Shown: piece after piece, positions 1-64,000 of the stretch | Layout of the letters: the number at the start of each line of letters is the position of its first letter | How positions within the stretch are numbered: position 1 is the stretch's first letter | Origin: Escherichia coli 042 | Lineage (GTDB): Bacteria; Pseudomonadota; Gammaproteobacteria; Enterobacterales; Enterobacteriaceae | Direction: 5' to 3' (one strand) | Assembly: GCF_000027125.1 (NCBI RefSeq) | Contig: NC_017626.1 | DNA length: 64,000 nt | Made by a program: the position numbers and the translations under genes | Notes under the pieces: model-generated | Told to the model about the DNA's origin: nothing | What the model saw: only the letters and a program-made list of their open reading frames with translations | Databases searched by the model: none

Positions 1-540
1 GTTGTTTCCGCATTTGTGAAGTGGGGGGCTGAAGTTCCATTGCCGCCACGTAGCCCGGTGGATATGTTTAATGCAGCGTGTGGCCCGGAATCATTAATCA
101 GGGCTGCTGGGCAAATTGATTGCTCCCGTAATTTTCTCAATCCTCCGTATATTTTTCTTCGAGACTGGCTAGGGCTGACAGATCCTAATGCGGCTGTTTA
201 TACCTTTGCCGGGCATGTCTTTAACTGGGTTGGCGTTACGCACATTATCTTTTCGATAGTGTTTGCCGTTGGTTACTGTGTGGTCGCTGAAGTATTTCCA
301 AAAATTAAACTCTGGCAGGGCTTACTGGCAGGTGCTTTAGCCCAACTTTTTGTTCATATGATTTCATTCCCTCTCATGGGACTGACGCCACCTCTGTTTG
401 ATCTCCCGTGGTATGAGAATGTTTCTGAAATTTTTGGACATTTAGTCTGGTTCTGGTCCATTGAAATTATTCGCAGAGATTTACGAAACAGAATTACTCA
501 TGAGCCAGACCCTGAGATCCCTTTAGGCTCAAACAGATAA
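1..540 (+). CDS. yagU: Inner membrane protein YagU (DUF1440 family), 5'-truncated by the window edge
   Basis: ORF 16..540 is open back to position 1 in frame; translation ([22 protein letters not shown]...) matches the C-terminal portion of E. coli YagU; hydrophobic segments. Confidence 0.8.
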
Positions 541-553
541 TGCATTGAATAAT

Positions 554-583
554 AAAAATGGCGCAAATGCAGCGCCATTTTTA
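554..583. terminator. Bidirectional rho-independent terminator between convergent yagU and ykgJ
   Basis: Perfect 6-bp stem TGGCGC / GCGCCA (559-564, 572-577) with a 7-nt loop, flanked by an A-run upstream and a T-run downstream. Confidence 0.6.
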
Positions 584-788
584 TAGGTTAAAAACATTGC
601 TTTTTACTTTCTGAAGCAGATAGCCAGTGAGTACATCGCGCTACTTCAGGATGCTGTAGATCCGGAGAACACTATAGAGGAAGATGCATTGTTGCTGGCA
701 GATGGAAGAAGTTTCGGGTTTTGTTATCCCTGAAAAACGAAGCCCCGCGGTTATAGCTGGCGGGGCAGTGCAATTAATTATTGCATAT

Positions 789-1118
789 TTATAACGGTGT
801 CAGCCCGTATTTAGCTCTTGCACGATTGCAAGCCTCATTGACGACTCCGTTCTCACCAGACATGGCGAATTCTCTGCACGTGGACGATCGATTTTTATAT
901 ATCGTGCAGCAGGCATTTTTGCCCGGGGTTCCTGCAAGGGCAATACATCGGGGGTTTTTCTGATTGGTACCGCTCATGCATCGGTGAAAAGGGGATATTT
1001 GTTCAGTGAGCCTGGCGGGAATGGTACCGCCAGCATCGTCGGCTTCGGCCCAGTAAAAAGAGACGCGGAAAAATGCACAACAGGCACCACACGTCATGCA
1101 TGGATTCAGATTGCTCAT
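789..1118 (-). CDS. ykgJ: YkgJ, small Cys-rich ferredoxin-like / metal-chelating protein (UPF0153)
   Basis: 109-aa ORF with N-terminal CMTCGACC cysteine cluster and further Cys pairs; length and sequence match E. coli YkgJ. Confidence 0.8.
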
Positions 1119-1430
1119 AATTCACCAGTACAGCTTTAAATCGTAAAGAGAACAGCGGTACATCGTATGTAAGAACGTACCGCGGTTGGCTGGTGTACTT
1201 TCGATAGTGTGAGTATTGAATGATTTCCAGCCTTTACCGATTTTACGTACTAATTCGTGAATAAACCACTCGTTAGCAGGCTGCCTGGTACCTTTCCGCG
1301 TCTCCTGAACACGATGGTGTACATATGAGAAAGCCCATCGTTACAGGTGACATTGACGATCGCTTCCACATTATTTAAACGATTTTTGAGTCTCTGAGGT
1401 GGAATTCTTCCCTCGTCCGATGGATAAGTC

Positions 1431-2141
1431 TTAGTCCGCCGAAGGGGGCTTAGCCGGACAGGAATCGCTAATCTTAATGAATTTGTCGTTATAGACCAGA
1501 TAATGATTCCCCGGCTGACGTAACTCAGGCTGATGAACCACGTCTCCCGGACGTAGATACCAGGCGTCGCCTTCCTCTTCGGTCGAATCACATCCTGGTT
1601 TAATCAGTAGCTTAAACCACGTGTTGCCGGTGTTACTTACCGTTCCTGTCACCTGGTCGAAGGACCATCTAAACTGAACCTGACGAGGTCGTACTACCAG
1701 AATGGTATCCATCACCACCACCGGCTCCGTGCTGACCTCGCCGCCGGTTGGGCTGCGACTTGTCTGGTTGCGAGTGGGGACCTCGCGAAATGAGACCCGG
1801 TAGTAGCGCTCGCGGTTATCCTGTGGCCCATGATAGTAAAATTTAAAATACTCGCTCTCACCAGCCTGCAACGCCAGCTGGCGGGGGGCGAAAAGCAGTT
1901 CACCATCCACCGGTCGGGTGCGCAATTCACTGCTGCCTGGGCTATCAATTGCACTGATGGCAATACGGTATATCCGCGCGCTTTTGTTGTTATTCACTAC
2001 ACGTTTGCTGACAAAGTCAGTCTCGGACGGCAGTGAAAAAGTCAGATTGCCGACCGAAATCGCCTGTGTCAAAGGTGCCGCCAGCATACAGACCACTGTC
2101 AGCAGGGCCTTAGTTAATGTTACGCCACGTCGCCTGAACAT
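1431..2141 (-). CDS. ecpE: E. coli common pilus operon protein EcpE (periplasmic chaperone-like)
   Basis: ORF 1431..2186; start placed at the internal ATG (MFRRRGVTL...) preceded by AGGAGA; signal peptide; position at the distal end of the ecp operon. Confidence 0.85.
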
Positions 2142-3753
2142 GAATTTCTCCTGAAGCGCTGACTTCGCCAAACCAGCCGTTATCATCTACCGTACGCAGC
2201 GAAATGGCGTTATCCATTGGAATCGAAAATTTGACAGTAGTCTTATCCATCTGCCCCACTTCGCCAGAGATATCAGTCCACGGTGTAGTCAGCCACAGCG
2301 CATCGGTCATATCCCGCCAGCTATCATCGCACCCGGCATCGTAGGTTTTTGTAGCTCCGTTGCGGGCAATAAAGGAAAGTGTCGCCGGGAACGGTACTTT
2401 CGCCTTACCGTCATCGGAGCTGAAGACACAATAGGAGCGCCCGCCAATCACCTGCGCGGGTCCGGTCACCTTGATCAGCACTTCGTCGGCAGCTGTTTTA
2501 CCGCTGGTGGTTACGATATAACCGAAATCGAGTGCCGACTCGCCGCTACCAACATATCCCTCCCGCGACGGTGTCTGAGTATATTCATCGGAGATAATAC
2601 TGATGCTGAAATCACGGGGTTTGATAATCAGCGTGTTGGAGGTAGAAAATTCATACCAGCCAGACTCCGGTGATGTGGTGTTCTGAAAGCGAAAGTTGAA
2701 TAGATCTTTGGTGTTGATATCGCTGATCCCGAGGTTCACCATCTGCTTAAAGAAGTTGCTCGAGAAGAAAACATAGATCGAGTCTGCGCTCTTCATCTCG
2801 TTGAAGGTGTAGTAATAGGCAGTATTGCTCACCGGTTTCCATGAACTGCCATTCAGACTGAACTGCATATCGTACGCCCCGACGGCCGAGGCTAACGACG
2901 AGTTGGCGATCGCCGGGAATATATGGATTGAGGTGTTGCTGAGTCCGTTTGTTTGCAGGGTATAGTTAACCATCTTACAACTTAATCCTGAACGGCTGCC
3001 GATGGTTTGCGTCCGGCAGTCGGCGTTCCCTTCGCCCAGAGTCGGTACTCCGTCGCTGTTGATAAATACTTCCGCCAGCGAGTGGGTATTTATCAACCGT
3101 AGATTTGCTGCTTTCGTATGGGTGACGTTGCGAACATACCAGTTGCCGGAGGCCTGATCCTTACAGCGTGCGCCGCTGCTGGCGTCATAGTTCACAGAGG
3201 TCTGGCAGGCATTGATGGTCATTGTAAAGCTGCTGCCGACGGGCATTTGTTGCAGATACTGGTAAAACGCGTCTGACAACATGCCGTGCATCCACTTCGC
3301 GCCGCCGCTGGTCACCGTCGCGCCATAAAATCCACTGGCGTCGGTGGTTTGCGGCAGGATAAGACTGGTGGTCATATTACACCCTGCGTACCAGTTGATG
3401 CAGCGCAAGCCAGTTAAAGGAGATGAAACTGGTGAATTTTCCAGCCACATATCAAACTTCCAGTTGGTATAAAGGCCGGTGTTGTAACCGTTATCAATGT
3501 AGCCGAGGCTTTGCTGATAGATGGTTCCTGAACCATTGTATTTTAAACCGGTCCAGCGGTTGGCACCGGTCAGGCGCGGATCCAGCGCCCCGCCAGGCGT
3601 GACGAAAAAGTTGTCGTCTGAGTTGTTTTCGACAAACACAAACTCGCGTGCCGGAGCATCCGCCCAGGTTGTTTTGCTCACTGCCGCTCTGAGCGCGGTT
3701 GCAGGCCAGATTAGCGCAAAGATTATCATCGCTATCAGTAGGTTAACTCTCAT
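2110..3753 (-). CDS. ecpD: EcpD, tip adhesin/polymerised tip subunit of the E. coli common pilus
   Basis: 547-aa ORF with N-terminal signal peptide; size and position in the ecpRABCDE order. Confidence 0.9.
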
Positions 3754-6268
3754 TCTCTTCTCCTGTCTGCGTCACCGCCGCCCACGATGAGAGGCCGCTG
3801 CAGACCACATCACCGACCCAGACGGCACCGCGCGCCTGGTTGAGTTCCAGTGCCACTTCGCAGGTTTTATTGCCACTGTAGCGAAAATCGATAGTGGGGT
3901 ATTTCTTGTCCACGTCCATGACAAACTCGCCGTTTTCATCGGTTCGGGTTCGGCCGATATGGTTGTTAATCCGTGCGTTAGCCAGCAGTGTGCCGTCTTC
4001 CGCACGGATACGACCGGAGACGGTAACCATCTGCTTCACCTCTGGCTCAATGACAGCGACATTGCCTGGATAGAGAGTCAGATGGCTTTTGCGACCGCTG
4101 ACGATATCGTAACTGTCGAGTGAGTTTTTGCTGTTCTGTAACTCCACCTCATATCTTCCATAGGGAGAGAGCGGGAGATAGTTACGCTTGCCGTTAAGCG
4201 GGAAAATCCGCCCGTTGATTTTGGCGCTGATCTGACCATCGTTCTCCAGGCCAGTGTCGAATATCACCCCAGCATTGCCATCGGTCCGCCCGCTGGCAGC
4301 AATGTTTTTACCCTGCCAGCCGACGCTGCCATTGGCGGTCAAGTTGGTATTGATGTAGCCGTCCGCCGCGCTATTGATGTTCAGCGTTCCGCTGGCGTAA
4401 CGAGCGTCGAACTGTGCATACGCCCCACCGCTGAGGGTTTTGTCATCACCGGTATCGCCGGAGATGGCTCGTGACAGATTGGCACCAACAGTGCGAATGG
4501 TCCCTTCATCAAACTGCTTGCGTGCTGACAGGTTTGCCATGGTGTAGCCGTTTTGATGAGTCATCCCTGCGCTAAACCAGTTGCCCAGTGGTAGCGAGAG
4601 ATCGAGAGCGATATATTTCCCTGTATTGGCGTTGCTGTCGCCGTTGTTATAGCGCTGAATACCGGCCCGCAGGCCAAGCGAACCAAAGGGACCGCTGTAG
4701 ACATTTTGATAGTAATCTGCCGTGTAATAATGGCTGTTGTAACGGCGGTCATCATTGTAGCTGATGCTGAATGTGCCCAGCTTCGACCACAGTGAGTTCA
4801 GGTTGAGTGTGCCGCCGATTGCACGGTTGTCGGCATCGCTACGTCGCAATTGATTGCCAATGCGGGTTTTTTCCTGGTTAACCCACAGCGAACTAAAGCC
4901 TCCCGGTAGAGTGGCGCTGATGCTGGCGATGTTGCTCCATGAGCTGTCACTGGCCAGCATATTTTGCAGGTTAACGTTGATCGCTCCCCCAAGCGGCAGC
5001 GTCAGACGGGTTTCACCCACCGCCTGATTATCGTATCCATATCCCGTTGCCGCCCAGCTAAGCGTACTCAGTGAGCCGGAGGTCGAGGCACCTGCCAGCC
5101 AACTCTCTTTAGCTGGTCGCGTCTTTTTCCCGTTTTCCGACCAGCGATCCATATGAAAGCTACCGCCCCATATCTGCCACGCCAGTGGTGCACCGACGCC
5201 GCGCCCCCGGCTAAACAGCTTATTGACCCGTTGAGTGCGTTTGCTGATCACGCGACCGTTAACGATGACCTCAACTTCCACATCGTAAATACCGTACGGT
5301 AGACCCCGGGTATCCACTTCATGATTGCCCATGGTGAAGTTCTGAACGCTTAGTAGCCGCCCATCACGGGTGAGATGTACTTCGCCCGCCGCCGGTAAAA
5401 AGGCGATCACTGGCGTGGCCGACTGGCTGCTGTCGAAGATGGTGGAGCTGGCCTGGTTTCCCCAGGAAAGGCCGTAAATCTTCCCTGCTGAAATGGCGGT
5501 CATCGGCCCTAAGGACTGCAAGTTCCAGGTGTCGAGCATTCCACCGGCAAATCGGTGACCGGCAAAATCGCGTTCATACATCGCTTTATATAATTCACTG
5601 TCCTGTTGACCGCTACCGATCCCGTACAGCGAGCCGTCGAGCACCACATGATGTTCGCGCAGTGCAGTAACGTTATTCAGCGACAGATAGCTGGATGTGT
5701 TGTTCCCGCCGTTACGCAACTGGTTATTATAGATGCCGAAGTTATAGCTCAGATTACTGCTGAGGGTGTTAACACTGGACTGCCCGATGTCTTCGCTACG
5801 TGAGCGTAGTACAGTGCCCAGCGCTTCGCGCTTGACCACCAGCTGCAGCAGCAGTTGGCGCAAGCTGAGATCCAGCTGCGCGTTGTCAGTCAGGGGGATG
5901 GTAAGGGCCTCATTGAACGGGGCGTTCGCCAGAGCCATCAGCTGCTGTCGAGTTTGTTCGCTGACACTGGCGTTATCTTCACTCTCTTCCAGCTGTATTT
6001 TCCGGATGCGTAGCTGTCCATCATCCAACCAGATAAAAGCGCTGCCGATTCGCTGATCGTCCTGGCGACCCTGGCTACCGGCAAGATGAATATAGAGCGG
6101 GACGCTCATGCCGTCCTGAAGCGCCTGACTGAAGGCCTGCGGAATAATCACCCCACCTATTTGCTGCGCACTTATGTCAGCAGCGCTGGCATCGGGTTGA
6201 ACGAACAAAAAGACCATGCCGAAGGCAAACTGGGCTTTCAGTCCTGGGGAGAACCGTCGTAAAGGCAT
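3743..6268 (-). CDS. ecpC: EcpC, outer-membrane usher of the E. coli common pilus
   Basis: 841-aa ORF, signal peptide, usher-sized beta-barrel protein; overlaps ecpD start by 11 nt. Confidence 0.9.
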
Positions 6269-6293
6269 TGTCGTTATCCATCTGCACAGCTAT

Positions 6294-6962
6294 CTATTTC
6301 ACGGGAATGAACTTATCACCCTGCCAAAGTGCAACCCGTCCTTTGTTATCCGCCGTGTCCACGCGGGTAAAACGACGCGACTTGCCCGGCATCAGGTAGT
6401 AATTCTCTTTACACTCCTTACCATTGGCGGCTTTCAGGCAGGGGCCATAGGCGAGGATCCGCAGCGTCGCATTTCCTGTATTTGTCAGGGAGCCGTTGGC
6501 GTACTGAAAGCGGTAGTTCGCCTGGCGGGGGGCGACGACCAGAATGGTGCCGATGCGGGCGGAAGCAGTGGCCACAGCGCTGCGGTTGGCATTCTCGCGC
6601 TGCGCATCACTGAGGGCCTGATCGAACCAGACAATGCGGTAATAGCGCTCTTTCTCATCTACTGGTCCCTTATAGAAGAAGCGGATCACTTCGCTGGCTT
6701 GGGCGGGTAGCAGCAAGCTGGCGGGAGTGAGTAGCAACTCATCCGGCTTGTCCATTGCGATAACCTGCCCGTCGTCAAGCGGTGAAGAGAGCCGTTCGAG
6801 ACGGATATTGATGAGGCGGCCACTGTCGGTACTGTTTTGGATCGTTTTGCTCAGCGTGCTGCTGTCACTGTTCATAAACGATGATATATCGCCGACATCC
6901 AGCGCCTGGGCCGGAGATATTCCGGAAAACAGCAGAGTGAGAGGCAGAAGGTGCTTTTTCAT
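6294..6962 (-). CDS. ecpB: EcpB, periplasmic pilus chaperone
   Basis: ORF 6294..7010; start placed at MKKHLLPL (ATG at 6962) giving 222 aa with a signal peptide; sequence is related to EcpE. Confidence 0.85.
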
Positions 6963-7018
6963 AACAATTCCGTCCAGGAATAAAGCAGGGGGGTACCCCT
7001 GCTGGTACATCAGAGAGA

Positions 7019-7606
7019 TTAACTGGTCCAGGTCGCGTCGAACTGTACGCTAACGTCGCCGCTCCAGATGCCTTCCGGTAGAGTGCTGTAATCGGTTACT
7101 GCGGTGGTACCATTGGTGGTGCCGCTGATGATGGAGAAAGTGAAACCATCCTGTGCGGTGGTACGATTGCTGGCATTGTAACCGTTAGCCAGTGGGCTAA
7201 GGTTGCCGCCCAGTACGCCGTTGGCGGTATCGATCATCACGGTATCGCCAGTTTTTTCGACTGCCGCGCCGTTATAATCCACGCCCACATTCAGTGTGGA
7301 ACCTGAGGTATCCAACTGGGTTAAGGTGTTGGTGATAAGACGTGAGGTCAGTTTAAAGGCGGTAGCCGTTGAGTCACCCTCGATAGCTACGTCAAATAGA
7401 CCTTTCTGTGAGTTAAAACCTTTAATGCCTTCGGCATACTGGAACGCCAGGCTACCGAGTGGCGTCACAACCAGTTTACTGGTGGTGTCTTTTTTGGCTG
7501 TTGCCGACCAGGTCGCTACAGCCTGAGCCGTTACGTCAGCAGCCTGCGCCACACCCATGCCGGTAAACACCGTTACCAGAGCTATTGCCAGAACCTTTTT
7601 TTTCAT
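7019..7606 (-). CDS. ecpA: EcpA (MatB), major subunit of the E. coli common pilus
   Basis: 195-aa ORF with signal peptide ([22 protein letters not shown]) and Thr/Gly/Ser-rich pilin-like body. Confidence 0.9.
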
Positions 7607-7680
7607 TGCATTTCTTCCCGAGTTGAATTGAGGACGTGATGTCCCTGTGAGTCATTTTTTAAAACTAACTTGCCTGGAGT

Positions 7681-8292
<612 letters not shown>

Positions 8293-9306
8293 TTACAGGT
8301 ACATTCAGTTTCTTTAGTAAATCGGAAGTAAATAAGATACGTAGCACATATCAATATAGGTTAAACGAGATTAAGTTTTAATTATTTCGATTAGGTTTAA
8401 ATTTATGTTTTTTTCCTGATGAGTGTCAATATGTGAACAGAAAAGGAATTCCATGGTTAAGTCAATATTTACAAAAAATGAAAATATTGCTTTTTTGATA
8501 AGAAGAAAAAGACATTCAGTTTCATAAGGTTATTGGCAATATAACGTTCAATTCTTACTTGCATTTTATATTAGCCAGGAACTTTGCCCTGAGGTGTTAG
8601 GAATAGTCTTAATGTGTTGTGTAATGGACTAGTAAAAAAACAAGTTTAAATGATAAGAAATAGAATATAAAACTATCATGAGTCATAATTAAAGATGATT
8701 TGCCAATCAGTAAGGTGTTTTAATGGATTAACATGCCGCACAAAATGGTTATGGGTGTTCATCCCAATAAGTGATGAAAAATTAAACAGGTGTAAGTACG
8801 TCATCTGTCCGGTAAGCCCCCTAAGAGCCAAATTAAGTGAAGTTAAACGAAGACTGCCAGTTGTCACAGGAACGATGGCCTCTTTGCCAGGGCACTGGAT
8901 TCAGTCATCTGTGCGCGTTACTCTAACTGGCACTCGAACGTCGGCGATGGGGTTACCGGTGGATCAGGCCGTTCCTGTGGCGTAAACGTTTTTATGTCAG
9001 TACCAACAGATTTACCACATTTATCATCTTAACAGTTTGAGTGTAAATGCAGGCTGCGTCGCAAAGGGAGGAAACTGAGTGGCGTGTTCAGTCTAAAAGA
9101 GGGTTGATGCCAGCATACAGGGCGAAGCTGGTCAACAAGTCAACATTAAGATAATGGAATATTCGGAGAGAAACGTCAGGCAGTTGACCTTAAATGAAGA
9201 GGAAGATATATCCCCAGGAAAATTAATGCTGGTGTAATAAATACACCAACATTAATCAGGTCTGATTATTAATCAGACAAATATCGTTAATCCGGCGAAT
9301 TATGAA

Positions 9307-9447
9307 TCAACGTTTTTTCTTACGCCCCTGAACGGCCTTAAAACGTGGATTAGATTTACAAATCACATACAGCCGTCCTTTTCGCTTCACAATCTGACAG
9401 TCTGGATGGCGTTCTTTTGCGGTACGCAGAGAGTTAAGGACTTTCAT
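9307..9447 (-). CDS. rpmJ2: Zinc-independent ribosomal protein L36 paralog
   Basis: Manually translated 46-aa [49 protein letters not shown]; its ATG overlaps the rpmE2 stop (ATGA). Below the ORF-track length cutoff. Confidence 0.9.
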
Positions 9448-9710
9448 CACGCCCCCTTTTTCGTGCTAACAAAACGACCAAAACGTTGGGTGAACCGTGC
9501 AACATTTCCTTCTGATGCTACTGTTCTCAGCTTCCCTGTATAGAACGGGTGCGATTTCGAAGAGACATCAATTGTCACGTACGGATACGTTACGCCATCC
9601 AGCTCAATCTCACGGTCTGTTTTGATAGTCGAGCCGATTTTAAAGTACTCATCAACACTGGTGTCATGGAACACCACAGTACGATACTCAGGATGGATAT
9701 TGGGTTTCAT
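9447..9710 (-). CDS. rpmE2: Zinc-independent ribosomal protein L31 paralog
   Basis: ORF 9447..9713 ([19 protein letters not shown]...); conserved L31 type-B N-terminus begins at the second Met. Confidence 0.9.
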
Positions 9711-9721
9711 CATTTTTACCC

Positions 9722-9739
9722 GTTATGTTATAACATAAC
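9722..9739 (-). promoter_or_regulatory. Zur box (zinc uptake regulator operator) upstream of rpmE2-rpmJ2
   Basis: Near-perfect palindrome GTTATGTTATAACATAAC immediately upstream of the rpmE2 start; matches the ATGTTATAA/ATAACAT core of the Zur consensus. Confidence 0.7.
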
Positions 9740-10649
9740 CGTAAAGATACATGCTCATCCGGATCATTTCAACACCCAATCCCTGTGACCATTTGTGGTA
9801 TGTGGAATTTCCTCAACGGGGAAGTCTGGCATTGTTAACAGCCATTGGCTGACGCTCCCATAAACGCCTGGATGAGTGATTGATGATGGTTTCGCTGAGA
9901 GTATGGATTTTTCGAGAATGGAGGTTATCTCCACTTTACTGGCCGATGATTTATCGCAGTATGATTGATTACCTGACAGCGTGTATTCCTCTCCCACGGA
10001 TATAATAATTACTTACAAAAAGGGAGAGGATGCATATTTTAAATATCACTGAAGTGAACAGTTTATTGCCGTTATTAATAGAAATGGAAAAATAAATAGG
10101 CGTATTCTACAATTGCGACAAAAACAACGATATTAATCAGTTTATGACTGATTTGTTGTACTTTATTCTCTTTCATTGGTACTTCCTCGCTTTAAAAAAG
10201 AGTGCACTTCGTAAGTGCCCTTATATAAATAACGAGTTTGGTCAACCAATTTTTTGACATGTATCACAAATTTGAATAGATGTATTACATCAACTATCTT
10301 TTATTGCCCCAACGTCATTGATATATGTCGCCTGAAGTCAGTTCCGGGAATGAGTCTGATCTCAAGACAGGCCCAGTCCTGGCGTTGATTAGCGCTGAGG
10401 AGCATATCGCATCTCATCATAATGTCGTATCTCCTGGGGTGTTATACAAGATATCGTTGTTGGTGACCTGGGAGAGGAATTGAGTTCTATTAAACCGTCA
10501 ACTATGCCGGATACATACTGGATTACACAGCAGGCACGCCTTATGAGAGAACGTGCCGCAGTGACGGGTTAATTATCTGAAAGAATTTGCGAGGCTGTAT
10601 CGGTTACTCATTGGTTTGATAGTTTTACTCTCGGGAGAGTAATAGATAT

Positions 10650-11792
10650 TTAATCCATTAACGGAAACCAGCCAGTTCCTTTCGATGCCTGAATTTGATC
10701 CCATAGTTTATCCGGAATGGTTAATTCAGGAACAAGTTGTGGATTAAGGGTTGTTTGAATTTCATGGCTTCTACCTGATTCAGCTAAAGTCACCCATTCT
10801 GGATTTATCACCAGCCCTTTACCGATCGCAACAAGTGGCAGGCCAGTGGAAATTGCTTCTTGAGCCTGAGACGGTGTGCGTATTTTACCTGCGGCGATTA
10901 CCGGCACTCTGCCTGCAATATGATTTAAAATCAATTCAATAGTTCGGGGGCCATTTGGCGACTCAACAGGGTAGCTATCGTTAATACTGACCAGCGAGGT
11001 ATGTATATACGAAATACCGGATGAAATGAGCCGATCAAGGAGTTTATAAGTATCCTCTATCCGCAGCCCCCCTGTTGCAGATTCTTCAGGAGATATTTTG
11101 TAACCGATGGCAAAGGGCTTTGTCGCATATTCATAGACTACATTTTTTACTTCCTGTAATACGGCCAGCGGGAAGCGCATACGTCCTTCGAGATCTCCTC
11201 CCCATCGGTCATTACGCTGGTTAAATAGAGGGGAGAAGAAATTCTGTAGAAGGAATCCGTGCGCACCATGAAGTTCAATGCCATCAAAACCTGCTTTAAT
11301 CGCCCTTTTTGTGACATCTCCGAATGCTCTAATGGTTTCCTGAATTTCGTTTTCAGTCATTTCCCTGCTTTTTACCACTCTCTTCATAAAGTCACCAGAT
11401 TTTACGCTTGATGCGCTGGCACTAATAACATCGTTATTTGGTACAAGCTCCGGGATGGCTTTATTACCGGCGTGGAAAATCTGCAAAATAGCCGGAGCAC
11501 CGCCACTTTTGGCTGCCGCTGCTAACTTTTCAAGGCTGTTAATGAAACGGTCGTCATACGCGGCAAATTCATGAGTAAACCCAATGCCGTTTGGCGTGAC
11601 ATAGGTACATCCTGTTATTACTAAACCAACATTTTGTGAGCGACGTTTATAAAATTCGAGTTCTTGCTCAGAGATGGTTCCATCAGGATTCGCTGACCAG
11701 GTCGTCATAGGAGCCATAACGATACGATTACGTAGCTTTATTTTTTCTGTCAGCATAAAAGGAGAAAACAATGATGGGTGTTTATTTGTCAT
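10650..11792 (-). CDS. NADH:flavin oxidoreductase, Old Yellow Enzyme family (FMN-dependent ene-reductase)
   Basis: 380-aa ORF with OYE hallmarks (N-terminal ...RIVMAPMTTW..., HGAHGFLL motif); GAGG SD 7 nt upstream of the ATG. Confidence 0.8.
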   Translation of the reverse strand: MTNKHPSLFSPFMLTEKIKLRNRIVMAPMTTWSANPDGTISEQELEFYKRRSQNVGLVITGCTYVTPNGIGFTHEFAAYDDRFINSLEKLAAAAKSGGAPAILQIFHAGNKAIPELVPNNDVISASASSVKSGDFMKRVVKSREMTENEIQETIRAFGDVTKRAIKAGFDGIELHGAHGFLLQNFFSPLFNQRNDRWGGDLEGRMRFPLAVLQEVKNVVYEYATKPFAIGYKISPEESATGGLRIEDTYKLLDRLISSGISYIHTSLVSINDSYPVESPNGPRTIELILNHIAGRVPVIAAGKIRTPSQAQEAISTGLPLVAIGKGLVINPEWVTLAESGRSHEIQTTLNPQLVPELTIPDKLWDQIQASKGTGWFPLMD

Positions 11793-12036
11793 AACAATAC
11801 CTCAAATGTTTATCTGATTTTGATGCGTATGTTTTAACTGGTTAGTTGTTGCCAGCTTTGGAACCAAGGTTTATGGCTTTATTTATAATTCCTTCAAAGG
11901 GTTTCTAATAATCTTAATAATTGAGTTGCTGCTTTTTTGTTTCTTTAATGAAATTTCTTTTTGAGTAATTTTATTATTGTTGTGTAGTCAATAAAGGATA
12001 AATGTCAGGGAGATAAGGAATCTCCCTGTAAGATTA

Positions 12037-12957
12037 TTACAAATGTGTTTTATAAAAAGGAATTAATTTATCGAGTGCCTGTTTCACAGGTTCTGGCTTA
12101 TCATACAGGTCGTAATGTGAATAACCTTCAACCACGACCAGCTCTTTATGTTTTGAGGCAGCGCGGCCAATAATTTCGCAGCCGTCACGGTAGGCACCAA
12201 ATGCGCCCACTCTATCGCCCACCACAACCATTATTGGTTGAGTTAACAGGACTTCTGCAAGATGAAATGCATCCCAACCCACGGCAACAGTCTGATGTGA
12301 GAATAGCGAACGATTTACCCCATTAGGTGCACAGCCTCGTGGCGAACGATAATATTCTGTGGCTTCAAAAAGGTCTATTTCTGTTAATCCCGCTTCAAGA
12401 GCTGCATCCGGAGAAGAGGGGAGTAAATCATCTACGCGAAGTTTTGCGCCGTTAGCTTCGTCTGTTCTTTGTTGCGCCATTGCTTCGAGTGCTCCGATAG
12501 GATTAAACGCTGTAAATCCCTCACGCATAAGACGCCCGTAGTTTGCACCCGTGACAGTACCAATAGCTTTAATTCGACGTTCTGTCATTGCGGCATTAAT
12601 GGCATATCCACCTCCACCACAAATACCCAGTACACCAATACGCCCGGCATCAACGTAAGGTAAGGTGGTAAGGTAATCAACGACAATGCTGAAGTCTTTT
12701 ACTCGCATTGTTGGATCTTCCAGATAACGCGGTTCTCCACCGCTGCTTCCCTGAAAACTGGCATCAAAAGCAATGACGATAAAGCCAGCTTTTGCCAGGG
12801 CGGCACCATACACACTACCCGATGTTTGTTCTTTGCAGCTTCCAATTGGATGGGCGCTGATAATGGCAGGATACTTTTTTTCACTATTAAAATCGTCAGG
12901 GAAATAGATATCAGCAGCTATATCCCAGTAAGTATGTTTTATCGAAACAGTTTTCAT
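12037..12957 (-). CDS. Alpha/beta hydrolase, dienelactone-hydrolase-like, with Cys in the nucleophile elbow
   Basis: 306-aa ORF; motif GVLGICGGGG in the place of the usual G-x-S-x-G, suggesting a Cys nucleophile as in dienelactone hydrolases; GGAG SD upstream. Confidence 0.75.
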   Translation of the reverse strand: MKTVSIKHTYWDIAADIYFPDDFNSEKKYPAIISAHPIGSCKEQTSGSVYGAALAKAGFIVIAFDASFQGSSGGEPRYLEDPTMRVKDFSIVVDYLTTLPYVDAGRIGVLGICGGGGYAINAAMTERRIKAIGTVTGANYGRLMREGFTAFNPIGALEAMAQQRTDEANGAKLRVDDLLPSSPDAALEAGLTEIDLFEATEYYRSPRGCAPNGVNRSLFSHQTVAVGWDAFHLAEVLLTQPIMVVVGDRVGAFGAYRDGCEIIGRAASKHKELVVVEGYSHYDLYDKPEPVKQALDKLIPFYKTHL

Positions 12958-13113
12958 TTCAAGCTCCGGGGAATTGCCTAAACAGATTTAAATATCATTT
13001 CTATTATCCGCAACTGGCATTCGTGTTCATGTCGAGAACGGCGTAATAGTATGACTTGTATTGGTTATCATCAATGGTCTAATATCTATCACAGTGTTAA
13101 GTTAAGGTTTACA

Positions 13114-14040
13114 ATGATGAAAATAGAGCCTTCAATTTTGCCTTCTCTTGCCTGGTTTGCGCTGATTGTTCGTGCCGGCAGTTTTTCCAGAGCCGCTTCT
13201 GAAATGGGTATTACGCGGGCCGCATTGTCCCAGAATTTAAAATCTCTTGAGGAACGTCTTAACACCAAGCTGATATACCGTACGACCCGCAATATGTCGC
13301 TTACTGAGGAAGGACAGCGTCTGTATGAAGTGCTGGTGTCGGCTTTGGGGCAAATTGATGATGCTTTGAAAGATGTTGGTGATACCCAACTTGAACCTAC
13401 AGGCCTGTTGAGAATAAATTCCTCCCGTGTTGCAGCACGGATGCTTGTTGAGCCTCATATTGGCGAGTTTCTTACTCGTTACCCCAAAACAAAGATAGAA
13501 CTCATTATGGATGACGGTTTATCTAACATTATTGCGGACGGCTGTGATGTGGGCATACGTCTTGAGCAAGGACTGGATGAGCATATGACTGCCATTCCTG
13601 TTTCTCCGCTTATTAAACTGGTTACTGTGGCATCGCCAGATTATTTAAAAGAGCACGGTATTCCTGAAACGCCTCAGGAACTGAGTAACCATAATTGCCT
13701 TCGGTTGCGGCATAAAAGTAGTGGTGCACTCTCTGCATGGGAGTTTTCTAATGTTGCGGGGGGTAATGAAGAGTTCGAAATAGAGGTTTCAGGTAAGTAT
13801 ATTTCTAATGATGACGAAAGCATGATACGAATGGCGCTGAATGGAACGGGTATCATTCAACATCTGGATTTTGCAATCGCTGAACATATCAATGCGGGCA
13901 AGTTACAGCCGATTCTTGAGGATTGGGCTGTTTCATTTCCTGGATTTTATATTTATGTTTCATCACGGGTGAGAATGCCCTCTAAAGTTCGTGCTTTTAT
14001 TGATTTTATGGTGGAGAAAAGAGTAAAACTCGAAAATTGA
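13114..14040 (+). CDS. LysR-family transcriptional regulator, divergent from the hydrolase/OYE operon
   Basis: ORF 13051..14040; start set at ATG 13114 (MMKIEP...) with AAGG SD; N-terminal LysR HTH (FSRAASEMGITRAALSQNLKSLEERL). Confidence 0.75.
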   Translation: MMKIEPSILPSLAWFALIVRAGSFSRAASEMGITRAALSQNLKSLEERLNTKLIYRTTRNMSLTEEGQRLYEVLVSALGQIDDALKDVGDTQLEPTGLLRINSSRVAARMLVEPHIGEFLTRYPKTKIELIMDDGLSNIIADGCDVGIRLEQGLDEHMTAIPVSPLIKLVTVASPDYLKEHGIPETPQELSNHNCLRLRHKSSGALSAWEFSNVAGGNEEFEIEVSGKYISNDDESMIRMALNGTGIIQHLDFAIAEHINAGKLQPILEDWAVSFPGFYIYVSSRVRMPSKVRAFIDFMVEKRVKLEN

Positions 14041-14195
14041 TGATATGTGTAATTGATGGTTGCTCTGGGCGAATATCGGTAAGAGGAATAACGTAATCAT
14101 TAGGACGCGTTTACATAATAAACTTTCTGATAATTAATACTTATTTTCTATACGGCCATAATATCAATTATCATTATCACCGGTAATGTGGTTAA

Positions 14196-17071
<2,876 letters not shown>

Positions 17072-17621
17072 TTATCGTTCATGAGAAGCATAACGTAAAG
17101 GGAAGAGCTCGATTAGACGGCAGGATTTGTCAGGGGTTATGAACGAAATTCATAAATCTGCTTGAGTGTTGCGATGAGTCGTGCAAGTTCGATATCCCTG
17201 CAATTCACAGTCTGATGAAGAAAAATGAATATCCATAAAAAATATATTGGTTTATCCTGGTGTATATACCTACTTCGACGTATTCCCAATAGCGATTAAT
17301 TAAAGACAGGTCATTATTATTCACTCTTAATAATGAATTATTCACTGCCCGCAGAGTAAGAAATATAACTTAAGTATCTATTTAATAACTTGCACAAAAA
17401 GCTAAATTTTTACCCATAAATAAAAATATAATCCCGCGCCCAACCACCTGATGAGTGGCTACAGACACTGGATATATTAGGTGGCGGTGTACTTTCTTAC
17501 ATAAAGGTATTTCCTTTTCTGCGGAAAAGGAAACCGGGAAATCCCCGGTTTTTCTGACAAGCAGACGCCATTATTTGTGTCTGCCTATGTTCGTTAATTC
17601 GTTCATCAGGAAATTATCTCA

Positions 17622-20600
17622 ATGTCACGTTATAAAACAGGTCATAAACAACCACGATTTCGTTATTCAGTTCTGGCCCGCTGCGTGGCGTGGGCAAATA
17701 TCTCTGTTCAGGTTCTTTTCCCACTCGCTGTCACCTTTACCCCAGTAATGGCAGCACGCGCGCAGCATGCGGTTCAGCCACGTTTGAGCATGGAAAATAC
17801 CACAGTAGCTGCTGATAATAATGTGGAGAAAAATGTCGCGTCGTTTGCCGCAAATGCCGGGACATTTTTAAGCAGTCAGCCAGATAGCGATGCGACACGT
17901 AACTTTATTACCGGAATGGCCACAGCTAAAGCTAACCAGGAAATACAGGAGTGGCTCGGGAAATATGGTACTGCGCGCGTCAAACTGAATGTCGATAAAG
18001 AATTCTCGCTGAAGGATTCTTCGCTGGAAATGCTTTATCCGATTTATGATACGCCGACAAATATGTTGTTCACTCAGGGAGCAATACATCGTACCGACGA
18101 TCGTACTCAGTCAAATATTGGTTTTGGCTGGCGTCATTTTTCAGGAAATGACTGGATGGCGGGGGTGAACACCTTTATCGACCATGATTTATCCCGTAGT
18201 CATACCCGCATTGGTGTTGGTGCGGAATACTGGCGTGATTATTTGAAATTGAGCGCCAATGGTTATATCCGGGCTTCTGGCTGGAAAAAATCGCCGGATG
18301 TTGAGGATTATCAGGAACGCCCGGCGAATGGCTGGGATATTCGTGCTGAGGGCTATTTACCTGCCTGGCCGCAGCTTGGCGCAAGCCTGATGTATGAACA
18401 GTATTATGGCGATGAAGTCGGGCTGTTTGGTAAAGATAAACGCCAGAAAGATCCACATGCGATTACCGCTGAAGTGAATTACACGCCAGTGCCTCTTCTG
18501 ACCCTGAGTGCCGGGCATAAGCAGGGCAAGAGTGGTGAGAATGACACTCGCTTTGGCCTGGAAGTTAATTATCGGATTGGCGAACCTCTGGAAAAACAAC
18601 TCGATACAGACAGCATTCGCGAGCGTCGAATGCTGGCAGGCAGCCGCTATGACCTGGTTGAGCGTAATAACAATATCGTTCTTGAGTATCGCAAATCTGA
18701 AGTGATCCGTATTGCTCTGCCTGAGCGGATTGAAGGTAAGGGCGGTCAGACACTTTCCCTGGGACTTGTGGTCAGCAAAGCAACTCACGGACTGAAAAAT
18801 GTGCAGTGGGAAGCGCCGTCATTACTGGCTGAAGGTGGCAAAATTACCGGTCAGGGTAGTCAGTGGCAAGTAACGCTCCCGGCTTATCGTCCAGGCAAAG
18901 ACAATTATTATGCGGTTTCAGCGATTGCCTACGATAACAAAGGCAATGCCTCGAAACGTGTGCAGACAGAAGTGGTTATTAGCGGAGCTGGTATGAGCGC
19001 CGATCGTACGGCGTTAACGCTTGACGGTCAGAGCCGTATTCAAATGCTTGCTAACGGTAATGAGCAAAAGCCGCTGGTGCTGTCTCTGCGCGACGCCGAG
19101 GGCCAGCCAGTCACGGGCATGAAAGATCAGATCAAGACTGAACTAACCTTCAAACCGGCTGGAAATATTGTGACTCGTACCCTGAAGGCCACTAAATCAC
19201 AGGCAAAGCCAACACTGGGTGAGTTCACCGAAACTGAAGCAGGGGTGTATCAGTCTGTCTTTACTACCGGCACGCAGTCAGGTGAGGCAACGATTACTGT
19301 TAGCGTTGATGGCATGAGCAAAACCGTCACTGCAGAACTGCGGGCCACGATGATGGATGTGGCAAACTCCACCCTGAGCGCTAACGAGCCATCAGGTGAC
19401 GTGGTTGCTGATGGTCAGCAAGCCTACACGCTGACACTGACAGCGGTGGACTCCGAGGGTAATCCGGTGACGGGAGAAGCCAGCCGCCTGCGACTTGTTC
19501 CGCAAGACACTAATGGTGTAACCGTTGGTGCCATTTCGGAAATAAAACCAGGGGTTTACAGCGCCACGGTTTCTTCGACCCGTGCCGGAAACGTTGTTGT
19601 GCGTGCCTTCAGCGAGCAGTATCAGCTGGGCACATTACAACAAACGCTGAAGTTTGTTGCCGGGCCGCTTGATGCAGCACATTCGTCCATCACCCTGAAT
19701 CCGGATAAACCGGTGGTCGGCGGTACAGTTACGGCAATCTGGACGGCAAAAGATGCCAATGACAACCCTGTAACAGGCCTCAATCCGGATGCACCGTCAT
19801 TATCGGGCGCAGCAGCTGCTGGTTCTACGGCATCTGGCTGGACAAATAATGGTGATGGGACGTGGACTGCGCAGATTACTCTCGGCTCTACGGCGGGTGA
19901 ATTAGAAGTTATGCCGAAGCTAAATGGACAGGATGCGGCAGCAAATGCGGCAAAAGTAACCGTGGTGGCTGATGCATTATCTTCAAACCAGTCGAAAGTC
20001 TCTGTCGCAGAAGATCACGTAAAAGCCGGTGAAAGCACAACCGTAACGCTTATTGCAAAAGATGCGCATGGCAACGCTATCAGTGGTCTTTCGTTGTCGG
20101 CAAGTTTGACGGGGACCGCCTCTGAAGGGGCGACCATTTCCAGTTGGACCGAAAAAGGTGACGGTTCCTATGTTGCTACGTTGACCACAGGCGGAAAGAC
20201 GGGCGAGCTTCGTGTCATGCCTCTCTTCAACGGCCAGCCAGCAGCCACCGAAGCCGCGCAGTTGACGGTCATCGCCGGAGAGATGTCATCAGCGAACTCT
20301 ACGCTTGTTGCGGACAATAAGACTCCAACGGTTAAAACGACGACGGAACTCACCTTCACCGTGAAGGATGCGTACGGGAACCCGGTCACCGGGCTGAAGC
20401 CAGATGCACCAGTGTTTAGCGGTGCCGCCAGCACGGGATCAGCGCGACCTTCAGCAGGAAGCTGGACAGAGCAAAGTAATGGGGTCTACGTGGCGACCTT
20501 AACGCTGGGATCGGCTGCAGGTCAGTTGTCTGTGATGCCGCGAGTGAACGGCCAAAATGCCGTTGCTCAGCCACTGGTGCTGAATGTTGCAGGCGACGCT

Positions 20601-21875
20601 TCCCGGGCAGTGATCAGTGATATGGCGGTGAAGGTGAATAACCAACTGGCAAATGGACAGTCTGCTAACCAGGTAACCCTGACCGTCGTGGACAGCTATG
20701 GTAACCCGTTGCAGGGGCAAGAAGTTACGCTGACTTTACCGCAGGGTGTGACTAGCAAGACGGGGAATACAGTAACAACCAATGCGGCAGGTAAGGCGGA
20801 TATTGAGTTGATATCAACCGTTGCAGGGGAACTTGAAATCGCGGCCGCGGTGAAAAACTCTCAGAAGACGGTCACGGTGAAATTCAACGCGGATGCCAGC
20901 ACCGGTCAGGCAAACCTGCAGGTAGACACCGCCGTTCAAAAAGTGGCAAACGGCAAAGATGCCTTTACGCTGACGGCGACCGTTGAGGATAAAAACGGTA
21001 ACCCTGTTCCAGGCACTCTGGTGACCTTTAATCTGCCCCGGGGTGTCAAGCCGCTTACTGGCGATAATGTCTGGGTGAAAGCCAACGATGAGGGGAAAGC
21101 AGAGTTGCAGGTGGTTTCCGTGACTGCCGGAACCTATGAGATCACGGCGTCGGCAGGAAATGACCAGCCTTCAGATGCGCAGACTATAACGTTTGTAGCC
21201 GATAAGGCTACCGCAACCGTCTCCGGTATTGAGGTGATTGGCAACTATGCACTGGCGGACGGCAAAGCCAAACAGACGTATAAAGTTACGGTGACTGATG
21301 CCAATAACAACCTGTTGAAAGATAGCGACGTGACGCTGACTGCCAGCCCGGCTTCGTTAAACCTGGAACCGAATGGCACTGCGACAACGAATGAGCAAGG
21401 GCAGGCTATTTTCACCGCTACCACTACTGTTGCGGCGACATACACACTCAAGGCGCAAGTGAGTCAGACCAACGGTCAGGTATCAACGAAAACTGCCGAA
21501 TCTAAATTCGTCGCGGATGATAAAAACGCGGAGCTCACCGCATCATCTGATGTGCAATCGCTGGTGGCGGATGGGAAATCGACTGCGAAGCTGGAGGTTA
21601 CCCTGTTCTCGGCAAATAACCCTGTTGGGGGGAATGTGTGGGTCGACATTGAGGCTCCGGAAGGAGTGACGGAGAAGGATTATCAATTCCTGCCGTCGAA
21701 AAATGACCATTTCGTGAGCGGAAAAATCACGCGTACATTTAGTACCAGCAAGCCTGGTGTCTATACGTTCACATTTAACGCCCTGACCTATGGCGGGTAC
21801 GAAATGAAGCCAGTGACGGTGACCATAACCGCGGTGGATGCCGATACGGCAAAGGGCGAGGAGGCGATGAAGTAA
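17622..21875 (+). CDS. fdeC: Intimin/invasin-family inverse autotransporter adhesin with tandem bacterial Ig-like domains (FdeC / EaeH), full length
   Basis: 1417-aa ORF; N-terminal signal/anchor and intimin-like beta-barrel region followed by repeated ~100-aa Ig-like units (recurring ...TLT.VD..GNPVTG... motifs). Confidence 0.9.
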   Translation: MSRYKTGHKQPRFRYSVLARCVAWANISVQVLFPLAVTFTPVMAARAQHAVQPRLSMENTTVAADNNVEKNVASFAANAGTFLSSQPDSDATRNFITGMATAKANQEIQEWLGKYGTARVKLNVDKEFSLKDSSLEMLYPIYDTPTNMLFTQGAIHRTDDRTQSNIGFGWRHFSGNDWMAGVNTFIDHDLSRSHTRIGVGAEYWRDYLKLSANGYIRASGWKKSPDVEDYQERPANGWDIRAEGYLPAWPQLGASLMYEQYYGDEVGLFGKDKRQKDPHAITAEVNYTPVPLLTLSAGHKQGKSGENDTRFGLEVNYRIGEPLEKQLDTDSIRERRMLAGSRYDLVERNNNIVLEYRKSEVIRIALPERIEGKGGQTLSLGLVVSKATHGLKNVQWEAPSLLAEGGKITGQGSQWQVTLPAYRPGKDNYYAVSAIAYDNKGNASKRVQTEVVISGAGMSADRTALTLDGQSRIQMLANGNEQKPLVLSLRDAEGQPVTGMKDQIKTELTFKPAGNIVTRTLKATKSQAKPTLGEFTETEAGVYQSVFTTGTQSGEATITVSVDGMSKTVTAELRATMMDVANSTLSANEPSGDVVADGQQAYTLTLTAVDSEGNPVTGEASRLRLVPQDTNGVTVGAISEIKPGVYSATVSSTRAGNVVVRAFSEQYQLGTLQQTLKFVAGPLDAAHSSITLNPDKPVVGGTVTAIWTAKDANDNPVTGLNPDAPSLSGAAAAGSTASGWTNNGDGTWTAQITLGSTAGELEVMPKLNGQDAAANAAKVTVVADALSSNQSKVSVAEDHVKAGESTTVTLIAKDAHGNAISGLSLSASLTGTASEGATISSWTEKGDGSYVATLTTGGKTGELRVMPLFNGQPAATEAAQLTVIAGEMSSANSTLVADNKTPTVKTTTELTFTVKDAYGNPVTGLKPDAPVFSGAASTGSARPSAGSWTEQSNGVYVATLTLGSAAGQLSVMPRVNGQNAVAQPLVLNVAGDASRAVISDMAVKVNNQLANGQSANQVTLTVVDSYGNPLQGQEVTLTLPQGVTSKTGNTVTTNAAGKADIELISTVAGELEIAAAVKNSQKTVTVKFNADASTGQANLQVDTAVQKVANGKDAFTLTATVEDKNGNPVPGTLVTFNLPRGVKPLTGDNVWVKANDEGKAELQVVSVTAGTYEITASAGNDQPSDAQTITFVADKATATVSGIEVIGNYALADGKAKQTYKVTVTDANNNLLKDSDVTLTASPASLNLEPNGTATTNEQGQAIFTATTTVAATYTLKAQVSQTNGQVSTKTAESKFVADDKNAELTASSDVQSLVADGKSTAKLEVTLFSANNPVGGNVWVDIEAPEGVTEKDYQFLPSKNDHFVSGKITRTFSTSKPGVYTFTFNALTYGGYEMKPVTVTITAVDADTAKGEEAMK

Positions 21876-21910
21876 TATTAAGAATATGAAAGTAACATTC
21901 TAATAAACAA

Positions 21911-21945
21911 TAATGGCGTTGACATCTTCAACGCCATTATTTATT
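21911..21945. terminator. Bidirectional rho-independent terminator between fdeC and ykgA
   Basis: 8-bp stem GGCGTTGA / TCAACGCC (21915-21922, 21928-21935) with a 5-nt loop, flanked by A/T-rich runs on both sides. Confidence 0.6.
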
Positions 21946-21995
21946 GAATTGCCTGACAGTAGTCTCGTTATAAATTCATGTAAACATCGCTACAG

Positions 21996-22853
21996 CTAAA
22001 CCGGGCGAACGGGGATAAAAATTTCGCAAACAATGTTATTGCTATCAATTTCGACGAAGTTTTCATTGTAATAAAATCGCTCAATATCACTGCCGTTCAC
22101 TCTGGCTAACCCCCTGGCAGGTAATTCCATCAGATAGAGGTTTCGCGCCCATTCAGGGTAGTGCTCCCACTCACCTTCATAGCGGAAAGAGGCATACAGT
22201 CCTCGGTTAATTGTCCACTCTTTCGACATCTCTGAATCGGTTTGTTTGCATACCGTACCGGCAAAAGTTTCAACTGTGAGCAAATCGACCGATTTTGTTG
22301 ACGGTTCGAATGTGGAGACGAAATAGATATCCGTCTTAAAACTCTTCATACATCTGGCTAAATGATGACGTCGCAGTTTGACTTCTTCATCCGGTGATTT
22401 ATTCGACACTTCAATGTCATATTTAAATGAATCGCCAAAAATAGGTGTCTCAGGAAAGTTGACTAATCTACACTCCGTCTTTTGCTGTTGACGTATTAAA
22501 AAAGAAGGGAAGATATTTGCGAGATCCCAATAATCACGGTGGCGGTATTCACGGGGAGAGCAGCCGAATAACTTTTTAAATTCGCGGCTGAATGACTGCT
22601 GTGAGTCAAAATGCAAAGAGAGTGCAATATCAAGCATAGATTTCGCGGTGAGTCGGACAAGAATGGCGGCACGACAAAGCCTTCGTTTGCGAATGTATTC
22701 TCCTAAAGGCACATGCATGAAATTTCGGAACAGAAGCTGGATGTTGCGCCTGCTGTAGCCAGATTTCTGTGCGATATCTTCGATTGAAATAGGGTGCTCA
22801 AGATTGCACTCAATCCACTCCAGGAGCTGCTGTAGAATCTTCTGCCTGATCAT
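21996..22853 (-). CDS. ykgA: AraC/XylS-family regulator with C-terminal GyrI-like effector-binding domain
   Basis: ORF 21996..22886 begins at GTG without an SD; start set at ATG 22853 (MIRQKILQQLLEWIE...) preceded by GGAG. N-terminal AraC HTH pair, C-terminal GyrI-like region. Confidence 0.75.
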   Translation of the reverse strand: MIRQKILQQLLEWIECNLEHPISIEDIAQKSGYSRRNIQLLFRNFMHVPLGEYIRKRRLCRAAILVRLTAKSMLDIALSLHFDSQQSFSREFKKLFGCSPREYRHRDYWDLANIFPSFLIRQQQKTECRLVNFPETPIFGDSFKYDIEVSNKSPDEEVKLRRHHLARCMKSFKTDIYFVSTFEPSTKSVDLLTVETFAGTVCKQTDSEMSKEWTINRGLYASFRYEGEWEHYPEWARNLYLMELPARGLARVNGSDIERFYYNENFVEIDSNNIVCEIFIPVRPV

Positions 22854-23085
22854 CACATTCTCCGTTAATTCTTTGTCATATCGCACATTTTCGTTATGTC
22901 CTGGGCCCTAAGTGTATCAAAAATAGCAAGTCCCAAGGCAAAAGCACTGATAGCGTCTGCTTCATTGCCCCAAAAATAGAGAGGTTTCAGTCCTACATTA
23001 TTAATGAATTTTTTGCATAAGTGATATCAAAATCCACATACTAATTTGAGGTTACGTTTTAACGTAGACTCATTGTTCATACCTA

Positions 23086-23970
23086 ATGGAGGGACTGACA
23101 GTGGAATTTTCCGTATTAAGTAACAATCTGAAAATGCCGATGATGGGATTTGGTGTTTTTCAGGTTACCGATAAAGACGTGTGCAAACAGTCAGTGTTGA
23201 ATGCTATCCGCACGGGTTATCGACTCATCGACACTGCAGCGGTATACGGTAATGAAGATGCCGTCGGTGAAGCCGTTCGTGAAGCCATATCTGAAGGTTT
23301 ATGTACCCGAGAAGAGTTATTTATAACGTCTAAATTGTGGGTGCAGGATATGTTGAATCAGGATATTGCAGCAGCAGGTATTGAAGCATCATTAAAAAAA
23401 TCGGGACTGGAATACTTCGATCTCTTTTTATTGCACCAGGCCATGCGCGATTATTTCAGTGCGTGGCGTGCACTCGAAGATGCCTATGAAGAGGGCAAAT
23501 TAAAAGCGATTGGGGTTTCCAATTTCTACCCTCATGTTCTGGCGAACTTTTGTGAAACGGTAAGAGTTAAACCGATGGTCAACCAGGTCGAGTTGCATCC
23601 CTATTTTGCCCAACCAGAGGCGCTGGCAACCATGAAGTATTATAACGTGCAGCCTGAAGCATGGGCTCCGTTAGGTGGTGGACGACATAAACCCTTTGAA
23701 AATAATCTGCTTCAGAGTATTGCAGATGCCCATCAAAAATCGATTTCTCAGGTCATTCTGCGTTGGAATATTCAACGGGGAGTGGTCGTTATTCCGAAAT
23801 CGACACATCAACAGCGTATCGAAGAAAATTTTGCTATTTGGGATTTCTCACTGACAGAGAAAGAAATGGCGCAAATTAGTTCGCTTGATTTGGGTTATGT
23901 TGGGGAATCGGTAAAACATTTTAATCCTGAGTTTGTTCGTGGTTGTCTTGCTGTAAAAATACATGATTGA
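23086..23970 (+). CDS. Aldo-keto reductase (DkgA/YvgN-like), apparently intact
   Basis: 294-aa ORF (…NNLKMPMMGFGVFQV…IDTAAVYGNE…); alternative GTG start at 23101 preceded by GGAGGG. Divergent from ykgA. Confidence 0.75.
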   Translation: MEGLTVEFSVLSNNLKMPMMGFGVFQVTDKDVCKQSVLNAIRTGYRLIDTAAVYGNEDAVGEAVREAISEGLCTREELFITSKLWVQDMLNQDIAAAGIEASLKKSGLEYFDLFLLHQAMRDYFSAWRALEDAYEEGKLKAIGVSNFYPHVLANFCETVRVKPMVNQVELHPYFAQPEALATMKYYNVQPEAWAPLGGGRHKPFENNLLQSIADAHQKSISQVILRWNIQRGVVVIPKSTHQQRIEENFAIWDFSLTEKEMAQISSLDLGYVGESVKHFNPEFVRGCLAVKIHD

Positions 23971-24129
23971 TATTAATCACTTATTTTACCTGAGACGACA
24001 AGAATCTTTTAACAGGGGAGTGATATTGATCTTCACTCTGTCATATCTCCGGTAATATGGCGTCAGGCTTCATCATCAGAAAGGGGGCCTGACGCCTGAA
24101 AAAGTGAACAACAGACAGTGTTCGGATTA

Positions 24130-24723
24130 TCAATATTCAGTTTTTAACGTTGAACTGGATTCATTACTGCGTTGTTTAAGAATTTCCCGCGCCGAATCTG
24201 CCATTATCATGACAGCACCTGCCAGCATCAGAGTATCTTTCAATACCAGGCGACCAGCACCGGATAAATAAGGGAAACCATGATGAGCGTCACCCAATGC
24301 GGGTACCCATGCCTCCGGGGTGGTGATTAAAAATGAGAGTGTTACCAACGGTGTGGTAAATGCCATCAGCCCTCCCAATAAACCTAACCAGCGATTGACA
24401 GGATTAGCCAAAACCAGCAGAGCAATAATCACCTCCACGACGCCAAGACCGTTGGAAAAACCATAGGTATTATTGGCCGTTTGCCATGCCCTTGCTTCTG
24501 GTTTGTATTCGCCTTCGTGAGTCAGATACTGTTTATAGTCTTCCGGGTGTTCATAAAAGAACGACATTAGTGGACTGTTTGCGACGAATGGTGTAATGCT
24601 GTCTGCCTCGTAAGGGACAAACTTTAATAACCCAATCCACATAAAAACAATCGCAATACTCAGACGAATCAATGTCAGGCCAATTTTATCTCCCCGACTT
24701 AACAGGTGCAGGTATTTCTCCAT
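24130..24723 (-). CDS. rclC: RclC, inner-membrane protein of the reactive-chlorine resistance operon (DUF417)
   Basis: ORF 24130..24732; start set at MEKYL (ATG 24723); multiple hydrophobic segments; last gene of rclABC. Confidence 0.8.
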   Translation of the reverse strand: MEKYLHLLSRGDKIGLTLIRLSIAIVFMWIGLLKFVPYEADSITPFVANSPLMSFFYEHPEDYKQYLTHEGEYKPEARAWQTANNTYGFSNGLGVVEVIIALLVLANPVNRWLGLLGGLMAFTTPLVTLSFLITTPEAWVPALGDAHHGFPYLSGAGRLVLKDTLMLAGAVMIMADSAREILKQRSNESSSTLKTEY

Positions 24724-24734
24724 TGTAAACATCC

Positions 24735-24971
24735 TTATCTATACAATACTGCTGTTGCGGTTGAATTATTATCAATTCGCATCGATGTGACTTTCCAGGA
24801 TGAAGCATTATATTTTCTGGCCATATCAGCAATGGCATCCTCCAGAACTGTCGGTGATGCTGATACTGACGAGACGCTGATATGTTTCAGAATTATTTTA
24901 TCATCTGCATTGGTGGAAAATGCCATAACGCCAGATAATAGTGTTGCAAATAAAACAGATTTTTTAAACAT
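24735..24971 (-). CDS. rclB: RclB, small periplasmic protein (DUF1471, YdgH/BhsA/McbA family)
   Basis: ORF 24735..24986; start set at MFKKSVLFATLLSGVMAFSTNA (signal peptide), 78 aa. Confidence 0.8.
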   Translation of the reverse strand: MFKKSVLFATLLSGVMAFSTNADDKIILKHISVSSVSASPTVLEDAIADMARKYNASSWKVTSMRIDNNSTATAVLYR

Positions 24972-25079
24972 ATAAAATACCATCAATGAAGTGATTAAGA
25001 AGTTATAGAGTAACAGAGAATTAATGAGATTCTTTTCTCTGAGACGCCAGAATATTTGTTCTGGCGTCTGATTTTGAGT

Positions 25080-26405
25080 TTATTTGACTAATGAAAATAG
25101 ATCATTGAGTGATTCGCTCATCGACGGATGAGTAAATATCTGATCGCGTAATATGCTATAAGGCAGCCCGGCATCCATCACCATTTTCACTATATTAATC
25201 ATCTCGTGGGAGTCAACACACAGCAGTGATGCCCCTAATATACGTTGGGTTTTATTATCAACAATCGCTTTTAATACCCCACGGGTATCGTTCATCACTC
25301 TTGCGCGCGGAATTGCAGCTACAGGCAATATCACCACCTGAATATCAGCACCACTCTCTTTGGCTTGTTCTTCTGTCATACCAACCCTGGACAGGGGCGG
25401 TGTCATAAATACGGAATAAGGCACATTTTTCCGATCATCAGTACTACGTTTGCCTTCACCCAGTAACTCATCACGTACAATGCGGTAATCATCCAGTGAT
25501 ATGTAAGTAAATTGCAGCCCGCCGGTAACATCTCCCATCGCCCAAATATTGTCTGCGGTGGTATGTAATCGCTTGTCAACGACAATTGCCCCGCGCTCGT
25601 TTACTGCGATACCTGCATTTTCTGGATGTAACGAAGCGGTAGCCGGTTGACGACCGGAAGCTATTAACAGTGCATCCACCGCCAGTTGGGCGTGCTCGCT
25701 ATGCACTTGCACTTGATTTTCATGGTGACTGATTCGCTCCACATGGGCATTGAGGATTATATCGACGCCCTGATCGCGTAAAATCGTCGCGATATTATCA
25801 GCAATATCCCGATCTTCCCGAGGCAAAAACAGCGAAGCTGCTTCTAAAATGGTTACCTTGCTGCCAAAATTAGCGAACATAGAGGCGAACTCAACGCCAA
25901 TATATCCGCCGCCCAAAATACCTAAATGCCCAGGCAATTCTTTTAGATTAAGTAATCCGGTGCTGTCATATACTCCTGGCGTGGTGGTAATTCCAGGAAT
26001 TGGCGGAACCACGGTTTGTGCACCGGTATTAATAAAAATTTTCTCGCCATGAATTTCCAGATTTCCCTCAGGCCGATGAACACGCAGGCTATGATTATTG
26101 ATAAACTCCGCCTGGCCGTCGATCACGTCGATATTGGGCATATCCGCAAGATTATGAAAATTCTTATTACGTAAAAAATTAACCACTTCATTTTTACGCT
26201 GTATGGCACGGACAAAATCTGTGTGCTGCTGTGCGTCATGAACCAATGTTTTGGTTGGGATGCAGCCGATATTAATACAGGTCCCGCCATACATTGCATT
26301 TGATTGTTCGATGAGAGCCACACGCCAACCTGCTTTTGCCAGCGTGACGGCTAATGTTTTTCCAGCCTTGCCAAAACCAATAATAACTGCCTGATATTTA
26401 TTCAT
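25080..26405 (-). CDS. rclA: RclA, pyridine nucleotide-disulfide (FAD) oxidoreductase
   Basis: ORF 25080..26432; start set at MNKYQAVIIGFGKAGKTLAV (Rossmann GxGxxG); conserved CINIGC redox-active disulfide motif. Confidence 0.9.
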   Translation of the reverse strand: MNKYQAVIIGFGKAGKTLAVTLAKAGWRVALIEQSNAMYGGTCINIGCIPTKTLVHDAQQHTDFVRAIQRKNEVVNFLRNKNFHNLADMPNIDVIDGQAEFINNHSLRVHRPEGNLEIHGEKIFINTGAQTVVPPIPGITTTPGVYDSTGLLNLKELPGHLGILGGGYIGVEFASMFANFGSKVTILEAASLFLPREDRDIADNIATILRDQGVDIILNAHVERISHHENQVQVHSEHAQLAVDALLIASGRQPATASLHPENAGIAVNERGAIVVDKRLHTTADNIWAMGDVTGGLQFTYISLDDYRIVRDELLGEGKRSTDDRKNVPYSVFMTPPLSRVGMTEEQAKESGADIQVVILPVAAIPRARVMNDTRGVLKAIVDNKTQRILGASLLCVDSHEMINIVKMVMDAGLPYSILRDQIFTHPSMSESLNDLFSLVK

Positions 26406-26631
26406 GATGATTTCCTGTCGAAACGCGTTCATTTGACATCATGACTATAGACGCAAAAGAGCAAATAACATTTCTTCACAACGCTTGATATTTTGTCTTA
26501 TCGTCTGGTATTTTCTTTTTCTTAATCAGAATCACAAAACAAAAATCATGATTAACTATTTGATGGTATTAGATTAATTATTGACTAAGATTGTTGGTGT
26601 TTGTAATCAAAAAACCACTCAGGAGTCTGAT

Positions 26632-27486
26632 ATGGATGCTCTTAGCCGTTTGTTGATGCTTAACGCTCCACAAGGAACGATCGATAAGAATTGCGTGTTA
26701 GGAAGTGACTGGCAACTTCCACATGGTGCCGGGGAATTGTCGGTTATTCGTTGGCATGCGTTAACGCAAGGAGCGGCGAAGCTGGAAATGCCGACGGGAG
26801 AGATTTTTACATTACGCCCGGGAAATGTGGTCCTGCTACCACAAAATTCAGCTCATCGCCTGAGTCATGTCGATAATGAATCGACCTATATTGTCTGTGG
26901 CACTCTTCGGCTGCAACATTCGGCGCGTTATTTTTTAACGTCTTTGCCGGAAACGCTGTTTGTAGCACCAGTGAACCATAGCGTGGAATATAACTGGCTG
27001 AGGGAGGCGATCCCGTTTTTACAACAGGAATCCAGATCGGCAATGCCGGGAGTGGATGCACTGTGTAGCCAGATCTGCGCTACATTCTTTATCCTCGCGG
27101 TGCGTGAGTGGATTGCACAGGTTAATACAGAGAAAAACATTCTCAGTTTGCTTCTGCATCCACGTCTTGGTGCGGTAATACAGCAAATGCTGGAAATGCC
27201 AGGACACGCCTGGACCGTCGAATCGCTGGCCAGCATCGCCCACATGTCCCGGGCAAGTTTTGCCCAGCTTTTCCGTGATGTTTCCGGAACCACGCCGCTG
27301 GCTGTATTAACAAAGTTGCGTCTACAAATAGCGGCCCAGATGTTTTCCCGGGAAACGCTCCCTGTTGTGGTGATCGCTGAGTCAGTAGGCTATGCCAGTG
27401 AATCATCTTTTCACAAGGCGTTTGTTCGCGAGTTTGGTTGTACCCCGGGAGAATATCGGGAAAGGGTCAGACAGCTTGCACCCTGA
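26632..27486 (+). CDS. rclR: RclR, redox-sensing AraC-family activator of rclABC
   Basis: ORF 26581..27486; start set at ATG 26632 (MDALSRLLML) with AGGAG SD; C-terminal AraC HTH; Cys at KNCVL and IVCGT; divergent from rclA. Confidence 0.85.
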   Translation: MDALSRLLMLNAPQGTIDKNCVLGSDWQLPHGAGELSVIRWHALTQGAAKLEMPTGEIFTLRPGNVVLLPQNSAHRLSHVDNESTYIVCGTLRLQHSARYFLTSLPETLFVAPVNHSVEYNWLREAIPFLQQESRSAMPGVDALCSQICATFFILAVREWIAQVNTEKNILSLLLHPRLGAVIQQMLEMPGHAWTVESLASIAHMSRASFAQLFRDVSGTTPLAVLTKLRLQIAAQMFSRETLPVVVIAESVGYASESSFHKAFVREFGCTPGEYRERVRQLAP

Positions 27487-28004
27487 ATAAAACCGCCAGA
27501 AATCAGGGCAAAGATAATCCGCATTCCGGGAGTTGTGAGCCTTTCAACTATTTCTATTTCCAAGTTTTTTATATATTTTTTTGAAGTGGTCTGGCTTAGT
27601 AATTAAATAAAAGATACAAACTAAATTGCTTCAATTAAATAAAATGCCGATTATTACTTGATACGTAATTATTGTTGGTGATTTTGTTTGTACACCATCA
27701 GTGTATATCTCAATAACCCCTGAATAAGTAGCACTGAATAGGTATAAGGGATGTGGCCATTTTTAAATGGATTTCTTATGCCAAAAATGATCGTCGATCT
27801 CCCCATAAAATGTGAGCGATGCCGAAAGAAATAAAATTAGTTATTGCATTTGAAGTTTGGATGAAAGATTATCATTTGTCATACAAATGAGGGGTGGTAT
27901 GTTGCTAGCCAATTAAAAAAGAACGCCATATTTATTGATGATTGCTCCCCCGGAAGGGGGGAACCATCGGGCATAAATGGGCATGAAGTAATGGAGTATT
28001 AGTT

Positions 28005-28724
28005 GTGAATGTCAATTTCTTTGTCACCTGTATTGGTGACGCCCTGAAATCAAGAATGGCACGAGACTCCGTGCTGCTACTGGAAAAACTCGGCTGTCGC
28101 GTAAATTTCCCAGAGAAACAGGGATGCTGCGGTCAGCCTGCGATCAATAGTGGTTATATCAAAGAAGCGATTCCAGGGATGAAAAATCTGATCGCCGCAC
28201 TGGAGGATAACGACGATCCCATTATTTCACCGGCTGGCTCCTGTACCTATGCCGTAAAAAGTTACCCAACGTATCTGGCGGATGAGCCTGAATGGGCATC
28301 ACGTGCCGAAAGGGTTGCCGCGCGTATGCAGGATCTCACCTCTTTTATTGTTAATACATTAGGGGTAGTCGATGTAGGTGCCAGTTTGCAAGGGAGAGCG
28401 GTGTATCACCCATCTTGTAGCCTGGCCCGTAAGCTGGGGGTGAAGGACGAGCCACTTACGTTGCTGAAAAATGTGCGTGGACTGGAGCTGTTGACCTTTG
28501 CTGAACAGGATACCTGCTGCGGATTTGGCGGCACGTTCTCGGTCAAAATGGCCGAAATATCCGGCGAGATGGTGAAAGAAAAGGTTGTGCACCTGATGGA
28601 AGTCCGCCCTGAGTATTTAATTGGTGCTGACGTGAGTTGCCTGCTGAACATCAGTGGGCGATTACAACGGGAAGGGCAGAAAGTCAAAGTGATGCATATT
28701 GCTGAAGTGCTGATGAGCCGCTGA
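28005..28724 (+). CDS. ykgE: YkgE, LutA-like Fe-S oxidoreductase subunit (CCG domains)
   Basis: 239-aa ORF starting at GTG with GGAG SD; Cys-rich CCG-type motifs (CCGQPA, CCGFGG). Confidence 0.85.
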   Translation: MNVNFFVTCIGDALKSRMARDSVLLLEKLGCRVNFPEKQGCCGQPAINSGYIKEAIPGMKNLIAALEDNDDPIISPAGSCTYAVKSYPTYLADEPEWASRAERVAARMQDLTSFIVNTLGVVDVGASLQGRAVYHPSCSLARKLGVKDEPLTLLKNVRGLELLTFAEQDTCCGFGGTFSVKMAEISGEMVKEKVVHLMEVRPEYLIGADVSCLLNISGRLQREGQKVKVMHIAEVLMSR

Positions 28725-28734
28725 GGATATAAAG

Positions 28735-30162
28735 ATGTCGATCAAAACCAGTAATACAGATTTTAAGACACGCATCCGTCAGCAAATTGAAGATCCGATC
28801 ATGCGCAAAGCGGTGGCAAACGCGCAGCAGCGTATTGGGGCAAATCGGCAAAAAATGGTCGATGAATTGGGGCACTGGGAGGAGTGGCGCGATCGGGCCG
28901 CCCAGATACGTGATCATGTTCTGAGTAATCTCGACGCTTATCTGTACCAGCTCTCAGAAAAAGTGACGCAAAACTGCGGTCACGTCTATTTTGCAAAAAC
29001 CAAAGAAGACGCTACCCGCTACATTTTACAGGTTGCCCAACGCAAAAATGCCCGGAAGGTGGTGAAATCTAAATCGATGGTGACCGAAGAGATTGGTGTC
29101 AATCATGTGTTGCAGGATGCTGGCATTCAGGTGATTGAAACCGATCTGGGTGAATACATTCTCCAGCTGGATCAAGATCCGCCCTCTCATGTTGTGGTCC
29201 CGGCAATTCATAAAGATCGCCATCAGATCCGTCGGGTGCTACACGAACGTCTGGGCTATGAGGGGGCGGAAACGCCTGAAGCAATGACCTTATTCATCCG
29301 GCAAAAAATCCGCGAAGATTTCCTCAGTGCTGAAATAGGTATTACCGGCTGTAATTTCGCGGTGGCAGAGACCGGTTCGGTATGCCTGGTGACCAATGAA
29401 GGTAATGCGCGAATGTGTACCACGCTGCCTAAAACGCATATTGCAGTGATGGGAATGGAGCGTATTGCCCCCACGTTTGCCGAGGTAGATGTATTGATCA
29501 CCATGCTGGCGCGCAGTGCCGTTGGTGCACGTTTGACGGGATACAACACCTGGCTGACAGGACCGCGCGAAGCGGGGCACGTTGATGGTCCTGAAGAGTT
29601 TCATCTGGTTATTGTCGATAACGGGCGTTCTGAGGTGCTGGCCTCTGAATTTCGGGATGTGCTGCGCTGTATTCGCTGCGGGGCTTGTATGAATACTTGT
29701 CCGGCATATCGCCATATTGGCGGTCATGGATATGGCTCTATTTATCCAGGGCCAATTGGTGCGGTGATTTCTCCGCTACTTGGCGGCTATAAAGATTTTA
29801 AAGATTTACCCTACGCCTGCTCTTTATGCACTGCTTGTGACAACGTGTGTCCGGTGCGTATTCCGCTGTCAAAACTGATTTTGCGTCATCGTCGGGTGAT
29901 GGCTGAAAAAGGGATCACCGCAAAAGCAGAGCAACGGGCGATAAAAATGTTCGCTTATGCCAATAGTCATCCAGGATTGTGGAAAGTCGGGATGATGGCT
30001 GGTGCTCATGCGGCAAGCTGGTTTATCAATGGCGGCAAAACACCACTCAAATTTGGCGCGATTAGCGACTGGATGGAAGCACGCGATCTTCCTGAAGCTG
30101 ACGGAGAGAGTTTCCGTAGTTGGTTTAAGAAACATCAGGCGCAGGAGAAAAAGAATGGATAA
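28735..30162 (+). CDS. ykgF: YkgF, LutB-like iron-sulfur protein (4Fe-4S ferredoxin domains plus DUF162/LUD)
   Basis: 475-aa ORF; two CxxCxxCxxxCP ferredoxin motifs (CIRCGACMNTCP, CSLCTACDNVCP). Confidence 0.9.
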   Translation: MSIKTSNTDFKTRIRQQIEDPIMRKAVANAQQRIGANRQKMVDELGHWEEWRDRAAQIRDHVLSNLDAYLYQLSEKVTQNCGHVYFAKTKEDATRYILQVAQRKNARKVVKSKSMVTEEIGVNHVLQDAGIQVIETDLGEYILQLDQDPPSHVVVPAIHKDRHQIRRVLHERLGYEGAETPEAMTLFIRQKIREDFLSAEIGITGCNFAVAETGSVCLVTNEGNARMCTTLPKTHIAVMGMERIAPTFAEVDVLITMLARSAVGARLTGYNTWLTGPREAGHVDGPEEFHLVIVDNGRSEVLASEFRDVLRCIRCGACMNTCPAYRHIGGHGYGSIYPGPIGAVISPLLGGYKDFKDLPYACSLCTACDNVCPVRIPLSKLILRHRRVMAEKGITAKAEQRAIKMFAYANSHPGLWKVGMMAGAHAASWFINGGKTPLKFGAISDWMEARDLPEADGESFRSWFKKHQAQEKKNG

Positions 30163-30850
30163 TCGGAGCGAATTTTTGAATAACGTTGCTCAGGCACTGG
30201 GTCGCCCGCTGCGACTTGAACCGCAAGCAGAAGATGCGCCGCTTAACAACTATGCTAACGAGCGGCTTACCGAACTTAACCAACAGCAGCGCTGTGACGC
30301 GTTTATTCAGTTTGCCAGCGATGTTATGTTGACGCGCTGTGAGCTGACCAGCGAGGCGAAGGCGGCAGAAGCTGCAATACGTCTGTGTAAAGAGCTGGGA
30401 GAGCAGTCGGTCGTGATTAGCGGTGACACGAGGTTGGAGGAATTGGGGATTAGCGAACGTTTGCAGCAGGAATGCAATGCCGTTGTTTGGGATCCGGCGA
30501 AAGGTGCCGAGAATATCTCGCAGGCAGAGCAGGCTAAAGTGGGTGTCGTGTATGCTGAATATGGTTTAACCGAATCGGGAGGCGTGGTTCTTTTTTCCGC
30601 CGCCGAGCGCGGGCGTTCATTGAGCCTGCTCCCGGAATCTTCTCTTTTTATCCTGCGTAAAAGCACAATCCTGCCGCGTGTAGCGCAACTCGCAGAAAAA
30701 TTGCATCAGAAAGCGCAGGCCGGTGAACGAATGCCGTCCTGCATTAACATCATTAGCGGCCCTAGTTCAACGGCGGATATTGAGCTTATCAAAGTCGTCG
30801 GGGTTCATGGTCCGGTGAAAGCGGTGTATCTGATTATTGAGGATTGCTGA
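30155..30850 (+). CDS. ykgG: YkgG, LutC-like protein (LUD domain)
   Basis: ORF 30002..30850; start set at ATG 30155 (MDNRSEFLNNVAQ), overlapping the ykgF stop by 8 nt; 231 aa. Confidence 0.85.
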   Translation: MDNRSEFLNNVAQALGRPLRLEPQAEDAPLNNYANERLTELNQQQRCDAFIQFASDVMLTRCELTSEAKAAEAAIRLCKELGEQSVVISGDTRLEELGISERLQQECNAVVWDPAKGAENISQAEQAKVGVVYAEYGLTESGGVVLFSAAERGRSLSLLPESSLFILRKSTILPRVAQLAEKLHQKAQAGERMPSCINIISGPSSTADIELIKVVGVHGPVKAVYLIIEDC

Positions 30851-30956
30851 GAGAGATATGAAGTCTGGACATAAACCTGAAGGCGGCATACGAGGTTGTG
30901 AATAGCGTTAAGGACAACCTGACTTAACCCCGTTCCGTCATGGTTATGCTGCTCTT

Positions 30957-30997
30957 CTGTAAATATCCTGACATTAATAATGCCAGGATATTTACAG
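30957..30997. repeat. Perfect 14-bp inverted repeat (hairpin or dyad site) between convergent ykgG and ykgH
   Basis: CTGTAAATATCCTG - 13 nt - CAGGATATTTACAG, read directly from the sequence. Confidence 0.5.
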
Positions 30998-31092
30998 TGA
31001 AAAAGACAGGAATCCATTCCTGAAGACGGGCTCCCTTCCCGGTCATTGTCACTTCAGTTTTATACAGGCACTCTCTATCAGAATGCTGTTTA

Positions 31093-31761
31093 TTACTGCC
31101 CAGAGTTTTGTTGGTATTCATCTACCATTTTTTTGACAAGACAAAACATTACAGAAATTACAATGCTTAGAAAAAATCCCAGAATCAGGCAAATGGCAGC
31201 AGGGTATTTATTTTTTATTTCTGGTGAGCTTATAGTGACACAGTCATCACCGTTCGGATACAATGACCAGTTCCTGGTCAGGTATATCATTTTTGTATAA
31301 AGCTCACTGTTAATTGCTGAAGGCGTTTGTATCTCATCAAGAACTTGCCTGCCATTATGGTATTCTGACGCATACCATTTGATAATAGACGCATGCACGC
31401 GAGATATTTCCACTTCAGCAGTTGGTAAATCTCTCTTATCTCCTGACCATTCCAGCTTTATTTCTCTGTTCTTGACATCTGGGCTGGTGTGAAAAAATGT
31501 AGTAATTCGCTGTATAACATCTTCAGTCATTGTGGTCTGACAGGCAAAGTTATTATTGCTATCACAGTTAACAAGTATGCCTGGTGTTGTCTGATTTATT
31601 TTTAGGCTGTAACTCACTTTTATATTATCTTTATTGATATACAGAAATAAAAGCACCATTGCCATACAGATGGCTATAATAAAAAGGATAACACGAATCT
31701 TTTTCTTCAGATAAAATAAAATCTCAATCAGATCGATATCCTGTTTGATTTGTTCATTCAT
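31093..31761 (-). CDS. ykgH: YkgH, predicted inner-membrane protein
   Basis: 222-aa ORF with N-terminal and C-terminal transmembrane helices. Confidence 0.8.
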   Translation of the reverse strand: MNEQIKQDIDLIEILFYLKKKIRVILFIIAICMAMVLLFLYINKDNIKVSYSLKINQTTPGILVNCDSNNNFACQTTMTEDVIQRITTFFHTSPDVKNREIKLEWSGDKRDLPTAEVEISRVHASIIKWYASEYHNGRQVLDEIQTPSAINSELYTKMIYLTRNWSLYPNGDDCVTISSPEIKNKYPAAICLILGFFLSIVISVMFCLVKKMVDEYQQNSGQ

Positions 31762-31956
31762 AATATATCCAGAAAATGAAATCTGTCGCAGATAAGGTTG
31801 TATTAATAGTCTGTATCAGGAATGTTCAGGGTAAATATCAGCAAAAAGCCAGCATCATGAATACTGGATATGAAGCATGAGAGTTACCTCAGTGTTTTAT
31901 ATAAGGATTCGGTCCTCATAGTAGAACGGTAACTCTCAATCTGATAGGTTCCTGAG

Positions 31957-33645
31957 TTAGTTCAAATCACGACTCATTTTTTTCGCTCTTACTGGCATCC
32001 CATTTGCCACAAAATATCTTGCCGTGCTCCTCGGCAACGCTTCTTGCCCGCGAATCATATCCGCTATTTTCTCGCCAATCATAATCGTCGTGGCGTTCAA
32101 ATTGCCGGTGATAATCTGCGGCATAATCGACGCATCCACCACACGCAGGCCTTCTAACCCGTGTACGCGGCCTTCGGCGTCAACCACTGCCATCTCGTCA
32201 TAACCCATTTTGCAGGTACCGCACGGATGAAACGCGGTTTCGGCGTGGTTACGCACGAACTCATCGAGCTGCTCATCCGTCTGACATTCCGTGCCGGGGC
32301 TGATTTCGCGGCCACGGTATTGATCCAGCGCGGGTTGATGCATGATCTCGCGGGTGATGCGAATTGCGTCGCGGAACTCCTGCCAGTCCTGCTCGTGCGA
32401 CATGTAGTTAAACAGAATCGCTGGATGCTGGTGCGGGTCGCGGGATTTAATCCGCACATGCCCACGGCTTGGCGAGCGCATCGAGCCGACGTGGCACTGG
32501 AAGCCGTGCTCTTTCACTGCATTCGAGCCGTTATAGTTAATCGCCACTGGCAGGAAATGGTACTGAATATTCGGCCACGCAAATTCCTCACGGCTGCGAA
32601 TAAATCCGCCTGCTTCAAAGTGGTTGCTGGCACCAACGCCGGTGCCGCCAAACAGCCACTCCGCACCGATTTTCGGCTGATTCCACCACTGCAGGGCAGG
32701 GTAGAGGGAAACCGGTTCTTTGCACTCATATTGCAGATACATCTCCAGGTGATCCTGAAGATTTTCGCCGACGCCAGGTAATTCATGCACCAGCGGAATA
32801 TCAAACTCCGCCAGCAGTCCAGCGTTGCCGACGCCGGAGCGTTGCAGGATCTGCGGTGAAGCAATCGCGCCTGCACATAACAGCACTTCTTTATTCGCCG
32901 CCGCGCGGGTCGGAATGGTGCTGTCGCCTTCCAGCCACTCGACGCCCACCGCGCGTTTGCCGTCAAAAATGATGTGATCGGTCATGGCGTGAGTACGAAT
33001 GGTCAGGTTAGGGCGCGATTTGGCCTGATCGAGATAGCCACGCGCGGTGCTGGCGCGACGGCCATGCGGCGTGACGGTGCGATCCATCGGGCCAAAACCT
33101 TCCTGCTGATAGCCGTTGAGATCGTCCGTGCGCGGGTAGCCCGCCTGCACGCCCGCTTCAATCATCGCTTCAAACAGCGGATTGACGCCGGGTTTGGAGG
33201 TGGTGACGCTCACCGGGCCATCACCGCCGTGGTAGTCGTTCTCGCCCACATCGCGAGTCTCGGCCTTGCGATAGTAGGGCAGACAGTCGAGGTAGCTCCA
33301 GTTCTCCAGACCGGGTTCTTGCGCCCAGTTATCAAGATCCAGCGCGTTACCACGGATGTAACACATGCCGTTGATCAGTGATGACCCGCCAAGCCCCTTA
33401 CCGCGTCCGCACTCCATGCGACGGTTATTCATAAACGGTTCGGGCTCCGTTTCATAGGCCCAGTTGTAGCGTTTACCCTGTAGCGGGAATGCCAGCGCGG
33501 CGGGCATCTGGGTGCGGAAGTCAAAGCGATAGTCCGGGCCGCCTGCTTCAAGCAGCAGCACGGTTGTGTTCGGATCTTCAGTCAGACGGGTAGCGAGGAC
33601 GTTGCCGGCTGAGCCGGCACCAATAATGATGTAGTCAAATTGCAA
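31957..33645 (-). CDS. betA: Choline dehydrogenase (GMC oxidoreductase)
   Basis: ORF 31957..33690; conserved N-terminus [20 protein letters not shown] begins at an in-frame TTG (33645) preceded by GGAGG, so a TTG start is proposed. Confidence 0.9.
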
Positions 33646-33658
33646 ATAAACCTCCTGG

Positions 33659-35131
33659 TTAGAATATGGACTGGAATTTAGCCATCTCAACCTGGATGGA
33701 CTTCACCTGGGTGTAACTCTGGAGCGTCATCACGCCGTTCTCGCGACCAATGCCGGAGTGTTTGTAGCCGCCAACGGGCATCTCAGCAGGGGATTCGCCC
33801 CAGGTGTTGATCCAGCAAATACCCGCTTCCAGCTGATGAATGACGCGATGCGCGCGGTTCAGGTCCGCCGTCACGATGCCCGCCGCCAGGCCGTAGTCGG
33901 TATCATTGGCGCGGCGAATCACTTCGTCCTCAGATTCATAAGTGAGAAGCGACATCACCGGACCGAAGATCTCTTCGCGCACGATAGTCATTTCGTCGCG
34001 GCAATCGGTGAACACGGTCGGTGCAACCCATGCGCCGTTATCGAAGCCATCGCCTTTCAGTACATCGCCGCCGCACAGTACGCGCGCGCCTTCCTCTTTG
34101 CCTTTGGCGATATAGCGCAGCACGTTATCGCGATGCGGGAAGCTGACCAGCGGGCCGAAGTTAGTTTGCGGATCGAAAACGTCGCCCGCGCGAATGCGCT
34201 CAACGCGCGCCAGAATCTTTTGTTCAAATGTGGCTTTGCATTTCGCCGGAACGAAGACGCGGGTGCCATTGGTACACACCTGACCGGAGCTGAAGAAGTT
34301 CGCCATCATGGCGATATCAGCGGCGAGATCGAGATCTGCATCGTCGAAAACGATCAGCGGTGATTTACCGCCCAGCTCCATGGTCACTTCTTTCAGGGAG
34401 GAAGCCGCCGAATTAGCCATCACTTTTTTGCCGCTGGCGACACCGCCGGTAAATGACACTTTGGCAATGCCCGGATGCTCGGTCAGATACTGCCCGGTTT
34501 CCGCACCTACGCCCGGCAGCACGTTAAATACGCCGTCCGGCAGGCCCGCTTCGCTGTAAATTTCGGCCAGCTTTAACGCGGTAAGCGGGGTGACTTCGCT
34601 CGGTTTGAAAATCATCGCGTTGCCTGCCGCCAGCGCCGGTGCGGATTTCCACAAGGCAATCTGGATCGGGTAGTTCCATGCGCCAATCCCTGCCACTACG
34701 CCCAGCGGTTCGCGGCGAGTATAAACAAATGACGTCTCACGCAATGGGATCTGGCTGCCTTCCAGCGACGGGATCAGCCCGGCGTAGTACTCGAGCACGT
34801 CCGCGCCGGTAACGATATCGACGGTTGAGGTTTCCGAATACGCTTTTCCGGTGTCGAGGGTTTCCAGTTTTGCGAGTTCGTCATTGCGTTCACGCAGAAT
34901 ATCAACGGCCCGACGCAGAATACGCGAGCGTTCCATAGCGGTCATCGCTGCCCAGATTTTTTGCCCCTGTTGGGCACTCTTCACGGCGCGATCGACATCC
35001 TCACGCCCGGCGGCCTGCACGGTCGCCAGCACGTTACCGTTGGCCGGGTTAATGGTCTCGAAGGTGCGACCGCTGGTGGCGGAGGTATAACCACCATGTA
35101 TATAAAGCTGCTGTTCTGCCATTCGGGACAT
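33659..35131 (-). CDS. betB: Betaine aldehyde dehydrogenase
   Basis: ORF 33659..35134; start set at [10 protein letters not shown] (ATG 35131); aldehyde dehydrogenase motifs (ELGGKSP, catalytic Cys region). Confidence 0.9.
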
Positions 35132-35144
35132 CACGTCTCCTCGG

Positions 35145-35732
35145 TTAATCGGTGGGTAAATGCTGAGAAATAAAGTGACGGGTCAGCGAGTGTGCGAGAG
35201 GTTTATCCAGCGGTTTGCCGCTCAGTGCCGCGCGCAGCCATAATCCGTCAATCAGCGCGGCAAGTCCGTAGCCCGCTTCCTGCGCCTGTTGGCGCGGTAA
35301 CTCGCGGCGAAATTCGCTCACCAGATTCGACAATAAGCGGCGGCTGCTCACCTGCTGCAAACGGTAAAGCATCGGCTGATGCATACTGCTGGCCCAGAAC
35401 GCCAGCCAGGCTTTCATCGCAGCATTACTGACCTGAGTCTCATCGAAATTCCCGTCAACAATCGCCTGTAATCGCTGCTCTGCACTGCCCTGCGGAAGTG
35501 CATGTAATCGATTCAAAACCGCGTCACGCAGCTGAGTGGTGATATCGCGCATGGTTGCTTCCAGCAGACCATTTTTGTCCCTGAAATAGTGGCTGATGAT
35601 CCCCGTAGAAACGCCTGCACGGCGGGCGATCTGCGCGATCGTTGCATCGTGCATGCCCACTTCATTTATTGCTTCCAGCGTGGCGTCGATCAGTTGTCTG
35701 CGCCGGATCGACTGCATCCCCAATTTGGGCAT
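35145..35732 (-). CDS. betI: BetI, TetR-family repressor of the bet regulon
   Basis: ORF 35145..35750; start set at [14 protein letters not shown] (ATG 35732); TetR HTH. Confidence 0.85.
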
Positions 35733-35776
35733 TTTCGCCACTCCATTCATCAGCGTTGTTTATCTATTAAAGCGGT

Positions 35777-35796
35777 TATTGATTGGACGTTCAATA
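35777..35796. promoter_or_regulatory. Dyad-symmetric candidate BetI operator in the betI-betT divergent promoter region
   Basis: TATTGA - 8 nt - TCAATA inverted repeat in the 128-bp intergenic region. Confidence 0.45.
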
Positions 35797-35860
35797 TAAA
35801 ATGTGTCTTAATTGTTACGAATTTGATTTTAAATGGTAACAATAACAGTGGGGATACTGG

Positions 35861-37894
35861 ATGACAGACCTTTCACACAGCAGGGAAAAGGACAAAATCA
35901 ATCCGGTGGTGTTTTACACTTCCGCCGGACTGATTTTGTTGTTTTCCCTGACAACGATCCTGTTTCGCGACTTCTCGGCCCTGTGGATTGGCCGCACGCT
36001 GGACTGGGTTTCTAAAACCTTCGGTTGGTACTATCTGCTGGCGGCAACGCTCTATATTGTCTTTGTGGTCTGCATCGCTTGTTCGCGTTTTGGTTCGGTG
36101 AAGCTCGGGCCTGAACAATCCAAACCGGAATTTAGCCTGCTGAGCTGGGCGGCGATGCTGTTTGCTGCCGGGATCGGTATCGACCTGATGTTCTTCTCCG
36201 TAGCCGAACCGGTAACGCAGTATATGCAGCCGCCGGAAGGCGCGGGTCAGACGATTGAGGCCGCGCGTCAGGCGATGGTCTGGACGCTGTTTCACTACGG
36301 CTTAACCGGCTGGTCGATGTATGCGCTGATGGGCATGGCGCTCGGATACTTTAGCTATCGTTATAATTTGCCGCTCACCATCCGCTCAGCGTTGTACCCG
36401 ATCTTCGGTAAACGGATTAATGGGCCGATTGGTCATTCAGTGGATATTGCAGCGGTGATCGGCACCATCTTCGGTATTGCCACTACGCTCGGTATCGGTG
36501 TGGTGCAGCTTAACTATGGCTTGAGCGTACTGTTTGATATTCCTGATTCAATGGCGGCGAAAGCGGCACTGATCGCCTTGTCGGTGATCATCGCAACGAT
36601 CTCTGTCACCTCCGGTGTCGATAAGGGCATTCGCGTGTTATCGGAACTCAACGTTGCGCTGGCGCTGGGGTTGATCCTGTTCGTGCTGTTTATGGGCGAC
36701 ACCTCGTTCCTGCTTAATGCGCTGGTGCTGAACGTTGGCGACTATGTGAATCGCTTTATGGGAATGACGCTCAACAGTTTTGCCTTCGACCGTCCGGTTG
36801 AGTGGATGAATAACTGGACGCTCTTCTTCTGGGCATGGTGGGTGGCATGGTCGCCGTTTGTCGGCCTGTTTCTGGCGCGTATCTCGCGCGGGCGCACCAT
36901 TCGCCAGTTCGTGCTGGGCACGTTGATTATTCCGTTTACCTTCACGCTGTTATGGCTCTCGGTATTCGGCAATAGCGCGCTGTATGAAATCATCCACGGC
37001 GGCGCGGCATTTGCCGAGGAAGCGATGGTCCATCCGGAGCGCGGCTTCTACAGCCTGCTGGCGCAGTATCCGGCGTTTACCTTTAGCGCCTCCGTCGCCA
37101 CCATTACTGGCCTGCTGTTTTATGTGACCTCGGCGGACTCCGGTGCGCTGGTGCTGGGGAATTTCACCTCGCAGCTTAAAGATATCAACAGCGACGCCCC
37201 CGGCTGGCTGCGCGTCTTCTGGTCGGTGGCGATTGGCCTGCTGACGCTTGGCATGCTGATGACCAACGGGATATCCGCGCTGCAAAACACCACGGTGATT
37301 ATGGGGCTGCCGTTCAGCTTTGTGATCTTCTTCGTGATGGCGGGGTTGTATAAATCTCTGAAGGTAGAAGATTACCGCCGTGAAAGTGCCAACCGCGATA
37401 CCGCACCGCGACCGCTGGGGCTTCAGGATCGCCTGAGCTGGAAAAAACGTCTCTCGCGCCTGATGAATTATCCGGGCACGCGTTACACTAAACAGATGAT
37501 GGAGACGGTCTGTTACCCGGCAATGGAAGAAGTGGCGCAGGAGCTGCGGTTGCGCGGCGCGTACGTGGAGCTAAAAAGCCTGCCGCCGGAAGAGGGACAA
37601 CAGTTGGGGCATCTGGATTTGTTGGTGCATATGGGCGAAGAGCAAAACTTTGTCTATCAGATTTGGCCGCAGCAATATTCGGTGCCGGGCTTTACCTACC
37701 GCGCACGTAGCGGTAAATCGACCTACTACCGGCTGGAAACCTTCCTGTTAGAAGGCAGCCAGGGCAACGACCTGATGGACTACAGCAAAGAGCAGGTGAT
37801 CACCGATATTCTCGACCAGTACGAGCGGCACCTTAACTTTATCCATCTCCATCGTGAAGCGCCGGGCCATAGCGTGATGTTCCCGGACGCGTGA
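35861..37894 (+). CDS. betT: BetT, high-affinity choline transporter (BCCT family)
   Basis: 677-aa ORF with multiple transmembrane segments and a hydrophilic C-terminal tail. Confidence 0.9.
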   Translation: MTDLSHSREKDKINPVVFYTSAGLILLFSLTTILFRDFSALWIGRTLDWVSKTFGWYYLLAATLYIVFVVCIACSRFGSVKLGPEQSKPEFSLLSWAAMLFAAGIGIDLMFFSVAEPVTQYMQPPEGAGQTIEAARQAMVWTLFHYGLTGWSMYALMGMALGYFSYRYNLPLTIRSALYPIFGKRINGPIGHSVDIAAVIGTIFGIATTLGIGVVQLNYGLSVLFDIPDSMAAKAALIALSVIIATISVTSGVDKGIRVLSELNVALALGLILFVLFMGDTSFLLNALVLNVGDYVNRFMGMTLNSFAFDRPVEWMNNWTLFFWAWWVAWSPFVGLFLARISRGRTIRQFVLGTLIIPFTFTLLWLSVFGNSALYEIIHGGAAFAEEAMVHPERGFYSLLAQYPAFTFSASVATITGLLFYVTSADSGALVLGNFTSQLKDINSDAPGWLRVFWSVAIGLLTLGMLMTNGISALQNTTVIMGLPFSFVIFFVMAGLYKSLKVEDYRRESANRDTAPRPLGLQDRLSWKKRLSRLMNYPGTRYTKQMMETVCYPAMEEVAQELRLRGAYVELKSLPPEEGQQLGHLDLLVHMGEEQNFVYQIWPQQYSVPGFTYRARSGKSTYYRLETFLLEGSQGNDLMDYSKEQVITDILDQYERHLNFIHLHREAPGHSVMFPDA

Positions 37895-37910
37895 TTGTTA
37901 TTGCATAAAA

Positions 37911-37936
37911 CCGCGCCATGTCTGCATATGGCGCGG
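37911..37936 (+). terminator. Hairpin downstream of betT (putative terminator)
   Basis: 9-bp stem CCGCGCCAT / ATGGCGCGG with an 8-nt loop; the trailing T-run is weak. Confidence 0.4.
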
Positions 37937-38467
37937 GAATCATTGACTCGCTGTAAAAAATTATGCATATATTATATATGATTGTCATGTCATATCCTGC
38001 AATTCCTCTTGTATCACTTCATGATTTTATATTTTATTAATTAACGATTTTATTTTGTATTAGCTGAATGGATTCAGTCCTATAGAGTTATATATTTATT
38101 AATAAGACGATTCTTATATTTTGATACCTAATAAGAGTTACCACTTTTACCGGCTGTATATTAAATGTATTTCTCTTGCTTTTGTTTATATTTTGAGTTG
38201 ATTTGAGTTCCTGGATACATATAATGCGCAGGTATTAGAGACTGGGGGGGAATGTAATGATAAAGTTAAGAGTGTTAACTTAAAATAAGTTTTCAGTAGT
38301 AACTTGCTATTTTATTACCCTCTGAACTACATACTCAGATATGTGGTTGCCAATGCTATGCAAAATTTTTGAATTTTTATATGCGATGAACAGTAACCGG
38401 AATGGCATTTAATGCGTTGCTGTTTATGCAATCTTGGTTTTATTTGGATGTATTGCTGGAGATTGTG

Positions 38468-41400
38468 ATGAATAAAATATATCGGCTAAAGTGGAACAGG
38501 TCCCGTAACTGTTGGAGCGTCTGCTCGGAGCTGGGGAGTAGAGTAAAAGGAAAAAAGTCCCGGGCTGTTTTAATTAGCGCGATAAGTTTATATTCATCTC
38601 TGGCACTGTCTAAAGATGTCGCTGTAAGTGAAGATTACACAGCTGTATTCGGTAAAGATAACCAGACTATTGATTACCGTATTTCAGTGACCGACAATGC
38701 CAATCTGGTAATCGATGCGACAGATTCTTCTCGTCCACGTCTGACTCTCGCGTCTGGTGGTGGGCTGGATATCACTGGAGGGAAGGTGCATATCAATGGC
38801 TCGCTTAACTTTTTGTTAAAAGGGACGGGGTTTCTGAACGTCGCCAATGCTGGCAGCGAGTTATATGCTGATGATTTATATGAGTCTTACTCTAATATTA
38901 CCCACGATAGAGGCTATTTTAATGTCTCCAACGGCGGCAAAATCCATGTTAAGGGCACCAGCCGTCTGACCTATTTGCAGGGAAATGTCAGCGGTGAAGG
39001 CAGCCAGGTAAATTCTAAAACCTTCTTTATGGGCGTTTACGGCAGTTACGGTGGCAATCAGTATCTGTCAGTTAATAACGGCGGTGAAGTTAATGCCAGT
39101 GAAAAAATTAGCCTAGGCTATTATGATCAAGTCTCCGATACAACACTTGCTGTTTCGGAAGGTGGTAAAATTTATGCGCCGACTATTAGTTTAAGCACCA
39201 ACTCTGAGTTAGCGTTAGGGGCACAGGAAGGAAGTGCTGCGAAGGCAGCAGGGATTATTGATGCCGAAAAAATTGAGTTTGTGTGGGCAAAGACATCCGA
39301 TAAGAAAATCACCTTAAATCACACGGATAAAAACGCGACTATTTCCGCGGATATTGTCAGTGGCAGCGAGGGCCTGGGCTATATCAATGCGCTCAATGGC
39401 ACGACTTACTTAACCGGGGATAACTCCGCCTTTAGCGGTAAAGTCAAAATTGAGCAAAATGGCGCTTTAGGGATCACCCAAAATATAGGTACAGCAGAAA
39501 TCACCAACCGCGGGAAATTACACCTGAAGGCTGACGATAGCATGACCTTTGCCAATAAGATTTCTGGCAACGGTACAATAAGTATCGACAGTGGGACAGT
39601 GACGCTGACTGGCAATAACTATGCATTCAGCGGATATATTGATGTCGCTTCTGGTGCTGTCGCGGTTATTTCTGAAGACAAGAACATCGGCCGTGCAGAA
39701 CTGGATGTTGATGGCAAATTGCAAATTAATGCCAACAAAGATTGGGTATTTGATAACGATCTTGAAGGTAGAGGCATTGTTGAAATAAACATGGGGAATC
39801 ACGAATTCTCCTTCGATGAGTTTGCCTATACAGACTGGTTCCAGGGTTCACTGGCGTTCCAGAACACGACATTTAACCTGGAAAAGAATGCTGAGTTTCT
39901 GCAGAGAGGCGGGATCACTGCGGGTCAGGGAAGCCAGGTAACAGTGGGTAAGGGCGCTCACTCCATTAGCACTTTGGGATTCTCCGGCGGAACGGTTGAT
40001 TTTGGTGCCCTGGCAGCTGGTGCACAGATGACAGAAGGGACAGTCAACGTTAGTAAAACGCTGGATTTGCGTGGCGAGGGTGTGATTCAGGTTTCTGACA
40101 GTGACGTTGTCCGCTCTGTATCTCGTGATATTGACTCTGCGTTATCGCTCACTGAAGTCGATGATGGTAACAGCACCATTAAGTTGGTTGATGCGCAAGG
40201 TGCGGAAGTTCTGGGCGATGCGGGCAATCTGCAATTGCAGGATAAAAATGGACAAATCTTCTCCAGCAGCGCCCAACGTGATATTCAGCAGAATGGGCAA
40301 AAAGCGGCCGTCGGCACTTACGACTATCGTCTGACGAGTGGGGTAAACAATGACGGTCTGTATATCGGTTACGGCCTGACCCAGCTTGAATTGCAGGCTA
40401 CCGACAGTGATGCCCTGGTGCTGAGTGCCAACGGTAAAAGCGAGAATGCCGCCGATCTTAGTGCAAAGATTACCGGCAGTGGTGACCTGGCCTTCAGCAG
40501 CCAGAAAGGTCAGACCGTATCGCTTTCTAACAAAGACAACGACTATACCGGTATTACCGATCTGCGCAGCGGGACGCTTTTGTTGAATAACGATAACGTG
40601 TTGGGTAATACCCATGAACTGCGTCTGGCGGCAGAGACTGAACTGGATATGAATGGTCACAGCCAGATCGTGGGCACGCTCAATGGCAGCGCCGATTCAC
40701 TGCTGAGCTTGAACGGCGGGAGTCTGACGGTTACCAACGGGGGCACTTCAACCGGTTCGTTAACGGGGAGCGGAGAGCTGAATATTCAGGGCGGCACGCT
40801 GGACATCGCGGGCGATAACAGCAACCTGACGGCGAATGTGAACATTGCTAATTCGGCTAATGTCCTGGTAAGTCATGCGCAGGGATTGGGTAGCGCAAAC
40901 GTTGAGAACAACGGTACCCTGGCGTTGAATAATAGCGCTGAAAAAAGAGCGGCTGCGTCTGTGAATTACACCCTGGGCGGCAATCTGACCAACAACGGTA
41001 CGCTGATGACCGGAATGTCAGGACAGCAAGCTGGCAATATGTTAGTGGTGAAGGGGAACTACCACGGTAATAACGGTCAACTAGTAATGAATACGGTACT
41101 GAATGGCGATGACTCAGTAACCGATAAATTGGTTGTCGAGGGCGATACTAGCGGCACGACTGCCGTTACGGTGAATAACGCTGGCGGTACAGGTGCGAAA
41201 ACCCTTAACGGTATCGAACTTATCCATGTTGACGGTAAGTCTGAGGGCGAATTCGTTCAGGCTGGGCGTATCGTTGCGGGGGCATATGACTACACTCTCG
41301 CGCGTGGACAAGGGGCAAATAGTGGTAACTGGTATCTGACCAGCGGCAGTGATTCTCCTGAACTGCAGCCGGAGCCAGACCCGATGCCGAATCCGGAGCC

Positions 41401-42451
41401 AAACCCGAATCCAGAGCCGAACCCTAACCCGACACCTACGCCGGGTCCGGATCTGAATGTGGATAATGACCTGCGACCGGAGGCGGGTAGCTACATTGCG
41501 AACCTTGCAGCAGCGAATACCATGTTCACCACGCGTCTGCATGAGCGTCTGGGTAATACGTACTATACCGACATGGTGACGGGTGAGCAGAAACAAACCA
41601 CTATGTGGATGCGCCATGAAGGTGGTCATAATAAATGGCGTGATGGCAGCGGCCAGCTGAAAACCCAAAGCAATCGCTATGTTCTGCAACTGGGAGGCGA
41701 TATCGCGCAGTGGAGCCAAAACGGCAGCGACAGCTGGCATGTTGGGGTCATGGCGGGATATGGCAACAGCGACAGCAAAACCATTTCCTCGCGAACTGGT
41801 TATCGTGCTAAAGCGAGTGTGAACGGATATAGCACAGGCCTCTATGCCACCTGGTATGCCGATGACGAGTCGCGTAATGGCGCGTATCTCGACAGTTGGG
41901 CGCAGTACAGCTGGTTTGATAACACAGTGAAAGGTGATGATTTACAAAGTGAATCCTATAAATCAAAAGGATTTACCGCTTCACTGGAAGCTGGATACAA
42001 ACACAAATTAGCTGAATTTAATGGCAGCCAGGGAACGCGTAATGAATGGTATGTTCAGCCGCAAGCACAGGTTACCTGGATGGGAGTCAAAGCCGATAAG
42101 CACCGCGAAAACAATGGAACCCTCGTTCATAGCAACGGTGATGGCAATGTTCAAACCCGACTTGGCGTAAAAACCTGGCTGAAGAGCCACCATAAAATGG
42201 ATGACGGTAAATCCCGCGAGTTCCAGCCGTTTGTAGAAGTGAACTGGCTGCATAACAGTAAGGATTTCAGCACCAGTATGGATGGCGTGTCCGTCACTCA
42301 GGATGGAGCCCGAAATATTGCTGAGATAAAAACCGGGGTGGAAGGACAGCTAAATGCCAACCTGAATGTCTGGGGGAATGTGGGCGTTCAGGTTGCCGAT
42401 AGGGGATATAATGACACCTCTGCAATGGTTGGCATTAAGTGGCAATTCTGA
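38468..42451 (+). CDS. ehaA: AIDA-I-type (type Va) autotransporter adhesin, EhaA-like
   Basis: ORF 38402..42451; start set at ATG 38468 (MNKIYRLKWNRSRNCWSVCSELGSR, extended signal peptide region). Repetitive passenger, Pro-rich linker PEPDPMPNPEPNPNPEPNPNPTPTPGP, C-terminal beta-barrel ending ...GIKWQF. Confidence 0.85.
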   Translation: MNKIYRLKWNRSRNCWSVCSELGSRVKGKKSRAVLISAISLYSSLALSKDVAVSEDYTAVFGKDNQTIDYRISVTDNANLVIDATDSSRPRLTLASGGGLDITGGKVHINGSLNFLLKGTGFLNVANAGSELYADDLYESYSNITHDRGYFNVSNGGKIHVKGTSRLTYLQGNVSGEGSQVNSKTFFMGVYGSYGGNQYLSVNNGGEVNASEKISLGYYDQVSDTTLAVSEGGKIYAPTISLSTNSELALGAQEGSAAKAAGIIDAEKIEFVWAKTSDKKITLNHTDKNATISADIVSGSEGLGYINALNGTTYLTGDNSAFSGKVKIEQNGALGITQNIGTAEITNRGKLHLKADDSMTFANKISGNGTISIDSGTVTLTGNNYAFSGYIDVASGAVAVISEDKNIGRAELDVDGKLQINANKDWVFDNDLEGRGIVEINMGNHEFSFDEFAYTDWFQGSLAFQNTTFNLEKNAEFLQRGGITAGQGSQVTVGKGAHSISTLGFSGGTVDFGALAAGAQMTEGTVNVSKTLDLRGEGVIQVSDSDVVRSVSRDIDSALSLTEVDDGNSTIKLVDAQGAEVLGDAGNLQLQDKNGQIFSSSAQRDIQQNGQKAAVGTYDYRLTSGVNNDGLYIGYGLTQLELQATDSDALVLSANGKSENAADLSAKITGSGDLAFSSQKGQTVSLSNKDNDYTGITDLRSGTLLLNNDNVLGNTHELRLAAETELDMNGHSQIVGTLNGSADSLLSLNGGSLTVTNGGTSTGSLTGSGELNIQGGTLDIAGDNSNLTANVNIANSANVLVSHAQGLGSANVENNGTLALNNSAEKRAAASVNYTLGGNLTNNGTLMTGMSGQQAGNMLVVKGNYHGNNGQLVMNTVLNGDDSVTDKLVVEGDTSGTTAVTVNNAGGTGAKTLNGIELIHVDGKSEGEFVQAGRIVAGAYDYTLARGQGANSGNWYLTSGSDSPELQPEPDPMPNPEPNPNPEPNPNPTPTPGPDLNVDNDLRPEAGSYIANLAAANTMFTTRLHERLGNTYYTDMVTGEQKQTTMWMRHEGGHNKWRDGSGQLKTQSNRYVLQLGGDIAQWSQNGSDSWHVGVMAGYGNSDSKTISSRTGYRAKASVNGYSTGLYATWYADDESRNGAYLDSWAQYSWFDNTVKGDDLQSESYKSKGFTASLEAGYKHKLAEFNGSQGTRNEWYVQPQAQVTWMGVKADKHRENNGTLVHSNGDGNVQTRLGVKTWLKSHHKMDDGKSREFQPFVEVNWLHNSKDFSTSMDGVSVTQDGARNIAEIKTGVEGQLNANLNVWGNVGVQVADRGYNDTSAMVGIKWQF

Positions 42452-42592
42452 TCTGAATAATGAGTAAAAGGAGAGAGAGCCGAACGGGAGATAATTCGGC
42501 TCTCTGTGTCATTTTCTTGCAGCCAGCTTTATCAGTCAGAGTGAAGACTCGCAGATTTAGCTGGCGCACAAGATTTAATCAAGGTGTGTTCA

Positions 42593-43681
42593 ATGGCTTC
42601 GCATGATTTGAGTGTTTTTTTGGAAGAGTTCGGGGCAACGGTGAATTTGACGTTGCCTGGTATCGTGTCCGAAAAAGAACGGCTTTTACTCAAGCTGCTA
42701 ATGGAGGGAATGTCGGTTACAGAAATCTCACAGTACAGAAATCGCAGTGCAAAGACAATTTCACATCAAAAGAAGCAGCTGTATGAAAAACTAGGCATCC
42801 AGAGTGATATTACCTTCTGGCGGGATATCTTTTTTCAATATCATCCGCAAGTCATCAGTGGCACGGGAAATAAAAATAATTTTTATATTCCTGATAACCG
42901 TTGTCACCATATCGTCACGCCTGAAGCCATCAGTCTGGCGTTGGAAAACCATGAATTTAAACCGTGGATCCAACCGGTTTTCTGCGCGCAGACTGGGGTA
43001 CTGACGGGCTGTGAGGTGCTTGTCCGCTGGGAACATCCACAAACGGGAATTATCCCACCGGATCAGTTTATTCCTCTGGCGGAGTCATCTGGTCTTATCG
43101 TCATAATGACTCGCCAGTTGATGAAACAGACTGCGGATATTCTGATGCCGGTAAAACATTTGCTGCCGGACAATTTCCATATTGGCATCAACGTCTCGGC
43201 GGGTTGTTTTTTGGCTGCGGGATTTGAAAAAGAGTGTCTGAACCTGGTTAAGAAATTAGGTAACGATAAAATCAAACTGGTTCTCGAGCTAACGGAACGT
43301 AACCCTATTCCGGTAACGCCAGAAGCCAGAGCGATATTTGACAGCCTTCATCAGCACAACATTACCTTTGCGCTGGATGATTTTGGTACGGGTTATGCGA
43401 CCTATCGTTATTTGCAGGCGTTTCCGGTCGATTTTATTAAGATCGATAAGTCGTTTGTGCAAATGGCGAGTGTCGACGAAATTTCCGGTCATATTGTGGA
43501 CAATATTGTCGAACTGGCGCGTAAGCCTGGTCTGAGTATCGTGGCGGAAGGGGTAGAAACCCAGGAGCAGGCGGATTTAATGATCGGCAAAGGCGTTCAC
43601 TTTTTACAGGGCTATTTGTACTCCCCGCCAGTTCCGGGTAATAAATTTATCTCTGAATGGGTAATGAAAGCAGGTGGTTGA
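42593..43681 (+). CDS. pdeL: PdeL (YahA), c-di-GMP phosphodiesterase with N-terminal LuxR-type HTH and C-terminal EAL domain
   Basis: ORF 42584..43681; ATG 42593 preferred (AAGG SD, 362 aa); LuxR HTH (MSVTEISQYRNRSAKTISHQKKQLYEKL) and EAL-domain motifs (ELTE, DDFGTGY). Confidence 0.85.
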   Translation: MASHDLSVFLEEFGATVNLTLPGIVSEKERLLLKLLMEGMSVTEISQYRNRSAKTISHQKKQLYEKLGIQSDITFWRDIFFQYHPQVISGTGNKNNFYIPDNRCHHIVTPEAISLALENHEFKPWIQPVFCAQTGVLTGCEVLVRWEHPQTGIIPPDQFIPLAESSGLIVIMTRQLMKQTADILMPVKHLLPDNFHIGINVSAGCFLAAGFEKECLNLVKKLGNDKIKLVLELTERNPIPVTPEARAIFDSLHQHNITFALDDFGTGYATYRYLQAFPVDFIKIDKSFVQMASVDEISGHIVDNIVELARKPGLSIVAEGVETQEQADLMIGKGVHFLQGYLYSPPVPGNKFISEWVMKAGG

Positions 43682-43722
43682 TGTAAACCGCTATTCACAG
43701 CGCATCGGGAGGTTGGCAGCGA

Positions 43723-44655
43723 TTAATTCTCCCGATGCAGTAAATCCTGATAGATCCCCGTTAATATGCCATTTGGCGCAAATTGTTTTTTAATCCACTG
43801 CGTCACCTGACCCGTAGCAGAATGCTGAGTCGCCAGTAACATGCGCGAATCCTGGCGCGGATTATGGATTTGTCGGGTAACCAGCAGGGATTGCGTCATC
43901 GCCTCACGGACCATGTAATCCGGCAAAAACCCAATTCCTTCACCTAAAATCTGGCACTGACATTTGGTGTTGAAATCTGGCACCAGAATCGACTCCTGCC
44001 CATGCAGCAACCAGCCCACTTTTTTATTAATCGTATGCGCGGTGTCCTCCACCATGATATTAGGATAGAGACGCAGTTGGCTTTCGGCGATCGGCTCCGG
44101 CACAAAGGCTAATGGGTGATCCGGGGCGATAGCAAAAGCCCAGCGAATTGCGCCAATCTCCGTGTAATCAATGCCGCCGCCGTCCAGCAGTGTGTCGGGC
44201 GCGCCGATAGCAATATTCGCCTGATTATTAATAATCGCATCCCAGACGCCGTTATACACTTCGGTCGTCACGGTAATCTGGCAGGTTGGAAACTGCTTTT
44301 TCAGTACCTGTAATAAGCGTGCGGTGTGTTTGGGCGTATAAAGCAGTTGGTTAATACAAATGCGCACCCGTGCTTCTATACCCTGCGAAATAGTATCGAT
44401 GCTGCGTTTGATGGCGTGAAAATCATTCAGCAGGTCGGTAGCTTTGCGGAAAAAATAACGCCCGGACTCCGTTAACTCAATGCTTCGGGTACTGCGAGTG
44501 AACAGCACCACATCCAGCCCTGTTTCCATTCGCTTGATGGTGTAGCTAATGGCGGAAGTGGTTAAACCCAACTCTTCTGCGGCTTTACTGAAACTGCCAA
44601 AACGCGCAGCGGTAGTAAATGCCAACAGATTCTCTTCGGTAAAAATTGAGTTCAT
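43723..44655 (-). CDS. yahB: YahB, LysR-family transcriptional regulator
   Basis: 310-aa ORF with N-terminal LysR HTH (FSKAAEELGLTTSAISYTIKRME). Confidence 0.85.
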   Translation of the reverse strand: MNSIFTEENLLAFTTAARFGSFSKAAEELGLTTSAISYTIKRMETGLDVVLFTRSTRSIELTESGRYFFRKATDLLNDFHAIKRSIDTISQGIEARVRICINQLLYTPKHTARLLQVLKKQFPTCQITVTTEVYNGVWDAIINNQANIAIGAPDTLLDGGGIDYTEIGAIRWAFAIAPDHPLAFVPEPIAESQLRLYPNIMVEDTAHTINKKVGWLLHGQESILVPDFNTKCQCQILGEGIGFLPDYMVREAMTQSLLVTRQIHNPRQDSRMLLATQHSATGQVTQWIKKQFAPNGILTGIYQDLLHREN

Positions 44656-44746
44656 TAAACCATTCCCGCCATTATCGAATATGAATTTCTCCAGCCATGA
44701 CTGTAGAGGTATCGGTTAAAGATAGATAATCATTTTTGAATAACTT

Positions 44747-45244
44747 TTAATACCCGTCGCGTTTAGTCGTCGCTTCGCTTAATTTTTGTCCGCCATATTC
44801 TGAAATTATCCCCACGCAGTTACCCGCCAGAAAACCCAGTAATGTCACTGTCCAGTTCATCCCGCTGGCAAAAAATAGCGTCATGCCGAGAAAGCCTCCG
44901 GGAATAAAAGACAATAAACCGAAACGTCCTTGCCAGACCACCACCGCCGAGAAGGGTACAGTCATAATCACGCTCGCCCAGAACGTGGACAATCCACTCA
45001 CCGAGGCCAGCCAGCCGGCAGCCAGCGCGGCGAAAAACGCCCACACCATCCCGGAATAATTAACCGCCAGACTTCTGATAAACCCCGATTTACCGCCGCC
45101 TGCGGCATAAAAACTGCAAAAGGCGACGAAGCCAATGGTTCCTAATAATTCCCATCCCTGAGAGAGCCCGACATGTGAAGACACTAACTGCCAAAGCCCT
45201 GCACAAATACCGACGGTGACACCCGTTGCCGTGAGTCCGTTCAT
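44747..45244 (-). CDS. yahC: YahC, small inner-membrane protein
   Basis: 165-aa highly hydrophobic ORF upstream of yahB on the same strand. Confidence 0.8.
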   Translation of the reverse strand: MNGLTATGVTVGICAGLWQLVSSHVGLSQGWELLGTIGFVAFCSFYAAGGGKSGFIRSLAVNYSGMVWAFFAALAAGWLASVSGLSTFWASVIMTVPFSAVVVWQGRFGLLSFIPGGFLGMTLFFASGMNWTVTLLGFLAGNCVGIISEYGGQKLSEATTKRDGY

Positions 45245-45501
45245 CTTGTTCCCCTCTGGTTAGACATGGACGAAAGCTACTCTTACATGTGCAGACTATA
45301 GAGAAATAAAACCTGATTGAGTGAAAGGGTATCGGGTCAAAGAAACAAATATTGCACTACCGCACACTGCGAAAAGATTGTTGAACATCATTCAACAAAA
45401 AGGCGAAATACGGCGAATTAAATTTAAGCGGGTTCTTTTATCAGATTATCGTTGCTATTCTCAATTCATCGAAAACAGCCACAAAAACCAGGGGAATGTG
45501 A

Positions 45502-46107
45502 ATGACTATAAAAAATCTACCTGCCGACTATTTATTGGCTGCGCAACAGGGTGATATCGATAAAGTAAAAACCTGCCTTGCGCTGGGTGTCGATATTAAT
45601 ACCTGCGATCGTCAGGGGAAAACGGCAATTACGCTGGCAAGTTTATATCAGCAATATGCTTGCGTTCAGGCATTAATTGATGCCGGAGCGGATATTAATA
45701 AGCAAGATCAAATATGTTCAAATCCTTTTTTAATTAGCTGCCTGACCGGCGATTTAACCCTGTTACGGATTATTTTATCGGCTAAACCCGATCTTAATTG
45801 CGTCACCCGTTTTGGCGGTGTCGGCCTGACGCCTGCCTGTGAAAAAGGCCATTTAAGTATTGTAAAAGAGCTTTTGGCGCATACGGAGATTAACGTTAAC
45901 CAGACCAACCATGTTGGCTGGACGCCGCTACTGGAAGCAATTGTGCTTAATGATGGCGGGATTAAACAGCAGGCGATTGTCCAGTTATTGCTGGAACACG
46001 GTGCCAGCCCGCACATGACGGATAAATATGGCAAAACGCCGCTGGAACTGGCGCGGGAACGAGGCTTTGAAGAGATTGCGCAGTTACTGATTGCCGCAGG
46101 TGCATAA
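45502..46107 (+). CDS. yahD: YahD, ankyrin-repeat protein
   Basis: 201-aa ORF with consecutive ankyrin repeats (G.TAL..A...G....V..LL..GADIN). Confidence 0.85.
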   Translation: MTIKNLPADYLLAAQQGDIDKVKTCLALGVDINTCDRQGKTAITLASLYQQYACVQALIDAGADINKQDQICSNPFLISCLTGDLTLLRIILSAKPDLNCVTRFGGVGLTPACEKGHLSIVKELLAHTEINVNQTNHVGWTPLLEAIVLNDGGIKQQAIVQLLLEHGASPHMTDKYGKTPLELARERGFEEIAQLLIAAGA

Positions 46108-46146
46108 ACCGGGAGGCTTGCTATCAACACACCAGAAAGACGGTGT

Positions 46147-47010
46147 GTGTGGGCGCTAACTGCGGATGCTGATTTTCTGGCGCAGCGGGGGCAAGGACAG
46201 GTTGAACAGGTCTTTGCCAGAGCGGTAAATATCGCACTTCCGGCCCGCCAGCAGTTGCTGACGCTGCTTTGTGAAGAGTACGACAATGCGCCAAACAGTT
46301 GTCGGTTGGCACTCACTCACTTTGATGATCTGTTCCGGCATGGTGATAAGGTTCAGTTTGACGATCAAGGCATTACGGTTGGTCAACATCTTCATATAGA
46401 GATGAGTCGTTGTCGGCGTTGGCTGTCCCCAACCTTGCAAATGACCGCTGTGAATTTTCACCTTATCGCCTGGCAACAGTGGCATGACATTATTCATCAG
46501 CACCTGGGGGAAAATGAAACCCTGTTTAATTATCGCGGCGATAATCCGTTTTATCAGGCGTTAAATAAAGAATTACATATTAAACGACAGGCAGTTATTC
46601 AGGCAGTAAACGATAAACAAAATATCGCCTCAGCGGTCGTCAGTATGATGGGCTTAGGGATTGGCCTTACGCCATCAGCCGACGATTATTTAACAGGTCT
46701 GGCGCTTATTTTATTTATTTCCGGACATCCGTCGGAAAAATACAAAGAGGAATTTTATCTCGGTCTGCAACGCGGCAGAAATAATACCACGTTATTAAGT
46801 GCCATAACGCTGGAAGCCGCATTACAACAACGCTGCCGGGAAAATATTCATCGTTTTATTCATAACATTATTTATGACATCCCTGGGAACGCAACTCAGG
46901 CAATAGAAAAAATTAAACATATTGGCTCCAGTTCCGGCTGCGACATGCTGTATGGCATGGCCGATGGTTGTGCGCTGAGCCAAACCTACGGAGGGAATTA
47001 TGTCAGTTAA
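46147..47010 (+). CDS. yahE: YahE (DUF2877), YlbF-like
   Basis: 287-aa ORF; overlaps the yahF start by 11 nt. Confidence 0.8.
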   Translation: MWALTADADFLAQRGQGQVEQVFARAVNIALPARQQLLTLLCEEYDNAPNSCRLALTHFDDLFRHGDKVQFDDQGITVGQHLHIEMSRCRRWLSPTLQMTAVNFHLIAWQQWHDIIHQHLGENETLFNYRGDNPFYQALNKELHIKRQAVIQAVNDKQNIASAVVSMMGLGIGLTPSADDYLTGLALILFISGHPSEKYKEEFYLGLQRGRNNTTLLSAITLEAALQQRCRENIHRFIHNIIYDIPGNATQAIEKIKHIGSSSGCDMLYGMADGCALSQTYGGNYVS

Positions 47011-48547
47011 AATAGTCATTAAACCGAATACCTATTTTGATTCTGTCTCGCTGATGTCTATCTCCACGCGTGCAAATAAACTCGACGGCGTCGAGCAGGC
47101 ATTTGTGGCGATGGCGACCGAAATGAACAAAGGCGTACTGAAGAATTTAGGGCTGCTGACGCCGGAGCTGGAGCAGGCGAAAAACGGCGACCTGATGATT
47201 GTCATTAACGGCAAAGCGGGCGCAGACAACGAGCAGTTGCTGGTGGAGATTGAAGAACTGTTCAACACCAAAGCGCAAAGCGGCTCGCACGAGGCGCGTT
47301 ACGCCACTATTGCCAGCGCCAAAAAGCATATCCCGGAAAGTAACCTGGCGGTGATTTCGGTCAACGGTCTGTTTGCTGCTCGCGAAGCGCGTCAGGCACT
47401 GCAAAACGATCTTAACGTGATGCTGTTTTCCGATAACGTCTCAGTTGAAGATGAACTGGCGCTCAAACAACTGGCCCACGAAAAAGGGCTGCTGATGATG
47501 GGGCCAGACTGCGGCACGGCGATTATCAACGGCGCGGCGCTCTGCTTTGGTAACGCCGTGCGTCGCGGCAACATCGGTATTGTTGGCGCATCTGGCACCG
47601 GCAGCCAGGAGCTGAGCGTCCGTATCCATGAATTTGGCGGCGGCGTTTCGCAACTGATTGGCACCGGCGGGCGCGACCTGAGCGAGAAAATCGGCGGCCT
47701 GATGATGCTCGACGCCATCGGGATGCTGGAAAACGATCCGCAAACTGAAATCATTGTGCTTATCTCCAAACCGCCTGCGCCTGCGGTGGCCCGCAAAGTG
47801 CTGGAACGCGCACGTGCCTGCCGCAAGCCGGTGGTGGTCTGCTTCCTCGGTCGTGGCGAAACGCCAGTGGATGAGCAGGGGCTACAGTTTGCCCGCGGCA
47901 GTAAAGAGGCGGCATTGAAAGCGGTGATGCTCTCCGGCGTGAAACAGGAACATCTCGAGCTGCATACGCTGAACCAGTCGTTGATTGCTGACGTGCGCGC
48001 TCGCCTGCAACCGCAGCAGAAATACATTCGTGGCCTGTTCTGCGGCGGTACGCTGTGTGACGAAACCATGTTCGCGGTGATGGAAAAACATGGCGATGTC
48101 TACAGCAATATTCAGCCCGATCCTGAATTCCGCCTGCAAGATATCAACCGCAGCATCAAACACACCTTCCTCGACTTTGGCGATGACGACTTCACCAACG
48201 GCAAGCCGCATCCAATGATTGACCCGACCAACCGTATCAGCCGCTTGATCGAAGAGGCGCGCGATCCAGAAGTGGCGGTGATCGTGATGGATTTTGTGCT
48301 CGGATTTGGATCGCATGAAGATCCGGTCGGTTCCACCATCGAGGCGATCAAAGAGGCGAAAGCGATCGCCGCTGCCGAAGGACGTGAGTTGATCATTCTC
48401 GCCTATGTGCTGGGTACCGATCTTGATACGCCATCATTAGAACAACAAAGCCAGATGCTGCTTGATGCCGGAGTGATTCTGGCAAGCAGCAGCACCAATA
48501 CCGGATTGCTGGCGCGTGAATTTATCTGCAAAGGGGAGGAAGCCTGA
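47000..48547 (+). CDS. yahF: YahF, FdrA-like protein with succinyl-CoA-synthetase-alpha-like CoA-binding fold
   Basis: 515-aa ORF; Gly-rich nucleotide/CoA-binding segments (GIVGASGTGSQE, GTGGRD). Confidence 0.85.
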   Translation: MSVKIVIKPNTYFDSVSLMSISTRANKLDGVEQAFVAMATEMNKGVLKNLGLLTPELEQAKNGDLMIVINGKAGADNEQLLVEIEELFNTKAQSGSHEARYATIASAKKHIPESNLAVISVNGLFAAREARQALQNDLNVMLFSDNVSVEDELALKQLAHEKGLLMMGPDCGTAIINGAALCFGNAVRRGNIGIVGASGTGSQELSVRIHEFGGGVSQLIGTGGRDLSEKIGGLMMLDAIGMLENDPQTEIIVLISKPPAPAVARKVLERARACRKPVVVCFLGRGETPVDEQGLQFARGSKEAALKAVMLSGVKQEHLELHTLNQSLIADVRARLQPQQKYIRGLFCGGTLCDETMFAVMEKHGDVYSNIQPDPEFRLQDINRSIKHTFLDFGDDDFTNGKPHPMIDPTNRISRLIEEARDPEVAVIVMDFVLGFGSHEDPVGSTIEAIKEAKAIAAAEGRELIILAYVLGTDLDTPSLEQQSQMLLDAGVILASSSTNTGLLAREFICKGEEA

Positions 48548-49965
48548 TGAGCCAGTCACTGTTTAGCCAACCGTTGAACGTTATTAACGTCGGCATCGCC
48601 ATGTTTAGCGATGATCTGAAAAAGCAGCATGTAGAAGTGACCCAACTCGACTGGACGCCGCCGGGGCAGGGCAATATGCAGGTGGTGCAGGCGCTGGACA
48701 ACATTGCCGATTCCCCGCTGGCGGACAAAATCGCCTCCGCGAATCAGCAGGCGCTGGAGCGCATTATTCAGTCACATCCGGTGCTGATTGGTTTTGATCA
48801 GGCGATTAACGTGGTGCCGGGCATGACGCCGAAAACCATTCTTCACGCCGGGCCGCCGATCACCTGGGAAAAAATGTGCGGTGCGATGAAAGGCGCGGTC
48901 ACCGGGGCGCTGGTGTTCGAAGGGCTGGCGAAAGATCTCGACGAGGCGGCTGAACTGGCGGCCTCCGGGGAGATCTCCTTCTCGCCGTGCCACGAACATG
49001 ACTGCGTGGGATCGATGGCTGGTGTTACCTCGGCCTCGATGTTTATGCACATCGTAAAAAACAAAACCTACGGCAACATCGCTTACACCAATATGAGCGA
49101 GCAGATGGCGAAGATTTTGCGTATGGGCGCTAACGACCAGAGCGTGATTGACCGCCTCAACTGGATGCGCGATGTGCAGGGGCCCATGCTGCGCGACGCG
49201 ATGAAAATTATCGGCGAGATCGATCTGCGCTTGATGCTGGCGCAGGCGCTGCATATGGGCGATGAATGCCATAACCGCAATAACGCCGGGACTACGCTGC
49301 TGATTCAGGCGCTGACGCCGGGGATTATTCAGGCGGGCTATTCCGTCGAGCAACAGCGCGAAGTGTTTGAGTTTGTCGCCAGCAGCGACTACTTCTCCGG
49401 CCCGACGTGGATGGCGATGTGTAAAGCGGCGATGGATGCGGCGCACGGCATCGAATACAGCACCGTGGTGACCACGATGGCGCGTAACGGCGTCGAGTTC
49501 GGCCTGCGGGTCAGCGGATTACCGGGGCAGTGGTTTACCGGTCCGGCGCAGCAGGTGATCGGCCCGATGTTTGCCGGTTATAAGCCGGAAGATTCTGGAT
49601 TGGATATTGGCGACAGTGCCATCACCGAAACCTACGGTATTGGCGGATTTGCTATGGCGACCGCGCCTGCAATCGTCGCGCTGGTGGGCGGTACGGTGGA
49701 AGAGGCTATCGATTTCTCCCGTCAGATGCGCGAAATCACTCTCGGCGAAAACCCCAACGTCACCATTCCGCTGCTCGGTTTTATGGGCGTGCCGTCGGCA
49801 ATCGACATCACCCGCGTGGGCAGTAGCGGCATTCTGCCAGTGATCAACACCGCCATCGCTCATAAAGATGCGGGCATCGGCATGATTGGCGCGGGCATTG
49901 TGCATCCACCATTCGCCTGCTTCGAAAAAGCCATTCTTGGCTGGTGCGAACGTTACGGCGTCTGA
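48547..49965 (+). CDS. yahG: YahG (DUF1116), YlbE-like
   Basis: 472-aa ORF; its ATG overlaps the yahF stop (TGATG). Confidence 0.85.
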   Translation: MSQSLFSQPLNVINVGIAMFSDDLKKQHVEVTQLDWTPPGQGNMQVVQALDNIADSPLADKIASANQQALERIIQSHPVLIGFDQAINVVPGMTPKTILHAGPPITWEKMCGAMKGAVTGALVFEGLAKDLDEAAELAASGEISFSPCHEHDCVGSMAGVTSASMFMHIVKNKTYGNIAYTNMSEQMAKILRMGANDQSVIDRLNWMRDVQGPMLRDAMKIIGEIDLRLMLAQALHMGDECHNRNNAGTTLLIQALTPGIIQAGYSVEQQREVFEFVASSDYFSGPTWMAMCKAAMDAAHGIEYSTVVTTMARNGVEFGLRVSGLPGQWFTGPAQQVIGPMFAGYKPEDSGLDIGDSAITETYGIGGFAMATAPAIVALVGGTVEEAIDFSRQMREITLGENPNVTIPLLGFMGVPSAIDITRVGSSGILPVINTAIAHKDAGIGMIGAGIVHPPFACFEKAILGWCERYGV

Positions 49966-49984
49966 CCTGCAAAGTGCGCGTTGT

Positions 49985-50165
49985 CTCTGCCGGATGCGGC
50001 GTGAACGCCTTATCCGGCCTACGAGTGGCGCGAGAATCTGTAGGCCTGATAAGCGTAGCGCATCAGGCATTTGTCACCATTGCCGGATGCGGCGTGAACG
50101 CCTTATCCGGCCTACGAATGGCACGAGAATTCTAGGCCTGATAAGCGTAGCGCATCAGGCAGTCT
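49985..50165. repeat. REP/BIME element pair (two inverted REP units) between yahG and yahI
   Basis: Two copies of GCCGGATGCGGCGTGAACGCCTTATCCGGCCTACG and two of TAGGCCTGATAAGCGTAGCGCATCAGGC in alternating orientation. Confidence 0.7.
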
Positions 50166-50210
50166 GGCGTTGGTCATAACCCCATCACCCTCTGTAGCGG
50201 ACATAACAAC

Positions 50211-51161
50211 ATGAAAGAACTTGTGGTCGTTGCCATTGGTGGCAACAGCATTATCAAAGATAACGCCAGCCAGTCGATTGAGCATCAGGCGGAGGCGGTG
50301 AAAGCCGTGGCCGATACGGTGCTGGAAATGCTGGCTTCCGATTACGACATTGTGCTGACCCACGGCAACGGGCCGCAGGTCGGGCTGGATTTACGCCGTG
50401 CGGAGATTGCCCACGAGCGTGAAGGGCTGCCCTTAATGCCGCTGGCGAACTGTGTGGCAGATACGCAAGGCGGCATTGGCTACTTGATCCAGCAGGCGCT
50501 GAACAACCGACTGGCGCGTCACAGCGAGAAAAAAGCCGTCACCGTGGTGACTCAGGTGGAAGTGGATATAAACGATCCGGGTTTTGCTCATCCCACCAAG
50601 CCCATCGGCGCATTCTTCAGTGAAAGCCAGCGTGACGAATTACAAAAGGCAAACCCTGACTGGCGTTTTGTTGAAGATGCCGGACGGGGCTATCGCCGCG
50701 TGGTCGCCTCGCCGGAACCGAAACGTATTGTCGAGGCACCTGCCATTAAGGCGCTGATCCAACAAGGCTTTGTCGTAATTGGTGCGGGCGGCGGTGGAAT
50801 TCCGGTAGTGCGTACTGACGCGGGGGATTACCAAAGCGTGGACGCGGTTATCGACAAAGATCTCTCTACCGCGCTGCTGGCCCGTGAAATTCACGCCGAC
50901 ATTCTGGTGATCACCACCGGCGTCGAAAAAGTCTGTATTCACTTTGGCAAGCCGCAGCAGCAGGCGCTGGATCGGGTGGATATTGCCACCATGACCCGCT
51001 ATATGCAGGAAGGGCATTTCCCGCCTGGCAGCATGTTGCCAAAAATCATCGCCAGCCTGGCGTTCCTGGAACAGGGCGGCAAAGAAGTGATTATCACCAC
51101 GCCGGAATGCCTGCCTGCGGCGCTGCGTGGTGAAACGGGCACCCACATTATTAAAACGTAA
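50211..51161 (+). CDS. yahI: YahI, carbamate kinase-like protein (ArcC family)
   Basis: 316-aa ORF; amino-acid-kinase-fold N-terminus (VVAIGGNSI...THGNGPQVG), as in carbamate kinases. Confidence 0.85.
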   Translation: MKELVVVAIGGNSIIKDNASQSIEHQAEAVKAVADTVLEMLASDYDIVLTHGNGPQVGLDLRRAEIAHEREGLPLMPLANCVADTQGGIGYLIQQALNNRLARHSEKKAVTVVTQVEVDINDPGFAHPTKPIGAFFSESQRDELQKANPDWRFVEDAGRGYRRVVASPEPKRIVEAPAIKALIQQGFVVIGAGGGGIPVVRTDAGDYQSVDAVIDKDLSTALLAREIHADILVITTGVEKVCIHFGKPQQQALDRVDIATMTRYMQEGHFPPGSMLPKIIASLAFLEQGGKEVIITTPECLPAALRGETGTHIIKT

Positions 51162-51170
51162 GGACGTAAG

Positions 51171-52550
51171 ATGAAAGAAAACAATAGCCGCCGTGAATTT
51201 CTGAGCCAGAGCGGTAAGATGGTCACCGCCGCCGCGCTGTTTGGTACCTCTGTGCCGCTCGCCCATGCGGCAGTCTCTGGCACAACCCACTGCGACGCGA
51301 ATAACACCATGAAAATCACTGACCCGCACTACTATCTCGACAACGTGCTGCTGGAAACCGGTTTTGACTACGAAAATGGCGTGGCGGTACAGACCCGCAT
51401 GGCGCGCCAGACCGTGGAGATTCAGGACGGTAAAATTGTTGCCCTGCGCGAGAACAAGCAGCATCCGGACGCCACGCTGCCGCACTATGACGCTGGCGGT
51501 AAGCTGATGCTGCCCACCACCCGCGACATGCATATTCATCTCGACAAAACCTTCTACGGCGGGCCGTGGCGCTCGCTCAATCGTCCGGCAGGCACCACTA
51601 TCCAGGACATGATCAAACTCGAGCAGAAAATGCTGCCGGAACTGCAACCGTACACTCAGGAACGAGCGGAAAAACTGATCGATTTATTGCAGTCGAAAGG
51701 CACCACCATTGCCCGCAGCCACTGCAATATCGAACCGGTTTCCGGCCTGAAAAATCTGCAAAATTTGCAGGCGGTGCTGGCGCGACGTCAGGCGGGCTTC
51801 GAGTGTGAAATTGTCGCCTTCCCGCAGCACGGTTTGCTGCTGTCGAAATCGGAACCCTTAATGCGCGAAGCGATGCAGGCAGGGGCGCATTACGTCGGCG
51901 GGCTGGACCCAACCAGTGTTGATGGCGCGATGGAAAAATCCCTCGACACCATGTTCCAGATTGCGCTGGACTACGACAAAGGCGTCGATATTCACCTACA
52001 CGAAACCACTCCGGCAGGCGTGGCAGCCATCAATTATATGGTTGAAACGGTAGAGAAAACGCCACAGCTGAAGGGCAAGCTGACCATCAGCCACGCCTTT
52101 GCGCTGGCAACGCTCAATGAGCAACAGGTAGATGAACTGGCGCACCGGATGGCGGCGCAGCAAATTTCTATCGCCTCGACGGTGCCGATTGGCACGTTGC
52201 ATATGCCGCTCAAACAACTGCACGACAAAGGCGTAAAAGTTATGACCGGCACCGACAGCGTTATCGACCACTGGTCGCCTTACGGCCTGGGCGACATGCT
52301 GGAAAAAGCCAATCTGTACGCGCAGCTCTATATTCGTCCTAACGAACAGAACCTCTCCCGCTCGCTGTTTTTAGCCACTGGCGATGTATTGCCGCTCAAC
52401 GAAAAAGGCGAGCGCGTGTGGCCCAAAGCGCAGGATGACGCCAGTTTTGTGCTGGTGGACGCCTCCTGTTCCGCCGAGGCGGTGGCGCGTATCTCGCCGA
52501 GAACGGCAACGTTCCATAAAGGACAACTGGTGTGGGGGAGTGTGGTGTAA
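51171..52550 (+). CDS. yahJ: YahJ, metal-dependent amidohydrolase/deaminase with twin-arginine (Tat) signal peptide
   Basis: 459-aa ORF; N-terminal SRREFLSQSGKMVTAAALFGTSVPLAHA is a Tat motif with h-region and AxA site; amidohydrolase-superfamily His/Asp metal-ligand pattern. Confidence 0.85.
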   Translation: MKENNSRREFLSQSGKMVTAAALFGTSVPLAHAAVSGTTHCDANNTMKITDPHYYLDNVLLETGFDYENGVAVQTRMARQTVEIQDGKIVALRENKQHPDATLPHYDAGGKLMLPTTRDMHIHLDKTFYGGPWRSLNRPAGTTIQDMIKLEQKMLPELQPYTQERAEKLIDLLQSKGTTIARSHCNIEPVSGLKNLQNLQAVLARRQAGFECEIVAFPQHGLLLSKSEPLMREAMQAGAHYVGGLDPTSVDGAMEKSLDTMFQIALDYDKGVDIHLHETTPAGVAAINYMVETVEKTPQLKGKLTISHAFALATLNEQQVDELAHRMAAQQISIASTVPIGTLHMPLKQLHDKGVKVMTGTDSVIDHWSPYGLGDMLEKANLYAQLYIRPNEQNLSRSLFLATGDVLPLNEKGERVWPKAQDDASFVLVDASCSAEAVARISPRTATFHKGQLVWGSVV

Positions 52551-52669
52551 CGTTATCAGCGAGGATATCCGGGCAGGCACTATTCCGATTTTAAAACCCG
52601 ATATCCTCTGCGTTTTGCCCATGACGTACACTGCGGATTATCTTTTTTATCCAGGGATGGATAGACGCC

Positions 52670-53317
52670 GTGAAATTTCTTTGGTTATCGCTGTTGTTTC
52701 TGAGTCAGGCCGTCCTGGCAACTTGCCCTGCTGGAAATTCACAACACGAATGCGAGGCGGTGCGCATACAGCCCCTGGTCACGCCGGAGCAGAAAAAAGA
52801 TGCCTTAACGCAATTGCAAAAGTTTCAGCAAGCGCTGAGTGCAAAGAATGCCACGAAACTAAAAACCTTCTTAAAATTCCCCTACGATACCTATTTCGGC
52901 TTTCTCGCTGAGATTGAGTTGCCTGAATCTGAACCCTTCACAGAAGCACTATTTGATCGCCATTCAGAAACCATTATGCGGCGTCTGCATAATGTCACAA
53001 AATTCACGATACATCCGGGTACCCAATGGATTGATGATTATCTCAGTCATTCGCTGACGCCAGCGGAGCAAAAAAGAAAATATTATCCCCTCAATGATGG
53101 ACGTTTCTATTACGAAGAGAAAGGGGAGCGCCACTACGTCACGGGAATATGTGAACTGGCGATGTCGGGGAATATTTCTGACGATGGCATTACGCTGAAT
53201 ATTGGTTCGCAGGCTAATGAACAAATTCCACCGGCTGTTTGTGATGGCACAACTATACTGGAATTTGGCATGATTAACGGGCAGTTAAAGTTATTGCGTG
53301 TTTCTTTTGCGGGGTAA
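52670..53317 (+). CDS. Hypothetical exported protein with four Cys, no family recognised
   Basis: 215-aa ORF from GTG with GGGATGG upstream; signal peptide MKFLWLSLLFLSQAVLA; four Cys in the mature part. No recognisable family, so whether it is a real gene is uncertain. Confidence 0.5.
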   Translation: MKFLWLSLLFLSQAVLATCPAGNSQHECEAVRIQPLVTPEQKKDALTQLQKFQQALSAKNATKLKTFLKFPYDTYFGFLAEIELPESEPFTEALFDRHSETIMRRLHNVTKFTIHPGTQWIDDYLSHSLTPAEQKRKYYPLNDGRFYYEEKGERHYVTGICELAMSGNISDDGITLNIGSQANEQIPPAVCDGTTILEFGMINGQLKLLRVSFAG

Positions 53318-53588
53318 ACGGCGTGTGCGTAATAATTGAATTTCACGGCAGTCTAATTCGCCAGTCACGATACCGCCCCGGTTTTAAGGCGGAAAAGGGA
53401 TATCGCTGGTGCCAGAAAGTGTGATCTGCCACGAAAAACGACACCACTATTGGTCATTAAACTCTCCGGTATCAACGTCTCAGAGCCCATCACGGGCAAC
53501 CATTCATTGGCTATATTGAATGAGCGAGTTTTGCTGCAAAGACGTTCCTCACATCATCCAGATACCTCTTCGAACAGGAGTGAATGCA

Positions 53589-54638
53589 ATGAATATCAAG
53601 GCTATTGGTGCTTATTCCGCGACGCAACCGCTGGAACCGATGGATATTACCAGGCGTGAACCGGGACCGCATGATGTCAAAATTGAAATCGCTTACTGTG
53701 GCGTCTGCCATTCCGATATCCACCAGGTCCGTTCCGAGTGGGCGGGGACGGTTTACCCCTGCGTGCCGGGTCATGAAATTGTGGGGCGTGTGGTAGCCGT
53801 TGGTGATCAGGTAGAAAAACATGCGACGGGCGATCTGGTCGGTGTCGGCTGTATTGTCGACAGTTGTAAACATTGCGAAGAGTGTGAAGACGGGCTGGAA
53901 AACTACTGTGATCACATGACCGGCACCTATAACTCGCCGACGCCGGACGAACCGGGCCATACGCTGGGCGGCTACTCACAACAGATCGTCGTTCATGAGC
54001 GATATGTTCTGCGTATTCGTCACCCGCAAGAGCAGCTGGCGGCGGTGGCTCCTTTATTGTGTGCAGGGATCACCACATACTCGCCGCTACGTCACTGGCA
54101 GGCCGGGCCGGGTAAAAAAGTGGGCGTGGTTGGCATCGGCGGTCTGGGACATATGGGGATTAAGCTGGCCCACGCGATGGGGGCACATGTGGTGGCATTT
54201 ACCACTTCTGAGGCAAAACGCGAAGCGGCAAAAGCCCTGGGGGCCGATGAAGTTGTTAACTCACGCAATGCCGATGAGATGGCGGCTCATCTGAAGAGTT
54301 TCGATTTCATTTTGAATACAGTAGCTGCGCCACATAATCTCGACGATTTTACCACCTTGCTGAAGCGCGATGGCACCATGACGCTGGTTGGTACGCCTGC
54401 GACACCGCATAAATCGCCGGAAGTTTTCAACCTGATCATGAAACGCCGCGCGATAGCCGGCTCTATGATTGGCGGCATTCCAGAAACACAGGAGATGCTC
54501 GATTTTTGCGCCGAACATGGCATCGTGGCTGATATAGAGATGATTCGGGCCGATCAAATTAATGAAGCCTATGAGCGAATGCTGCGAGGAGATGTGAAAT
54601 ATCGTTTTGTTATCGATAATCGCACACTAACAGACTGA
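53589..54638 (+). CDS. yahK: YahK (AhR), NADPH-dependent aldehyde reductase, Zn-dependent medium-chain dehydrogenase
   Basis: ORF 53520..54638; start set at ATG 53589 (MNIKAIGAYSA) with AGGAG SD, 349 aa; Zn-ligand motifs (GVCHSD, CKHCEECEDG) and GxGxxG. Confidence 0.85.
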   Translation: MNIKAIGAYSATQPLEPMDITRREPGPHDVKIEIAYCGVCHSDIHQVRSEWAGTVYPCVPGHEIVGRVVAVGDQVEKHATGDLVGVGCIVDSCKHCEECEDGLENYCDHMTGTYNSPTPDEPGHTLGGYSQQIVVHERYVLRIRHPQEQLAAVAPLLCAGITTYSPLRHWQAGPGKKVGVVGIGGLGHMGIKLAHAMGAHVVAFTTSEAKREAAKALGADEVVNSRNADEMAAHLKSFDFILNTVAAPHNLDDFTTLLKRDGTMTLVGTPATPHKSPEVFNLIMKRRAIAGSMIGGIPETQEMLDFCAEHGIVADIEMIRADQINEAYERMLRGDVKYRFVIDNRTLTD

Positions 54639-54678
54639 AACAATTAATAAATACCCTGTGGTTTAACATATTAACTTC

Positions 54679-54711
54679 GCTCTCCACTTAACTTTTTAGT
54701 TAAGGAGAGCG
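54679..54711 (+). terminator. Strong hairpin downstream of yahK (putative terminator)
   Basis: CGCTCTCC ... GGAGAGCG outer stem with an inner CTTAACT/AGTTAAG stem around a TTTT loop (about 14 bp total with a small bulge); no clear T-run. Confidence 0.4.
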
Positions 54712-54880
54712 AAATAATATCAAAGTAGCGGTAAAACCTATAACGTAAATTCAAATTGTTAAATTAACTCCCTCCAGGACACAATACTTCATACGTTAGT
54801 TATGAGCGATTTCTGATAGTGCCTGGTTTAATCAGGGCTTTATTATCTGCGACGTTTATTTTTATTTAAGAGAGATCGCG

Positions 54881-55696
54881 ATGATATCATTAAAAGCTCC
54901 GTACAATAATTTGATGCCATATACGCAACAAAGCATACTTAATACGGTTAAAAACAATCAGTTACCGGAGGATATCAAAAGCTCCCTGGTTTCCTGTGTC
55001 GATATATTCAAGGTTTTGATTAAACAATATTATGATTATCCTTATGATTGTCGTGATGATTTAGTCGATGATGACAAACTCATTCATCTCATGGCTGCCG
55101 TACGAGACTGTGAGTGGTCAGACGATAACGCACTTACCATAAATGTACAGTTTAATGATTTCCCGGGATTTTATGACTGGATGGATTACCCTGATTACCC
55201 GGTTAAGTTTGTTTTTCGCATACTTGAAAATCAAAAAGGGACAGTTTGGGTATATGACCAGGATGATGCGTTTCTTGATATTAAAGCAAATGTGCAGGCT
55301 GGACGCTTTACCGGGCTTAAGAAATTAGTGCAGTTTATCGATTCAGTGCGAACAGATTGCAAATGTATTCTTCTTGAACACCATATGCCTTTACTGAGAC
55401 TTTTCCCTAAAGGGAAAGAGTGTATGCATGTGGAAAAATGGCTTCGCGAAATGTCGTCTATTCCGGAGAGCGACGCACCAATTAAGCAGGCGCTTGCGCA
55501 TGGATTATTATTACACTTAAAAAATATCTACCCTGTTTTTCCTGAATCGCTGGTGATGTTATTGCTCTCTGTTCTGGACGTAAAAACATACAGAGATGAT
55601 GCGCGATTAAACGAATGGATATCGAATAGAGTGCAGGAATTAGGTGACAGATATTATCCTGTAAATAAGCACGTTAAAATCCGCTACACTCTTTAG
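54881..55696 (+). CDS. yahL: YahL, uncharacterised protein
   Basis: 271-aa ORF in the expected position and size. Confidence 0.7.
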   Translation: MISLKAPYNNLMPYTQQSILNTVKNNQLPEDIKSSLVSCVDIFKVLIKQYYDYPYDCRDDLVDDDKLIHLMAAVRDCEWSDDNALTINVQFNDFPGFYDWMDYPDYPVKFVFRILENQKGTVWVYDQDDAFLDIKANVQAGRFTGLKKLVQFIDSVRTDCKCILLEHHMPLLRLFPKGKECMHVEKWLREMSSIPESDAPIKQALAHGLLLHLKNIYPVFPESLVMLLLSVLDVKTYRDDARLNEWISNRVQELGDRYYPVNKHVKIRYTL

Positions 55697-56108
55697 TTCA
55701 GAAAGGGTTCCACCTGCAAGTTGTTATTCCAGCAGAGAGTGAATCGCAAAGCAGGTGATCATTTCATCTGTATATCCGTATGCCAAATGGCATTCCACCG
55801 CCTTTTTCGCCGATATTTTGTTGTGATCGGCGACGCTTCGCTTAAAAAATCACCAGTAGTAGTTTTGCAGCTATGTGGTGTATAAAAAATGATCTCATGC
55901 AGGTGTTTTGTGAATGTGTGGGTTGACATTCATATGAAAAAAATCATAATTCCATCATGTTTGTGTGGGGTCTTTTCTGTACCTTACGCATCGCACTCAA
56001 GCCTGACAGAAAATATGCTGTAAGGCTCATATCAAAAACCGCCATTAGCTCATCAGGAAGAGCAGACGACAACCAGGATTGTTGTATGGTACGGGGTTCG
56101 AGGCCTCG

Positions 56109-56354
56109 ATGGCGGTCCAACTTTTCATAACTCTTCTGAATCAGCTCCCCTTATTATCATCCCTGCAAAGTGAAACATTGCCATTGTTTGGCTATTCAGG
56201 GCGGGTCAGAGCAATGAAAAAAGCCCACACAGGGGAGAGTGGGCTGAAATGGGAAGCTAAAGACTCAAGTAAACTTATCGGAAATAAGGACCACGCATTA
56301 CGGGGGCTATCATCGCCGATGACCGGGATTTGGCAAATCAGGTTGATTACGTAG
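56109..56354 (+). CDS. yahM: YahM, small uncharacterised protein
   Basis: ORF 56079..56354 (91 aa); internal Met at 56109 gives 81 aa; the reality of this gene is uncertain. Confidence 0.4.
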   Translation: MAVQLFITLLNQLPLLSSLQSETLPLFGYSGRVRAMKKAHTGESGLKWEAKDSSKLIGNKDHALRGLSSPMTGIWQIRLIT

Positions 56355-56370
56355 AGAGTAAATTATCTGC

Positions 56371-57042
56371 TCACCGCTGCATCACCCCTTCGTAAATCAG
56401 GCGTAGCGCGAATATACCAATAATTGCACCAATAACCCGACTGGCAACGCGTTGCATACGCCCATAAGCACGACGCACAGCGGGCAAAGAAAACGCCTGA
56501 CTAAGAAAAACGCGCCAGATAACTGATGCGAGCACAATCCCCGCCCAGGCCATTAAACGTGCCCATGTTGGTGTTTCGGCATTTAATGTTACTGAGAAAA
56601 TACTGATAAAAAATAAAACGGTTTGCGGGTTAGAGAGATCGGTAATTAATCCACGTCGAAAAAAAACATACCAGGGGGCGCTAATCGGTTGTTGTAGTGT
56701 GCTCATTTGCGGTGTTGACTGGCGGCGCATGCTGCACCACGCAAACCATAAGAGATAAGCGCCGCCAACGATTCTGATAAGCAAAAAAATCTCCTCACAC
56801 TGCGTAATTAGCGTTGCAAGACCAAACAAACCCAACCCGGAATAAAATGCATCGCCCAACGCCACGCCCAGTCCGGTCAGCACTCCTGCGCGTCGACCGG
56901 AAGCCAGGCTGGTTTGTACTACCACAAAGAGATTGGCTCCCGGATTAAAAAAAGTAATCACGAACAGTCCTACGGTCAGATAAACGGCGTGCAAAGGATC
57001 CATAGTGATTTCATCCATAAATAAGTGAAGTAACTTCATCAT
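56371..57042 (-). CDS. yahN: YahN, LysE/RhtB-family amino-acid exporter
   Basis: 223-aa hydrophobic ORF with LysE-type topology. Confidence 0.8.
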   Translation of the reverse strand: MMKLLHLFMDEITMDPLHAVYLTVGLFVITFFNPGANLFVVVQTSLASGRRAGVLTGLGVALGDAFYSGLGLFGLATLITQCEEIFLLIRIVGGAYLLWFAWCSMRRQSTPQMSTLQQPISAPWYVFFRRGLITDLSNPQTVLFFISIFSVTLNAETPTWARLMAWAGIVLASVIWRVFLSQAFSLPAVRRAYGRMQRVASRVIGAIIGIFALRLIYEGVMQR

Positions 57043-57188
57043 ATTTCTACCAAAAATAATCGGGTGCGAGAGAGATCACAAAGTGTCTTATTTCCGGTTA
57101 CTGGCGTTTATGCCCTGACTGAACTAATTATTAATCAACCCAATAATGTGGGTGGGTGATAGTGTGATAACAACTCTGGAGCCGTAAT

Positions 57189-57464
57189 ATGAAAATAATC
57201 TCTAAAATGTTAGTCGGTGCGTTAGCGTTTGCCGTTACCAATGTCTATGCCGCAGAATTAATGACCAAAGCGGAATTTGAAAAGGTTGAATCGCAATATG
57301 AAAAAATAGGTGATATTTCAACCAGTAATGAAATGTCGACCGCAGATGCGAAAGAAGATTTGATCAAAAAAGCGGATGAAAAAGGGGCTGATGTGTTGGT
57401 ACTGACCTCTGGTCAAACTGACAATAAGATCCACGGCACGGCAAATATTTATAAGAAGAAGTAA
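57189..57464 (+). CDS. yahO: YahO, small periplasmic protein (DUF1471, YdgH/BhsA/McbA family)
   Basis: 91-aa ORF with signal peptide [21 protein letters not shown] and a single DUF1471-like domain. Confidence 0.75.
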
Positions 57465-57561
57465 TTCTGAACCCTATGTAAACATCCCCGATGCGTAAGT
57501 TTATCGGTGATCATCTATTGAAATTTATGCCGGAGAAAGCGTTCGCGCTGCATTCGGCAGT

Positions 57562-59148
57562 TCAGCTTTTCAGCCGCCGCCAGAACGTCGTCCGGCTGAT
57601 GCCTAAATAATTCGCCGCTGCTGTTTTATCGCCATTAAATTTCTCCAGTGCCTGTAGTGGTGTCAGCAAGGATGGGGCGGGAATTTTCGCCGACTCGCGC
57701 GCCAGTTCCGGCAGTAGCAGCTGCAAAAATTGCGGCGTTAAATCCGGCGTCGGTTCCACACTTAAAAACAGCGCCAGTCGCTCCATCATATTGCGCAGTT
57801 CACGAATATTGCCCGGCCAGTCGTAGTGCACCAGCACGGTTTCGCTTGCCTGTAATCCCTGGCGTAATGCGGCAGAAAACGGGGCGGAGAGCGCCGCCAG
57901 AGACACTTTCAAAAAGCTTTCCGCCAGCGGCAGAATATCCGTCACCCGCTCGCGCAGTGGTGGCAATTGCAGACGCAAAATACTCAGCCGATAAAACAGA
58001 TCACGGCGAAACTGCCCTTGCCGCATATCTTCTTCCAGATTGCAGTGAGTGGCGCTAATGACTCGCACATCCACCGGAACAGGCTGATGCCCGCCGACGC
58101 GGGTGACCTCTTTTTCTTCCAGCACCCGTAACAGGCGAGTCTGCAAAGGTAGCGGCATTTCGCCAATCTCATCCAGAAACAGCGTACCACCGTGGGCGAT
58201 TTCGAACAGCCCGGCGCGACCTCCGCGTCGCGAGCCGGTAAACGCCCCTTCCTCATAGCCAAACAGCTCTGCCTCCAGCAGCGATTCGGCAATCGCCCCG
58301 CAGTTGACGGCAACAAACGGATGTGACTTTTTGCCCTGTCGCGCATCGTGGCGGGCAAAATATTCCCGATGAATCGCCTGGGCCGCCAGCTCTTTGCCCG
58401 TCCCCGTTTCCCCTTCAATCAACACCGCTGCACTGGAGCGGGCATACAGCAAAATAGTCTGCCGTACCTGTTCCATCTGTGGTGATTGACCGAGCATATC
58501 GCCCAGCACGTAACGAGTACGCTGGGCGTTACGGGTGGCATCGTGAGTGTTATGGCGTAACGACATGCGCGTCATATCCAGCGCATCGCTGAATGCCTGG
58601 CGCACGGTGGCGGCGGAATAGATAAAAATTCCGGTCATTCCGGCTTCTTCTGCCAAATCGGTAATCAGCCCTGCGCCGACCACCGCTTCGGTGCCGTTAG
58701 CTTTCAGCTCGTTAATCTGCCCGCGTGCGTCTTCCTCTGTAATGTAGCTACGTTGGTCGAGGCGCAAATTAAAGGTTTTTTGAAACGCCACCAGCGCTGG
58801 AATGGTTTCCTGATAAGTGACAACGCCGATAGAAGAGGTGAGTTTTCCGGCTTTTGCCAGTGCCTGCAACACATCGTAGCCGCTCGGTTTAATCAAAATA
58901 ACTGGCACTGACAGGCGGCTTTTAAGATATGCGCCGTTAGAGCCAGCAGCGATGATGGCGTCACAGCGTTCGCTTGCCAGTTTCTTGCGGATGTAGGTCA
59001 CCGCTTTTTCAAAGCCAAGCTGGATAGGGGTAATGTTCGCCAGATGATCAAACTCGAGGCTGATATCGCGAAACAGCTCGAACAGGCGCGTCACCGATAC
59101 CGTCCAGATAACCGGTTTGTCGTCATTCAGCCGTGGTGGATGTGCCAT
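57562..59148 (-). CDS. prpR: PrpR, sigma-54-dependent enhancer-binding activator of the propionate operon
   Basis: ORF 57562..59160; start set at [10 protein letters not shown] (ATG 59148); AAA+ sigma-54 interaction domain ([13 protein letters not shown]) and C-terminal HTH. Confidence 0.9.
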
Positions 59149-59209
59149 AGCGCACCGCAAAGTTAAGAAACTGAATATTGGGTTTAGTCTTGTTTCATAA
59201 TTGTTGCAA

Positions 59210-59249
59210 TGAAACGCGGTGAAACATTGCCTGAAACGTTAACTGAAAC
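59210..59249. promoter_or_regulatory. Four direct TGAAAC repeats (candidate PrpR enhancer or other binding sites) in the prpR-prpB intergenic region
   Basis: TGAAAC at 59210, 59220, 59232 and 59244 with 10-12-bp phasing (aatGAAACgcggTGAAACattgccTGAAACgttaacTGAAACgc). Confidence 0.4.
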
Positions 59250-59324
59250 GCATATTTGCGGATTACTTCATGACTTTATCTCTAACAAATTGAAATAAAA
59301 CATTTAATTTTATTCAGGCAATTG

Positions 59325-59340
59325 TGGCACACCCCTTGCT
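59325..59340 (+). promoter_or_regulatory. Sigma-54 (-24/-12) promoter of prpBCDE
   Basis: TGGCAC-ACCCC-TTGCT matches the TGGCAC-N5-TTGCW consensus, 46 bp upstream of the prpB ATG and downstream of the TGAAAC repeats. Confidence 0.75.
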
Positions 59341-59386
59341 TTGTCTTTATTAACGCAAATAACAAGTTGATAACAAAGGATGGGCT

Positions 59387-60277
59387 ATGTCTCTACACTC
59401 TCCAGGTAAAGCGTTTCGCGCTGCACTGACTAAAGAAAATCCATTGCAGATTGTTGGCACCATCAACGCTAACCATGCGCTGTTGGCGCAGCGTGCCGGA
59501 TATCAGGCGATTTATCTTTCCGGCGGTGGCGTGGCGGCAGGTTCGCTGGGGCTGCCCGATCTCGGTATTTCTACCCTTGATGACGTGCTGACCGACATTC
59601 GCCGTATCACCGACGTCTGCTCGCTGCCGCTGCTGGTAGATGCGGATATCGGTTTTGGTTCTTCTGCTTTTAACGTTGCGCGCACCGTGAAATCGATGAT
59701 TAAAGCCGGTGCGGCGGGATTGCATATTGAAGATCAGGTTGGTGCGAAACGCTGCGGCCATCGCCCGAATAAAGCGATCGTCTCGAAAGAGGAGATGGTG
59801 GATCGGATCCGCGCGGCGGTGGATGCGAAAACCGATCCTGATTTTGTGATCATGGCGCGCACCGATGCGCTGGCGGTTGAAGGGCTGGATGCGGCGATCG
59901 AGCGTGCGCGGGCCTATGTTGAAGCGGGTGCCGAGATGTTGTTCCCGGAGGCGATTACCGAACTCGCTATGTACCGCCAGTTTGCCGATGCGGTGCAGGT
60001 GCCAATCCTCGCCAACATTACCGAATTTGGCGCAACACCGCTGTTTACTACCGATGAATTACGCAGTGCCCATGTTGCAATGGCGCTGTACCCGCTTTCA
60101 GCGTTTCGCGCCATGAACCGCGCCGCCGAACATGTCTACAACGTCCTGCGTCAGGAAGGCACGCAGAAAAGCGTCATCGACACCATGCAGACCCGCAACG
60201 AACTGTACGAAAGCATCAACTATTACCAGTACGAAGAGAAGCTCGACGACCTGTTTGCCCGTAGCCAGGCGAAATAA
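59387..60277 (+). CDS. prpB: 2-methylisocitrate lyase
   Basis: 296-aa ORF; isocitrate-lyase/PEP-mutase family signature (KRCGHRP). Confidence 0.9.
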
Positions 60278-60289
60278 AAAACGCCCGTT

Positions 60290-60770
60290 GGTTGTATTCG
60301 ACAACCGATGCCTGATGCGCCGCTGACGCGGCTTATCAGGCCTACGGGATGAACTGAACTGTAGGTCGGATAAGACGCATAGCGTCGCATCCGACAACCG
60401 ATGCCTGATGCGCCGCTGACGCGGCTTATCAGGCCTACGGGGTGAACTGAACTGTAGGTCGGATAAGACGCATAGCGTCGCATCCGACAACCGATGCCTG
60501 ATGCGCCGCTGACGCGGCTTATCAGGCCTACGGGGCGTGCTGAACTGTAGGTCGGATAAGACGTATGGCGTCGCATCCGACAACCGATGCCTGATGCGCC
60601 GCTGACGCGACTTATCAGGCCTACGGGGTGAACTGAACTGTAGGTCGGATAAGACGCATGGCGTCGCATCCGACAACCGATGCCTGATGCGACGCTGACG
60701 CGGCTTATCAGGCCTGCGGGGTGAACTGAACTGTAGGTCGGATAAGACGCATAGCGTCGCATCCGACAAC
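60290..60770. repeat. Tandem REP/BIME array (about five copies of a roughly 90-bp composite unit) between prpB and prpC
   Basis: Near-identical units CGACAACCGATGCCTGATGCGCCGCTGACGCGGCTTATCAGGCCTACGGGGTGAACTGAACTGTAGGTCGGATAAGACGCATAGCGTCGCATC repeated head-to-tail with point variants. Confidence 0.75.
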
Positions 60771-60809
60771 AATCTCGACCCTACAAATGATAACAATGAC
60801 GAGGACAAT

Positions 60810-61979
60810 ATGAGCGACACAACGATCCTGCAAAACAGTACCCATGTCATTAAACCGAAAAAATCTGTGGCACTTTCTGGCGTTCCGGCGGGCAATACGG
60901 CGCTCTGCACCGTGGGTAAAAGTGGCAATGACTTGCATTACCGTGGTTACGATATTATTGATCTGGCGGAACATTGCGAATTTGAAGAAGTGGCGCATCT
61001 GCTGATCCACGGCAAACTGCCGACCCGTGACGAACTCGCCGCTTACAAAACAAAACTGAAAGCCCTGCGCGGTTTACCGGCTAACGTGCGTACCGTGCTG
61101 GAAGCCTTACCGGCGGCGTCGCACCCGATGGATGTCATGCGCACAGGCGTTTCCGCACTCGGTTGCACGCTGCCAGAAAAAGAAGGGCACACTGTCTCTG
61201 GCGCGCGGGATATTGCCGACAAACTGTTGGCGTCGCTTAGCTCGATTCTTCTCTACTGGTATCACTACAGCCACAACGGCGAACGCATCCAGCCAGAAAC
61301 CGATGACGACTCCATCGGCGGTCACTTCCTGCATCTGCTGCATGGCGAAAAGCCGTCGCAAAGCTGGGAAAAGGCGATGCATATTTCGCTGGTGCTGTAC
61401 GCCGAACACGAGTTTAACGCCTCCACCTTTACCAGCCGGGTGATTGCGGGCACCGGCTCTGATATGTATTCCGCGATTATTGGCGCGATTGGCGCACTGC
61501 GCGGGCCGAAACACGGCGGGGCGAATGAAGTGTCGCTGGAGATCCAACAACGCTACGAAACGCCGGACGAAGCCGAAGCCGATATCCGCAAGCGCGTGGA
61601 AAACAGAGAAGTGGTCATTGGTTTTGGTCATCCGGTTTACACCATCGCCGACCCGCGTCATCAGGTGATCAAACGCGTGGCGAAGCAGCTCTCGCAGGAA
61701 GGCGGTTCGCTGAAGATGTACAACATCGCCGATCGCCTGGAAACGGTGATGTGGGAGAGCAAAAAGATGTTCCCCAATCTCGACTGGTTCTCCGCTGTTT
61801 CCTACAACATGATGGGCGTTCCCACCGAGATGTTCACCCCACTGTTTGTTATCGCCCGCGTCACCGGCTGGGCGGCGCACATTATCGAACAACGTCAGGA
61901 CAACAAAATTATCCGTCCTTCCGCCAATTATGTTGGACCGGAAGACCGCCAGTTTGTCGCGCTGGATAAGCGCCAGTAA
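60810..61979 (+). CDS. prpC: 2-methylcitrate synthase
   Basis: 389-aa ORF, citrate-synthase family (GFGHPVYT motif). Confidence 0.9.
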
Positions 61980-62012
61980 ACCTCTACGAATAACAATAAG
62001 GAAACGTACCCA

Positions 62013-63464
62013 ATGTCAGCTCAAATCAACAACATCCGCCCGGAATTTGATCGTGAAATCGTTGATATCGTCGATTACGTCATGAACTACGAAATTAGCT
62101 CTAAAGTGGCCTACGACACCGCACATTACTGCCTGCTCGACACTCTCGGCTGCGGTCTTGAAGCTCTCGAATACCCGGCCTGTAAAAAACTGCTGGGGCC
62201 AATTGTCCCCGGCACTGTCGTACCTAACGGCGTGCGCGTCCCCGGAACTCAGTTCCAGCTCGACCCCGTCCAGGCGGCATTTAACATTGGCGCGATGATC
62301 CGCTGGCTTGATTTCAACGATACCTGGCTGGCGGCGGAGTGGGGCCATCCTTCCGACAACCTCGGCGGCATTCTGGCAACGGCGGACTGGCTTTCGCGCA
62401 ACGCGGTCGCCAGCGGCAAAGCGCCGTTGACCATGAAACAGGTGCTGACCGCAATGATCAAAGCCCATGAAATTCAGGGCTGCATCGCGCTGGAAAACTC
62501 CTTTAACCGCGTCGGCCTCGACCACGTTCTGTTAGTGAAAGTGGCTTCCACCGCCGTGGTCGCCGAAATGCTCGGCCTGACCCGCGAGGAAATTCTCAAC
62601 GCCGTTTCGCTGGCGTGGGTGGACGGTCAGTCGCTGCGCACCTATCGCCATGCGCCGAACACCGGCACGCGTAAATCCTGGGCGGCGGGCGATGCCACTT
62701 CCCGCGCGGTACGTCTGGCACTGATGGCGAAAACGGGCGAAATGGGTTACCCGTCAGCCCTGACTGCGCCTGTGTGGGGCTTCTACGACGTCTCCTTCAA
62801 AGGTGAGTCGTTCCGCTTCCAGCGCCCGTACGGTTCTTACGTGATGGAAAATGTGCTGTTCAAAATCTCCTTCCCGGCGGAGTTCCACTCCCAGACGGCA
62901 GTTGAAGCAGCGATGACGCTCTATGAACAGATGCAGGCAGCAGGCAAAACGGCGGCAGATATCGAAAAAGTGACCATTCGCACCCACGAAGCCTGTATTC
63001 GCATCATCGACAAAAAAGGACCGCTCAATAACCCGGCAGACCGCGATCACTGCATTCAGTACATGGTGGCGATCCCGCTGCTGTTCGGACGCTTAACGGC
63101 GGCAGATTACGAGGACAACGTTGCGCAAGATAAACGCATCGACGCCCTGCGCGAGAAGATCAATTGCTTTGAAGATCCGGCATTTACCGCTGACTACCAC
63201 GACCCGGAAAAACGTGCCATCGCCAATGCCATAACCCTTGAGTTCACCGACGGTACGCGATTTGAAGAAGTGGTGGTGGAGTACCCAATTGGTCATGCTC
63301 GCCGCCGTCAGGATGGCATTCCGAAACTGGTCGATAAATTCAAAATCAATCTCGCGCGCCAGTTCCCGACTCGCCAACAGCAGCGCATTCTGGAGGTTTC
63401 TCTCGACAGAGCTCGCCTGGAACAGATGCCGGTCAATGAGTATCTCGACCTGTACGTCATTTAA
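62013..63464 (+). CDS. prpD: 2-methylcitrate dehydratase
   Basis: 483-aa ORF of MmgE/PrpD family size, in the conserved prpBCDE order. Confidence 0.9.
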
Positions 63465-63503
63465 GCAAACAGCGGTAAGGCGTAAGTTCAACAGGAGAGC
63501 ATT

Positions 63504-64000
63504 ATGTCTTTTAGCGAATTTTATCAGCGTTCGATTAACGAACCGGAGAAGTTCTGGGCCGAGCAGGCCCGGCGTATTGACTGGCAGACGCCCTTTACGC
63601 AAACGCTCGATCACAGCAATCCGCCGTTTGCCCGTTGGTTTTGTGAAGGCCGAACCAACTTGTGTCACAACGCTATCGACCGCTGGCTGGAGAAACAGCC
63701 AGAGGCGCTGGCGCTGATTGCCGTCTCTTCGGAAACAGAAGAAGAGCGCACCTTTACCTTCCGCCAGTTACATGACGAAGTGAATGCGGTGGCCTCAATG
63801 CTGCGCTCGCTGGGTGTGCAGCGCGGCGATCGGGTGCTGGTGTATATGCCGATGATTGCCGAAGCACATATTACTCTGCTGGCTTGCGCGCGCATTGGCG
63901 CTATTCACTCGGTGGTGTTTGGGGGATTTGCCTCGCACAGCGTGGCGGCGCGAATTGATGATGCTAAACCGGTGCTGATTGTCTCGGCTGATGCCGGAGC
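63504..64000 (+). CDS. prpE: Propionyl-CoA synthetase, 3'-truncated by the window edge
   Basis: Open frame from ATG 63504 (MSFSEFYQRSINEPEKFWAEQARRIDWQ...) with AGGAGAG SD, running to the window end; acyl-CoA synthetase N-terminus. Confidence 0.85.
   Translation, partial: MSFSEFYQRSINEPEKFWAEQARRIDWQTPFTQTLDHSNPPFARWFCEGRTNLCHNAIDRWLEKQPEALALIAVSSETEEERTFTFRQLHDEVNAVASMLRSLGVQRGDRVLVYMPMIAEAHITLLACARIGAIHSVVFGGFASHSVAARIDDAKPVLIVSADAG

Follow-up and report, generated by a model that had tools for sequence, protein, structure and literature searches.

The closest described system is the ykgMO operon of Escherichia coli K-12, whose operator and promoter were characterised as PL31p by Gilston et al. 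2014 (PMC4219657). In that study, Zur protected about 30 bp of PL31p, bound it as two cooperative dimers, and showed there its highest affinity among the four E. coli Zur operators (Kd-app 0.025e-18 M^2). Repression of K-12 ykgM by Zur reached 560-fold by RT-PCR, while znuC and pliG were repressed merely 7- to 8-fold (PMC4219657). Likewise, a chromosomal K-12 ykgM-lacZ fusion is silent in wild-type cells, and its activity goes up almost 1000-fold when zur is mutated or the chelator TPEN is present (PMC7297116). The ykgMO promoter, TTGAAA-17-TATCTT, is listed among the "constitutive" promoters that are bound by RpoD holoenzyme alone (PMC3946193), and a terminator is drawn for the operon in Fig. 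2A of PMC7297116. Furthermore, L31B represses the expression of rpmE (PMC9825181). Outside Escherichia, Li et al. 2009 (PMC2706843) describe the ykgM-rpmJ2 operon of Yersinia pestis by EMSA, DNase I footprinting, primer extension that mapped the transcript start, and lacZ fusions.

We analysed a stretch of 64,000 nucleotides of DNA, hereafter the window, and we are highly confident that it contains the ykgM-ykgO (rpmE2-rpmJ2) operon of an Escherichia genome together with its Zur operator. This is the already known zinc-starvation switch of E. coli, which an earlier note made on this DNA from its sequence alone had interpreted correctly. Both strands were read, and the parts of the operon (operator, promoter, ykgM and ykgO) all lie on the minus strand. 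In the direction of transcription, the features are the following.

10075-10176, minus strand: ykgR, upstream of ykgM and on the same strand.
9767..9772, minus strand: -35 hexamer TTGAAA of the ykgMO sigma-70 promoter, from a promoter consensus scan.
9744..9749, minus strand: -10 hexamer TATCTT, ending 4 nt upstream of the operator, with a 17-nt spacer from the -35.
9722..9739, no strand assigned: Zur operator GTTATGTTATAACATAAC, a perfect 18-bp inverted repeat in which two GTTAT-N3-ATAAC dimer sites overlap with a shift of 5 bp.
9718..9721, minus strand: Shine-Dalgarno-like GGGT of ykgM, read from the sequence, adjoining the operator without a gap and followed after 7 nt by the annotated ATG.
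9447..9710, minus strand: ykgM / rpmE2, type B (zinc-free) ribosomal protein L31, 87 aa, identical to the K-12 protein.
9452..9458, minus strand: Shine-Dalgarno-like AAGGGGG of ykgO, inside the last ykgM codons and 4 nt before the ykgO ATG.
9307..9447, minus strand: ykgO / rpmJ2, type B ribosomal protein L36, 46 aa, identical to the K-12 protein.
9221..9278, minus strand: two stem-loops (9278-9260 and 9257-9221) downstream of ykgO, the second followed by a short U run, candidate terminator of the operon.

Positions 9200-10000 of the window are 98.5% identical to complete E. coli genomes, in which ykgM, ykgO and ykgL are annotated under the match, and 5,040 of 5,426 E. coli genomes have a place covering at least 80% of this query. 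The gene order ecpA-matA(ecpR)-ykgL-ykgO-ykgM-ykgR is the same as in K-12 and in strain 118UI. For the 81-mer at 9700-9780, we found no identical copy among 5,426 complete E. coli genomes (best match 98.8%), which points to a slightly divergent lineage of Escherichia as the origin of the window.

The neighbourhood differs between strains in several respects. The ykgL gene (9047-9272, plus strand, convergent with ykgO) looks truncated, with an open reading frame of 35 aa (9047-9154) versus 75 aa in K-12, and the ykgL of strain 118UI is annotated as a frameshifted pseudogene. Upstream of ykgR, a 380-aa NADH-dependent flavin oxidoreductase is found on the minus strand at 10650-11792 and beyond; strain 118UI has the flavin oxidoreductase and then an alpha/beta hydrolase and a LysR regulator, and K-12 carries the ykgP and eaeH pseudogenes and IS3 at the oxidoreductase position instead. 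Among the 5,399 places in the E. coli collection that match the ykgL-ykgO-ykgM region, 13 are in records classed as plasmids.

We examined the arrangement of promoter and operator across 80 loci with YkgM relatives, anchored on the Zur box and drawn from Escherichia, Citrobacter, Kluyvera, Enterobacter, Klebsiella, Salmonella, Serratia, Brenneria, Photorhabdus, some Vibrio and Pseudoalteromonas. Of 81 loci, taken from Enterobacterales and, in a few cases, from other gammaproteobacteria, 71 have a TTG-N16-18-TAnnnT promoter whose TAnnnT begins 8-11 nt ahead of the box, counted to its first base. Its position is kept across the loci, while the spacer and the surrounding sequences are not conserved, which indicates that a conserved promoter ends just upstream of the operator. 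From the usual spacing of 6-8 nt after the -10, transcription is predicted to start at about 9737 (9736-9739), inside the operator, giving a predicted leader of about 27 nt (26-29 nt) and placing the operator at about -2 to +16 of this start; in the literature available to us we found no experimentally mapped start for E. coli ykgM.

This arrangement bears on the proposal of the earlier note that promoter and operator overlap or else that the leader is very short. The first half holds, given a -10 hexamer that ends so close to the box and a predicted start within it. A near-leaderless mRNA is not supported, and we rejected the corresponding candidates for a -10 within the operator, TATAAC and TATGTT: only 2 of 76 and 1 of 51 loci have a TTG at a fitting distance from such a TAnnnT hexamer of the box, so that a -35 is missing in nearly all of them, and the upstream promoter is both conserved and published. 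At the other end of the operon, the stem-loops downstream of ykgO fold with -35.9 kcal/mol (z = -4.97).

The same evidence weighs on the possibility that the main promoter is far upstream, for example by read-through from ykgR, and that Zur bound at 9722-9739 stops an elongating polymerase and does not act on initiation. In its favour, ykgR is encoded upstream in the same orientation, and the stretch immediately before the box carries the label "ykgMO operon, 5'-UTR" in Shinhara et al. (PMC3175480). Against this, TTGAAA-17-TATCTT lies directly upstream of the box at a position that, unlike its surroundings, is kept in 71 of 81 loci, the published ykgMO promoter is bound by RNA polymerase holoenzyme alone (PMC3946193), and the start mapped in Y. 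pestis puts the Zur site over the -10 (PMC2706843). We consider such a roadblock very unlikely, and block of initiation at the promoter adjoining the operator is the reading that we retain.

Next, we examined how the operator itself varies. Of the 8 Escherichia sequences compared, 7, E. albertii included, carry the palindrome unchanged, and the remaining one, an E. coli strain, has C13T. In related loci, the core and the half next to the promoter are retained, and the symmetry is often broken in the distal half (e.g. ...TATAACAAAACA), with 1-2 mismatches in 63 of 82 loci.

This pattern helps to judge whether the palindrome could be mainly an RNA element, namely a 5'-terminal leader hairpin that sets mRNA stability or translation, and not a DNA site bound by a protein. 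A full transcript of the palindrome does fold as a 7-bp hairpin beside the ribosome-binding site (9739-9700, -10.2 kcal/mol, z = -3.05). However, a transcript starting at about 9737, as predicted, would lack the first stem pairs, and the frequently broken symmetry of the distal half in relatives fits recognition by a protein and not a conserved stem. Moreover, no Rfam family matches, a scan of 8600-10600 at E <= 5 having returned noise-level matches only, all far below gathering scores, and binding of Zur to the operator DNA is published (PMC4219657). An RNA element therefore appears even less probable than a roadblock, and we treat the palindrome as an operator in DNA.

The palindrome as such carries little statistical weight. 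About 0.3 perfect 18-bp palindromes of any sequence are expected per 64 kb, and at least one was seen in 53 of 200 simulated windows, so that palindromy alone is not significant and we rejected it as an argument on its own. The specific sequence is another matter: GTTATGTTATAACATAAC is the sole perfect palindrome with a half-length of at least 8 in the window, and is unique there when up to 3 mismatches are allowed (0.03 expected). Lowering the half-length to 7 adds just one further perfect palindrome, GATTATTAATAATC at 44223-44236, of a size for which about 4.8 are expected by chance. The significance of the operator comes from its specific sequence, as scored by an independent Zur matrix, from its position directly upstream of ykgM, and from its conservation across 81 loci.

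The Zur matrix was built from the znuC, zinT and pliG operators of K-12 only and made symmetric, the ykgM site being left out. The operator scored 19.6 bits, first in the window and about 6.5 bits clear, the next independent site scoring 12.7 bits. In the null simulations, the maximum per 64 kb was 13.4 +/- 1.9 bits with a largest value of 19.95, and 19.6 was reached by about 1 in 100 simulations. Two other Zur-like sites, at 21889-21912 and 38881-38904, scored 12-13 bits and were set aside as being at the level of the null maximum. Compared with K-12, the window has two substitutions flanking the box, at 9721 and 9741. The A-to-G change at 9721 is private to the window and adjoins the box; through it, the ribosome-binding AGGT becomes GGGT and the matrix score drops to 19.6 bits from 21.5.

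Furthermore, the operator fits all 8 specified positions of RxxxYRxxR*YxxYRxxxY, the Zur motif derived from crystallography (PMC4219657), reading G-TTA-T-G-TT-A*T-AA-C-A-TAA-C. As a scanner, this purine/pyrimidine skeleton holds too little information, with 216 matches in the window, and the leave-out matrix was used instead. Compared with the 23-bp Zur consensus, the operator matches at 15 of 22 positions in two registers 5 bp apart, and these are the two best matches in the window; the two registers follow from the operator being two perfect GTTAT-N3-ATAAC dimer sites with that same offset.

Collectively, these results bear out the Zur operator proposed in the earlier note, since the palindrome is that of K-12 ykgMO, fits the motif exactly and tops an independent matrix; of the checks which that note suggested, the matrix scan thus ranks this site best of the window, and the reporter assay with and without zinc chelator is already published on the identical K-12 operator, with the almost 1000-fold response of ykgM-lacZ (PMC7297116). 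An operator for another regulator of the Fur family such as Fur, or a chance AT-rich palindrome, is effectively refuted: Fur-family boxes are all AT-rich inverted repeats and some 0.3 perfect palindromes of this length are expected by chance in the window, but the best Fur-box match in 9701-9780 reaches only 10 of 19 positions and lies outside the palindrome, the site tops a Zur matrix built from other operators, and the box is conserved upstream of ykgM across genera. Zur binding and zinc-dependent repression at this locus are supported by analogy, through the published K-12 data for the identical operator.

We then considered the distance between the operator and ykgM. In the window as in K-12, ykgM starts with two tandem in-frame codons, ATG ATG (9708-9713, minus strand), while other genera mostly have a single ATG. 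The annotated start is the second ATG (9710-9708), which is the sole one conserved in other genera (MKPNIHP). From the palindrome there are 8 nt, GGGTAAAA, to the first ATG (9713-9711) and 11 nt to the second, in agreement with the distance of about 10 bp given in the earlier note. This short distance is not peculiar to the locus: of 82 loci, 76 have a gap of 10-14 nt between box and ATG. At the position of the GGGT of the window, K-12 and the other aligned E. coli strains have AGGT, and related loci have a ribosome-binding site of the GAGG/AGG type at the same place in the gap. In the sampled loci, such dense packing of promoter, operator, ribosome-binding site and start codon is the norm of the family and not a property of the window alone.

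A similarly tight organisation is found at the junction of the two genes, which reads GCG TGA TGA AAG, with tandem TGA TGA stops (9444-9449, minus strand) that are present in K-12 too. The first TGA (9449-9447) ends ykgM, and base 9447 is common to the ykgO ATG (9447-9445), forming TGATG with an overlap of 1 nt. The K-12 annotation agrees, with ykgO at 312374-312514 and ykgM at 312514-312777, coordinate 312514 belonging to both. An overlap had been claimed before in the form ATGA; the overlap itself is confirmed, and the letters ATGA are present, but their TGA is the second of the tandem stops and not the one that ends ykgM. A GTG at 9450-9448 would make a 4-nt GTGA overlap and is not the annotated start.

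Across the family, 67 of 82 loci have a ykgM-ykgO junction of -4 to +5 nt, an overlap or proximity of the kind expected of a coupled pair, and related loci have GGGG or GAGG before ykgO at the place equivalent to that of AAGGGGG. This geometry suggests that the two genes may be translationally coupled, and the Shine-Dalgarno sequence of ykgO itself would also allow independent initiation.

In loci of Brenneria and Serratia (L075, from Brenneria sp. 4F2, and L079, L082, L083 and L084), the ykgM-ykgO gap is 12-197 nt and ykgO has its own ribosome-binding site of the AGAGGAA type. The tight junction is thus not universal in the order.

The proteins encoded by the two genes are the zinc-free paralogs of L31 and L36 that they had been taken for. 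YkgM (87 aa, MKPNIHPEY...STKKGA) is assigned to type B L31 by NCBIfam NF002462 with 122.9 bits (cutoff 86), and YkgO to type B L36 by NF002021 with 91 bits (cutoff 70). In an alignment with K-12 RpmE, the zinc ligands C16/C18/C37/C40 are replaced by T/V/S/S in YkgM, which has lost the two CxxC-type ligand pairs and contains no cysteine at all, as is the case for 80 of 82 YkgM orthologues. In an alignment with RpmJ, the ligands C11/C14/C27/H33 correspond to H/C/C/F in YkgO, so that 2 of 4 ligands are gone and the C-C-C-H site is disrupted.

From the published K-12 data and the layout described above, we propose the following mechanism. When zinc is sufficient, two Zn-loaded Zur dimers would sit on opposite faces of 9722-9739, one on each GTTAT-N3-ATAAC element. 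Judging from the published size of about 30 bp, protection in this strain would extend over roughly 9716-9745 and reach from the end of the -10 across the transcript start into the first part of the leader. Such protection would bar sigma-70 RNA polymerase from TTGAAA-17-TATCTT, a strong promoter that is independent of activators. As free zinc falls, Zur would leave the operator and a bicistronic mRNA would be made from about 9737 to the stem-loops at 9278-9221, its leader of about 27 nt being largely operator, with the ribosome-binding site after it. L31B would be translated first, from 9710, and ribosomes ending at the UGA at 9449-9447 would already be on the AUG of L36B (9447-9445), which has its own Shine-Dalgarno sequence inside ykgM. 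The zinc-free L31B and L36B then replace the zinc-binding L31 and L36.

The operator may also have a second role. Shinhara et al. 2011 (PMC3175480) described in K-12 a candidate cis-antisense sRNA, ECS017, of 92 nt by reads and with a northern band of about 275 nt, which starts with its 5' end at base 14 of the palindrome, opposite in strand to ykgM, and runs across the -10 and -35 of ykgM. The equivalent in the window is on the plus strand at about 9735-9826 (K-12 312026-312117 in the coordinates of PMC3175480), and a -10-like TATGTT (9724-9729, plus strand) is found 5 nt upstream of its 5' end. The candidate plus-strand promoter, TTGGGT-18-TATGTT, would be weak, and the TGn of the extended -10 of K-12 is CGT in the window. 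For the plus-strand region equivalent to ECS017 we found no fold signal (z = +1.35), and no conservation of the ECS017 region beyond Escherichia was seen in the compared loci. We consider it unlikely that the Zur box is also the core of a weak divergent promoter. Under this hypothesis, if the antisense RNA is real and controlled by Zur, two transcripts that overlap face to face would be gated by a single operator, and the antisense transcription through ykgMp could add to the unusually tight silencing of about 1000-fold.

Taken together, these results describe a textbook case of zinc-responsive ribosome remodelling, for which the operator, the promoter, the repression ratio and the proteins have all been characterised in K-12. 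What is gained here is a clean annotation of the locus in this genome, with the strand stated and the overlap corrected to 1 nt from 4 nt.

Of the known systems, K-12 ykgMO (PL31p, PMC4219657) is the nearest, sharing the 18-bp palindrome, the -35 and -10 hexamers, both proteins, the 1-nt overlap and the neighbourhood. The window differs from it in having TTTACGG for TTTATGG upstream of the box, AACGGGT for AACAGGT downstream of it, with a weaker Shine-Dalgarno match, and a truncated ykgL downstream of the operon. The ykgM-rpmJ2 operon of Y. pestis, as described by Li et al. (PMC2706843), is the same operon in another genus, with the same type of Zur box and a Zur footprint over the -10 of a sigma-70 promoter, and its box is not a perfect 18-bp palindrome. 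The other E. coli Zur operators (znuA/znuC, zinT and pliG) have in common with the ykgM site the core GTnAyrwTATAACAnnnC and the RxxxYRxxR*YxxYRxxxY skeleton; they are imperfect palindromes, whereas the ykgMO site surpasses them all in symmetry and in tightness of binding (PMC4219657).

Follow-up and report, generated by a model that had tools for sequence, protein, structure and literature searches.

YkgR, the small membrane protein encoded by ykgR (b4671) in Escherichia coli K-12, has been dealt with in several publications. The K-12 protein accumulates in cells when expressed from a plasmid, as detected by western blot, and the same protein made in vitro cross-links to SRP after its release from the ribosome, both according to PMC7549839. 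Further, a tagged version of the K-12 allele is cleaved by RseP (PMC10470546), stationary-phase induction of ykgR is described in reviews, and the protein is also covered in PMC10502375.

Here, we analyzed a stretch of 64,000 nucleotides from E. coli 042 (the window, in whose coordinates all positions are given). An initial annotation had noted in it an A/T-rich gap between a Zur box and a gene of the OYE family, with two short plus-strand frames, termed orf21 and orf37 in this work, which were considered as possible small membrane proteins or leader peptides. [quoted passage not shown] With a probability of roughly 0.9, orf21 and orf37 are not genes, but an antisense shadow of ykgR read on the wrong strand. 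As ykgR is already known, being annotated in K-12 (b4671) and in RefSeq, and both flagged frames are the shadow of this known gene, the finding is an ordinary one. The features of the region are the following, in order of position:

9722–9772, minus strand: ykgMO control region, comprising the Zur-box palindrome and the promoter
9773–9982, no strand: poorly conserved, indel-rich spacer from the ykgMO promoter to the ykgR module
9983–10304, minus strand: conserved ykgR module of 322 bp (promoter region, leader, coding sequence and 3' stem-loop)
9987–10030, minus strand: 3' stem-loop UCCUCUCCC / GGGAGAGGA, with 9 bp and a 26–27-nt loop
10030–10095, plus strand: orf21, 21 codons, most probably not a gene; antisense frame over the 3' end of ykgR
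10075–10176, minus strand: ykgR coding sequence, for the 33-aa small membrane protein MKENKVQQISHKLINIVVFVAIVEYAYLFFHFY (RefSeq annotation and NF041474 match)
10144–10257, plus strand: orf37, 37 codons, most probably not a gene; antisense over the 5' end, Shine-Dalgarno sequence, hairpin and promoter of ykgR
10184–10188, minus strand: Shine-Dalgarno sequence GAGGA of ykgR, 7 nt upstream of the ATG, as read from the sequence
10194–10218, minus strand: terminator-like leader element, consisting of the hairpin GCACUU-ACG-AAGUGC (10218–10204) and a U6 run (10199–10194)
10238–10249, minus strand: near-palindrome TTGGTTGACCAA in the ykgR upstream region, conserved in four lineages
10253–10268, no strand: CRP-like site, TGTGA-N6-TCAAA in minus-strand reading, ~85 bp upstream of the ykgR ATG
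10305–10649, no strand: spacer downstream of the OYE gene, unannotated and single-copy, with no feature found
10650–11792, minus strand: gene for an NADH-dependent flavin oxidoreductase of the OYE family (PF00724, 257 bits; RefSeq annotation)

ykgR and the gap around it

The identity of ykgR was established by matches to protein families and by its genomic position. YkgR matched the NCBIfam model NF041474 over residues 1–33 of 33, with 74.9 bits against a cutoff of 40 and an E value of 2.5e-21, and precomputed hits assign the YkgR family to Pfam PF28062. At least 1000 contigs carry its exact sequence, named YkgR, and RefSeq annotates ykgR at this position in every genome inspected. The start codon of ykgM (9713) follows 361 bp downstream of the gene on the same strand, as is the case in K-12, in BL21 and in the RefSeq loci that were read. 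In comparison with K-12, its position between ykgM and the OYE/ykgP remnant, its strand and its length of 33 codons are the same, and no base differs across 10177–10275, which holds the leader and promoter. The protein encoded here differs from K-12 b4671 in a single residue and represents an L30F allele. It has a polar N-terminus (MKENKVQQISHKL) followed by a C-terminal hydrophobic helix (INIVVFVAIVEYAYLFFHFY), a layout that is kept in all lineages. The suggestion that the gap encodes small membrane proteins was borne out to the extent that ykgR, annotated in K-12, is present, but the frames nominated for this role are on the wrong strand. The gene itself, the only frame with a proper signal, had been overlooked; it overlaps both orf21 and orf37.

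A full-length OYE gene is kept in this strain, whereas the K-12 version is reduced to ykgP, and the OYE remnants of K-12 and BL21 are at the equivalent position. The last 30 OYE codons (10650–10739) are the K-12 pseudogene ykgP. Its candidacy as a small protein of the gap can therefore be dismissed, since it is a 30-codon 3' remnant of the OYE gene. A role of the two frames as leader peptides for a downstream detoxification operon also fails, since OYE is encoded on the minus strand, so that its 3' end with the stop codon, and not its 5' end, faces the gap; the frames themselves are on the plus strand.

The spacer next to the OYE gene (10305–10649) had no annotation under the matches listed among 5066 E. 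coli records, and neither Pfam nor NCBIfam matched its ORFs. The genomes with the V6I allele of YkgR (E. fergusonii-type) lack this spacer, and their OYE 3' remnant directly abuts the ykgR module. The segment 10305–10641 was also considered as a repeat or a mobile remnant, which was ruled out as it is single-copy and unannotated. At the other end of the gap, the Zur box (9722–9739) is a perfect 18-bp palindrome, GTTATGTTATAACATAAC, and the promoter scan located the ykgMO promoter at 9772–9744 (TTGAAA-17-TATCTT). PMC3946193 gives the same hexamers for ykgMO and also records that H-NS binds the spacer between ykgM and ykgR.

With regard to its composition, the gap proved to be A/T-rich in its core (GC content of 30.5% at 9990–10300) rather than throughout, as values of 40.2% for the whole gap and of 41–46% for its flanks were obtained, compared to 49.5% for the window. 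The absence of a long ORF was confirmed, with nothing above 77 aa between the Zur-box palindrome and the OYE stop (10650). Within the 911 bp of the gap, 16 ORFs of at least 20 aa were counted versus 15.3 ± 2.5 in dinucleotide-type shuffles, and six of at least 37 aa versus 5.1 ± 1.8. Since the shuffled counts match the real ones, the presence of orf21 and orf37 is no more than expected by chance. Further, no credible Pfam or NCBIfam match was obtained for the gap ORFs of 77, 52, 39 and 30 aa, no Rfam match was found on either strand of 9200–11200 at a permissive threshold, and the promoter scan of the region returned three promoter-like matches versus 4.0 expected by chance.

Conservation of the ykgR module

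Frames were compared in 13 E. coli sequences and in three non-coli lineages, represented by E. albertii, SCPM-8794 as a divergent lineage of Escherichia, and the V6I genomes. Relatives were retrieved by a contig scan with the neighbour YkgM. As there is no ykgM beside ykgR in the E. fergusonii-type genomes, these were missed by the scan and were added by an exact-sequence look-up. A representative search also yielded a 66%-identical "YkgR homologue", P0046, which was discarded as it came from an indel-ridden assembly of the same locus and not from a distant relative.

A compact ykgR module is conserved across Escherichia, while both of its flanks turn over. In the E. fergusonii-type genomes, homology extends exactly from 10304 to 9983 with 88–89% identity, and the flanks are unrelated. 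The same block is the best-conserved one in E. albertii and SCPM-8794, and nucleotide divergence of the module amounts to ~11–16% in E. albertii, SCPM-8794 and the V6I genomes. Identity to E. albertii and SCPM-8794 was 88–90% for the coding sequence, 81–93% for the leader and 89–94% for the promoter, compared to only 41–48% of matching columns for the spacer at 9773–9982. Within E. coli, the ykgR core is retained at 99% identity or more in 3999 of 5072 records, versus 202 of 5080 for a flank of equal length.

Insertions and deletions are frequent in the spacer between the ykgMO promoter and the module. E. albertii and SCPM-8794 have ~95 bp extra at 9981/9982, deletions of 12–13 bp are present in E. 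coli ETEC4075 and 1579, and an ISEc8 insertion is located at ~9875 in O157:H7. No conserved ORF was detected in this spacer among the compared genomes.

The ykgR gene is intact in 12 of the 13 E. coli sequences and in every non-coli Escherichia lineage sampled. Amino acid identity of YkgR was 85% in E. albertii and 82% in SCPM-8794, and seven genomes with the V6I allele differ by one amino acid. A pN/pS of 0.20–0.24 was obtained in all pairs, and the 18 variable sites of the coding sequence are distributed over codon positions 3, 1 and 2 of ykgR as 12, 6 and 0, respectively. The gene is nevertheless dispensable: it is frameshifted in O157:H7, truncated in strain UTME-3 and absent from ~7% of complete E. 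coli genomes.

Candidate control elements of ykgR

The CRP-like site upstream of ykgR has one mismatch to TGTGAN6TCACA, a motif that occurs in the window no more often than chance predicts. Its half-sites are invariant in the four lineages, while the central spacer varies (TG/TC/CC). With its invariant half-sites around a variable spacer and the lack of a good -35 further downstream, this arrangement resembles CRP-dependent class II promoters. Activation of ykgR by CRP is reportedly a result of Hemm et al. 2010 (J Bacteriol 192:46). No canonical sigma-70 -10/-35 pair could be placed for the ykgR promoter, either by the promoter scan or by reading of the sequence, and TTGACC (10245–10240) is only 12–14 nt away from TATA-like hexamers. 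The near-palindrome TTGGTTGACCAA shows a single change among the lineages, one A→G in E. albertii.

The leader hairpin is located between the presumed promoter and the Shine-Dalgarno sequence, and is the only terminator-like match in the region. Its 6-bp stem contains three GC pairs, is followed by T6 and is present in the predicted minimum free energy fold. In an alignment of six distinct sequences, 94% of cells were paired, with one compensatory change (AU→GC) and three G·U changes that allow pairing only on the minus-strand RNA; with these six sequences, 67 of 500 shuffles equalled the real alignment. Judged by its sequence, the element appears to combine the GC stem, the U-run and the conservation at the RNA level of a terminator or leader hairpin. 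The GAGGA downstream of it is invariant in all lineages.

Beyond the coding sequence, the arms of the 3' stem-loop (9987–9995 and 10022–10030) form an inverted repeat with a fold z of -2.5. RNAalifold returned a nine-pair consensus in six sequences from four lineages, including a compensatory change (CG→UA) and one-sided G·U changes.

Taken together, these elements suggest how ykgR might be expressed. The CRP-type site (10268–10253) would activate a weak ykgR promoter, and the transcript would start at or just upstream of the GC hairpin and U-run (10218–10194), which may confer stability on the 5' end or block transcription reading through from the OYE gene. Translation would be driven by the GAGGA 7 nt before the ATG, and the 9-bp stem-loop ~45 nt past the ykgR stop may mark or protect the 3' end. 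It is also conceivable, though rather unlikely, that the 322-bp module harbours unrecognised regulation, with the hairpin, which is conserved throughout the genus, acting as a read-through insulator or attenuator and with TTGGTTGACCAA and the 3' stem-loop as further control points. The module boundaries (9983–10304), the leader hairpin and the CRP-like site are potentially useful for studies of ykgR regulation.

The plus-strand frames opposite ykgR

Both orf21 (MHILNITEVNSLLPLLIEMEK) and orf37 (beginning with MTDLLYFILFHWYFLALKK) were found exactly at the positions initially given for them, the latter without a Shine-Dalgarno sequence, as had been described. They share one plus-strand frame, in which position 2 faces position 2 of ykgR and position 1 faces position 3. 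In this frame, 12 of the 18 variable sites in the overlap with ykgR are at position 1 and 6 of 18 at position 3. Substitutions were not concentrated at the third positions of orf21 and orf37, where they would be expected in a translated gene.

Neither the comparison with relatives nor ribosome profiling favoured translation of the frames. Each of the three non-coli lineages carries its own, independent disruptions of both frames. The BL21 Ribo-RET list (a reanalysis, Stringer et al. Table S1, plus-strand rows), which covers one strain in exponential phase, contains no retapamulin initiation signal for the start or the peptide of either frame, nor one at any other plus-strand position of the interval. 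Positions in this table correspond to window positions + 273,250, as anchored by sequence, and the list covers the plus strand of the region, where it includes an antisense IERF within ykgM that corresponds to window position 9497. Frames without conservation across related genomes and without a profiling signal are the outcomes that the initial annotation itself had named as counting against its proposal.

If orf21 were translated, its 21-residue peptide would be driven by the purine run AGGGAGAGG and the TATAAT at 10001–10006. A strong purine run does adjoin the ATG, a perfect TATAAT is located 23 nt upstream, and the frame is intact in 12 of the 13 E. coli sequences, with a frameshift in strain 1579. 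However, AGGGAGAGG, proposed as a Shine-Dalgarno sequence, is 0–3 nt from the ATG instead of the usual 5–9 nt, and it is the plus-strand right arm of the conserved ykgR 3' stem-loop, whose stem ends with the A of this ATG. The TATAAT lacks a suitably spaced -35, was not called in the promoter scan and is not conserved, since it reads GATAGT, TATGAG or TATAAA in the non-coli lineages. In these three lineages the ATG is replaced by ATA, AAG or AAA, and in-frame stops are present in two of them. Further, the orf21 sequence has never been called as a protein among ~15 billion sequences, and it has no IERF in the BL21 list. A translated orf21 is thus extremely improbable, the least probable of the readings considered.

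Longer plus-strand ORFs that run into the orf21 frame, of 80 aa in E. albertii and 68 aa in SCPM-8794, were also rejected as a gene. The two share 42% identity over 45 aa, with a closer match of the underlying DNA, and a search of 5.8 billion proteins returned only the E. albertii sequence itself.

As for orf37, a young, E. coli-specific small hydrophobic protein might be produced from an antisense transcript over the 5' end of ykgR. Antisense-encoded small proteins exist in E. coli (Weaver et al.), the N-terminal half of orf37 is hydrophobic, and none of the 13 E. coli sequences sampled disrupts the frame, the one amino acid change being L→P in one strain. It has also been called automatically as a "hypothetical protein" in a few old GenBank records (23 contigs, e.g. 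EcE24377A_0310), but it is absent from RefSeq and from the K-12 annotation. This frame was broken differently in each of the three sister lineages: its start is GTT, followed by a +1 frameshift, in E. albertii, codon 12 is changed from TGG to TAG in SCPM-8794, and a +1 frameshift follows codon 25 in the V6I genomes. Over its whole length, orf37 lies opposite the coding sequence, Shine-Dalgarno sequence, hairpin and promoter of ykgR, and this full overlap accounts for its conservation. In the part shared with ykgR, variation falls on codon position 1 of orf37. Given also that it lacks a Shine-Dalgarno sequence, an IERF in the BL21 list and a conserved plus-strand promoter (three promoter-like matches in the region versus 4.0 by chance), we consider such a protein very improbable.

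The frames could also mark a regulatory antisense RNA, which would form a type I toxin–antitoxin-like pair with ykgR. YkgR is a small hydrophobic membrane peptide and a substrate of RseP, in the same class as Hok toxins (PMC10470546), and a promoter-like sequence, TGGAAA-17-TACAAT, is present in antisense orientation inside ykgR. This sequence is, however, one of the three matches for which 4.0 are expected by chance, and its -10 is not retained in E. albertii, which has AACAAC instead. In addition, no Rfam family was found on either strand of the ykgR region, and most type I families differ from this locus, which is present in a single copy. An arabinose promoter was used to express YkgR for its detection, and the available text of PMC7549839 mentions no toxicity. 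We regard a toxin–antitoxin-like pair as highly improbable, less so than a translated orf21 and more so than an orf37 protein.

The reading of orf21 and orf37 as the antisense shadow of ykgR has little wider significance; two false small-ORF candidates are eliminated, and the gap is attributed to an annotated gene. It may serve as a modest worked example: within one species, short ORFs that face a small A/T-rich gene and its untranslated regions may seem well conserved purely through hitch-hiking, which becomes apparent one step outside the species.

Among the antisense small proteins of E. coli that Ribo-seq has confirmed are yoaM, yqgG and yibX/yibY (Weaver et al.), which orf21 and orf37 resemble in being short ORFs opposite an annotated gene. 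Those ORFs have initiation peaks and tagged products, in contrast with orf21 and orf37, which have no IERF in BL21 and are broken in sister species. The two frames also resemble antisense shadow ORFs opposite real genes: position 2 faces position 2, their stop codons stand opposite Leu and Ser codons, and the constraint on the overlapping ykgR sequence is the only reason why orf21 and orf37 seem preserved within E. coli. They differ from plain shadow ORFs in that most of orf21 and a part of orf37 face untranslated regions of ykgR instead of its coding sequence, so that constraint on regulatory RNA and DNA also contributes to their persistence in E. coli.

Gene content of the gap

Between the Zur box and the gene for an OYE-family flavin oxidoreductase (9740-10650), the initial annotation had proposed two plus-strand frames as small-protein genes, here termed orf21 (21 codons) and orf37 (37 codons). 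Both were recovered by an ORF listing exactly at the positions claimed, and, as their starts (10030 and 10144) lie 114 nt apart, they are pieces of one reading frame. ORFs of 20 codons or more numbered 16 in the 911-bp gap vs. 15.3 ± 2.5 in dinucleotide-type shuffles, and those of 37 codons or more numbered 6 vs. 5.1 ± 1.8. Since these counts match the shuffles, orf21 and orf37 are unremarkable: the frames exist, but chance alone would supply as many. The description of the gap as A/T-rich applied to its core (30.5% GC at 9990-10300) but not to the gap overall (40.2%, with 49.5% for the window).

Features of the gap and its flanks (ykgO and ykgM from sequence reading and an ORF listing of 9300-11000)
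9307-9450, minus: ykgO
9447-9713, minus: ykgM
9722-9739: Zur box, 18-bp perfect palindrome GTTATGTTATAACATAAC (sequence reading)
9744-9772: ykgMO promoter, TTGAAA-17-TATCTT (promoter scan)
9773-9982: indel-rich stretch between the ykgMO promoter and the ykgR module
10030-10095, plus: orf21
10075-10176, minus: ykgR, MKENKVQQISHKLINIVVFVAIVEYAYLFFHFY (ORF listing)
10144-10257, plus: orf37
10305-10649: single-copy stretch, unannotated among the matches listed, its ORFs without family match in a profile search
10650-11792, minus: OYE-family flavin oxidoreductase, 380-aa ORF (Pfam PF00724, 257 bits)

The same pair of ykgMO hexamers, as well as H-NS binding in the ykgM-ykgR spacer, has been noted previously (PMC3946193). 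Within 9773-9982, two strains carried 12-13-bp deletions and no conserved ORFs were found. An Rfam search of both strands gave no match. Just past the stop of the OYE gene, a 7-bp stem (UUACUCU-CCCG-AGAGUAA, 10618-10638, minus), which lacks a U-run, may form a weak 3'-end structure for this gene.

The ykgR frame, preceded by GAGGA 7 nt upstream of its ATG (sequence reading), had gone unmentioned. Region 9700-10700 was present in 5,089 of 5,426 complete E. coli genomes (megablast), where the annotation under the match reads "ykgR: small membrane protein YkgR". Annotation of the near-identical strain BEC1-S17-ESBL-09, BL21-AI and K-12 MG1655 puts this gene on the minus strand at positions corresponding to 10075-10176 (b4671, 313,141-313,242 in K-12), and none of the three has a plus-strand gene annotated in the gap. 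The full-length product matched NCBIfam NF041474 (YkgR, equivalog; 74.9 bits, cutoff 40). Under the name YkgR, its exact sequence is present on at least 1000 contigs, and so is the K-12 allele. Thus, of the K-12 small proteins that had been named for this neighbourhood, ykgR is indeed a membrane protein gene, on the opposite strand, while ykgP is a pseudogene equivalent to 10650-10739, the 3'-terminal 30 codons of the OYE gene, the rest of which is lost from K-12 and BL21. The additional proposal of leader peptides for the OYE operon is excluded by gene orientation.

Conservation and translation of the plus-strand frames

Conservation of the three frames was compared in the window and 12 other E. 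coli genomes of different lineages (n = 13), in E. albertii and SCPM-O-B-8794 (a divergent lineage deposited as E. coli, YkgM 91% identical), both located by searching 100,044 species genomes with YkgM as query, and in seven E. fergusonii-type genomes with the V6I allele of YkgR, labelled "MULTISPECIES [Escherichia]" and E. fergusonii.

State of the three frames by lineage
ykgR (33 codons, minus): E. coli, intact in 12/13 (O157:H7, 1-nt deletion, annotated "frameshifted"); E. albertii, intact, 85% aa identity; SCPM-O-B-8794, intact, 82% aa identity; V6I genomes, intact, one aa change
orf21 (plus): E. coli, intact in 12/13 (+1 frameshift in strain 1579); E. albertii, ATG to ATA, 2-nt deletion, stop; SCPM-O-B-8794, ATG to AAG, in-frame stop; V6I genomes, ATG to AAA
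orf37 (plus): E. coli, intact in 13/13; E. albertii, start ATG to GTT, +1 frameshift; SCPM-O-B-8794, TGG to TAG at codon 12; V6I genomes, +1 frameshift after codon 25

As small-protein genes, the two plus-strand frames were hence contradicted by start loss, stops or frameshifts in all three non-coli lineages. Their common frame runs antisense to ykgR, the second codon positions of the two facing each other. In the ykgR frame, pN/pS was 0.20-0.24 in every pair, and the 18 variable sites of the coding sequence comprised 12 at position 3 and six at position 1, with position 2 invariant; those 12 position-3 sites are position 1 of the plus frame. No called protein corresponding to orf21 was found among approximately 15 billion sequences, and orf37 was auto-called as "hypothetical protein" on 23 contigs and is not in RefSeq. 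An 80-aa ORF of E. albertii that reads into the orf21 frame was rejected as a gene, being 42% identical to its SCPM-O-B-8794 counterpart and without relatives.

The within-species preservation of both frames is hitch-hiking: orf37 lies wholly over the 5' codons, Shine-Dalgarno (SD) sequence, leader and promoter of ykgR, and orf21 over the 3' part of its coding sequence and the conserved 3' region. A 201-nt query from the ykgR core matched 3999 of 5072 E. coli records at 99% identity or more, vs. 202 of 5080 for an equal-length query (9775-9975).

Ribosome-profiling data were consulted in a reanalysis of BL21 retapamulin (Ribo-RET) data comprising 12,756 initiation-enriched footprints (Stringer et al. 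2021). Plus-strand coordinates of its Table S1 correspond to window + 273,250 through the region, anchored by sequence at a GTG start antisense in ykgM (window 9497). No row start matched the orf21 or orf37 peptides, and no plus-strand footprints were listed at table 283,xxx-285,xxx, in this one strain during exponential growth. In Weaver et al. 2019, where 38 new small proteins were validated, the main text does not mention genes named ykg*. Weak footprints were located at the GTG at 9497 (0.8 RPM) and at an ATG in the ykgL frame (MNRKNISPGKLMLVL, ~9190-9237, plus; 5.4 RPM) (Stringer et al.). ykgL itself (~9046-9273, plus) is split into 35- and 27-codon ORFs in the window, annotated as frameshifted in BEC1-S17-ESBL-09 (L001 3348-3573) and intact in K-12 and BL21.

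Both refuting conditions set in the initial annotation, frames unconserved in related genomes and no profiling signal (here in BL21), apply to orf21 and orf37, which are the antisense shadow of ykgR; what stands of the initial annotation is that an annotated small membrane protein is present.

Boundaries and elements of the ykgR module

Elements of the ykgR module (all minus)
10268-10253: CRP-like site TGTGA-TACATG-TCAAA, one mismatch from TGTGAN6TCACA
10249-10238: near-palindrome TTGGTTGACCAA, between the CRP-like site and a TATA-rich stretch, kept in all four Escherichia lineages
10218-10204: leader hairpin GCACUU-ACG-AAGUGC, then U6 at 10199-10194
10188-10184: SD GAGGA
10176-10075: ykgR coding sequence
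10030-10022 with 9995-9987: 3' stem-loop, 9-bp stem UCCUCUCCC/GGGAGAGGA, fold z = -2.5

Identity to the window (E. albertii; SCPM-O-B-8794)
right of 10330: 29%; 51%
promoter region 10223-10275: 89%; 94%
leader 10177-10222: 81%; 93%
ykgR coding sequence: 90%; 88%
spacer 9773-9988: 41%; 48%

In the V6I genomes (L095-L102), the homologous stretch (88-89% identity) is bounded exactly by 10304 and 9983. Upstream of ykgR, the module is joined directly to an OYE 3' remnant and 10305-10641 (337 bp) is missing; downstream lie an integrase, a PerC-family gene or an aldehyde dehydrogenase, and ykgM/ykgO are absent there. ykgR thus persists while both flanks are replaced. E. albertii and SCPM-O-B-8794 carry ~95 bp extra at 9981/9982 (L004, L005 ~3120-3215), exactly at this left boundary, and ORFs crossing the insert are not conserved between them.

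Both CRP half-sites are invariant in four lineages around a central dinucleotide TG, TC or CC, the pattern that would be expected of a dimer-binding site, with the motif itself no commoner in the window than chance (2 found vs. 1.67 expected). CRP reportedly activates ykgR (Hemm et al. 2010, J Bacteriol 192:46). The near-palindrome TTGGTTGACCAA may be the binding site for a regulator, and no convincing -10 of the ykgR promoter could be assigned on sequence reading.

The leader hairpin was the sole terminator-like match in the region. Over six distinct sequences, 94% of cells pair; in so small a set, 67 of 500 shuffles did equally well. One AU to GC double change occurs in E. albertii, and three one-sided changes leave G·U in the minus-strand RNA where a plus-strand RNA would have C·A. 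This hairpin might serve as a 5'-end stabiliser, read-through insulator or attenuator.

The 3' stem-loop begins 45 nt past the ykgR stop codon and was recovered by RNAalifold in all four lineages, with a CG to UA compensatory pair and several G·U changes. Because the minus strand has no U-run beyond the stem-loop, it is not callable as an intrinsic terminator; it could protect the 3' end. Read on the plus strand, the 5' arm of this stem-loop (on the right in window coordinates) gives the AGGGAGAGG that had been reported before orf21, and the stem's last base is the A of the orf21 start codon. Just downstream of ykgR, ATATTTTAAATATCAC (10033-10050, plus) is non-coding yet nearly invariant across lineages and holds an A/T palindrome.

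The YkgR protein and its range

Searching 1.84 billion representative proteins (phmmer) retrieved Escherichia-type YkgR variants only, and none of 78 other enterobacterial genomes had ykgR adjoining ykgM, so the family is genus-restricted. In O157:H7 (FRIK944, EDL933; L084), ISEc8 (IS66-family) lies between ykgM and ykgR (~9875), and the ykgR deletion falls in an A-run (window 10115-10122); being frameshifted, ykgR is dispensable in that lineage. E. coli UTME-3 (L085) retains only the C-terminal part of ykgR, annotated partial, ~2.7 kb from the proA-tRNA-Thr region, the ecp-ykgM side having apparently been lost in a large deletion or rearrangement.

For the K-12 allele, YkgR expressed from a plasmid under arabinose induction gives a western-blot signal and, when made in vitro, the protein cross-links to SRP after ribosome release (PMC7549839). 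Reviews report stationary-phase induction (PMC10502375), and RseP, an intramembrane protease, cuts the tagged protein both in vivo and in vitro (PMC10470546). The ykgR feature is already known, and mild interest remains in its sharply bounded 322-bp module, with a conserved leader hairpin and a CRP-like site.

Follow-up and report, generated by a model that had tools for sequence, protein, structure and literature searches.

The 64,000-nucleotide window (the whole stretch of DNA analyzed here) contains at 17622–21875 (+ strand) what we hold with high confidence to be an intact fdeC (eaeH) gene, encoding the prototype of the type Ve (inverse autotransporter) adhesins of E. coli and located at the usual chromosomal site. 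The 234 bp directly upstream form a conserved block that looks like a promoter and 5′-UTR control region, a function we infer from its sequence. The reading frame begins with ATG, encodes 1417 aa followed by a stop codon and has no internal stops, in agreement with the single uninterrupted 1417-codon frame of an earlier note on this DNA. Positions 16900–23100 are 100% identical to E. coli A10 (NZ_CP028764.1), where RefSeq names fdeC (WP_000092571.1) at the same coordinates. A10 was isolated from the faeces of a wood-wren, a wild bird.

The protein is 91.7–96.8% identical to six other FdeC alleles (lengths 1415–1418 aa), and the crystallised FdeC fragment (PDB 4E9L) matches it with an e-value of 2e-249. 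These alignments place the protein with FdeC and 4E9L rather than in an unrelated family and, together with the RefSeq name, bear out its earlier identification as FdeC/EaeH. Like the known members (ExPEC IHE3034 ECOK1_0290, ETEC H10407 EaeH, EHEC EDL933 FdeC and the fragment in 4E9L), it has an IAT β-domain and ten Ig-like domains, shares the RefSeq gene name and is encoded between a reductase/LysR block and ykgA-rclCBA; the allele of the window and A10 does not differ from them in kind but is an uncommon mosaic. The gene is orthologous to and syntenic with known fdeC and encodes the expected domain architecture. Published work already covers the structure of FdeC, its role as an adhesin, its TAM-assisted export and its control by H-NS and temperature, and our account of mechanism and regulation draws on PMC3324786, PMC4943183, PMC11143625 and PMC4191405. 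Because its reading frame is intact and orthologous to fdeC, the A10 protein would be functional, as judged from other strains.

Domain architecture and origin of the allele

Domain searches recovered both the N-terminal intimin/invasin-type region and the long Ig-like array described earlier. Residues 76–350 (17847–18671, + strand) form an inverse-autotransporter β-barrel (Pfam PF11924, IAT_beta, e-value = 2.5e-110) that matches the invasin and intimin structures 4E1T (e-value = 1e-83) and 4E1S (e-value = 5e-72) and is 96–100% identical among alleles. The first Ig-like domain (aa 358–457; 18693–18992, + strand) is intimin D00-like, the intimin structure PDB 6TQD matching residues 358–474 (e-value = 8e-13). 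Next come the tandem Ig-like repeats R1–R8 of ~100 aa each (aa 458–1301; 18993–21524, + strand), detected by an iterative self-HMM as eight full-length matches (e-values 1e-31 to 1e-37) and with a DNA period of ~309 bp, and then a divergent C-terminal domain (aa 1302–1417; 21525–21872, + strand) with a weak self-HMM match (e-value = 8e-4). Pfam finds Invasin_D3 in nine stretches and Big_1 in six, and 4E9L spans residues 595–1008.

This architecture, an N-terminal β-barrel followed by Big domains, is that of intimin (Eae) and Yersinia invasin. In contrast to those proteins, FdeC is encoded outside a LEE context and carries ten Ig domains, not four or five; the NCBIfam intimin model, whose cutoff is 1400 bits, scores it at 389, and a Pfam search found neither a LysM domain nor a C-terminal lectin-like Tir- or integrin-binding domain. 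From the family literature, the N-terminal signal sequence would direct the protein to the periplasm, the β-domain would enter the outer membrane aided by BAM and TAM, and the ten Ig-like domains of the C-terminal passenger would be threaded outward through the β-domain. The passenger is expected to extend as a long rod, attaching to collagen and epithelial cells and promoting both aggregation and biofilm.

Exchange with other alleles has made this allele a mosaic. Comparison with the GF60 allele reveals 6 differences in nt 1–1050 and 153 thereafter (p = 7e-13), and the nearest allele differs by part, with fEC.1 closest in the distal domains and GF60 in the β-domain. The C-terminal domain and R6–R8 are the most variable part of the protein, the C-terminal domain showing 74–95% identity among alleles. 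The earlier note had suggested aligning the repeats to look for recombination between them; they share 13–46% aa identity pairwise and are unable to recombine with one another because their longest exact nucleotide match is 11 nt.

Prevalence, the K-12 locus and the downstream region

The fdeC region (at least 80% of its length) is present in 83% (4524/5426) of complete E. coli genomes; prevalence in the literature is 67–99%. An intact fdeC is the default state of E. coli and, because it is intact in this majority of complete genomes, intactness does not mark pathogens. Identity of at least 99% over the 6.2-kb region is reached by only 12 of the 5165 matching records. It could be argued that the gene is intact merely by recent history and is effectively dead (never expressed or non-functional) in this lineage, as the studied strains keep fdeC silent in standard culture (PMC11143625, PMC4943183, PMC4191405) and the gene has repeatedly been lost or disrupted by IS elements in some lineages. 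We consider this extremely improbable: a 4.25-kb ORF is kept open in 83% of genomes, the β-domain protein is conserved while 4-fold sites diverge 8–15%, the upstream control region is under still stronger constraint, and FdeC function has been demonstrated in ExPEC, EHEC and APEC (PMC3324786, PMC11143625, PMC4943183).

K-12 is the derived state, owing to a 3.75-kb IS3-associated deletion. The segment absent from K-12, where IS3 stands in its place, extends from 18498 to 22248 (blastn breakpoints and K-12 annotation) and takes in fdeC from codon 293 onward, together with the terminator and the 3′ end of ykgA. The K-12 eaeH pseudogene retains codons 1–292 only; the leader and first 876 nt align at 95.6% identity over 17071–18497, at which point the IS3 replacement begins. 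The annotation of the locus as a β-domain pseudogene, IS3 and truncated ykgA agrees with the earlier account of a truncated eaeH and an IS3 before ykgA. K-12 also lacks the six-gene block found here upstream of 17071.

The 120-bp spacer between fdeC and ykgA in the window contains neither a transposase ORF (ORF list) nor an IS-type inverted repeat (repeat scan), as had been stated. It carries a terminator hairpin common to the convergent fdeC and ykgA genes (21909–21941), with perfect 14-bp arms (21909–21922 and 21928–21941) around a 5-nt loop, which folds at −18.7 kcal/mol; alleles with otherwise very divergent flanks preserve the stem by way of wobble and loop changes. The hairpin of the reported clean bidirectional terminator is perfect, and bidirectionality is plausible because the core stem on the + strand (GGCGTTGA/TCAACGCC) is trailed by ATTATTTATT, although the terminator scan flags the − strand only. 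The neighboring ykgA (21996–22853, − strand) is intact and encodes an AraC-family regulator of the Rob type, in which two HTH motifs are joined to a GyrI-like ligand domain (Pfam HTH_18, HTH_AraC, GyrI-like). YkgA aligns full-length with the Rob structures 7VWY and 1D5Y (e-value = 1e-38), scores under the cutoff of the NCBIfam RobA model, and is described as a Rob paralogue without known targets (PMC2064960).

Layout and conservation of the fdeC leader

The fdeC leader (17057–17621) is 565 bp long and 37.5% GC, compared with 49.5% for the whole window. The earlier description of an A/T-rich leader of more than 500 bp holds for length and composition, but the leader is not a uniform spacer, as its proximal 234 bp are strongly conserved. 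The distal part (17057–17387, + strand; 35.6% GC) is strain-variable: over 17100–17333, 4742 of ~5040 genomes are just 90–95% identical to A10, and the divergent genome E69 lacks a homologue. This distal leader is the probable target of silencing by H-NS and the nucleoid.

Divergence in the proximal block (17388–17621) is 0.5–5%, compared with 8–15% at 4-fold sites of fdeC. The block opens with a marbox-like 20-mer in forward orientation (ACTTGCACAAAAAGCTAAAT(T), 17388–17407, + strand; core GCACAAAAAGCTAAA at 17392–17406) that is invariant across 11 sequences, including E. whittamii, Escherichia sp. E1V33 and E69, and the homology of E69 to the leader starts exactly at this 20-mer. A spacer with a fixed length of 19 bp (17408–17426, + strand) follows, without indels and with ~9 of its first 13 columns varying among the 11 sequences, and leads to a perfect TATAAT (17427–17432, + strand) within the invariant AAAAATATAATCCCG, the predicted −10 element. 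No −35 match is found 16–18 bp from the TATAAT, which the promoter scan left uncalled. Transcription of fdeC most likely would begin ~7 nt past this hexamer, at a predicted TSS near 17438–17440.

The resulting transcript would bear a conserved, hairpin-rich leader of ~182 nt (17439–17621, + strand). This predicted 5′-UTR is at least 99% identical in 1811 of ~5035 genomes, and its last 132 nt diverge by 0.8–4.5%, E69 excepted. Folding yields four hairpins (H1, 17444–17484; H2, 17511–17532; H3, 17533–17549; H4, 17561–17584), of which H3 is terminator-like with U5 directly after, followed by the Shine-Dalgarno (SD) sequence AGGAAA (17608–17613). The minimum free energy (MFE) is −62.2 kcal/mol (z = −4.69 relative to shuffles). 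Covariation in the hairpins amounts to one compensatory pair, equalled by 58 of 500 shuffles, and an Rfam search of the leader gave no match. One-nucleotide indels in O157 and E69 disfavor a coding function. We did not find the conserved block in the literature within our reach; Easton 2014 may already define the promoter.

Candidate mechanisms of fdeC control

In EHEC, fdeC is reported to be under the control of H-NS and of temperature (39°C and higher; Easton 2014, cited by PMC11143625 and PMC6714894). Expression is also induced by host-cell contact (PMC4943183), and in K-12 the eaeH locus forms a silent protein-occupancy domain, in which even a lac promoter inserted there is shut down (PMC4191405). 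This literature on other strains (PMC11143625, PMC6714894, PMC4943183, PMC4191405) supports the earlier proposal that the adhesin is silenced and conditional, and by extension from those strains fdeC is probably silenced in A10. The gene would normally be kept silent by nucleoid proteins, H-NS among them, that occupy the A/T-rich DNA upstream.

The TATAAT appears to have no usable −35, and the invariant box is placed as expected for the binding site of a class II activator. One tentative possibility is that the 20-mer is a class II marbox-type site for MarA, SoxS, Rob or YkgA, at which the activator would recruit RNA polymerase to the −35-less promoter; adhesin expression would then be tied to host cues (bile, fatty acids, oxidative stress). 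The invariance of the 20-mer, the start of E69 homology at it, and a spacer constant in length and variable in sequence are consistent with such a site. As in class II promoters of MarA/SoxS/Rob/RamA (micF, lpxC P2, lpxL P1), a forward box overlies the −35 region, with a good −10 and a poor −35; its core is centred at ~−40 from the predicted TSS, within the class II range of −36 to −55 and near the micF position (~−41). Across three forms of the motif, the box fits GCAnnWWnTGnnAAA at 9/10 positions and the gcactaattgctaaa consensus at 12/15 (motifs from PMC12052159 and PMC5684230), and has one mismatch to AYNGCACNNWNNRYYAAAYN (13/14); verified MarA sites, among them those of ybaO and leuO, are close to it in sequence. 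The arrangement differs from those promoters in the 231 bp that separate the box from the start codon and in an unusually long structured leader. A distance of 231 bp also exceeds the 200-bp limit beyond which a published genome-wide marbox screen dropped its sites. The adjoining ykgA, Rob-like and without a known target, adds a candidate activator, but its helix 3 reads R-R-N-I-Q-L compared with K-W-H-L-Q-R in Rob, so its half-site preference may differ. Against a marbox, ~1.45 matches of such quality are expected by chance per 64-kb window, MarA ChIP-seq in the eaeH-carrying strain ETEC H10407 reported no peak at this gene, we found no paper linking eaeH with mar/sox/rob, and the geometry rests on a predicted TSS.

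The conservation may instead reflect control at the RNA level, a reading we also hold to be possible but doubtful, with H3 (CCGGG-AAAUC-CCCGG then U5) acting as a leader terminator or attenuator, the U-tract and bases upstream masking the SD and AUG, or both; readthrough or translation would then need a signal (sRNA, protein or temperature). The leader folds far better than its shuffles, H3 (−9.8 to −13.0 kcal/mol) is followed by UUUUUCUG and changes between species in its loop (C, U or A) or by pairing-preserving wobble, H4 has one compensatory G:C to A:U change, and the last 132 nt are constrained outside E69. However, the covariation is not significant, SD pairing is no greater than in shuffled UTRs (p = 0.13), Rfam holds no matching family, the K-12 Term-seq supplements searched have no eaeH entry, the structure was not found upstream of 75 distant IAT genes, and the reading fails if the TSS lies downstream of H3. 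Another reading, a fourU-type RNA thermometer in which UUUUCUGA (17550–17557) pairs with the SD region UCAGGAAA (17606–17613) and melts at 39°C or above, is very unlikely. The MFE structure does contain this 8-bp helix, with four U opposite an AGGA-containing sequence, and FdeC is reported to be expressed at 39–42°C only (PMC11143625), but the predicted unpaired SD fraction is 0.27 at 25°C and still only 0.41 at 45°C, the same shuffling test leaves SD sequestration non-significant, and H-NS silencing is itself temperature-sensitive and already accounts for the phenotype; the helix offers no covariation evidence because all its paired bases are invariant. Very unlikely, finally, is an independent sRNA of ~115 nt (~17439–17555) driven by the TATAAT and ending at H3, with a separate fdeC promoter. 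Its perfect −10 hexamer, 5′ hairpin and terminator-like hairpin with U-tract are all conserved, yet no sRNA is annotated at the site in the records examined (~5000 matches) or matched in Rfam, the promoter scan finds no fdeC promoter candidate in 17556–17621, and the 65 nt past H3 are equally invariant, which fits a single continuous leader.

The intact fdeC gene and its product

A single frame from an ATG start at 17622 to 21875 (+) encodes 1417 aa with 0 internal stops. The uninterrupted 1417-codon frame described in the earlier note is thereby confirmed by the ORF list, by translation and by the RefSeq annotation of E. coli A10 (NZ_CP028764.1, from wood-wren faeces in Mexico), which is 100% identical over 16900-23100 and in which the same ORF is labelled fdeC, 'inverse autotransporter adhesin FdeC' (WP_000092571.1). 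Domain annotation, the check proposed at the time, recovered both the inverse autotransporter (IAT) barrel and the Big domains, in agreement with the intimin/invasin-type N-terminus and Ig-like array read from the sequence. Beyond the Pfam IAT beta-domain (PF11924, aa 76-350, E = 2.5e-110, profile positions 3-279 of 279 covered) come nine stretches of Invasin_D3 and six of Big_1. Residues 113-357 match invasin/intimin beta-barrel structures (PDB 4E1T, E = 1e-83; 4E1S, E = 5e-72), residues 358-474 match domain D00 of a solved intimin structure (a D00-like domain), and an iterative self-HMM revealed eight full-length Ig-like repeats of ~100 aa each (aa 458-1301) and a weak match to a C-terminal Ig-like domain (aa 1302-1411). 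Together these make ten Ig-like domains, the count given by Heinz et al. 2016 (PMC4943183). The N-terminal beta-barrel and C-terminal Ig-superfamily (Big) passenger are those of an inverse autotransporter (type Ve secretion), the N-terminus (MSRYK...VMAARAQ) reads like a long intimin-type signal sequence, and TAM dependence has been demonstrated for FdeC of CFT073 (PMC4943183).

The best match among solved structures is the crystallised FdeC fragment (PDB 4E9L, E = 2e-249, aa 595-1008). Identity as intimin (Eae) was rejected, as FdeC reaches 389 bits on NF033627, which has a cutoff of 1400, and the neighbours are metabolic and regulatory genes, not LEE. FdeC stays far under the cut-offs of the NCBIfam models for intimin, IatC, Ilp and SinH, and Pfam finds in it neither a LysM nor a C-type lectin (Tir-binding) domain. 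Taken with the structure and family matches, these results identify the protein as FdeC and not intimin or invasin proper. As the criterion for an FdeC orthologue we used >90% aa identity to characterised FdeC and a length of ~1416 aa (the literature threshold is >91% identity; PMC3324786); identity to six alleles, including those of Nissle (B2) and O157, is 91.7-96.8%, with lengths of 1415-1418 aa. The same neighbours (reductase/hydrolase/regulator cluster, ykgA, rclCBA) are present in NZ_CP028764.1 and six other genomes, in agreement with Fig. 1 of PMC3324786 as its text describes. Collagen and epithelial adhesion and aggregation are known only for the IHE3034, EDL933 and IMT5155 alleles (PMC3324786, PMC11143625, PMC4943183).

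Neither a transposase ORF nor IS-like terminal repeats occur in the 120-bp spacer between fdeC and the convergent ykgA (21996-22853, -). As claimed, no IS separates the two genes and a clean terminator follows fdeC: the spacer holds only a terminator hairpin at 21909-21941, called by the scan on the - strand, with a perfect 14-bp stem, a 5-nt loop (-18.7 kcal/mol), G+C in the stem and a T-run. In the B and B2 alleles the fdeC end and the remaining spacer sequence differ strongly and include an 18-nt insertion, while the stem is kept via wobble and loop changes; its retention amid divergent flanks supports a functional terminator common to fdeC and ykgA. In K-12, 17071-18497 and 22249 onwards are retained and 18498-22248 is replaced by IS3, a deletion that takes all of fdeC from codon 293 on, along with the terminator and the 3' end of ykgA; the earlier note is right that K-12 eaeH is truncated, with IS3 before ykgA.

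K-12 is the exception, and an intact fdeC is what is expected of a natural E. coli isolate and says nothing on pathogenicity. The 6.2-kb region is matched in 5159/5426 complete E. coli genomes, with at least 80% in one place in 4524/5426 (83%). Published surveys give a similar picture: Nesta 2012 (PMC3324786) reports fdeC in about 99% of ExPEC and in 83-100% of the other groups, and Goh 2019 (PMC6714894) in 67% of a set of 126 genomes and in 83% of ECOR. About 10 matches to the fdeC leader or gene start lie on plasmid-typed records (e.g. NZ_AP027498.1, 10.6 kb); these records are probably short pieces of chromosome that were mis-binned, and not real plasmid copies.

Recombination between Ig-like repeats, which the earlier note had suggested looking for, is rejected. 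The ten domains share 13-46% pairwise aa identity, and no two of them have more than 11 nt in a row in common, which is not enough for homologous recombination among repeats; across the array we observed a degenerate ~309-bp DNA period. Consistent with this, the seven alleles (1415-1418 aa) differ by at most 3 codons. The variation lies between alleles: the beta-domain is 96-100% identical among them, and in the distal domains identity with the B and B2 alleles is down to 70-80%. Strain GF60 differs at 6 nt in the first 1050 nt and at 153 in the remainder (p = 7e-13), and the nearest relative changes from GF60 to fEC.1 in the distal domains. The A10 fdeC mosaic is ordinary allelic exchange in a surface protein and fits the subtype variation of Heinz 2016 (PMC4943183) and the APEC variant analysis (PMC11143625).

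FdeC is not produced in standard culture and appears upon host-cell contact (Nesta 2012, as cited in PMC4943183). In EHEC, H-NS keeps fdeC repressed and expression occurs from 39 C upwards (Easton 2014, as cited in PMC6714894 and PMC11143625), and APEC FdeC is induced at 42 C (PMC11143625). In K-12, eaeH is part of a transcriptionally silent protein-occupancy domain, where even a lac promoter placed within it is shut down (PMC4191405). The description of expression as silenced and conditional thus has support in the literature on other strains and would hold for A10 by extension. The observation made from the sequence was borne out in every particular and correctly interpreted, and it concerns a gene that is well characterised and here in its usual form; publications already cover the gene itself, its structure and distribution, and its control by H-NS and temperature.

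The conserved proximal block of the fdeC leader

The intergenic region upstream of fdeC (17057-17621) spans 565 bp at 37.5% GC, compared with 49.5% for the window, and is the A/T-rich leader of more than 500 bp that had been noticed. It offers the one lead worth passing on: a 234-bp promoter/leader block that is highly conserved and specific to Escherichia, with a marbox-like box next to ykgA and a mechanism that we infer. Alignment of eight E. coli leaders revealed a variable distal part (17057-17387) and a nearly invariant proximal part (17388-17621). The proximal block diverges from A10 by 0.5-2.2% within E. coli and by 2-5% in two sister species; the 4-fold degenerate sites of fdeC (first 870 nt) diverge by 8-15% in the same genomes. 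Within E. coli the block evolves 5-15 times slower than synonymous sites. We compared three equal 234-nt segments with A10 across ~5035 genomes and found at least 99% identity in 1811 for the proximal block, 157 for a distal leader segment (17100-17333) and 16 for the first 234 coding nt (17622-17855). The proximal block is, by direct observation, the most constrained sequence of the locus.

A scan of species-representative genomes, in which at least 91% identity in the N-terminal 460 aa denoted a true orthologue, placed such orthologues only in Escherichia (Escherichia sp. E1V33, E. whittamii and the divergent 'E. coli' E69), the next being Citrobacter at 57%. In E69 the upstream DNA is unrelated up to 17388 and then aligns as far as the ATG. 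E69 (CP089930.1, L010 1-3000) is itself a species representative, with only 91% identity in the FdeC N-terminal region; upstream of its fdeC lies an unrelated gene (476-aa ORF, - strand), and homology restarts exactly at the marbox-like box. More distant FdeC-like IAT N-terminal domains (40-55% identity) occur in retrieved loci L014, L037, L031, L032, L046, L068 and L072, under names that include Pseudomonas guariconensis, Bartonella choladocola, Ralstonia sp. and 'Collinsella', 'Bacillota' and 'Chryseobacterium' assemblies; contamination is the probable source of some of them, because the match statistics of L072 and L073, which bear different genus names, are identical.

The block opens with a 20-mer (17388-17407, +) that is invariant in the leader alignment and contains GCACAAAAAGCTAAA. 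A 19-bp spacer of fixed length and variable sequence separates it from a perfect TATAAT (17427-17432, +) within the invariant AAAAATATAATCCCG, and a predicted 5'-UTR of ~182 nt (+) extends to the start codon. A coding role of the leader was considered and rejected: a 9-codon ORF at 17451 is without its ATG in E69, and 1-nt indels in both O157 and E69 disrupt a 97-aa ORF at 17455. The variable distal leader contains a 24-codon ORF, MNIHKKYIGLSWCIYLLRRIPNSD (17225-17299, +), with a purine-rich stretch ahead of its ATG and no annotation in the records examined.

A marbox-like box and the neighbouring YkgA

Tentatively, and with more doubt than confidence, we propose that 17388-17621 may be an undescribed, Escherichia-confined regulatory module under purifying selection: an activator-dependent promoter without a -35 element, a box that would be read by a Mar/Sox/Rob-family protein, with YkgA a possible candidate, and a structured leader with an attenuator-like terminator. 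Such a module would explain how a near-universal adhesin is silent in culture and on in the host.

The 20-mer may possibly be a class II marbox, at which MarA, SoxS, Rob or a paralogue would act on the TATAAT promoter, though we regard this as rather unlikely. It has 1 mismatch to the older 20-bp marbox consensus, which we take to be AYNGCACNNWNNRYYAAAYN. It lies in forward orientation, and with a predicted TSS ~7 nt past the TATAAT its core would be centred at about -40, within the class II range (-36 to -55, overlapping -35) and near the position of the micF site (about -41). Of the ChIP-derived marbox GCAnnWWnTGnnAAA it has 9/10 positions (PMC12052159) and of the consensus gcactaattgctaaa 12/15 (PMC5684230), and it closely resembles verified MarA sites such as those of ybaO (gcacaaaatgacaaa) and leuO (gcacaattagctaat) (PMC5684230). 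We found no -35 hexamer at 16-18 bp from the TATAAT, as expected of an activator-dependent promoter, and a sigma-70 promoter scan made no + strand call in the leader. However, the case against is considerable as well. By chance, 1.45 marbox matches of such quality are expected per window, so that the sequence by itself is no rarer than chance. MarA ChIP-seq in ETEC H10407, where eaeH is present, lists no eaeH peak (PMC5684230), although its authors caution that sites which are occluded, or which prefer SoxS or Rob, escape detection. The genome-wide marbox screen left out any site farther than 200 bp from a start codon (PMC12052159), and its supplements list a ykgA site and no eaeH site; the box lies 231 bp from the start codon and upstream of a K-12 pseudogene, which would account for its absence. 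The literature searched, which did not take in Easton 2014, contained nothing connecting eaeH with mar/sox/rob, no study of SoxS, Rob or YkgA at eaeH, and no fdeC TSS. An H-NS nucleation motif within the box (7/10 matches by eye) was set aside as too weak to use.

The class II marbox reading also draws on ykgA, which adjoins fdeC and whose product is a full-length protein of the Rob type, with two HTH motifs and a GyrI-like domain. PMC2064960 describes YkgA as a MarA/SoxS/Rob paralogue and says that its 'function or targets ... have not been identified'. Its helix 3 reads R-R-N-I-Q-L against K-W-H-L-Q-R in Rob, a difference that counts against the marbox reading, while the helix-6 SQQ.F.R motif is kept. 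The supplement of PMC12052159 lists TGTATCAAAAATAGC (22913-22927) as a marbox that overlaps the ykgA core promoter (K-12 coordinate 316412), so YkgA may be under mar/sox/rob control or autoregulated. If YkgA regulates fdeC, strains with an intact fdeC and a ykgA pseudogene would be natural mutants; confirmation would provide the first target for YkgA or add an adhesin to the mar/sox/rob regulon. The ykgA of GF60 is a pseudogene with an internal stop (L003 5397-6254) beside an intact fdeC, and that of K-12 is truncated (L002 8677-9330).

The predicted leader RNA and the genes upstream

The segment 17440-17640 folds at -62.2 kcal/mol, compared with -43.4 +/- 4.0 in shuffles (z = -4.7). Four + strand hairpins are predicted: H1 (17444-17484), H2 (17511-17532, -10.6 kcal/mol), H3 (17533-17549, -9.8 to -13.0 kcal/mol) and H4 (17561-17584, -11.4 kcal/mol). 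H3, CCGGG-AAAUC-CCCGG followed by UUUUUCUG, is terminator-like and lies ~70 nt before the ATG; between species it varies in its loop (C, U or A) or acquires G-U wobbles. H4 has one compensatory change, G:C to A:U in E69. Covariation across the nine distinct leader sequences, with that one compensatory pair, is not significant (58/500 shuffles equal it). Rfam returned no match at E <=1 over 16500-23200 on both strands, the upstream regions of 75 distant IAT genes gave no hit to a covariance model of the hairpins, and the K-12 Term-seq supplements searched contain no eaeH entry.

The leader might act as a fourU RNA thermometer, given that the predicted minimum free energy structure pairs a U-tract with the Shine-Dalgarno sequence (AGGAAA, 17608-17613). 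This is improbable, as the predicted opening of the Shine-Dalgarno sequence is gradual (0.27 to 0.41 from 25 to 45 C) and its masking is no greater than in shuffled UTRs (p = 0.13). FdeC is a vaccine antigen and colonisation factor, and the 234-bp block, with its testable candidate activator box beside an orphan Rob paralogue and its terminator-like leader hairpin, is a place to look for the inducing signal.

Just beyond the fdeC leader, at ~17071, lies the junction of a six-gene block (~10650-17071; L001 2751-9157 in A10) between ykgR and fdeC, which encodes an NADH-dependent flavin oxidoreductase, an alpha/beta hydrolase, two LysR regulators and two aldo/keto reductases. It is present in A10, GF60 and B2 strains and missing from K-12, B and fEC.1, where a 90-nt gene fragment is left. 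Farther upstream, ykgL is annotated as frameshifted in A10 (L001 1148-1373, window ~9047-9272).

Follow-up and report, generated by a model that had tools for sequence, protein, structure and literature searches.

In Escherichia coli 042 the gene for an AraC-family regulator, ykgA, stands head to head with a gene for an aldo-keto reductase (AKR) within the window, which here means the whole 64,000-nucleotide stretch of contig NC_017626.1 that was analysed. From this arrangement an earlier note proposed a xenobiotic-responsive regulator/reductase pair that is intact here and decayed in K-12. Do the two genes form such a pair, or are they independent genes that have come to adjoin? We addressed this from the proteins, the K-12 remnants, the spacer between the genes and the neighbourhoods of both genes in other genomes.

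The reductase gene and its product

The AKR gene lies on the plus strand at 23101-23970. The program-made open reading frame spans 23086-23970 (294 aa); according to the RefSeq annotation and to orthologues from eight genera, translation begins at GTG 23101 and the product is 289 aa long. This codon is preceded by a GGAGGG ribosome-binding site (23088-23093), and conservation in the orthologue alignment ends just upstream of it. The frame is uninterrupted with a single terminal stop, and 289 aa is the length of the orthologues in eight taxa. The closest solved structure is 1VP5 (E 1e-83, 45% identity over 280 aligned positions), with which residues 5-284 align with a lone gap of one residue in the query. 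The complete reductase frame described in the earlier note is confirmed, as the alignments with orthologues and a solved structure rule out both a wrong start codon and a frameshift hidden by the choice of start.

The protein scores 146.9 bits with the Pfam family Aldo_ket_red (PF00248; cutoff 24), the match spanning residues 28-267 of the 294-aa frame. The catalytic tetrad is complete, with D44, Y49, K78 and H112 falling on the IDTA, Y, K and IHQ of 1VP5. The AKR5-group proteins TM1009 (the protein of 1VP5), YtbE, YvgN, DkgA and DkgB belong to the same fold family, have this tetrad and are of comparable length; Thermotoga maritima TM1009 shows 45% identity, and strong matches are given by Bacillus subtilis YtbE and YvgN and by E. 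coli DkgA. What sets the gene apart from these relatives is that K-12 has no intact copy of it and that its product scores below the equivalog cutoffs for both DkgA (NF008598, 231.9 bits, cutoff 425) and DkgB (163 bits, cutoff 327), and it therefore constitutes a separate orthologous group. The DkgA-like label given previously is apt in that DkgA is the best-scoring NCBIfam model, but the score falls short of equivalence, and among solved structures E. coli DkgA (1MZR) is a weaker match than TM1009. Judged by its sequence, the product is a predicted NAD(P)H-dependent carbonyl reductase of the DkgA/YvgN/TM1009 group.

Orthologues of 289 aa that are 80-85% identical occur in Klebsiella, Kluyvera, Enterobacter, Salmonella salamae, Vibrio and Marinomonas. 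Recent horizontal transfer was rejected as the cause of this cross-genus identity because synonymous sites are saturated; amino acid identity has been kept across the Gammaproteobacteria regardless. Within this group dN/dS is 0.04-0.09, with one close pair at 0.14, showing strong purifying selection.

The regulator and its relation to Rob

The regulator gene ykgA occupies 21996-22853 on the minus strand and encodes a 285-aa paralogue of Rob. The program-made frame (21996-22886, minus strand) is 296 aa long with a GTG start; RefSeq and orthologue alignments identify the ATG at 22853 as the start codon, so that the protein begins MIRQKIL. The same coordinates are given in the RefSeq annotation of a 100%-identical genome, NZ_AP022298. 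Matches to the Pfam models HTH_18, HTH_AraC and GyrI-like all exceed their gathering scores, which confirms the two-domain description of the earlier note. The N-terminus is a MarA-type double helix-turn-helix domain, as found by Pfam and by alignment to SoxS, RamA and MarA structures, and the C-terminus is a GyrI-like domain (PF06445, 45.5 bits, cutoff 26, residues 138-294 of the 296-aa frame).

This is the layout of Rob, and YkgA aligns end to end with the Rob structures 7VWY and 1D5Y (E ~1e-38, reaching the C-terminus). Its scores against the two NCBIfam RobA models are both below cutoff (193.7 bits against 380 and 172 against 426), and on sequence criteria YkgA is not a Rob orthologue. Unlike Rob, it is encoded by a strain-variable accessory gene that adjoins fdeC in nearly every orthologue locus examined. 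The second recognition helix, QQSFSREF (DSQQSFSREFKK), is conserved with MarA and SoxS. The first differs, reading SRRNIQLLF in place of the SKW(H/Y)LQRMF of MarA, SoxS and Rob, and is invariant among all YkgA orthologues examined. The differing positions are those which contact the GCAC element in the MarA-DNA structure. By homology, YkgA probably activates transcription in response to a small molecule. In a published comparison (PMC2064960) it was grouped with MarA, SoxS and Rob, its function and targets being described there as not identified.

The ykgA gene is under purifying selection (dN/dS 0.10-0.28, including comparisons with lineages lacking the AKR gene), and dN/dS is not elevated in the AKR-less lineages sampled.

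Each of the two genes is bounded by a hairpin at its 3′ side. One, a terminator-like site at 21909-21941 (-20.5 kcal/mol, z-score -6.75), falls in the convergent fdeC/ykgA gap and is probably a two-way terminator between these genes. The other, at 24059-24096 (-29.9 kcal/mol, z-score -4.5), probably serves in the same way between AKR and rclC, which also converge. No Rfam match was found in 21700-24300 or 17000-17700.

Decay of the locus in K-12

Alignment with K-12 shows no intact reductase there, and the ykgQ remnant that the earlier note placed beside ykgA is indeed present as an annotated 129-bp pseudogene, corresponding to 23842-23970 of the window. K-12 lacks 23115-23701 (587 bp) and 23742-23841 (100 bp), the latter lying between 9-bp direct repeats (GATTTCTCA, at 23742-23750 and 23842-23850). 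Both deletion junctions are identical in K-12, E. coli B and the chicken isolate GPEC60-12-649. The intact-here, decayed-in-K-12 contrast therefore holds for K-12 itself, but not as a trait peculiar to that strain, since E. coli B and GPEC60 carry the same junctions.

The contrast had also overlooked the regulator. In K-12 ykgA is itself a pseudogene truncated by IS3A, and the IS3A-associated deletion spans the 3′ part of fdeC as well as the final ~65 codons of ykgA. In E. coli B and GPEC60, both without the AKR gene, ykgA is annotated as intact. The K-12 state arose through separate events, namely an old two-deletion allele of the AKR gene and, separately, an IS3A-associated deletion in fdeC/ykgA.

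A modular spacer between the two genes

Between the true start codons the spacer (22854-23100) measures 247 bp and has a G+C content of 37.7%, against 49.5% for the whole window. The divergence and A/T-richness noted earlier stand, while the length of ~230 bp needs correction. The spacer is modular: a ykgA-side and an AKR-side block join at ~22952, and it is exactly there that E. whittamii carries an insert of ~147 bp.

The ykgA-side half (22854-22952, minus strand), containing the ykgA promoter and leader, was delimited by homology to an Escherichia lineage (locus L005) that bears ykgA and lacks the AKR gene; this homology extends from the ykgA coding sequence to 22959 and then ends. The supplement of PMC12052159 includes a start of ykgA transcription in K-12. 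With an assumed coordinate shift between K-12 genome versions, it would map to about window position 22921 on the minus strand.

On the other side, a conserved block (22994-23046, plus strand) accompanies the AKR gene in several Enterobacteriaceae. Compared with the sequence that precedes the S. salamae AKR gene it shows 78% identity across 50 nt, and with its Klebsiella counterpart 83% across 30 nt; it aligns also in Kluyvera and E. whittamii. None of the non-Escherichia AKR loci that share the block has ykgA nearby. Downstream of it, the alignment points to a predicted -10 hexamer, TAGACT (23065-23070, plus strand), whose position is taken by TATAAT in S. salamae, TACAAT in Marinomonas, TAGTAT in Kluyvera and TACCAT in Klebsiella. 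This predicted promoter has no good -35 hexamer and is not reported by a simple promoter scan; transcription from it would begin at ~23077. As the simple sigma-70 scan found no strong promoter anywhere in the ykgA-AKR spacer, the promoter positions are therefore inferred from conservation.

Three candidate elements in the spacer were rejected. The best marbox matches have 4-5 mismatches in the 14 specified positions; YkgA could bind the spacer all the same, because its own motif may not be a marbox. The best likeness to the box found at fdeC (see below) is 11 of 18 positions, a score equalled by 74% of shuffled sequences. Lastly, a palindrome at 23047-23072 might have marked an operator or a structured RNA; in E. 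whittamii the left arm is altered without compensation, and the fold z-score is only -1.3.

Distribution among E. coli genomes and metagenomes

Presence of the genes, defined as coverage of at least 80%, was scored in 5,426 complete E. coli genomes. The AKR gene was present in 2,936 and ykgA in 4,637 of them. The whole pair was found in 2,929, so that nearly all AKR-bearing genomes have ykgA next to it. A short remnant alone represents the AKR gene in ~2,100 genomes (~39%), covering the same part of the gene in every sampled case, and at least ~1,700 genomes contain a near-full-length ykgA without AKR. Presence or absence of ykgA and AKR is thus a common strain polymorphism of annotated accessory genes.

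Metagenomic contigs were retrieved by the YkgA helix motif in a scan that recovered almost only Escherichia. On the AKR side of ykgA, 14 loci had a full gene, 17 a remnant, two a partial gene and three none. On its other side fdeC adjoined ykgA in 54 of the 55 loci with enough flanking sequence. A further scan of species-representative genomes used exact peptide words and yielded five loci only.

Gene neighbourhoods across genera

Examined from both the regulator and the reductase side, the juxtaposition of ykgA and AKR is confined to Escherichia. Within the genus the pair is also present in E. whittamii and Escherichia sp. E1V33, both of which lack the rcl operon, and the divergent arrangement has been kept over a synonymous divergence of ~0.5. 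Such retention is predicted by local regulation, and also by simple linkage. Lineages differ in whether they have the 6.3-kb island, the rcl operon and AKR, the last being missing from the Escherichia lineage of locus L005 mentioned above. None of the YkgA relatives at loci L005, L008-L010 and L021-L025 has an adjoining AKR gene. Conversely, the AKR orthologues of six other genera stand in six different contexts, and no YkgA relative adjoins those of Klebsiella, V. natriegens, S. salamae, Kluyvera, E. ludwigii or Marinomonas.

The company that ykgA keeps outside Escherichia is fdeC. In both Salmonella and GCA_051411795 the ykgA orthologue, 68% and 66% identical respectively, is convergent with a neighbouring fdeC orthologue; the two loci have different chromosomal surroundings, and neither contains AKR.

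The reading that we prefer, and which in our estimation has an even chance of being correct, is that ykgA and AKR are two intact, separately transcribed accessory genes that stand head to head only in Escherichia. The AKR gene would be expressed from its own promoter, with the predicted -10 at 23065-23070 and the conserved block 22994-23046 before it, and the conserved genomic partner of ykgA would be fdeC on its other side rather than AKR.

The fdeC promoter as a candidate target

FdeC is an adhesin and vaccine candidate. Its promoter core (17389-17432, plus strand) lies outside the ykgA-AKR segment. A marbox-like 20-mer (CTTGCACAAAAAGCTAAATT, 17389-17408) is separated in it by 18 bp from TATAAT (17427-17432). 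The 20-mer agrees with the marbox at 13 of its 14 specified positions and contains GCAC (17392-17395) and GCTAAAT (17401-17407). Box, spacer length and -10 are invariant across three genera (E. coli, Salmonella CP191473 and GCA_051411795), the middle of the spacer being variable, and the site is retained in K-12. The box is centred near -40.5 relative to the predicted start site (~17439), a position that fits the definition of class II given in PMC12052159 and PMC10268841. The fdeC leader, 180 nt long and conserved, contains a terminator-like hairpin at 17535-17557. In the window as a whole marbox matches occur at chance level (2 observed, 1.45 expected). The ykgA gene sits 4.6 kb from the fdeC promoter because the two genes are convergent.

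The conservation of this site suggests that fdeC may be controlled by YkgA or by MarA, SoxS or Rob. A conserved marbox-like class II site would make fdeC the more likely local target of YkgA. The first recognition helix of YkgA is unlike that of MarA, SoxS and Rob, and the GCAC-containing site may therefore belong to one of those three and not to YkgA.

With this in mind, we advance tentatively, as possible but less likely than not, the idea that YkgA is a specific activator of FdeC, that ykgA and fdeC form a module which has moved between Escherichia, Salmonella and another enterobacterial genome, and that AKR is a bystander. The nearly invariant DNA-binding domain of YkgA would recognise the candidate site at 17389-17408, and the signal for its GyrI-like domain, which is more variable, would be a small molecule derived from the host.

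Alternative explanations

Under the pair model, the GyrI-like domain of YkgA would detect a xenobiotic or carbonyl compound and the regulator would activate AKR, making the two a dedicated detoxification pair. The nearest known system is that of YqhC and yqhD-dkgA in E. coli K-12, where an AraC-family regulator is likewise head to head with aldehyde reductase genes and these are induced by reactive aldehydes. YqhC is not of the Rob type, with its N-terminal helix-turn-helix and C-terminal GyrI-like domain. The head-to-head genes with their 247-bp AT-rich spacer fit this model, as do the near-constant presence of ykgA beside AKR in complete genomes, the retention of the pair in E. coli, E. whittamii and Escherichia sp. 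E1V33 despite differing downstream genes, and the -35-less predicted AKR promoter, which suggests dependence on an activator. Against it, adjacency is not conserved outside Escherichia, seen from either gene, and the block upstream of AKR is kept in several Enterobacteriaceae where ykgA is not next door. Moreover, ykgA is near full length in many genomes from which AKR is gone, with no relaxation of selection in the AKR-less lineages sampled, and the spacer contains neither a marbox nor likeness to the fdeC box beyond chance. The claim of a xenobiotic-responsive pair is not supported by these data, and we consider it unlikely.

YkgA might instead have no local target at all, acting as a fourth member of the MarA/SoxS/Rob circuit on marbox promoters throughout the genome, its position being accidental in a locus of high turnover. 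Its full-length alignment to Rob, its second recognition helix, the grouping made in PMC2064960 and the frequent changes in gene content (6.3-kb island, rcl operon, AKR) are in keeping with this. However, its first recognition helix differs from those of the three established members, ykgA is dispensable in K-12, and the occurrence of ykgA together with fdeC in three chromosomal contexts is hard to explain without some coupling. We regard this explanation as doubtful.

That both genes are functionless leftovers in the course of being lost, intact here by chance, is highly improbable: the widespread AKR remnant and the truncation of ykgA, seen in K-12 as well as in numerous fragmentary protein clusters, point that way, but both genes are under purifying selection and AKR retains its amino acid identity across the Gammaproteobacteria despite saturated synonymous sites.

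Implications

As two accessory genes that vary among strains, ykgA and AKR make an ordinary finding, because the locus is already annotated and published: the K-12 pseudogenes ykgA and ykgQ are curated, and the 'fdeC cluster' drawn by Nesta et al. (2012, PMC3324786) is the same locus. In that study ykgA and AKR were not analysed individually and no regulator of fdeC was proposed. What the comparison does bring out is that K-12 is a poor reference here, having lost fdeC, ykgA and AKR together with a 6.3-kb block containing two more AKR genes. Moreover, the company of ykgA is fdeC rather than the reductase, and the conserved activator-type candidate site at the fdeC promoter points to a possible regulator of this adhesin. 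If YkgA is indeed an activator of FdeC, this would account for the silence of FdeC in culture and for its switch-on at host cells.

Layout of the ykgA locus

The window was 100% identical to strain BEC1-S17-ESBL-09 and is E. coli chromosome. An intact fdeC (17622-21875, plus strand, 1,417 aa) is followed by ykgA (21996-22853, minus strand, 285 aa) and by a gene for an aldo-keto reductase (AKR; 23101-23970, plus strand, 289 aa), beyond which lie rclC, rclB and rclA on the minus strand and then rclR. The start codons of ykgA (ATG, 22853) and of the AKR gene (GTG, 23101) are supported by RefSeq and by orthologue alignments; a mechanical ORF list gave longer versions of 296 and 294 aa, respectively. 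The GTG is preceded by GGAGGG (23088-23093), and conservation among eight taxa ends just upstream of it. The two start codons are separated by 247 bp of spacer DNA with a G+C content of 37.7% (window 49.5%). Strong hairpins part fdeC from ykgA (21909-21941, z -6.75) and the AKR gene from rclC (24059-24096, z -4.5), so that fdeC, ykgA and the AKR gene each look like a single-gene transcription unit. A frameshift in the AKR reading frame was looked for and none is present. The observation of an intact, divergent ykgA and reductase was confirmed.

The AKR protein matches Pfam PF00248 (147 bits), and sequence and structure alignment place the catalytic residues D44, Y49, K78 and H112. Among solved structures, Thermotoga TM1009 (1VP5) is the nearest to it (E 1e-83, 45% identity); 4MHB, YtbE and YvgN come next, and E. 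coli DkgA matches less well. The equivalog cutoffs for DkgA and DkgB were not reached. YkgA contains HTH_18, HTH_AraC and GyrI-like domains. Rob structures align with it end to end (E about 1e-38), and those of SoxS, RamA and MarA align with its N-terminal domain. Its score is far below the RobA equivalog cutoff and it is therefore a paralogue of Rob, not Rob itself. Between E. coli and Salmonella the DNA-binding domain (residues 1-105) has hardly changed; the GyrI-like domain diverges. A 2007 paper stated the function and targets of YkgA to be unidentified (PMC2064960).

Decay of the locus in K-12 and in the E. coli population

In the MG1655 annotation eaeH, ykgA and ykgQ are pseudogenes, with IS3A between eaeH and ykgA. 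Alignment revealed two segments of the AKR gene that are absent from K-12, one of 587 bp (deletion 1, 23115-23701) and one of 100 bp (deletion 2, 23742-23841), the latter between 9-bp direct repeats GATTTCTCA. K-12 retains the first few codons, a 40-bp piece from the middle and the terminal 129 bp, the last of which is ykgQ. Annotation and alignment thus bear out the earlier note in that K-12 carries only a remnant of the reductase, to which must be added that ykgA is broken there as well. It stops at about window position 22193, where IS3A follows; the associated deletion (window 18498 to about 22192) took with it the 3′ portion of fdeC and some 65 codons from the end of ykgA.

We surveyed 5,426 complete E. 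coli genomes, taking a coverage of 80% or more as presence. The AKR gene was present in 2,936, ykgA in 4,637 and the whole pair in 2,929. About 2,100 genomes held only a short AKR remnant, and about 380 had no match; all sampled remnants consist of two pieces and match in the part of the gene that they cover. Both deletion junctions are identical across K-12, E. coli B and the chicken isolate GPEC60-12-649, which speaks for a single old allele rather than for decay peculiar to the laboratory strain. In B (283 aa) and GPEC60 (285 aa) ykgA is annotated as intact. In the E. coli B genome rclA is annotated as frameshifted (L017:5393-6744).

Another common allele of ykgA, coding for 283 aa with ~92% amino acid identity to the version in the window, occurs in E. 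coli B (L017:3001-3852) and in metagenome loci (L031-L101). It shares 90-92% identity with the proteins of E. whittamii and Escherichia sp. E1V33, against 85-89% for other E. coli alleles. Its occurrence both beside a full AKR gene and beside the remnant suggests an old allele or recombination.

Two further differences from K-12 were found. The AtoC binding site ACTATACGGAAAATTCCACT, published for the K-12 ykgA-ykgQ spacer around K-12 position 317400 (PMC3118216), is the reverse complement of the sequence across the AKR start codon and the deletion 1 junction (window 23098-23117); as it spans that junction, the exact site exists only in the deleted allele. A 6.3-kb block (window 10742-17070) is absent in K-12, where the clean junction lies at position 313807, beside the ykgP pseudogene. 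Within the block are genes for an alpha/beta hydrolase (12037-12957), for LysR regulators at 13051-14040 and 14223-15158, and for further AKRs at 15189-16178 and 16205-17056, so that the strain has three AKR genes near fdeC that are missing from K-12.

Both ykgA and the AKR gene have annotations in thousands of RefSeq genomes, curated entries exist for the K-12 pseudogenes, and the 2012 FdeC paper drew the locus with putative regulators and reductases, truncated in K-12 (PMC3324786). The intact locus is therefore already known and ordinary.

ykgA and the reductase gene as neighbours

The earlier note had interpreted the two genes as a regulator/reductase pair. In E. whittamii (L004) and Escherichia sp. 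E1V33 (L003) fdeC, ykgA and the divergent AKR gene are all kept and the rcl operon is absent at the site; rclC, rclB, rclA and rclR are all missing, and ykgE and ykgF directly follow the AKR gene. A divergent Escherichia lineage (L005, YkgA 81% identical) has fdeC and ykgA with no AKR gene at the locus. No AKR gene was found at the locus in a Salmonella genome (YkgA 68% identical) or in GCA_051411795 (66% identical) either, where ykgA lies tail to tail with an fdeC orthologue in differing chromosomal surroundings. YkgA relatives at 42-50% identity have unrelated neighbours. Viewed from the other side, AKR orthologues of 80-85% identity occur in Klebsiella, Kluyvera, Enterobacter ludwigii, Salmonella salamae, Vibrio natriegens and Marinomonas, and in these six different contexts, from six genera examined, none lies beside a YkgA relative. 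Recent transfer as the source of this identity is ruled out by the saturation of AKR synonymous sites between genera, and the identity therefore comes from constraint (dN/dS 0.04-0.09, with one close pair at 0.14). For ykgA dN/dS was 0.10-0.28, and comparisons with AKR-less lineages were no higher.

The spacer is, judging by its alignments, modular. Homology to the AKR-less L005 extends from ykgA up to window 22959 and then ends, an AKR-proximal block (22994-23046) is common to the AKR upstream regions of S. salamae, Klebsiella and Kluyvera, and an insertion of roughly 147 bp in L004 and L003 falls at the block junction near 22952. Taken together, the neighbourhoods from both sides, selection and spacer modularity argue that ykgA and the AKR gene each came with a control region of their own and that their juxtaposition is specific to Escherichia. 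Of the earlier interpretation, one part stands, namely that the locus is intact in this strain and decayed in K-12; the dedicated pair is not supported. Within Escherichia, YkgA may still act on the AKR gene.

In Klebsiella (L011-L013) the AKR orthologue is last in a hydrolase-MFS transporter-AKR row divergent from a LysR regulator, and in E. ludwigii (L027) it follows a short-chain dehydrogenase gene that is likewise divergent from a LysR gene. A local AKR regulator in these genera, if there is any, would be of the LysR and not the AraC type.

Association of ykgA with fdeC

fdeC adjoins ykgA in nearly every orthologue locus examined. Among metagenome contigs found via a YkgA-specific helix motif, 54/55 loci with enough flank had fdeC adjacent to ykgA; on the AKR side, 14 held a full gene, 17 a remnant, 3 none and 2 a partial gene. 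Alignment of the regions upstream of fdeC from E. coli, Salmonella and GCA_051411795 revealed an invariant 20-mer, CTTGCACAAAAAGCTAAATT (17389-17408), which in forward orientation matches 13 of the 14 specified positions of the consensus for the marbox, the site type of MarA, SoxS and Rob. It is followed by an 18-bp spacer of fixed length and variable middle and by an invariant TATAAT (17427-17432); a -35 hexamer is lacking, and K-12 keeps this arrangement. [quoted passage not shown] Marbox matches in the window as a whole are at chance level (2 observed, 1.45 expected). At 214-233 bp from the fdeC start codon, the site is too far upstream to fall within the 200 bp to which a published MarA site screen was limited.

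The predicted fdeC leader of about 180 nt (17440-17621) is highly conserved across three genera and folds into three hairpins with a few compensatory changes; it had no Rfam match. One of the three hairpins is terminator-like (CCGGG-AAAT-CCCCGG then TTTTTCT, 17535-17557), and the leader may be an attenuator.

One paper reportedly describes regulation of FdeC by H-NS and temperature. FdeC is reported to be silent in vitro and induced upon host cell contact (PMC3324786). Within the literature library searched, no paper linked ykgA to fdeC. Since the first recognition helix of YkgA is unlike that of MarA, SoxS and Rob, the predicted site could belong to one of these three; activation of fdeC by YkgA itself is a tentative and rather doubtful proposal.

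In L029 (2433-4650), a PapD-type fimbrial chaperone gene directly follows, on the same strand, a distant YkgA-like gene whose product (48% identical) has a GyrI-like domain and shares the SRRNIQLLF helix of YkgA; by gene context this is a further association of the YkgA family with adhesin genes. The only new lead from this locus is thus a possible ykgA-fdeC module, with a conserved, putatively activator-type site in the fdeC promoter.

Follow-up and report, generated by a model that had tools for sequence, protein, structure and literature searches.

The window analysed here, a stretch of Escherichia coli DNA of 64 kb in all, contains at 24130–27486 the minus-strand genes rclC, rclB and rclA together with rclR, which is encoded on the plus strand. 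Their coordinates, collected in Table 1, were taken from the RefSeq annotation of a strain whose DNA is the same here, and the gene names agree. The assignment of the locus to rclR/rclABC, made in the first-pass annotation from the sequence itself, was borne out, as all four proteins pass the NCBIfam equivalog cut-offs, contain the fitting Pfam domains, and are 96–100% identical to their counterparts in K-12. In its identity and general mechanism the locus can thus be regarded with high confidence as the canonical E. coli reactive-chlorine/hypothiocyanite defence module. The cluster is intact and ordinary, and the locus, being well studied and already characterised, offers nothing new in itself; it belongs to the core defence of E. 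coli against neutrophil-derived oxidants, and the 3.6-kb stretch is present at a coverage of at least 80% in 5047 of 5426 complete E. coli genomes. RclR is switched on by HOCl, N-chlorotaurine, or HOSCN, and then activates rclA, rclB, and rclC. According to the literature, the three genes activated by RclR form one operon, whose control is exerted at the rclA promoter.

The divergence of rclR and rclA across a 226-bp region, as originally described, agrees with the RefSeq-based coordinates, and spacers of 108 bp and 11 bp separate rclA from rclB and rclB from rclC, respectively. The longest open reading frames found mechanically begin upstream of the accepted starts, at 26432 for rclA, 26581 for rclR, 24732 for rclC, and 24986 for rclB. 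The operon and its flanks had been called A/T-rich, which holds clearly for rclB (36.7% GC) and for the spacers (31–35%), but only mildly for the whole unit, whose GC content of 44.7% vs. 49.5% for the window corresponds to the 17th percentile of same-size windows, while rclR reaches 50.8%. Horizontal acquisition, suggested by this A/T-richness, was rejected because the GC deficit is modest.

Table 1. Coordinates of the genes, of the conserved elements, and of the candidate regulatory sites of the rcl locus within the window.
Feature	Position	Strand	Length	Description and basis
rclC	24130-24723	-	197 aa	Inner-membrane DUF417 protein; NF040476, 341.7 bits (cut-off 275)
rclB	24735-24971	-	78 aa	Small periplasmic YdgH/BhsA family protein; NF040474, 150.7 bits (cut-off 100)
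rclA-rclB spacer	24972-25079		108 bp	
Alternative -10 hexamer TATAAC, rclB	25002-25007			Alternative to the weak TACTCT
Candidate -10 hexamer TACTCT, predicted rclB promoter	25007-25012	-		30 nt downstream of box 2
Palindrome at box 2	25042-25069		11-bp arms	Perfect in Escherichia
Box 2, second copy of the putative RclR box	25043-25069	-	27 bp	Match to the box-1-derived pattern/matrix
rclA	25080-26405	-	441 aa	Flavin disulfide-reductase family; NF040477, 868.2 bits (cut-off 740)
Divergent regulatory region rclA/rclR	26406-26631		226 bp	31.4% GC
Candidate -10 hexamer TATAGT, rclA promoter	26444-26449	-		Predicted from the spacing to box 1
Box 1, putative RclR operator AGACGATAAGACAAAATATCAAGCGTT	26480-26506	-	27 bp	Cross-genus conservation
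rclR ribosome-binding block TCAGGAGTCT	26619-26628			Conserved
rclR	26632-27486	+	284 aa	AraC-family activator; NF040475, 553.7 bits (cut-off 400)
C21 codon of rclR	26692-26694	+		Context KNCVL
C89 codon of rclR	26896-26898	+		Context IVCGT

RclA, which differs from the K-12 protein by the substitutions R349K, T359I, and M389I (99% identity), matches the Pfam families Pyr_redox_2, Pyr_redox, and Pyr_redox_dim. Its score was compared with those of the sister models for MerA, the Har-type HOSCN reductase, and lipoamide dehydrogenase; the next-best model, NF041853, gave 598 bits, under its own cut-off of 650. The RclA flavoenzyme, with C43 and C48 in its active site, has been described as a HOSCN reductase and a Cu(II) reductase, and the CINIGC motif claimed for it is indeed present as GGTCINIGCIPTK, which holds both of these cysteines. 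RclB was correctly named a DUF1471 protein, since it matches PF07338, the family known under that name in the literature; it is 96% identical to RclB of K-12 (T46A, I50M, and K78R), and its residues 6–20 are hydrophobic by a simple hydropathy calculation, as distinct from a dedicated signal-peptide predictor, which fits an N-terminal export signal. The description of RclC as a membrane protein is likewise supported, by a match to PF04224 (DUF417) and by at least three strongly hydrophobic 19-residue segments with a mean hydropathy of at least 1.87; this protein is 100% identical to that of K-12 and contains no cysteine. RclR is composed of an N-terminal cupin sensor domain (Cupin_6, residues 2–162) and a C-terminal AraC-type double HTH (HTH_18, residues 199–278, with HTH_AraC also matching).

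Within the divergent spacer, the sole strongly conserved non-coding block shared by Escherichia, Salmonella, Citrobacter, and Raoultella is a 27-bp element of the pattern AGACG-N5-ACAAA-N7-GCGT, designated box 1, which is proposed here, as a comparative prediction from its conservation, to be the RclR operator. Box 1 lies 74–76 nt from the rclA ATG, while the length of the whole spacer ranges from 214 to 237 bp. In eight of eight loci a -10-like hexamer (TATAGT, TATACT, TATAAT, or TACCCT) is found exactly 30 nt downstream of the box, and the same spacing is kept in six further loci of Salmonella and Citrobacter (14 in total); the 30-nt stretch between the box and the hexamer is only 27–50% identical between genera. 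Species-representative genomes contained 15 exact matches to the box pattern, seven of them in the rcl loci of Salmonella or Citrobacter and the other eight without the rcl promoter architecture, where about nine would be expected by chance according to our own calculation. Absence from this strict scan is uninformative, since it missed species with fitting boxes. In a literature search, the reach of which did not extend to the primary RclR paper, no experimentally defined RclR binding site, motif, or rclB start site was found.

On the rclR side of the spacer no cross-genus conservation was seen beyond the ribosome-binding site, and the rclR promoter was not located. A generic sigma-70 promoter scan of the region returned 10 sites vs. 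10.6 expected from shuffles, with no enrichment, so that individual hits were given no weight; this applies also to two plus-strand matches that overlap box 1 and could be the rclR promoter. Short repeats in the spacer, e.g., GATTAACTATT and GATTAATTATT placed 22 bp apart, were considered as AraC-type half-sites and rejected, being unconserved outside Escherichia.

A second copy of the putative box, box 2, is located in the rclA-rclB spacer. Its distance to the rclB ATG is exactly 71 nt in five species, and anything from 10 to 65 nt separates the box from the rclA stop codon. The 71-nt spacing together with a TAnnnT hexamer at 30 nt is found in E. coli, E. albertii, three subspecies of S. enterica, S. 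bongori, and one Citrobacter. The hexamer reads TATTCT in E. albertii and TATTAT in S. enterica, S. bongori, and Citrobacter; the E. coli candidate, TACTCT, is weak, and an alternative, TATAAC, overlaps it. In Salmonella and Citrobacter the stretch from rclA to box 2 contains canonical intrinsic terminators, and none was found in the 108-nt rclA-rclB spacer of E. coli.

Because a copy of the putative box precedes each of rclA and rclB, both in the same orientation, the rcl cluster probably comprises two RclR-dependent units (rclA and rclBC) and not one operon, a reading which we favour on balance and which rests on sequence comparison. Of the earlier view of rclABC as a unit with a divergent promoter, the divergent arrangement stands, while the comparison of box 2 suggests a second promoter before rclB. 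RclR would act through a 27-bp box that is followed, after 30 nt, by the -10 hexamer and would thus span about -43 to -69 relative to the start site, with the box before rclA driving rclA and the second one, before rclB, driving rclBC. The predicted box-associated promoters have no conserved -35 hexamer, as is usual for promoters that depend on an activator. In Escherichia the palindrome at box 2 may double as an RNA hairpin on rclA transcripts, so that the same DNA could serve as an activator site and as the 3' hairpin of the rclA mRNA, possibly also as a roadblock. It was reported in 2025 that the rclB and rclC RNAs are about tenfold less abundant than the rclA RNA, and the authors pointed to "more complexity ... 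than previously appreciated" in rcl regulation (PMC12096828). The existence of two RclR-dependent units could account for this difference.

The tenfold difference would also be explained if the palindrome were an RNA element and not a protein site, namely a stable 3'-terminal hairpin of the rclA transcripts, which would protect the rclA mRNA or cause part of the read-through to be stopped or processed, and thereby lower the rclBC RNA within a single rclABC operon transcribed from the divergent promoter only. We consider this reading clearly less probable than that of two units. The Escherichia box 2 is a perfect palindrome, which starts 10 nt past the rclA stop codon, and as RNA the 39-nt box 2 segment with its 11-bp stem reaches -18.1 kcal/mol (z = -7.6; z = -5.2 for the whole spacer). 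Salmonella (z = -4.3) and, to a weak degree, Citrobacter (z = -2.2) retain hairpin potential, to which G-U pairs contribute, and its persistence in the latter makes an RNA role possible. However, the sense strand shows no U-tract behind the stem, and in Salmonella and Citrobacter a canonical terminator is already present upstream of the element, whose distance is fixed with respect to the rclB ATG and variable with respect to the rclA stop codon. Moreover, the change in the Salmonella stem produces a G-G mismatch and no compensatory pair, and the conserved loop, ACAAATAT, matches the invariant ACAAA of box 1, which is not palindromic. A scan of positions 21500–28500 on both strands against Rfam, with E-values up to 1, revealed no known RNA family.

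The reading that departs least from the literature has a single RclR site and a single promoter, the one before rclA, for the whole rclABC operon, and takes the likeness of the two boxes as a matter of coincidence and shared ancestry. We regard it as doubtful. Box 2 matches 14 of the 18 invariant columns of box 1, and about 0.7 sites with at least 14 matches are expected in a shuffled 64-kb window; with a weight matrix derived from non-Escherichia box-1 sites only, it scores 5.2 bits vs. 28.3 bits for box 1. A recognisable box 2 is missing in Raoultella, where the corresponding sequence has diverged past recognition, and part of the conservation elsewhere reflects shared ancestry, as the species with box 2 are related. 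On the other hand, no other non-self site of the window matches as well as box 2, which ranks second of about 128,000 positions by the matrix, and no further RclR-box-like site occurs beyond boxes 1 and 2 in the 64-kb window. This runner-up lies in the one spacer, and in the one orientation, in which a promoter would be needed; from the expected 0.7 sites per window, the chance of finding one in the 108-nt spacer in the right orientation was estimated at about 6e-4. The spacings of exactly 30 nt and 71 nt persist despite the low identity of the intervening sequence (33–47% between genera for the adjoining spacer vs. 63–89% for box 2), and the terminators between rclA and rclB in two genera also speak against a single operon.

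The proposal of two RclR-dependent units is a testable prediction, as it specifies a candidate RclR operator, a second promoter, and two RclR-dependent transcription starts, predicted near window positions 26437 and 25000 (about 320033 and 318596 on the minus strand of K-12 NC_000913.3), and it bears on a question already flagged in the field, the differing expression of rclB and rclC vs. rclA. If true, it would for the first time define the RclR operator at the sequence level, which would permit a search for further RclR targets and help to clarify what drives the orphan copies of rclA on plasmids.

The regulator itself retains both sensor cysteines claimed for it in the first-pass annotation: C21 and C89 align with those of K-12 RclR, and neither is lost. 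Among the 120 recovered clusters of RclR orthologues, C21 is invariant in the 118 and C89 in the 120 that cover the respective position, which includes clusters from Escherichia, Salmonella, Citrobacter, and Raoultella. Cys-21 and Cys-89 are the residues oxidised on RclR activation, and they are the only two named in a review of the subject (PMC7464077). RclR is 99% identical to the K-12 protein, from which it differs by the substitutions C86Y, L111V, and T154I; with Y86 in place of C86, the C86-x-x-C89 motif of K-12 is gone. Of the 5426 complete genomes, 14 carry the Y86 allele and 4660 the sequence with C86. Since position 86 varies among orthologues, being occupied by His in Salmonella, Citrobacter, and Raoultella, by Ser in one E. 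albertii cluster, and by Tyr in another orthologue, this rare allele is, judging from the alignments, probably neutral. That C86Y alters sensing, through the loss of a cysteine pair that in K-12 could compete with or resolve the C21-C89 disulfide, is improbable: the residue is only three positions away from the sensor C89 and the allele is rare, but position 86 is unconserved whereas C21 and C89 are invariant, and the review names these two alone as oxidised on activation.

The surroundings of the module are variable. Its adjacency to other detoxification genes, which had been considered worth noting, is not conserved, as the neighbourhoods differ in Salmonella, Citrobacter, Raoultella, and E. 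albertii; a functional link to the neighbouring reductase genes was rejected on this ground and because no box-like site occurs nearby. Five other genera or species retain the divergent rclR/rclA arrangement amid flanks that differ, and the differences in flanks between genera show that the rcl module moves as a block. It is also worth adding that orphan copies of rclA have spread on plasmid fragments flanked by IS1, without rclR or box 1.

In E. coli K-12 the cluster is known as ykgD (rclR, b0305) and ykgC-ykgI-ykgB (rclABC; b0304–b0301), and it has the same gene order, orientation, and 108-bp and 11-bp spacers, with boxes 1 and 2 identical in sequence. The divergent spacer is 226 bp long here vs. 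225 bp in K-12, owing to one extra A in an A-run, and contains three substitutions. The left flank is intact here and comprises genes for a ykgA-like AraC/GyrI regulator and an aldo/keto reductase, whereas their K-12 counterparts, ykgA and ykgQ next to IS3, are pseudogenes. The loci of Salmonella and Citrobacter share the divergent rclR/rclA genes, the spacing of box 1 to the -10 hexamer and to the ATG, and the position of box 2 at 71 nt before rclB, but their RclR proteins are 67–71% identical, with His at position 86, and, unlike in E. coli, an intrinsic terminator follows rclA ahead of box 2. The rclBC genes are missing in C. freundii, and the rclB gene of C. youngae is truncated; in the flanks of the Salmonella and Citrobacter loci copper genes of the cus/sil/pco type take the place of the ykg genes. 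As a general class, the activator-dependent promoters of the AraC family have a site that abuts the -35 position, an unconserved -35 hexamer, and blocks placed about one helical turn apart. The putative RclR box follows the same plan, as it abuts the -35 position at promoters whose -35 hexamer is unconserved and its conserved blocks, starting at box positions 1, 11, and 23, also lie about one helical turn apart.

The rcl genes lie in the chromosomal ecp, ykg, rcl, bet, yah, prp region of E. coli and form an ordinary, intact copy of a known and nearly universal locus of this species: the 3.6-kb stretch is found at a coverage of at least 80% in 5047 of 5426 complete E. coli genomes, and is 100% identical around the rcl locus in ECA64 and CB6837. 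Outside the rcl segment the window is 98.9–99.4% identical to ECA64, against 100% within it, a contrast that suggests a recombination mosaic. RclR, RclA, RclB and RclC each score above the curated cut-off of their NCBIfam equivalog (553.7 against 400, 868.2 against 740, 150.7 against 100, and 341.7 against 275, respectively). All four contain the expected Pfam domains and are 99% (RclR), 99% (RclA), 96% (RclB) and 100% (RclC) identical to the characterised K-12 proteins, which bears out the rclR/rclABC unit recognised in the first-pass annotation. The length given there for the divergent region is correct, and the motifs listed are all present: KNCVL (C21) and IVCGT (C89) in RclR, and CINIGC (C43, C48) in RclA. 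The description of the unit as A/T-rich holds for rclB (36.7% GC) and the spacers (31–35%), but not for rclR (50.8%); the whole unit, with 44.7% GC compared to 49.5% for the window, is at the 17th percentile of equal-size windows.

Features of the rcl locus in window coordinates
Feature	Position	Strand	Source or remark
rclC	24130-24723	-	RefSeq annotation of a sequence-identical strain
rclB	24735-24971	-	RefSeq annotation of a sequence-identical strain
box 2 stem (rclA-rclB spacer)	25042-25069		terminator scan; 12 pairs; rcl direction: AGACGCCAGAACAAATATTCTGGCGTC
rclA	25080-26405	-	RefSeq annotation of a sequence-identical strain
divergent rclA-rclR spacer	26406-26631		226 bp vs 225 bp in K-12
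box 1 (divergent spacer)	26480-26506		rclA direction: AGACGATAAGACAAAATATCAAGCGTT
rclR	26632-27486	+	RefSeq annotation of a sequence-identical strain

According to a review (PMC7464077), oxidation of Cys-21 and Cys-89 activates RclR. Alignment with K-12 RclR, the check proposed earlier, shows both redox-active cysteines to be kept; in a set of 120 RclR clusters (Escherichia, Salmonella, Citrobacter and Raoultella), all 118 that cover the position have C21 and all 120 have C89, so the loss of either residue, named at the outset as the observation that would speak against the assignment, is not seen. A third cysteine of K-12 RclR, C86, makes a C-x-x-C motif with C89, which is absent here, residue 86 being Tyr (codon TAT, 26887-26889). 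The alleles were counted with 41-nt queries that had the variant base at their centre, which forces each 28-base megablast seed to span it; Tyr-86 was found in 14 and Cys-86 in 4660 of the 5426 complete genomes. Among orthologues, Escherichia has Cys at position 86, and Salmonella, Citrobacter and Raoultella have His; one E. albertii cluster carries Ser, and another orthologue Tyr. Since the position is not conserved, C86Y is probably a neutral, rare lineage marker.

The neighbours of the rcl genes in the window are a ykgA-like AraC/GyrI regulator, an aldo/keto reductase gene and ykgEFG. They differ in Salmonella, Citrobacter and Raoultella, and E. albertii still has ykgE and ykgF on the downstream side of rclR, but with an intervening lactate permease gene. 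As the flanks change between genera, the four genes act as a module of their own, and their proximity to other detoxification genes, stressed in the first-pass annotation, has no demonstrated meaning. Outside Escherichia, copper/silver resistance genes adjoin the module at three loci (L005, L006, L012), with cusA- and cusB-like genes in Citrobacter, and RND pump fragments, sensor kinase fragments and a PcoE-like gene in Salmonella; this is curious, as RclA is reported to reduce Cu(II). The region left of rcl includes a 6.3-kb segment missing from K-12 (10741-17071), with genes for an NADH-flavin oxidoreductase, an alpha/beta hydrolase, two LysR regulators and two aldo/keto reductases. It is followed by an intact fdeC adhesin gene (17622-21875), the K-12 counterpart of which is the eaeH pseudogene, and by the intact ykgA-like regulator and aldo/keto reductase genes (21996-22853, 23101-23970), represented in K-12 by the pseudogenes ykgA and ykgQ beside IS3. 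In the convergent spacer between the aldo/keto reductase gene and rclC there is a 10-bp GC-rich stem with a long loop (24058-24096, minus strand; GGCGTCAGGC and GCCTGACGCC), downstream of rclC; it is not followed by a T-run, and scanning revealed no canonical rclC terminator. Elsewhere in the window, 60299-60770 and 49990-50170 are REP/BIME-type repeat arrays; one, in the prpB-prpC spacer, comprises 5.1 copies of a 93-bp unit where the ECA64 record annotates a hypothetical protein, and the yahG-yahI REP cluster is ~150 bp longer than in ECA64.

Alignment of the divergent spacers of Escherichia, E. albertii, Salmonella, C. freundii and Raoultella revealed, besides the rclR ribosome-binding site, a single conserved block, box 1, with the invariant columns AGACGAT-N3-ACAAAA-N6-GCGTT. 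A -10-like hexamer (TATAGT, TATACT, TATAAT or TACCCT) starts exactly 31 nt after it in all eight loci, and the rclA ATG is 74–76 nt away, while the spacer length ranges from 214 to 237 bp; the 30 nt between box and hexamer are only 27–50% identical between genera. The arrangement is that of an activator-dependent promoter whose activator site lies at about -43 to -69, and box 1 is probably the RclR operator. A strict 18-base box-1 pattern scanned over species-representative genomes gave 15 matches. Seven are Salmonella or Citrobacter loci, six of them with the hexamer and rclA ATG at the box-1 spacing; in the seventh (L019) the fetched stretch includes the hexamer and the start of rclA and then breaks off. 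The remaining eight, from unrelated phyla, lack the promoter architecture, and by our calculation ~9 are expected by chance. The scan missed the E. coli, S. enterica, S. bongori and Raoultella planticola representatives, though their boxes fetched otherwise fit; the reason is either a different box sequence in the representative genomes or an incomplete scan. Towards rclR, a T-to-G change relative to K-12 at 26583 creates TTGACT (26581-26586), and the A-run at 26609-26614 is one A longer.

A second copy, box 2, coincides with a stem starting 10 nt past the rclA stop codon, and has AGACG-N5-ACAAA-N7-GCGT in common with box 1, in equal spacing and orientation. With up to two mismatches allowed, the two boxes are the only matches to this pattern in the 64-kb window, a descriptive result, as the pattern derives from both sites themselves. 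A fairer test of specificity is a pattern from box-1 conservation alone: box 2 is its best non-self match (14 of 18 positions), with ~0.7 such sites expected per shuffled window. With a weight matrix derived solely from box-1 sites outside Escherichia, box 1 scores highest and box 2 next among ~128,000 positions. The spacing between box 2 and the rclB ATG is exactly 71 nt in E. coli, E. albertii, three S. enterica subspecies, S. bongori and one Citrobacter, and in all of these a TAnnnT hexamer (TACTCT, TATTCT or TATTAT) stands exactly 30 nt downstream of the box. The gap between the rclA stop codon and box 2 is variable (10 to 65 nt). In Raoultella, box 2 is not recognisable. In the simplest interpretation, box 2 and this hexamer would form a separate RclR-dependent promoter for rclBC, built like that of rclA.

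In the main rival reading, the box 2 palindrome would work at the RNA level, forming a 3' hairpin on rclA transcripts. The segment indeed folds at -18.1 kcal/mol (z = -7.6), and hairpin potential is kept in Salmonella and, weakly, in Citrobacter. However, no U-tract follows the stem, canonical intrinsic terminators lie between rclA and box 2 in Salmonella and Citrobacter, box 2 is anchored to rclB rather than to rclA, and its loop is conserved, matching the non-palindromic box 1, all of which argues against a purely RNA role. The DNA and RNA roles are compatible with each other.

C. freundii (L006) and Citrobacter sp. MGH106 (L021) have kept only rclR and rclA, and in C. youngae (L014) a terminator after rclA is followed by an rclB lacking its 5' part, with box 2 deleted. 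Hence rclBC can be dispensed with and decays independently of rclA. A 1.5-kb fragment of the E. coli type (equivalent to 24929-26459) is present on ~250 plasmids of E. coli, Klebsiella, Salmonella, Enterobacter and Citrobacter, many of them conjugative. It contains an intact rclA together with box 2 and the initial 14 codons of rclB; it stops 20 bp short of box 1, lacks rclR, and is adjoined by IS1 in both plasmids inspected (L028, L029).

No definition of an RclR operator or rclB promoter was found in the literature searched, which did not include the primary 2013 paper, and part of the prediction may already be known. The present work adds an RclR allele that is rare and probably neutral, and a testable prediction, based on comparison between species, of an RclR box and a separate rclBC promoter. 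The latter would fit a published puzzle, namely that after HOSCN treatment rclB and rclC RNA are about tenfold less abundant than rclA RNA (PMC12096828).
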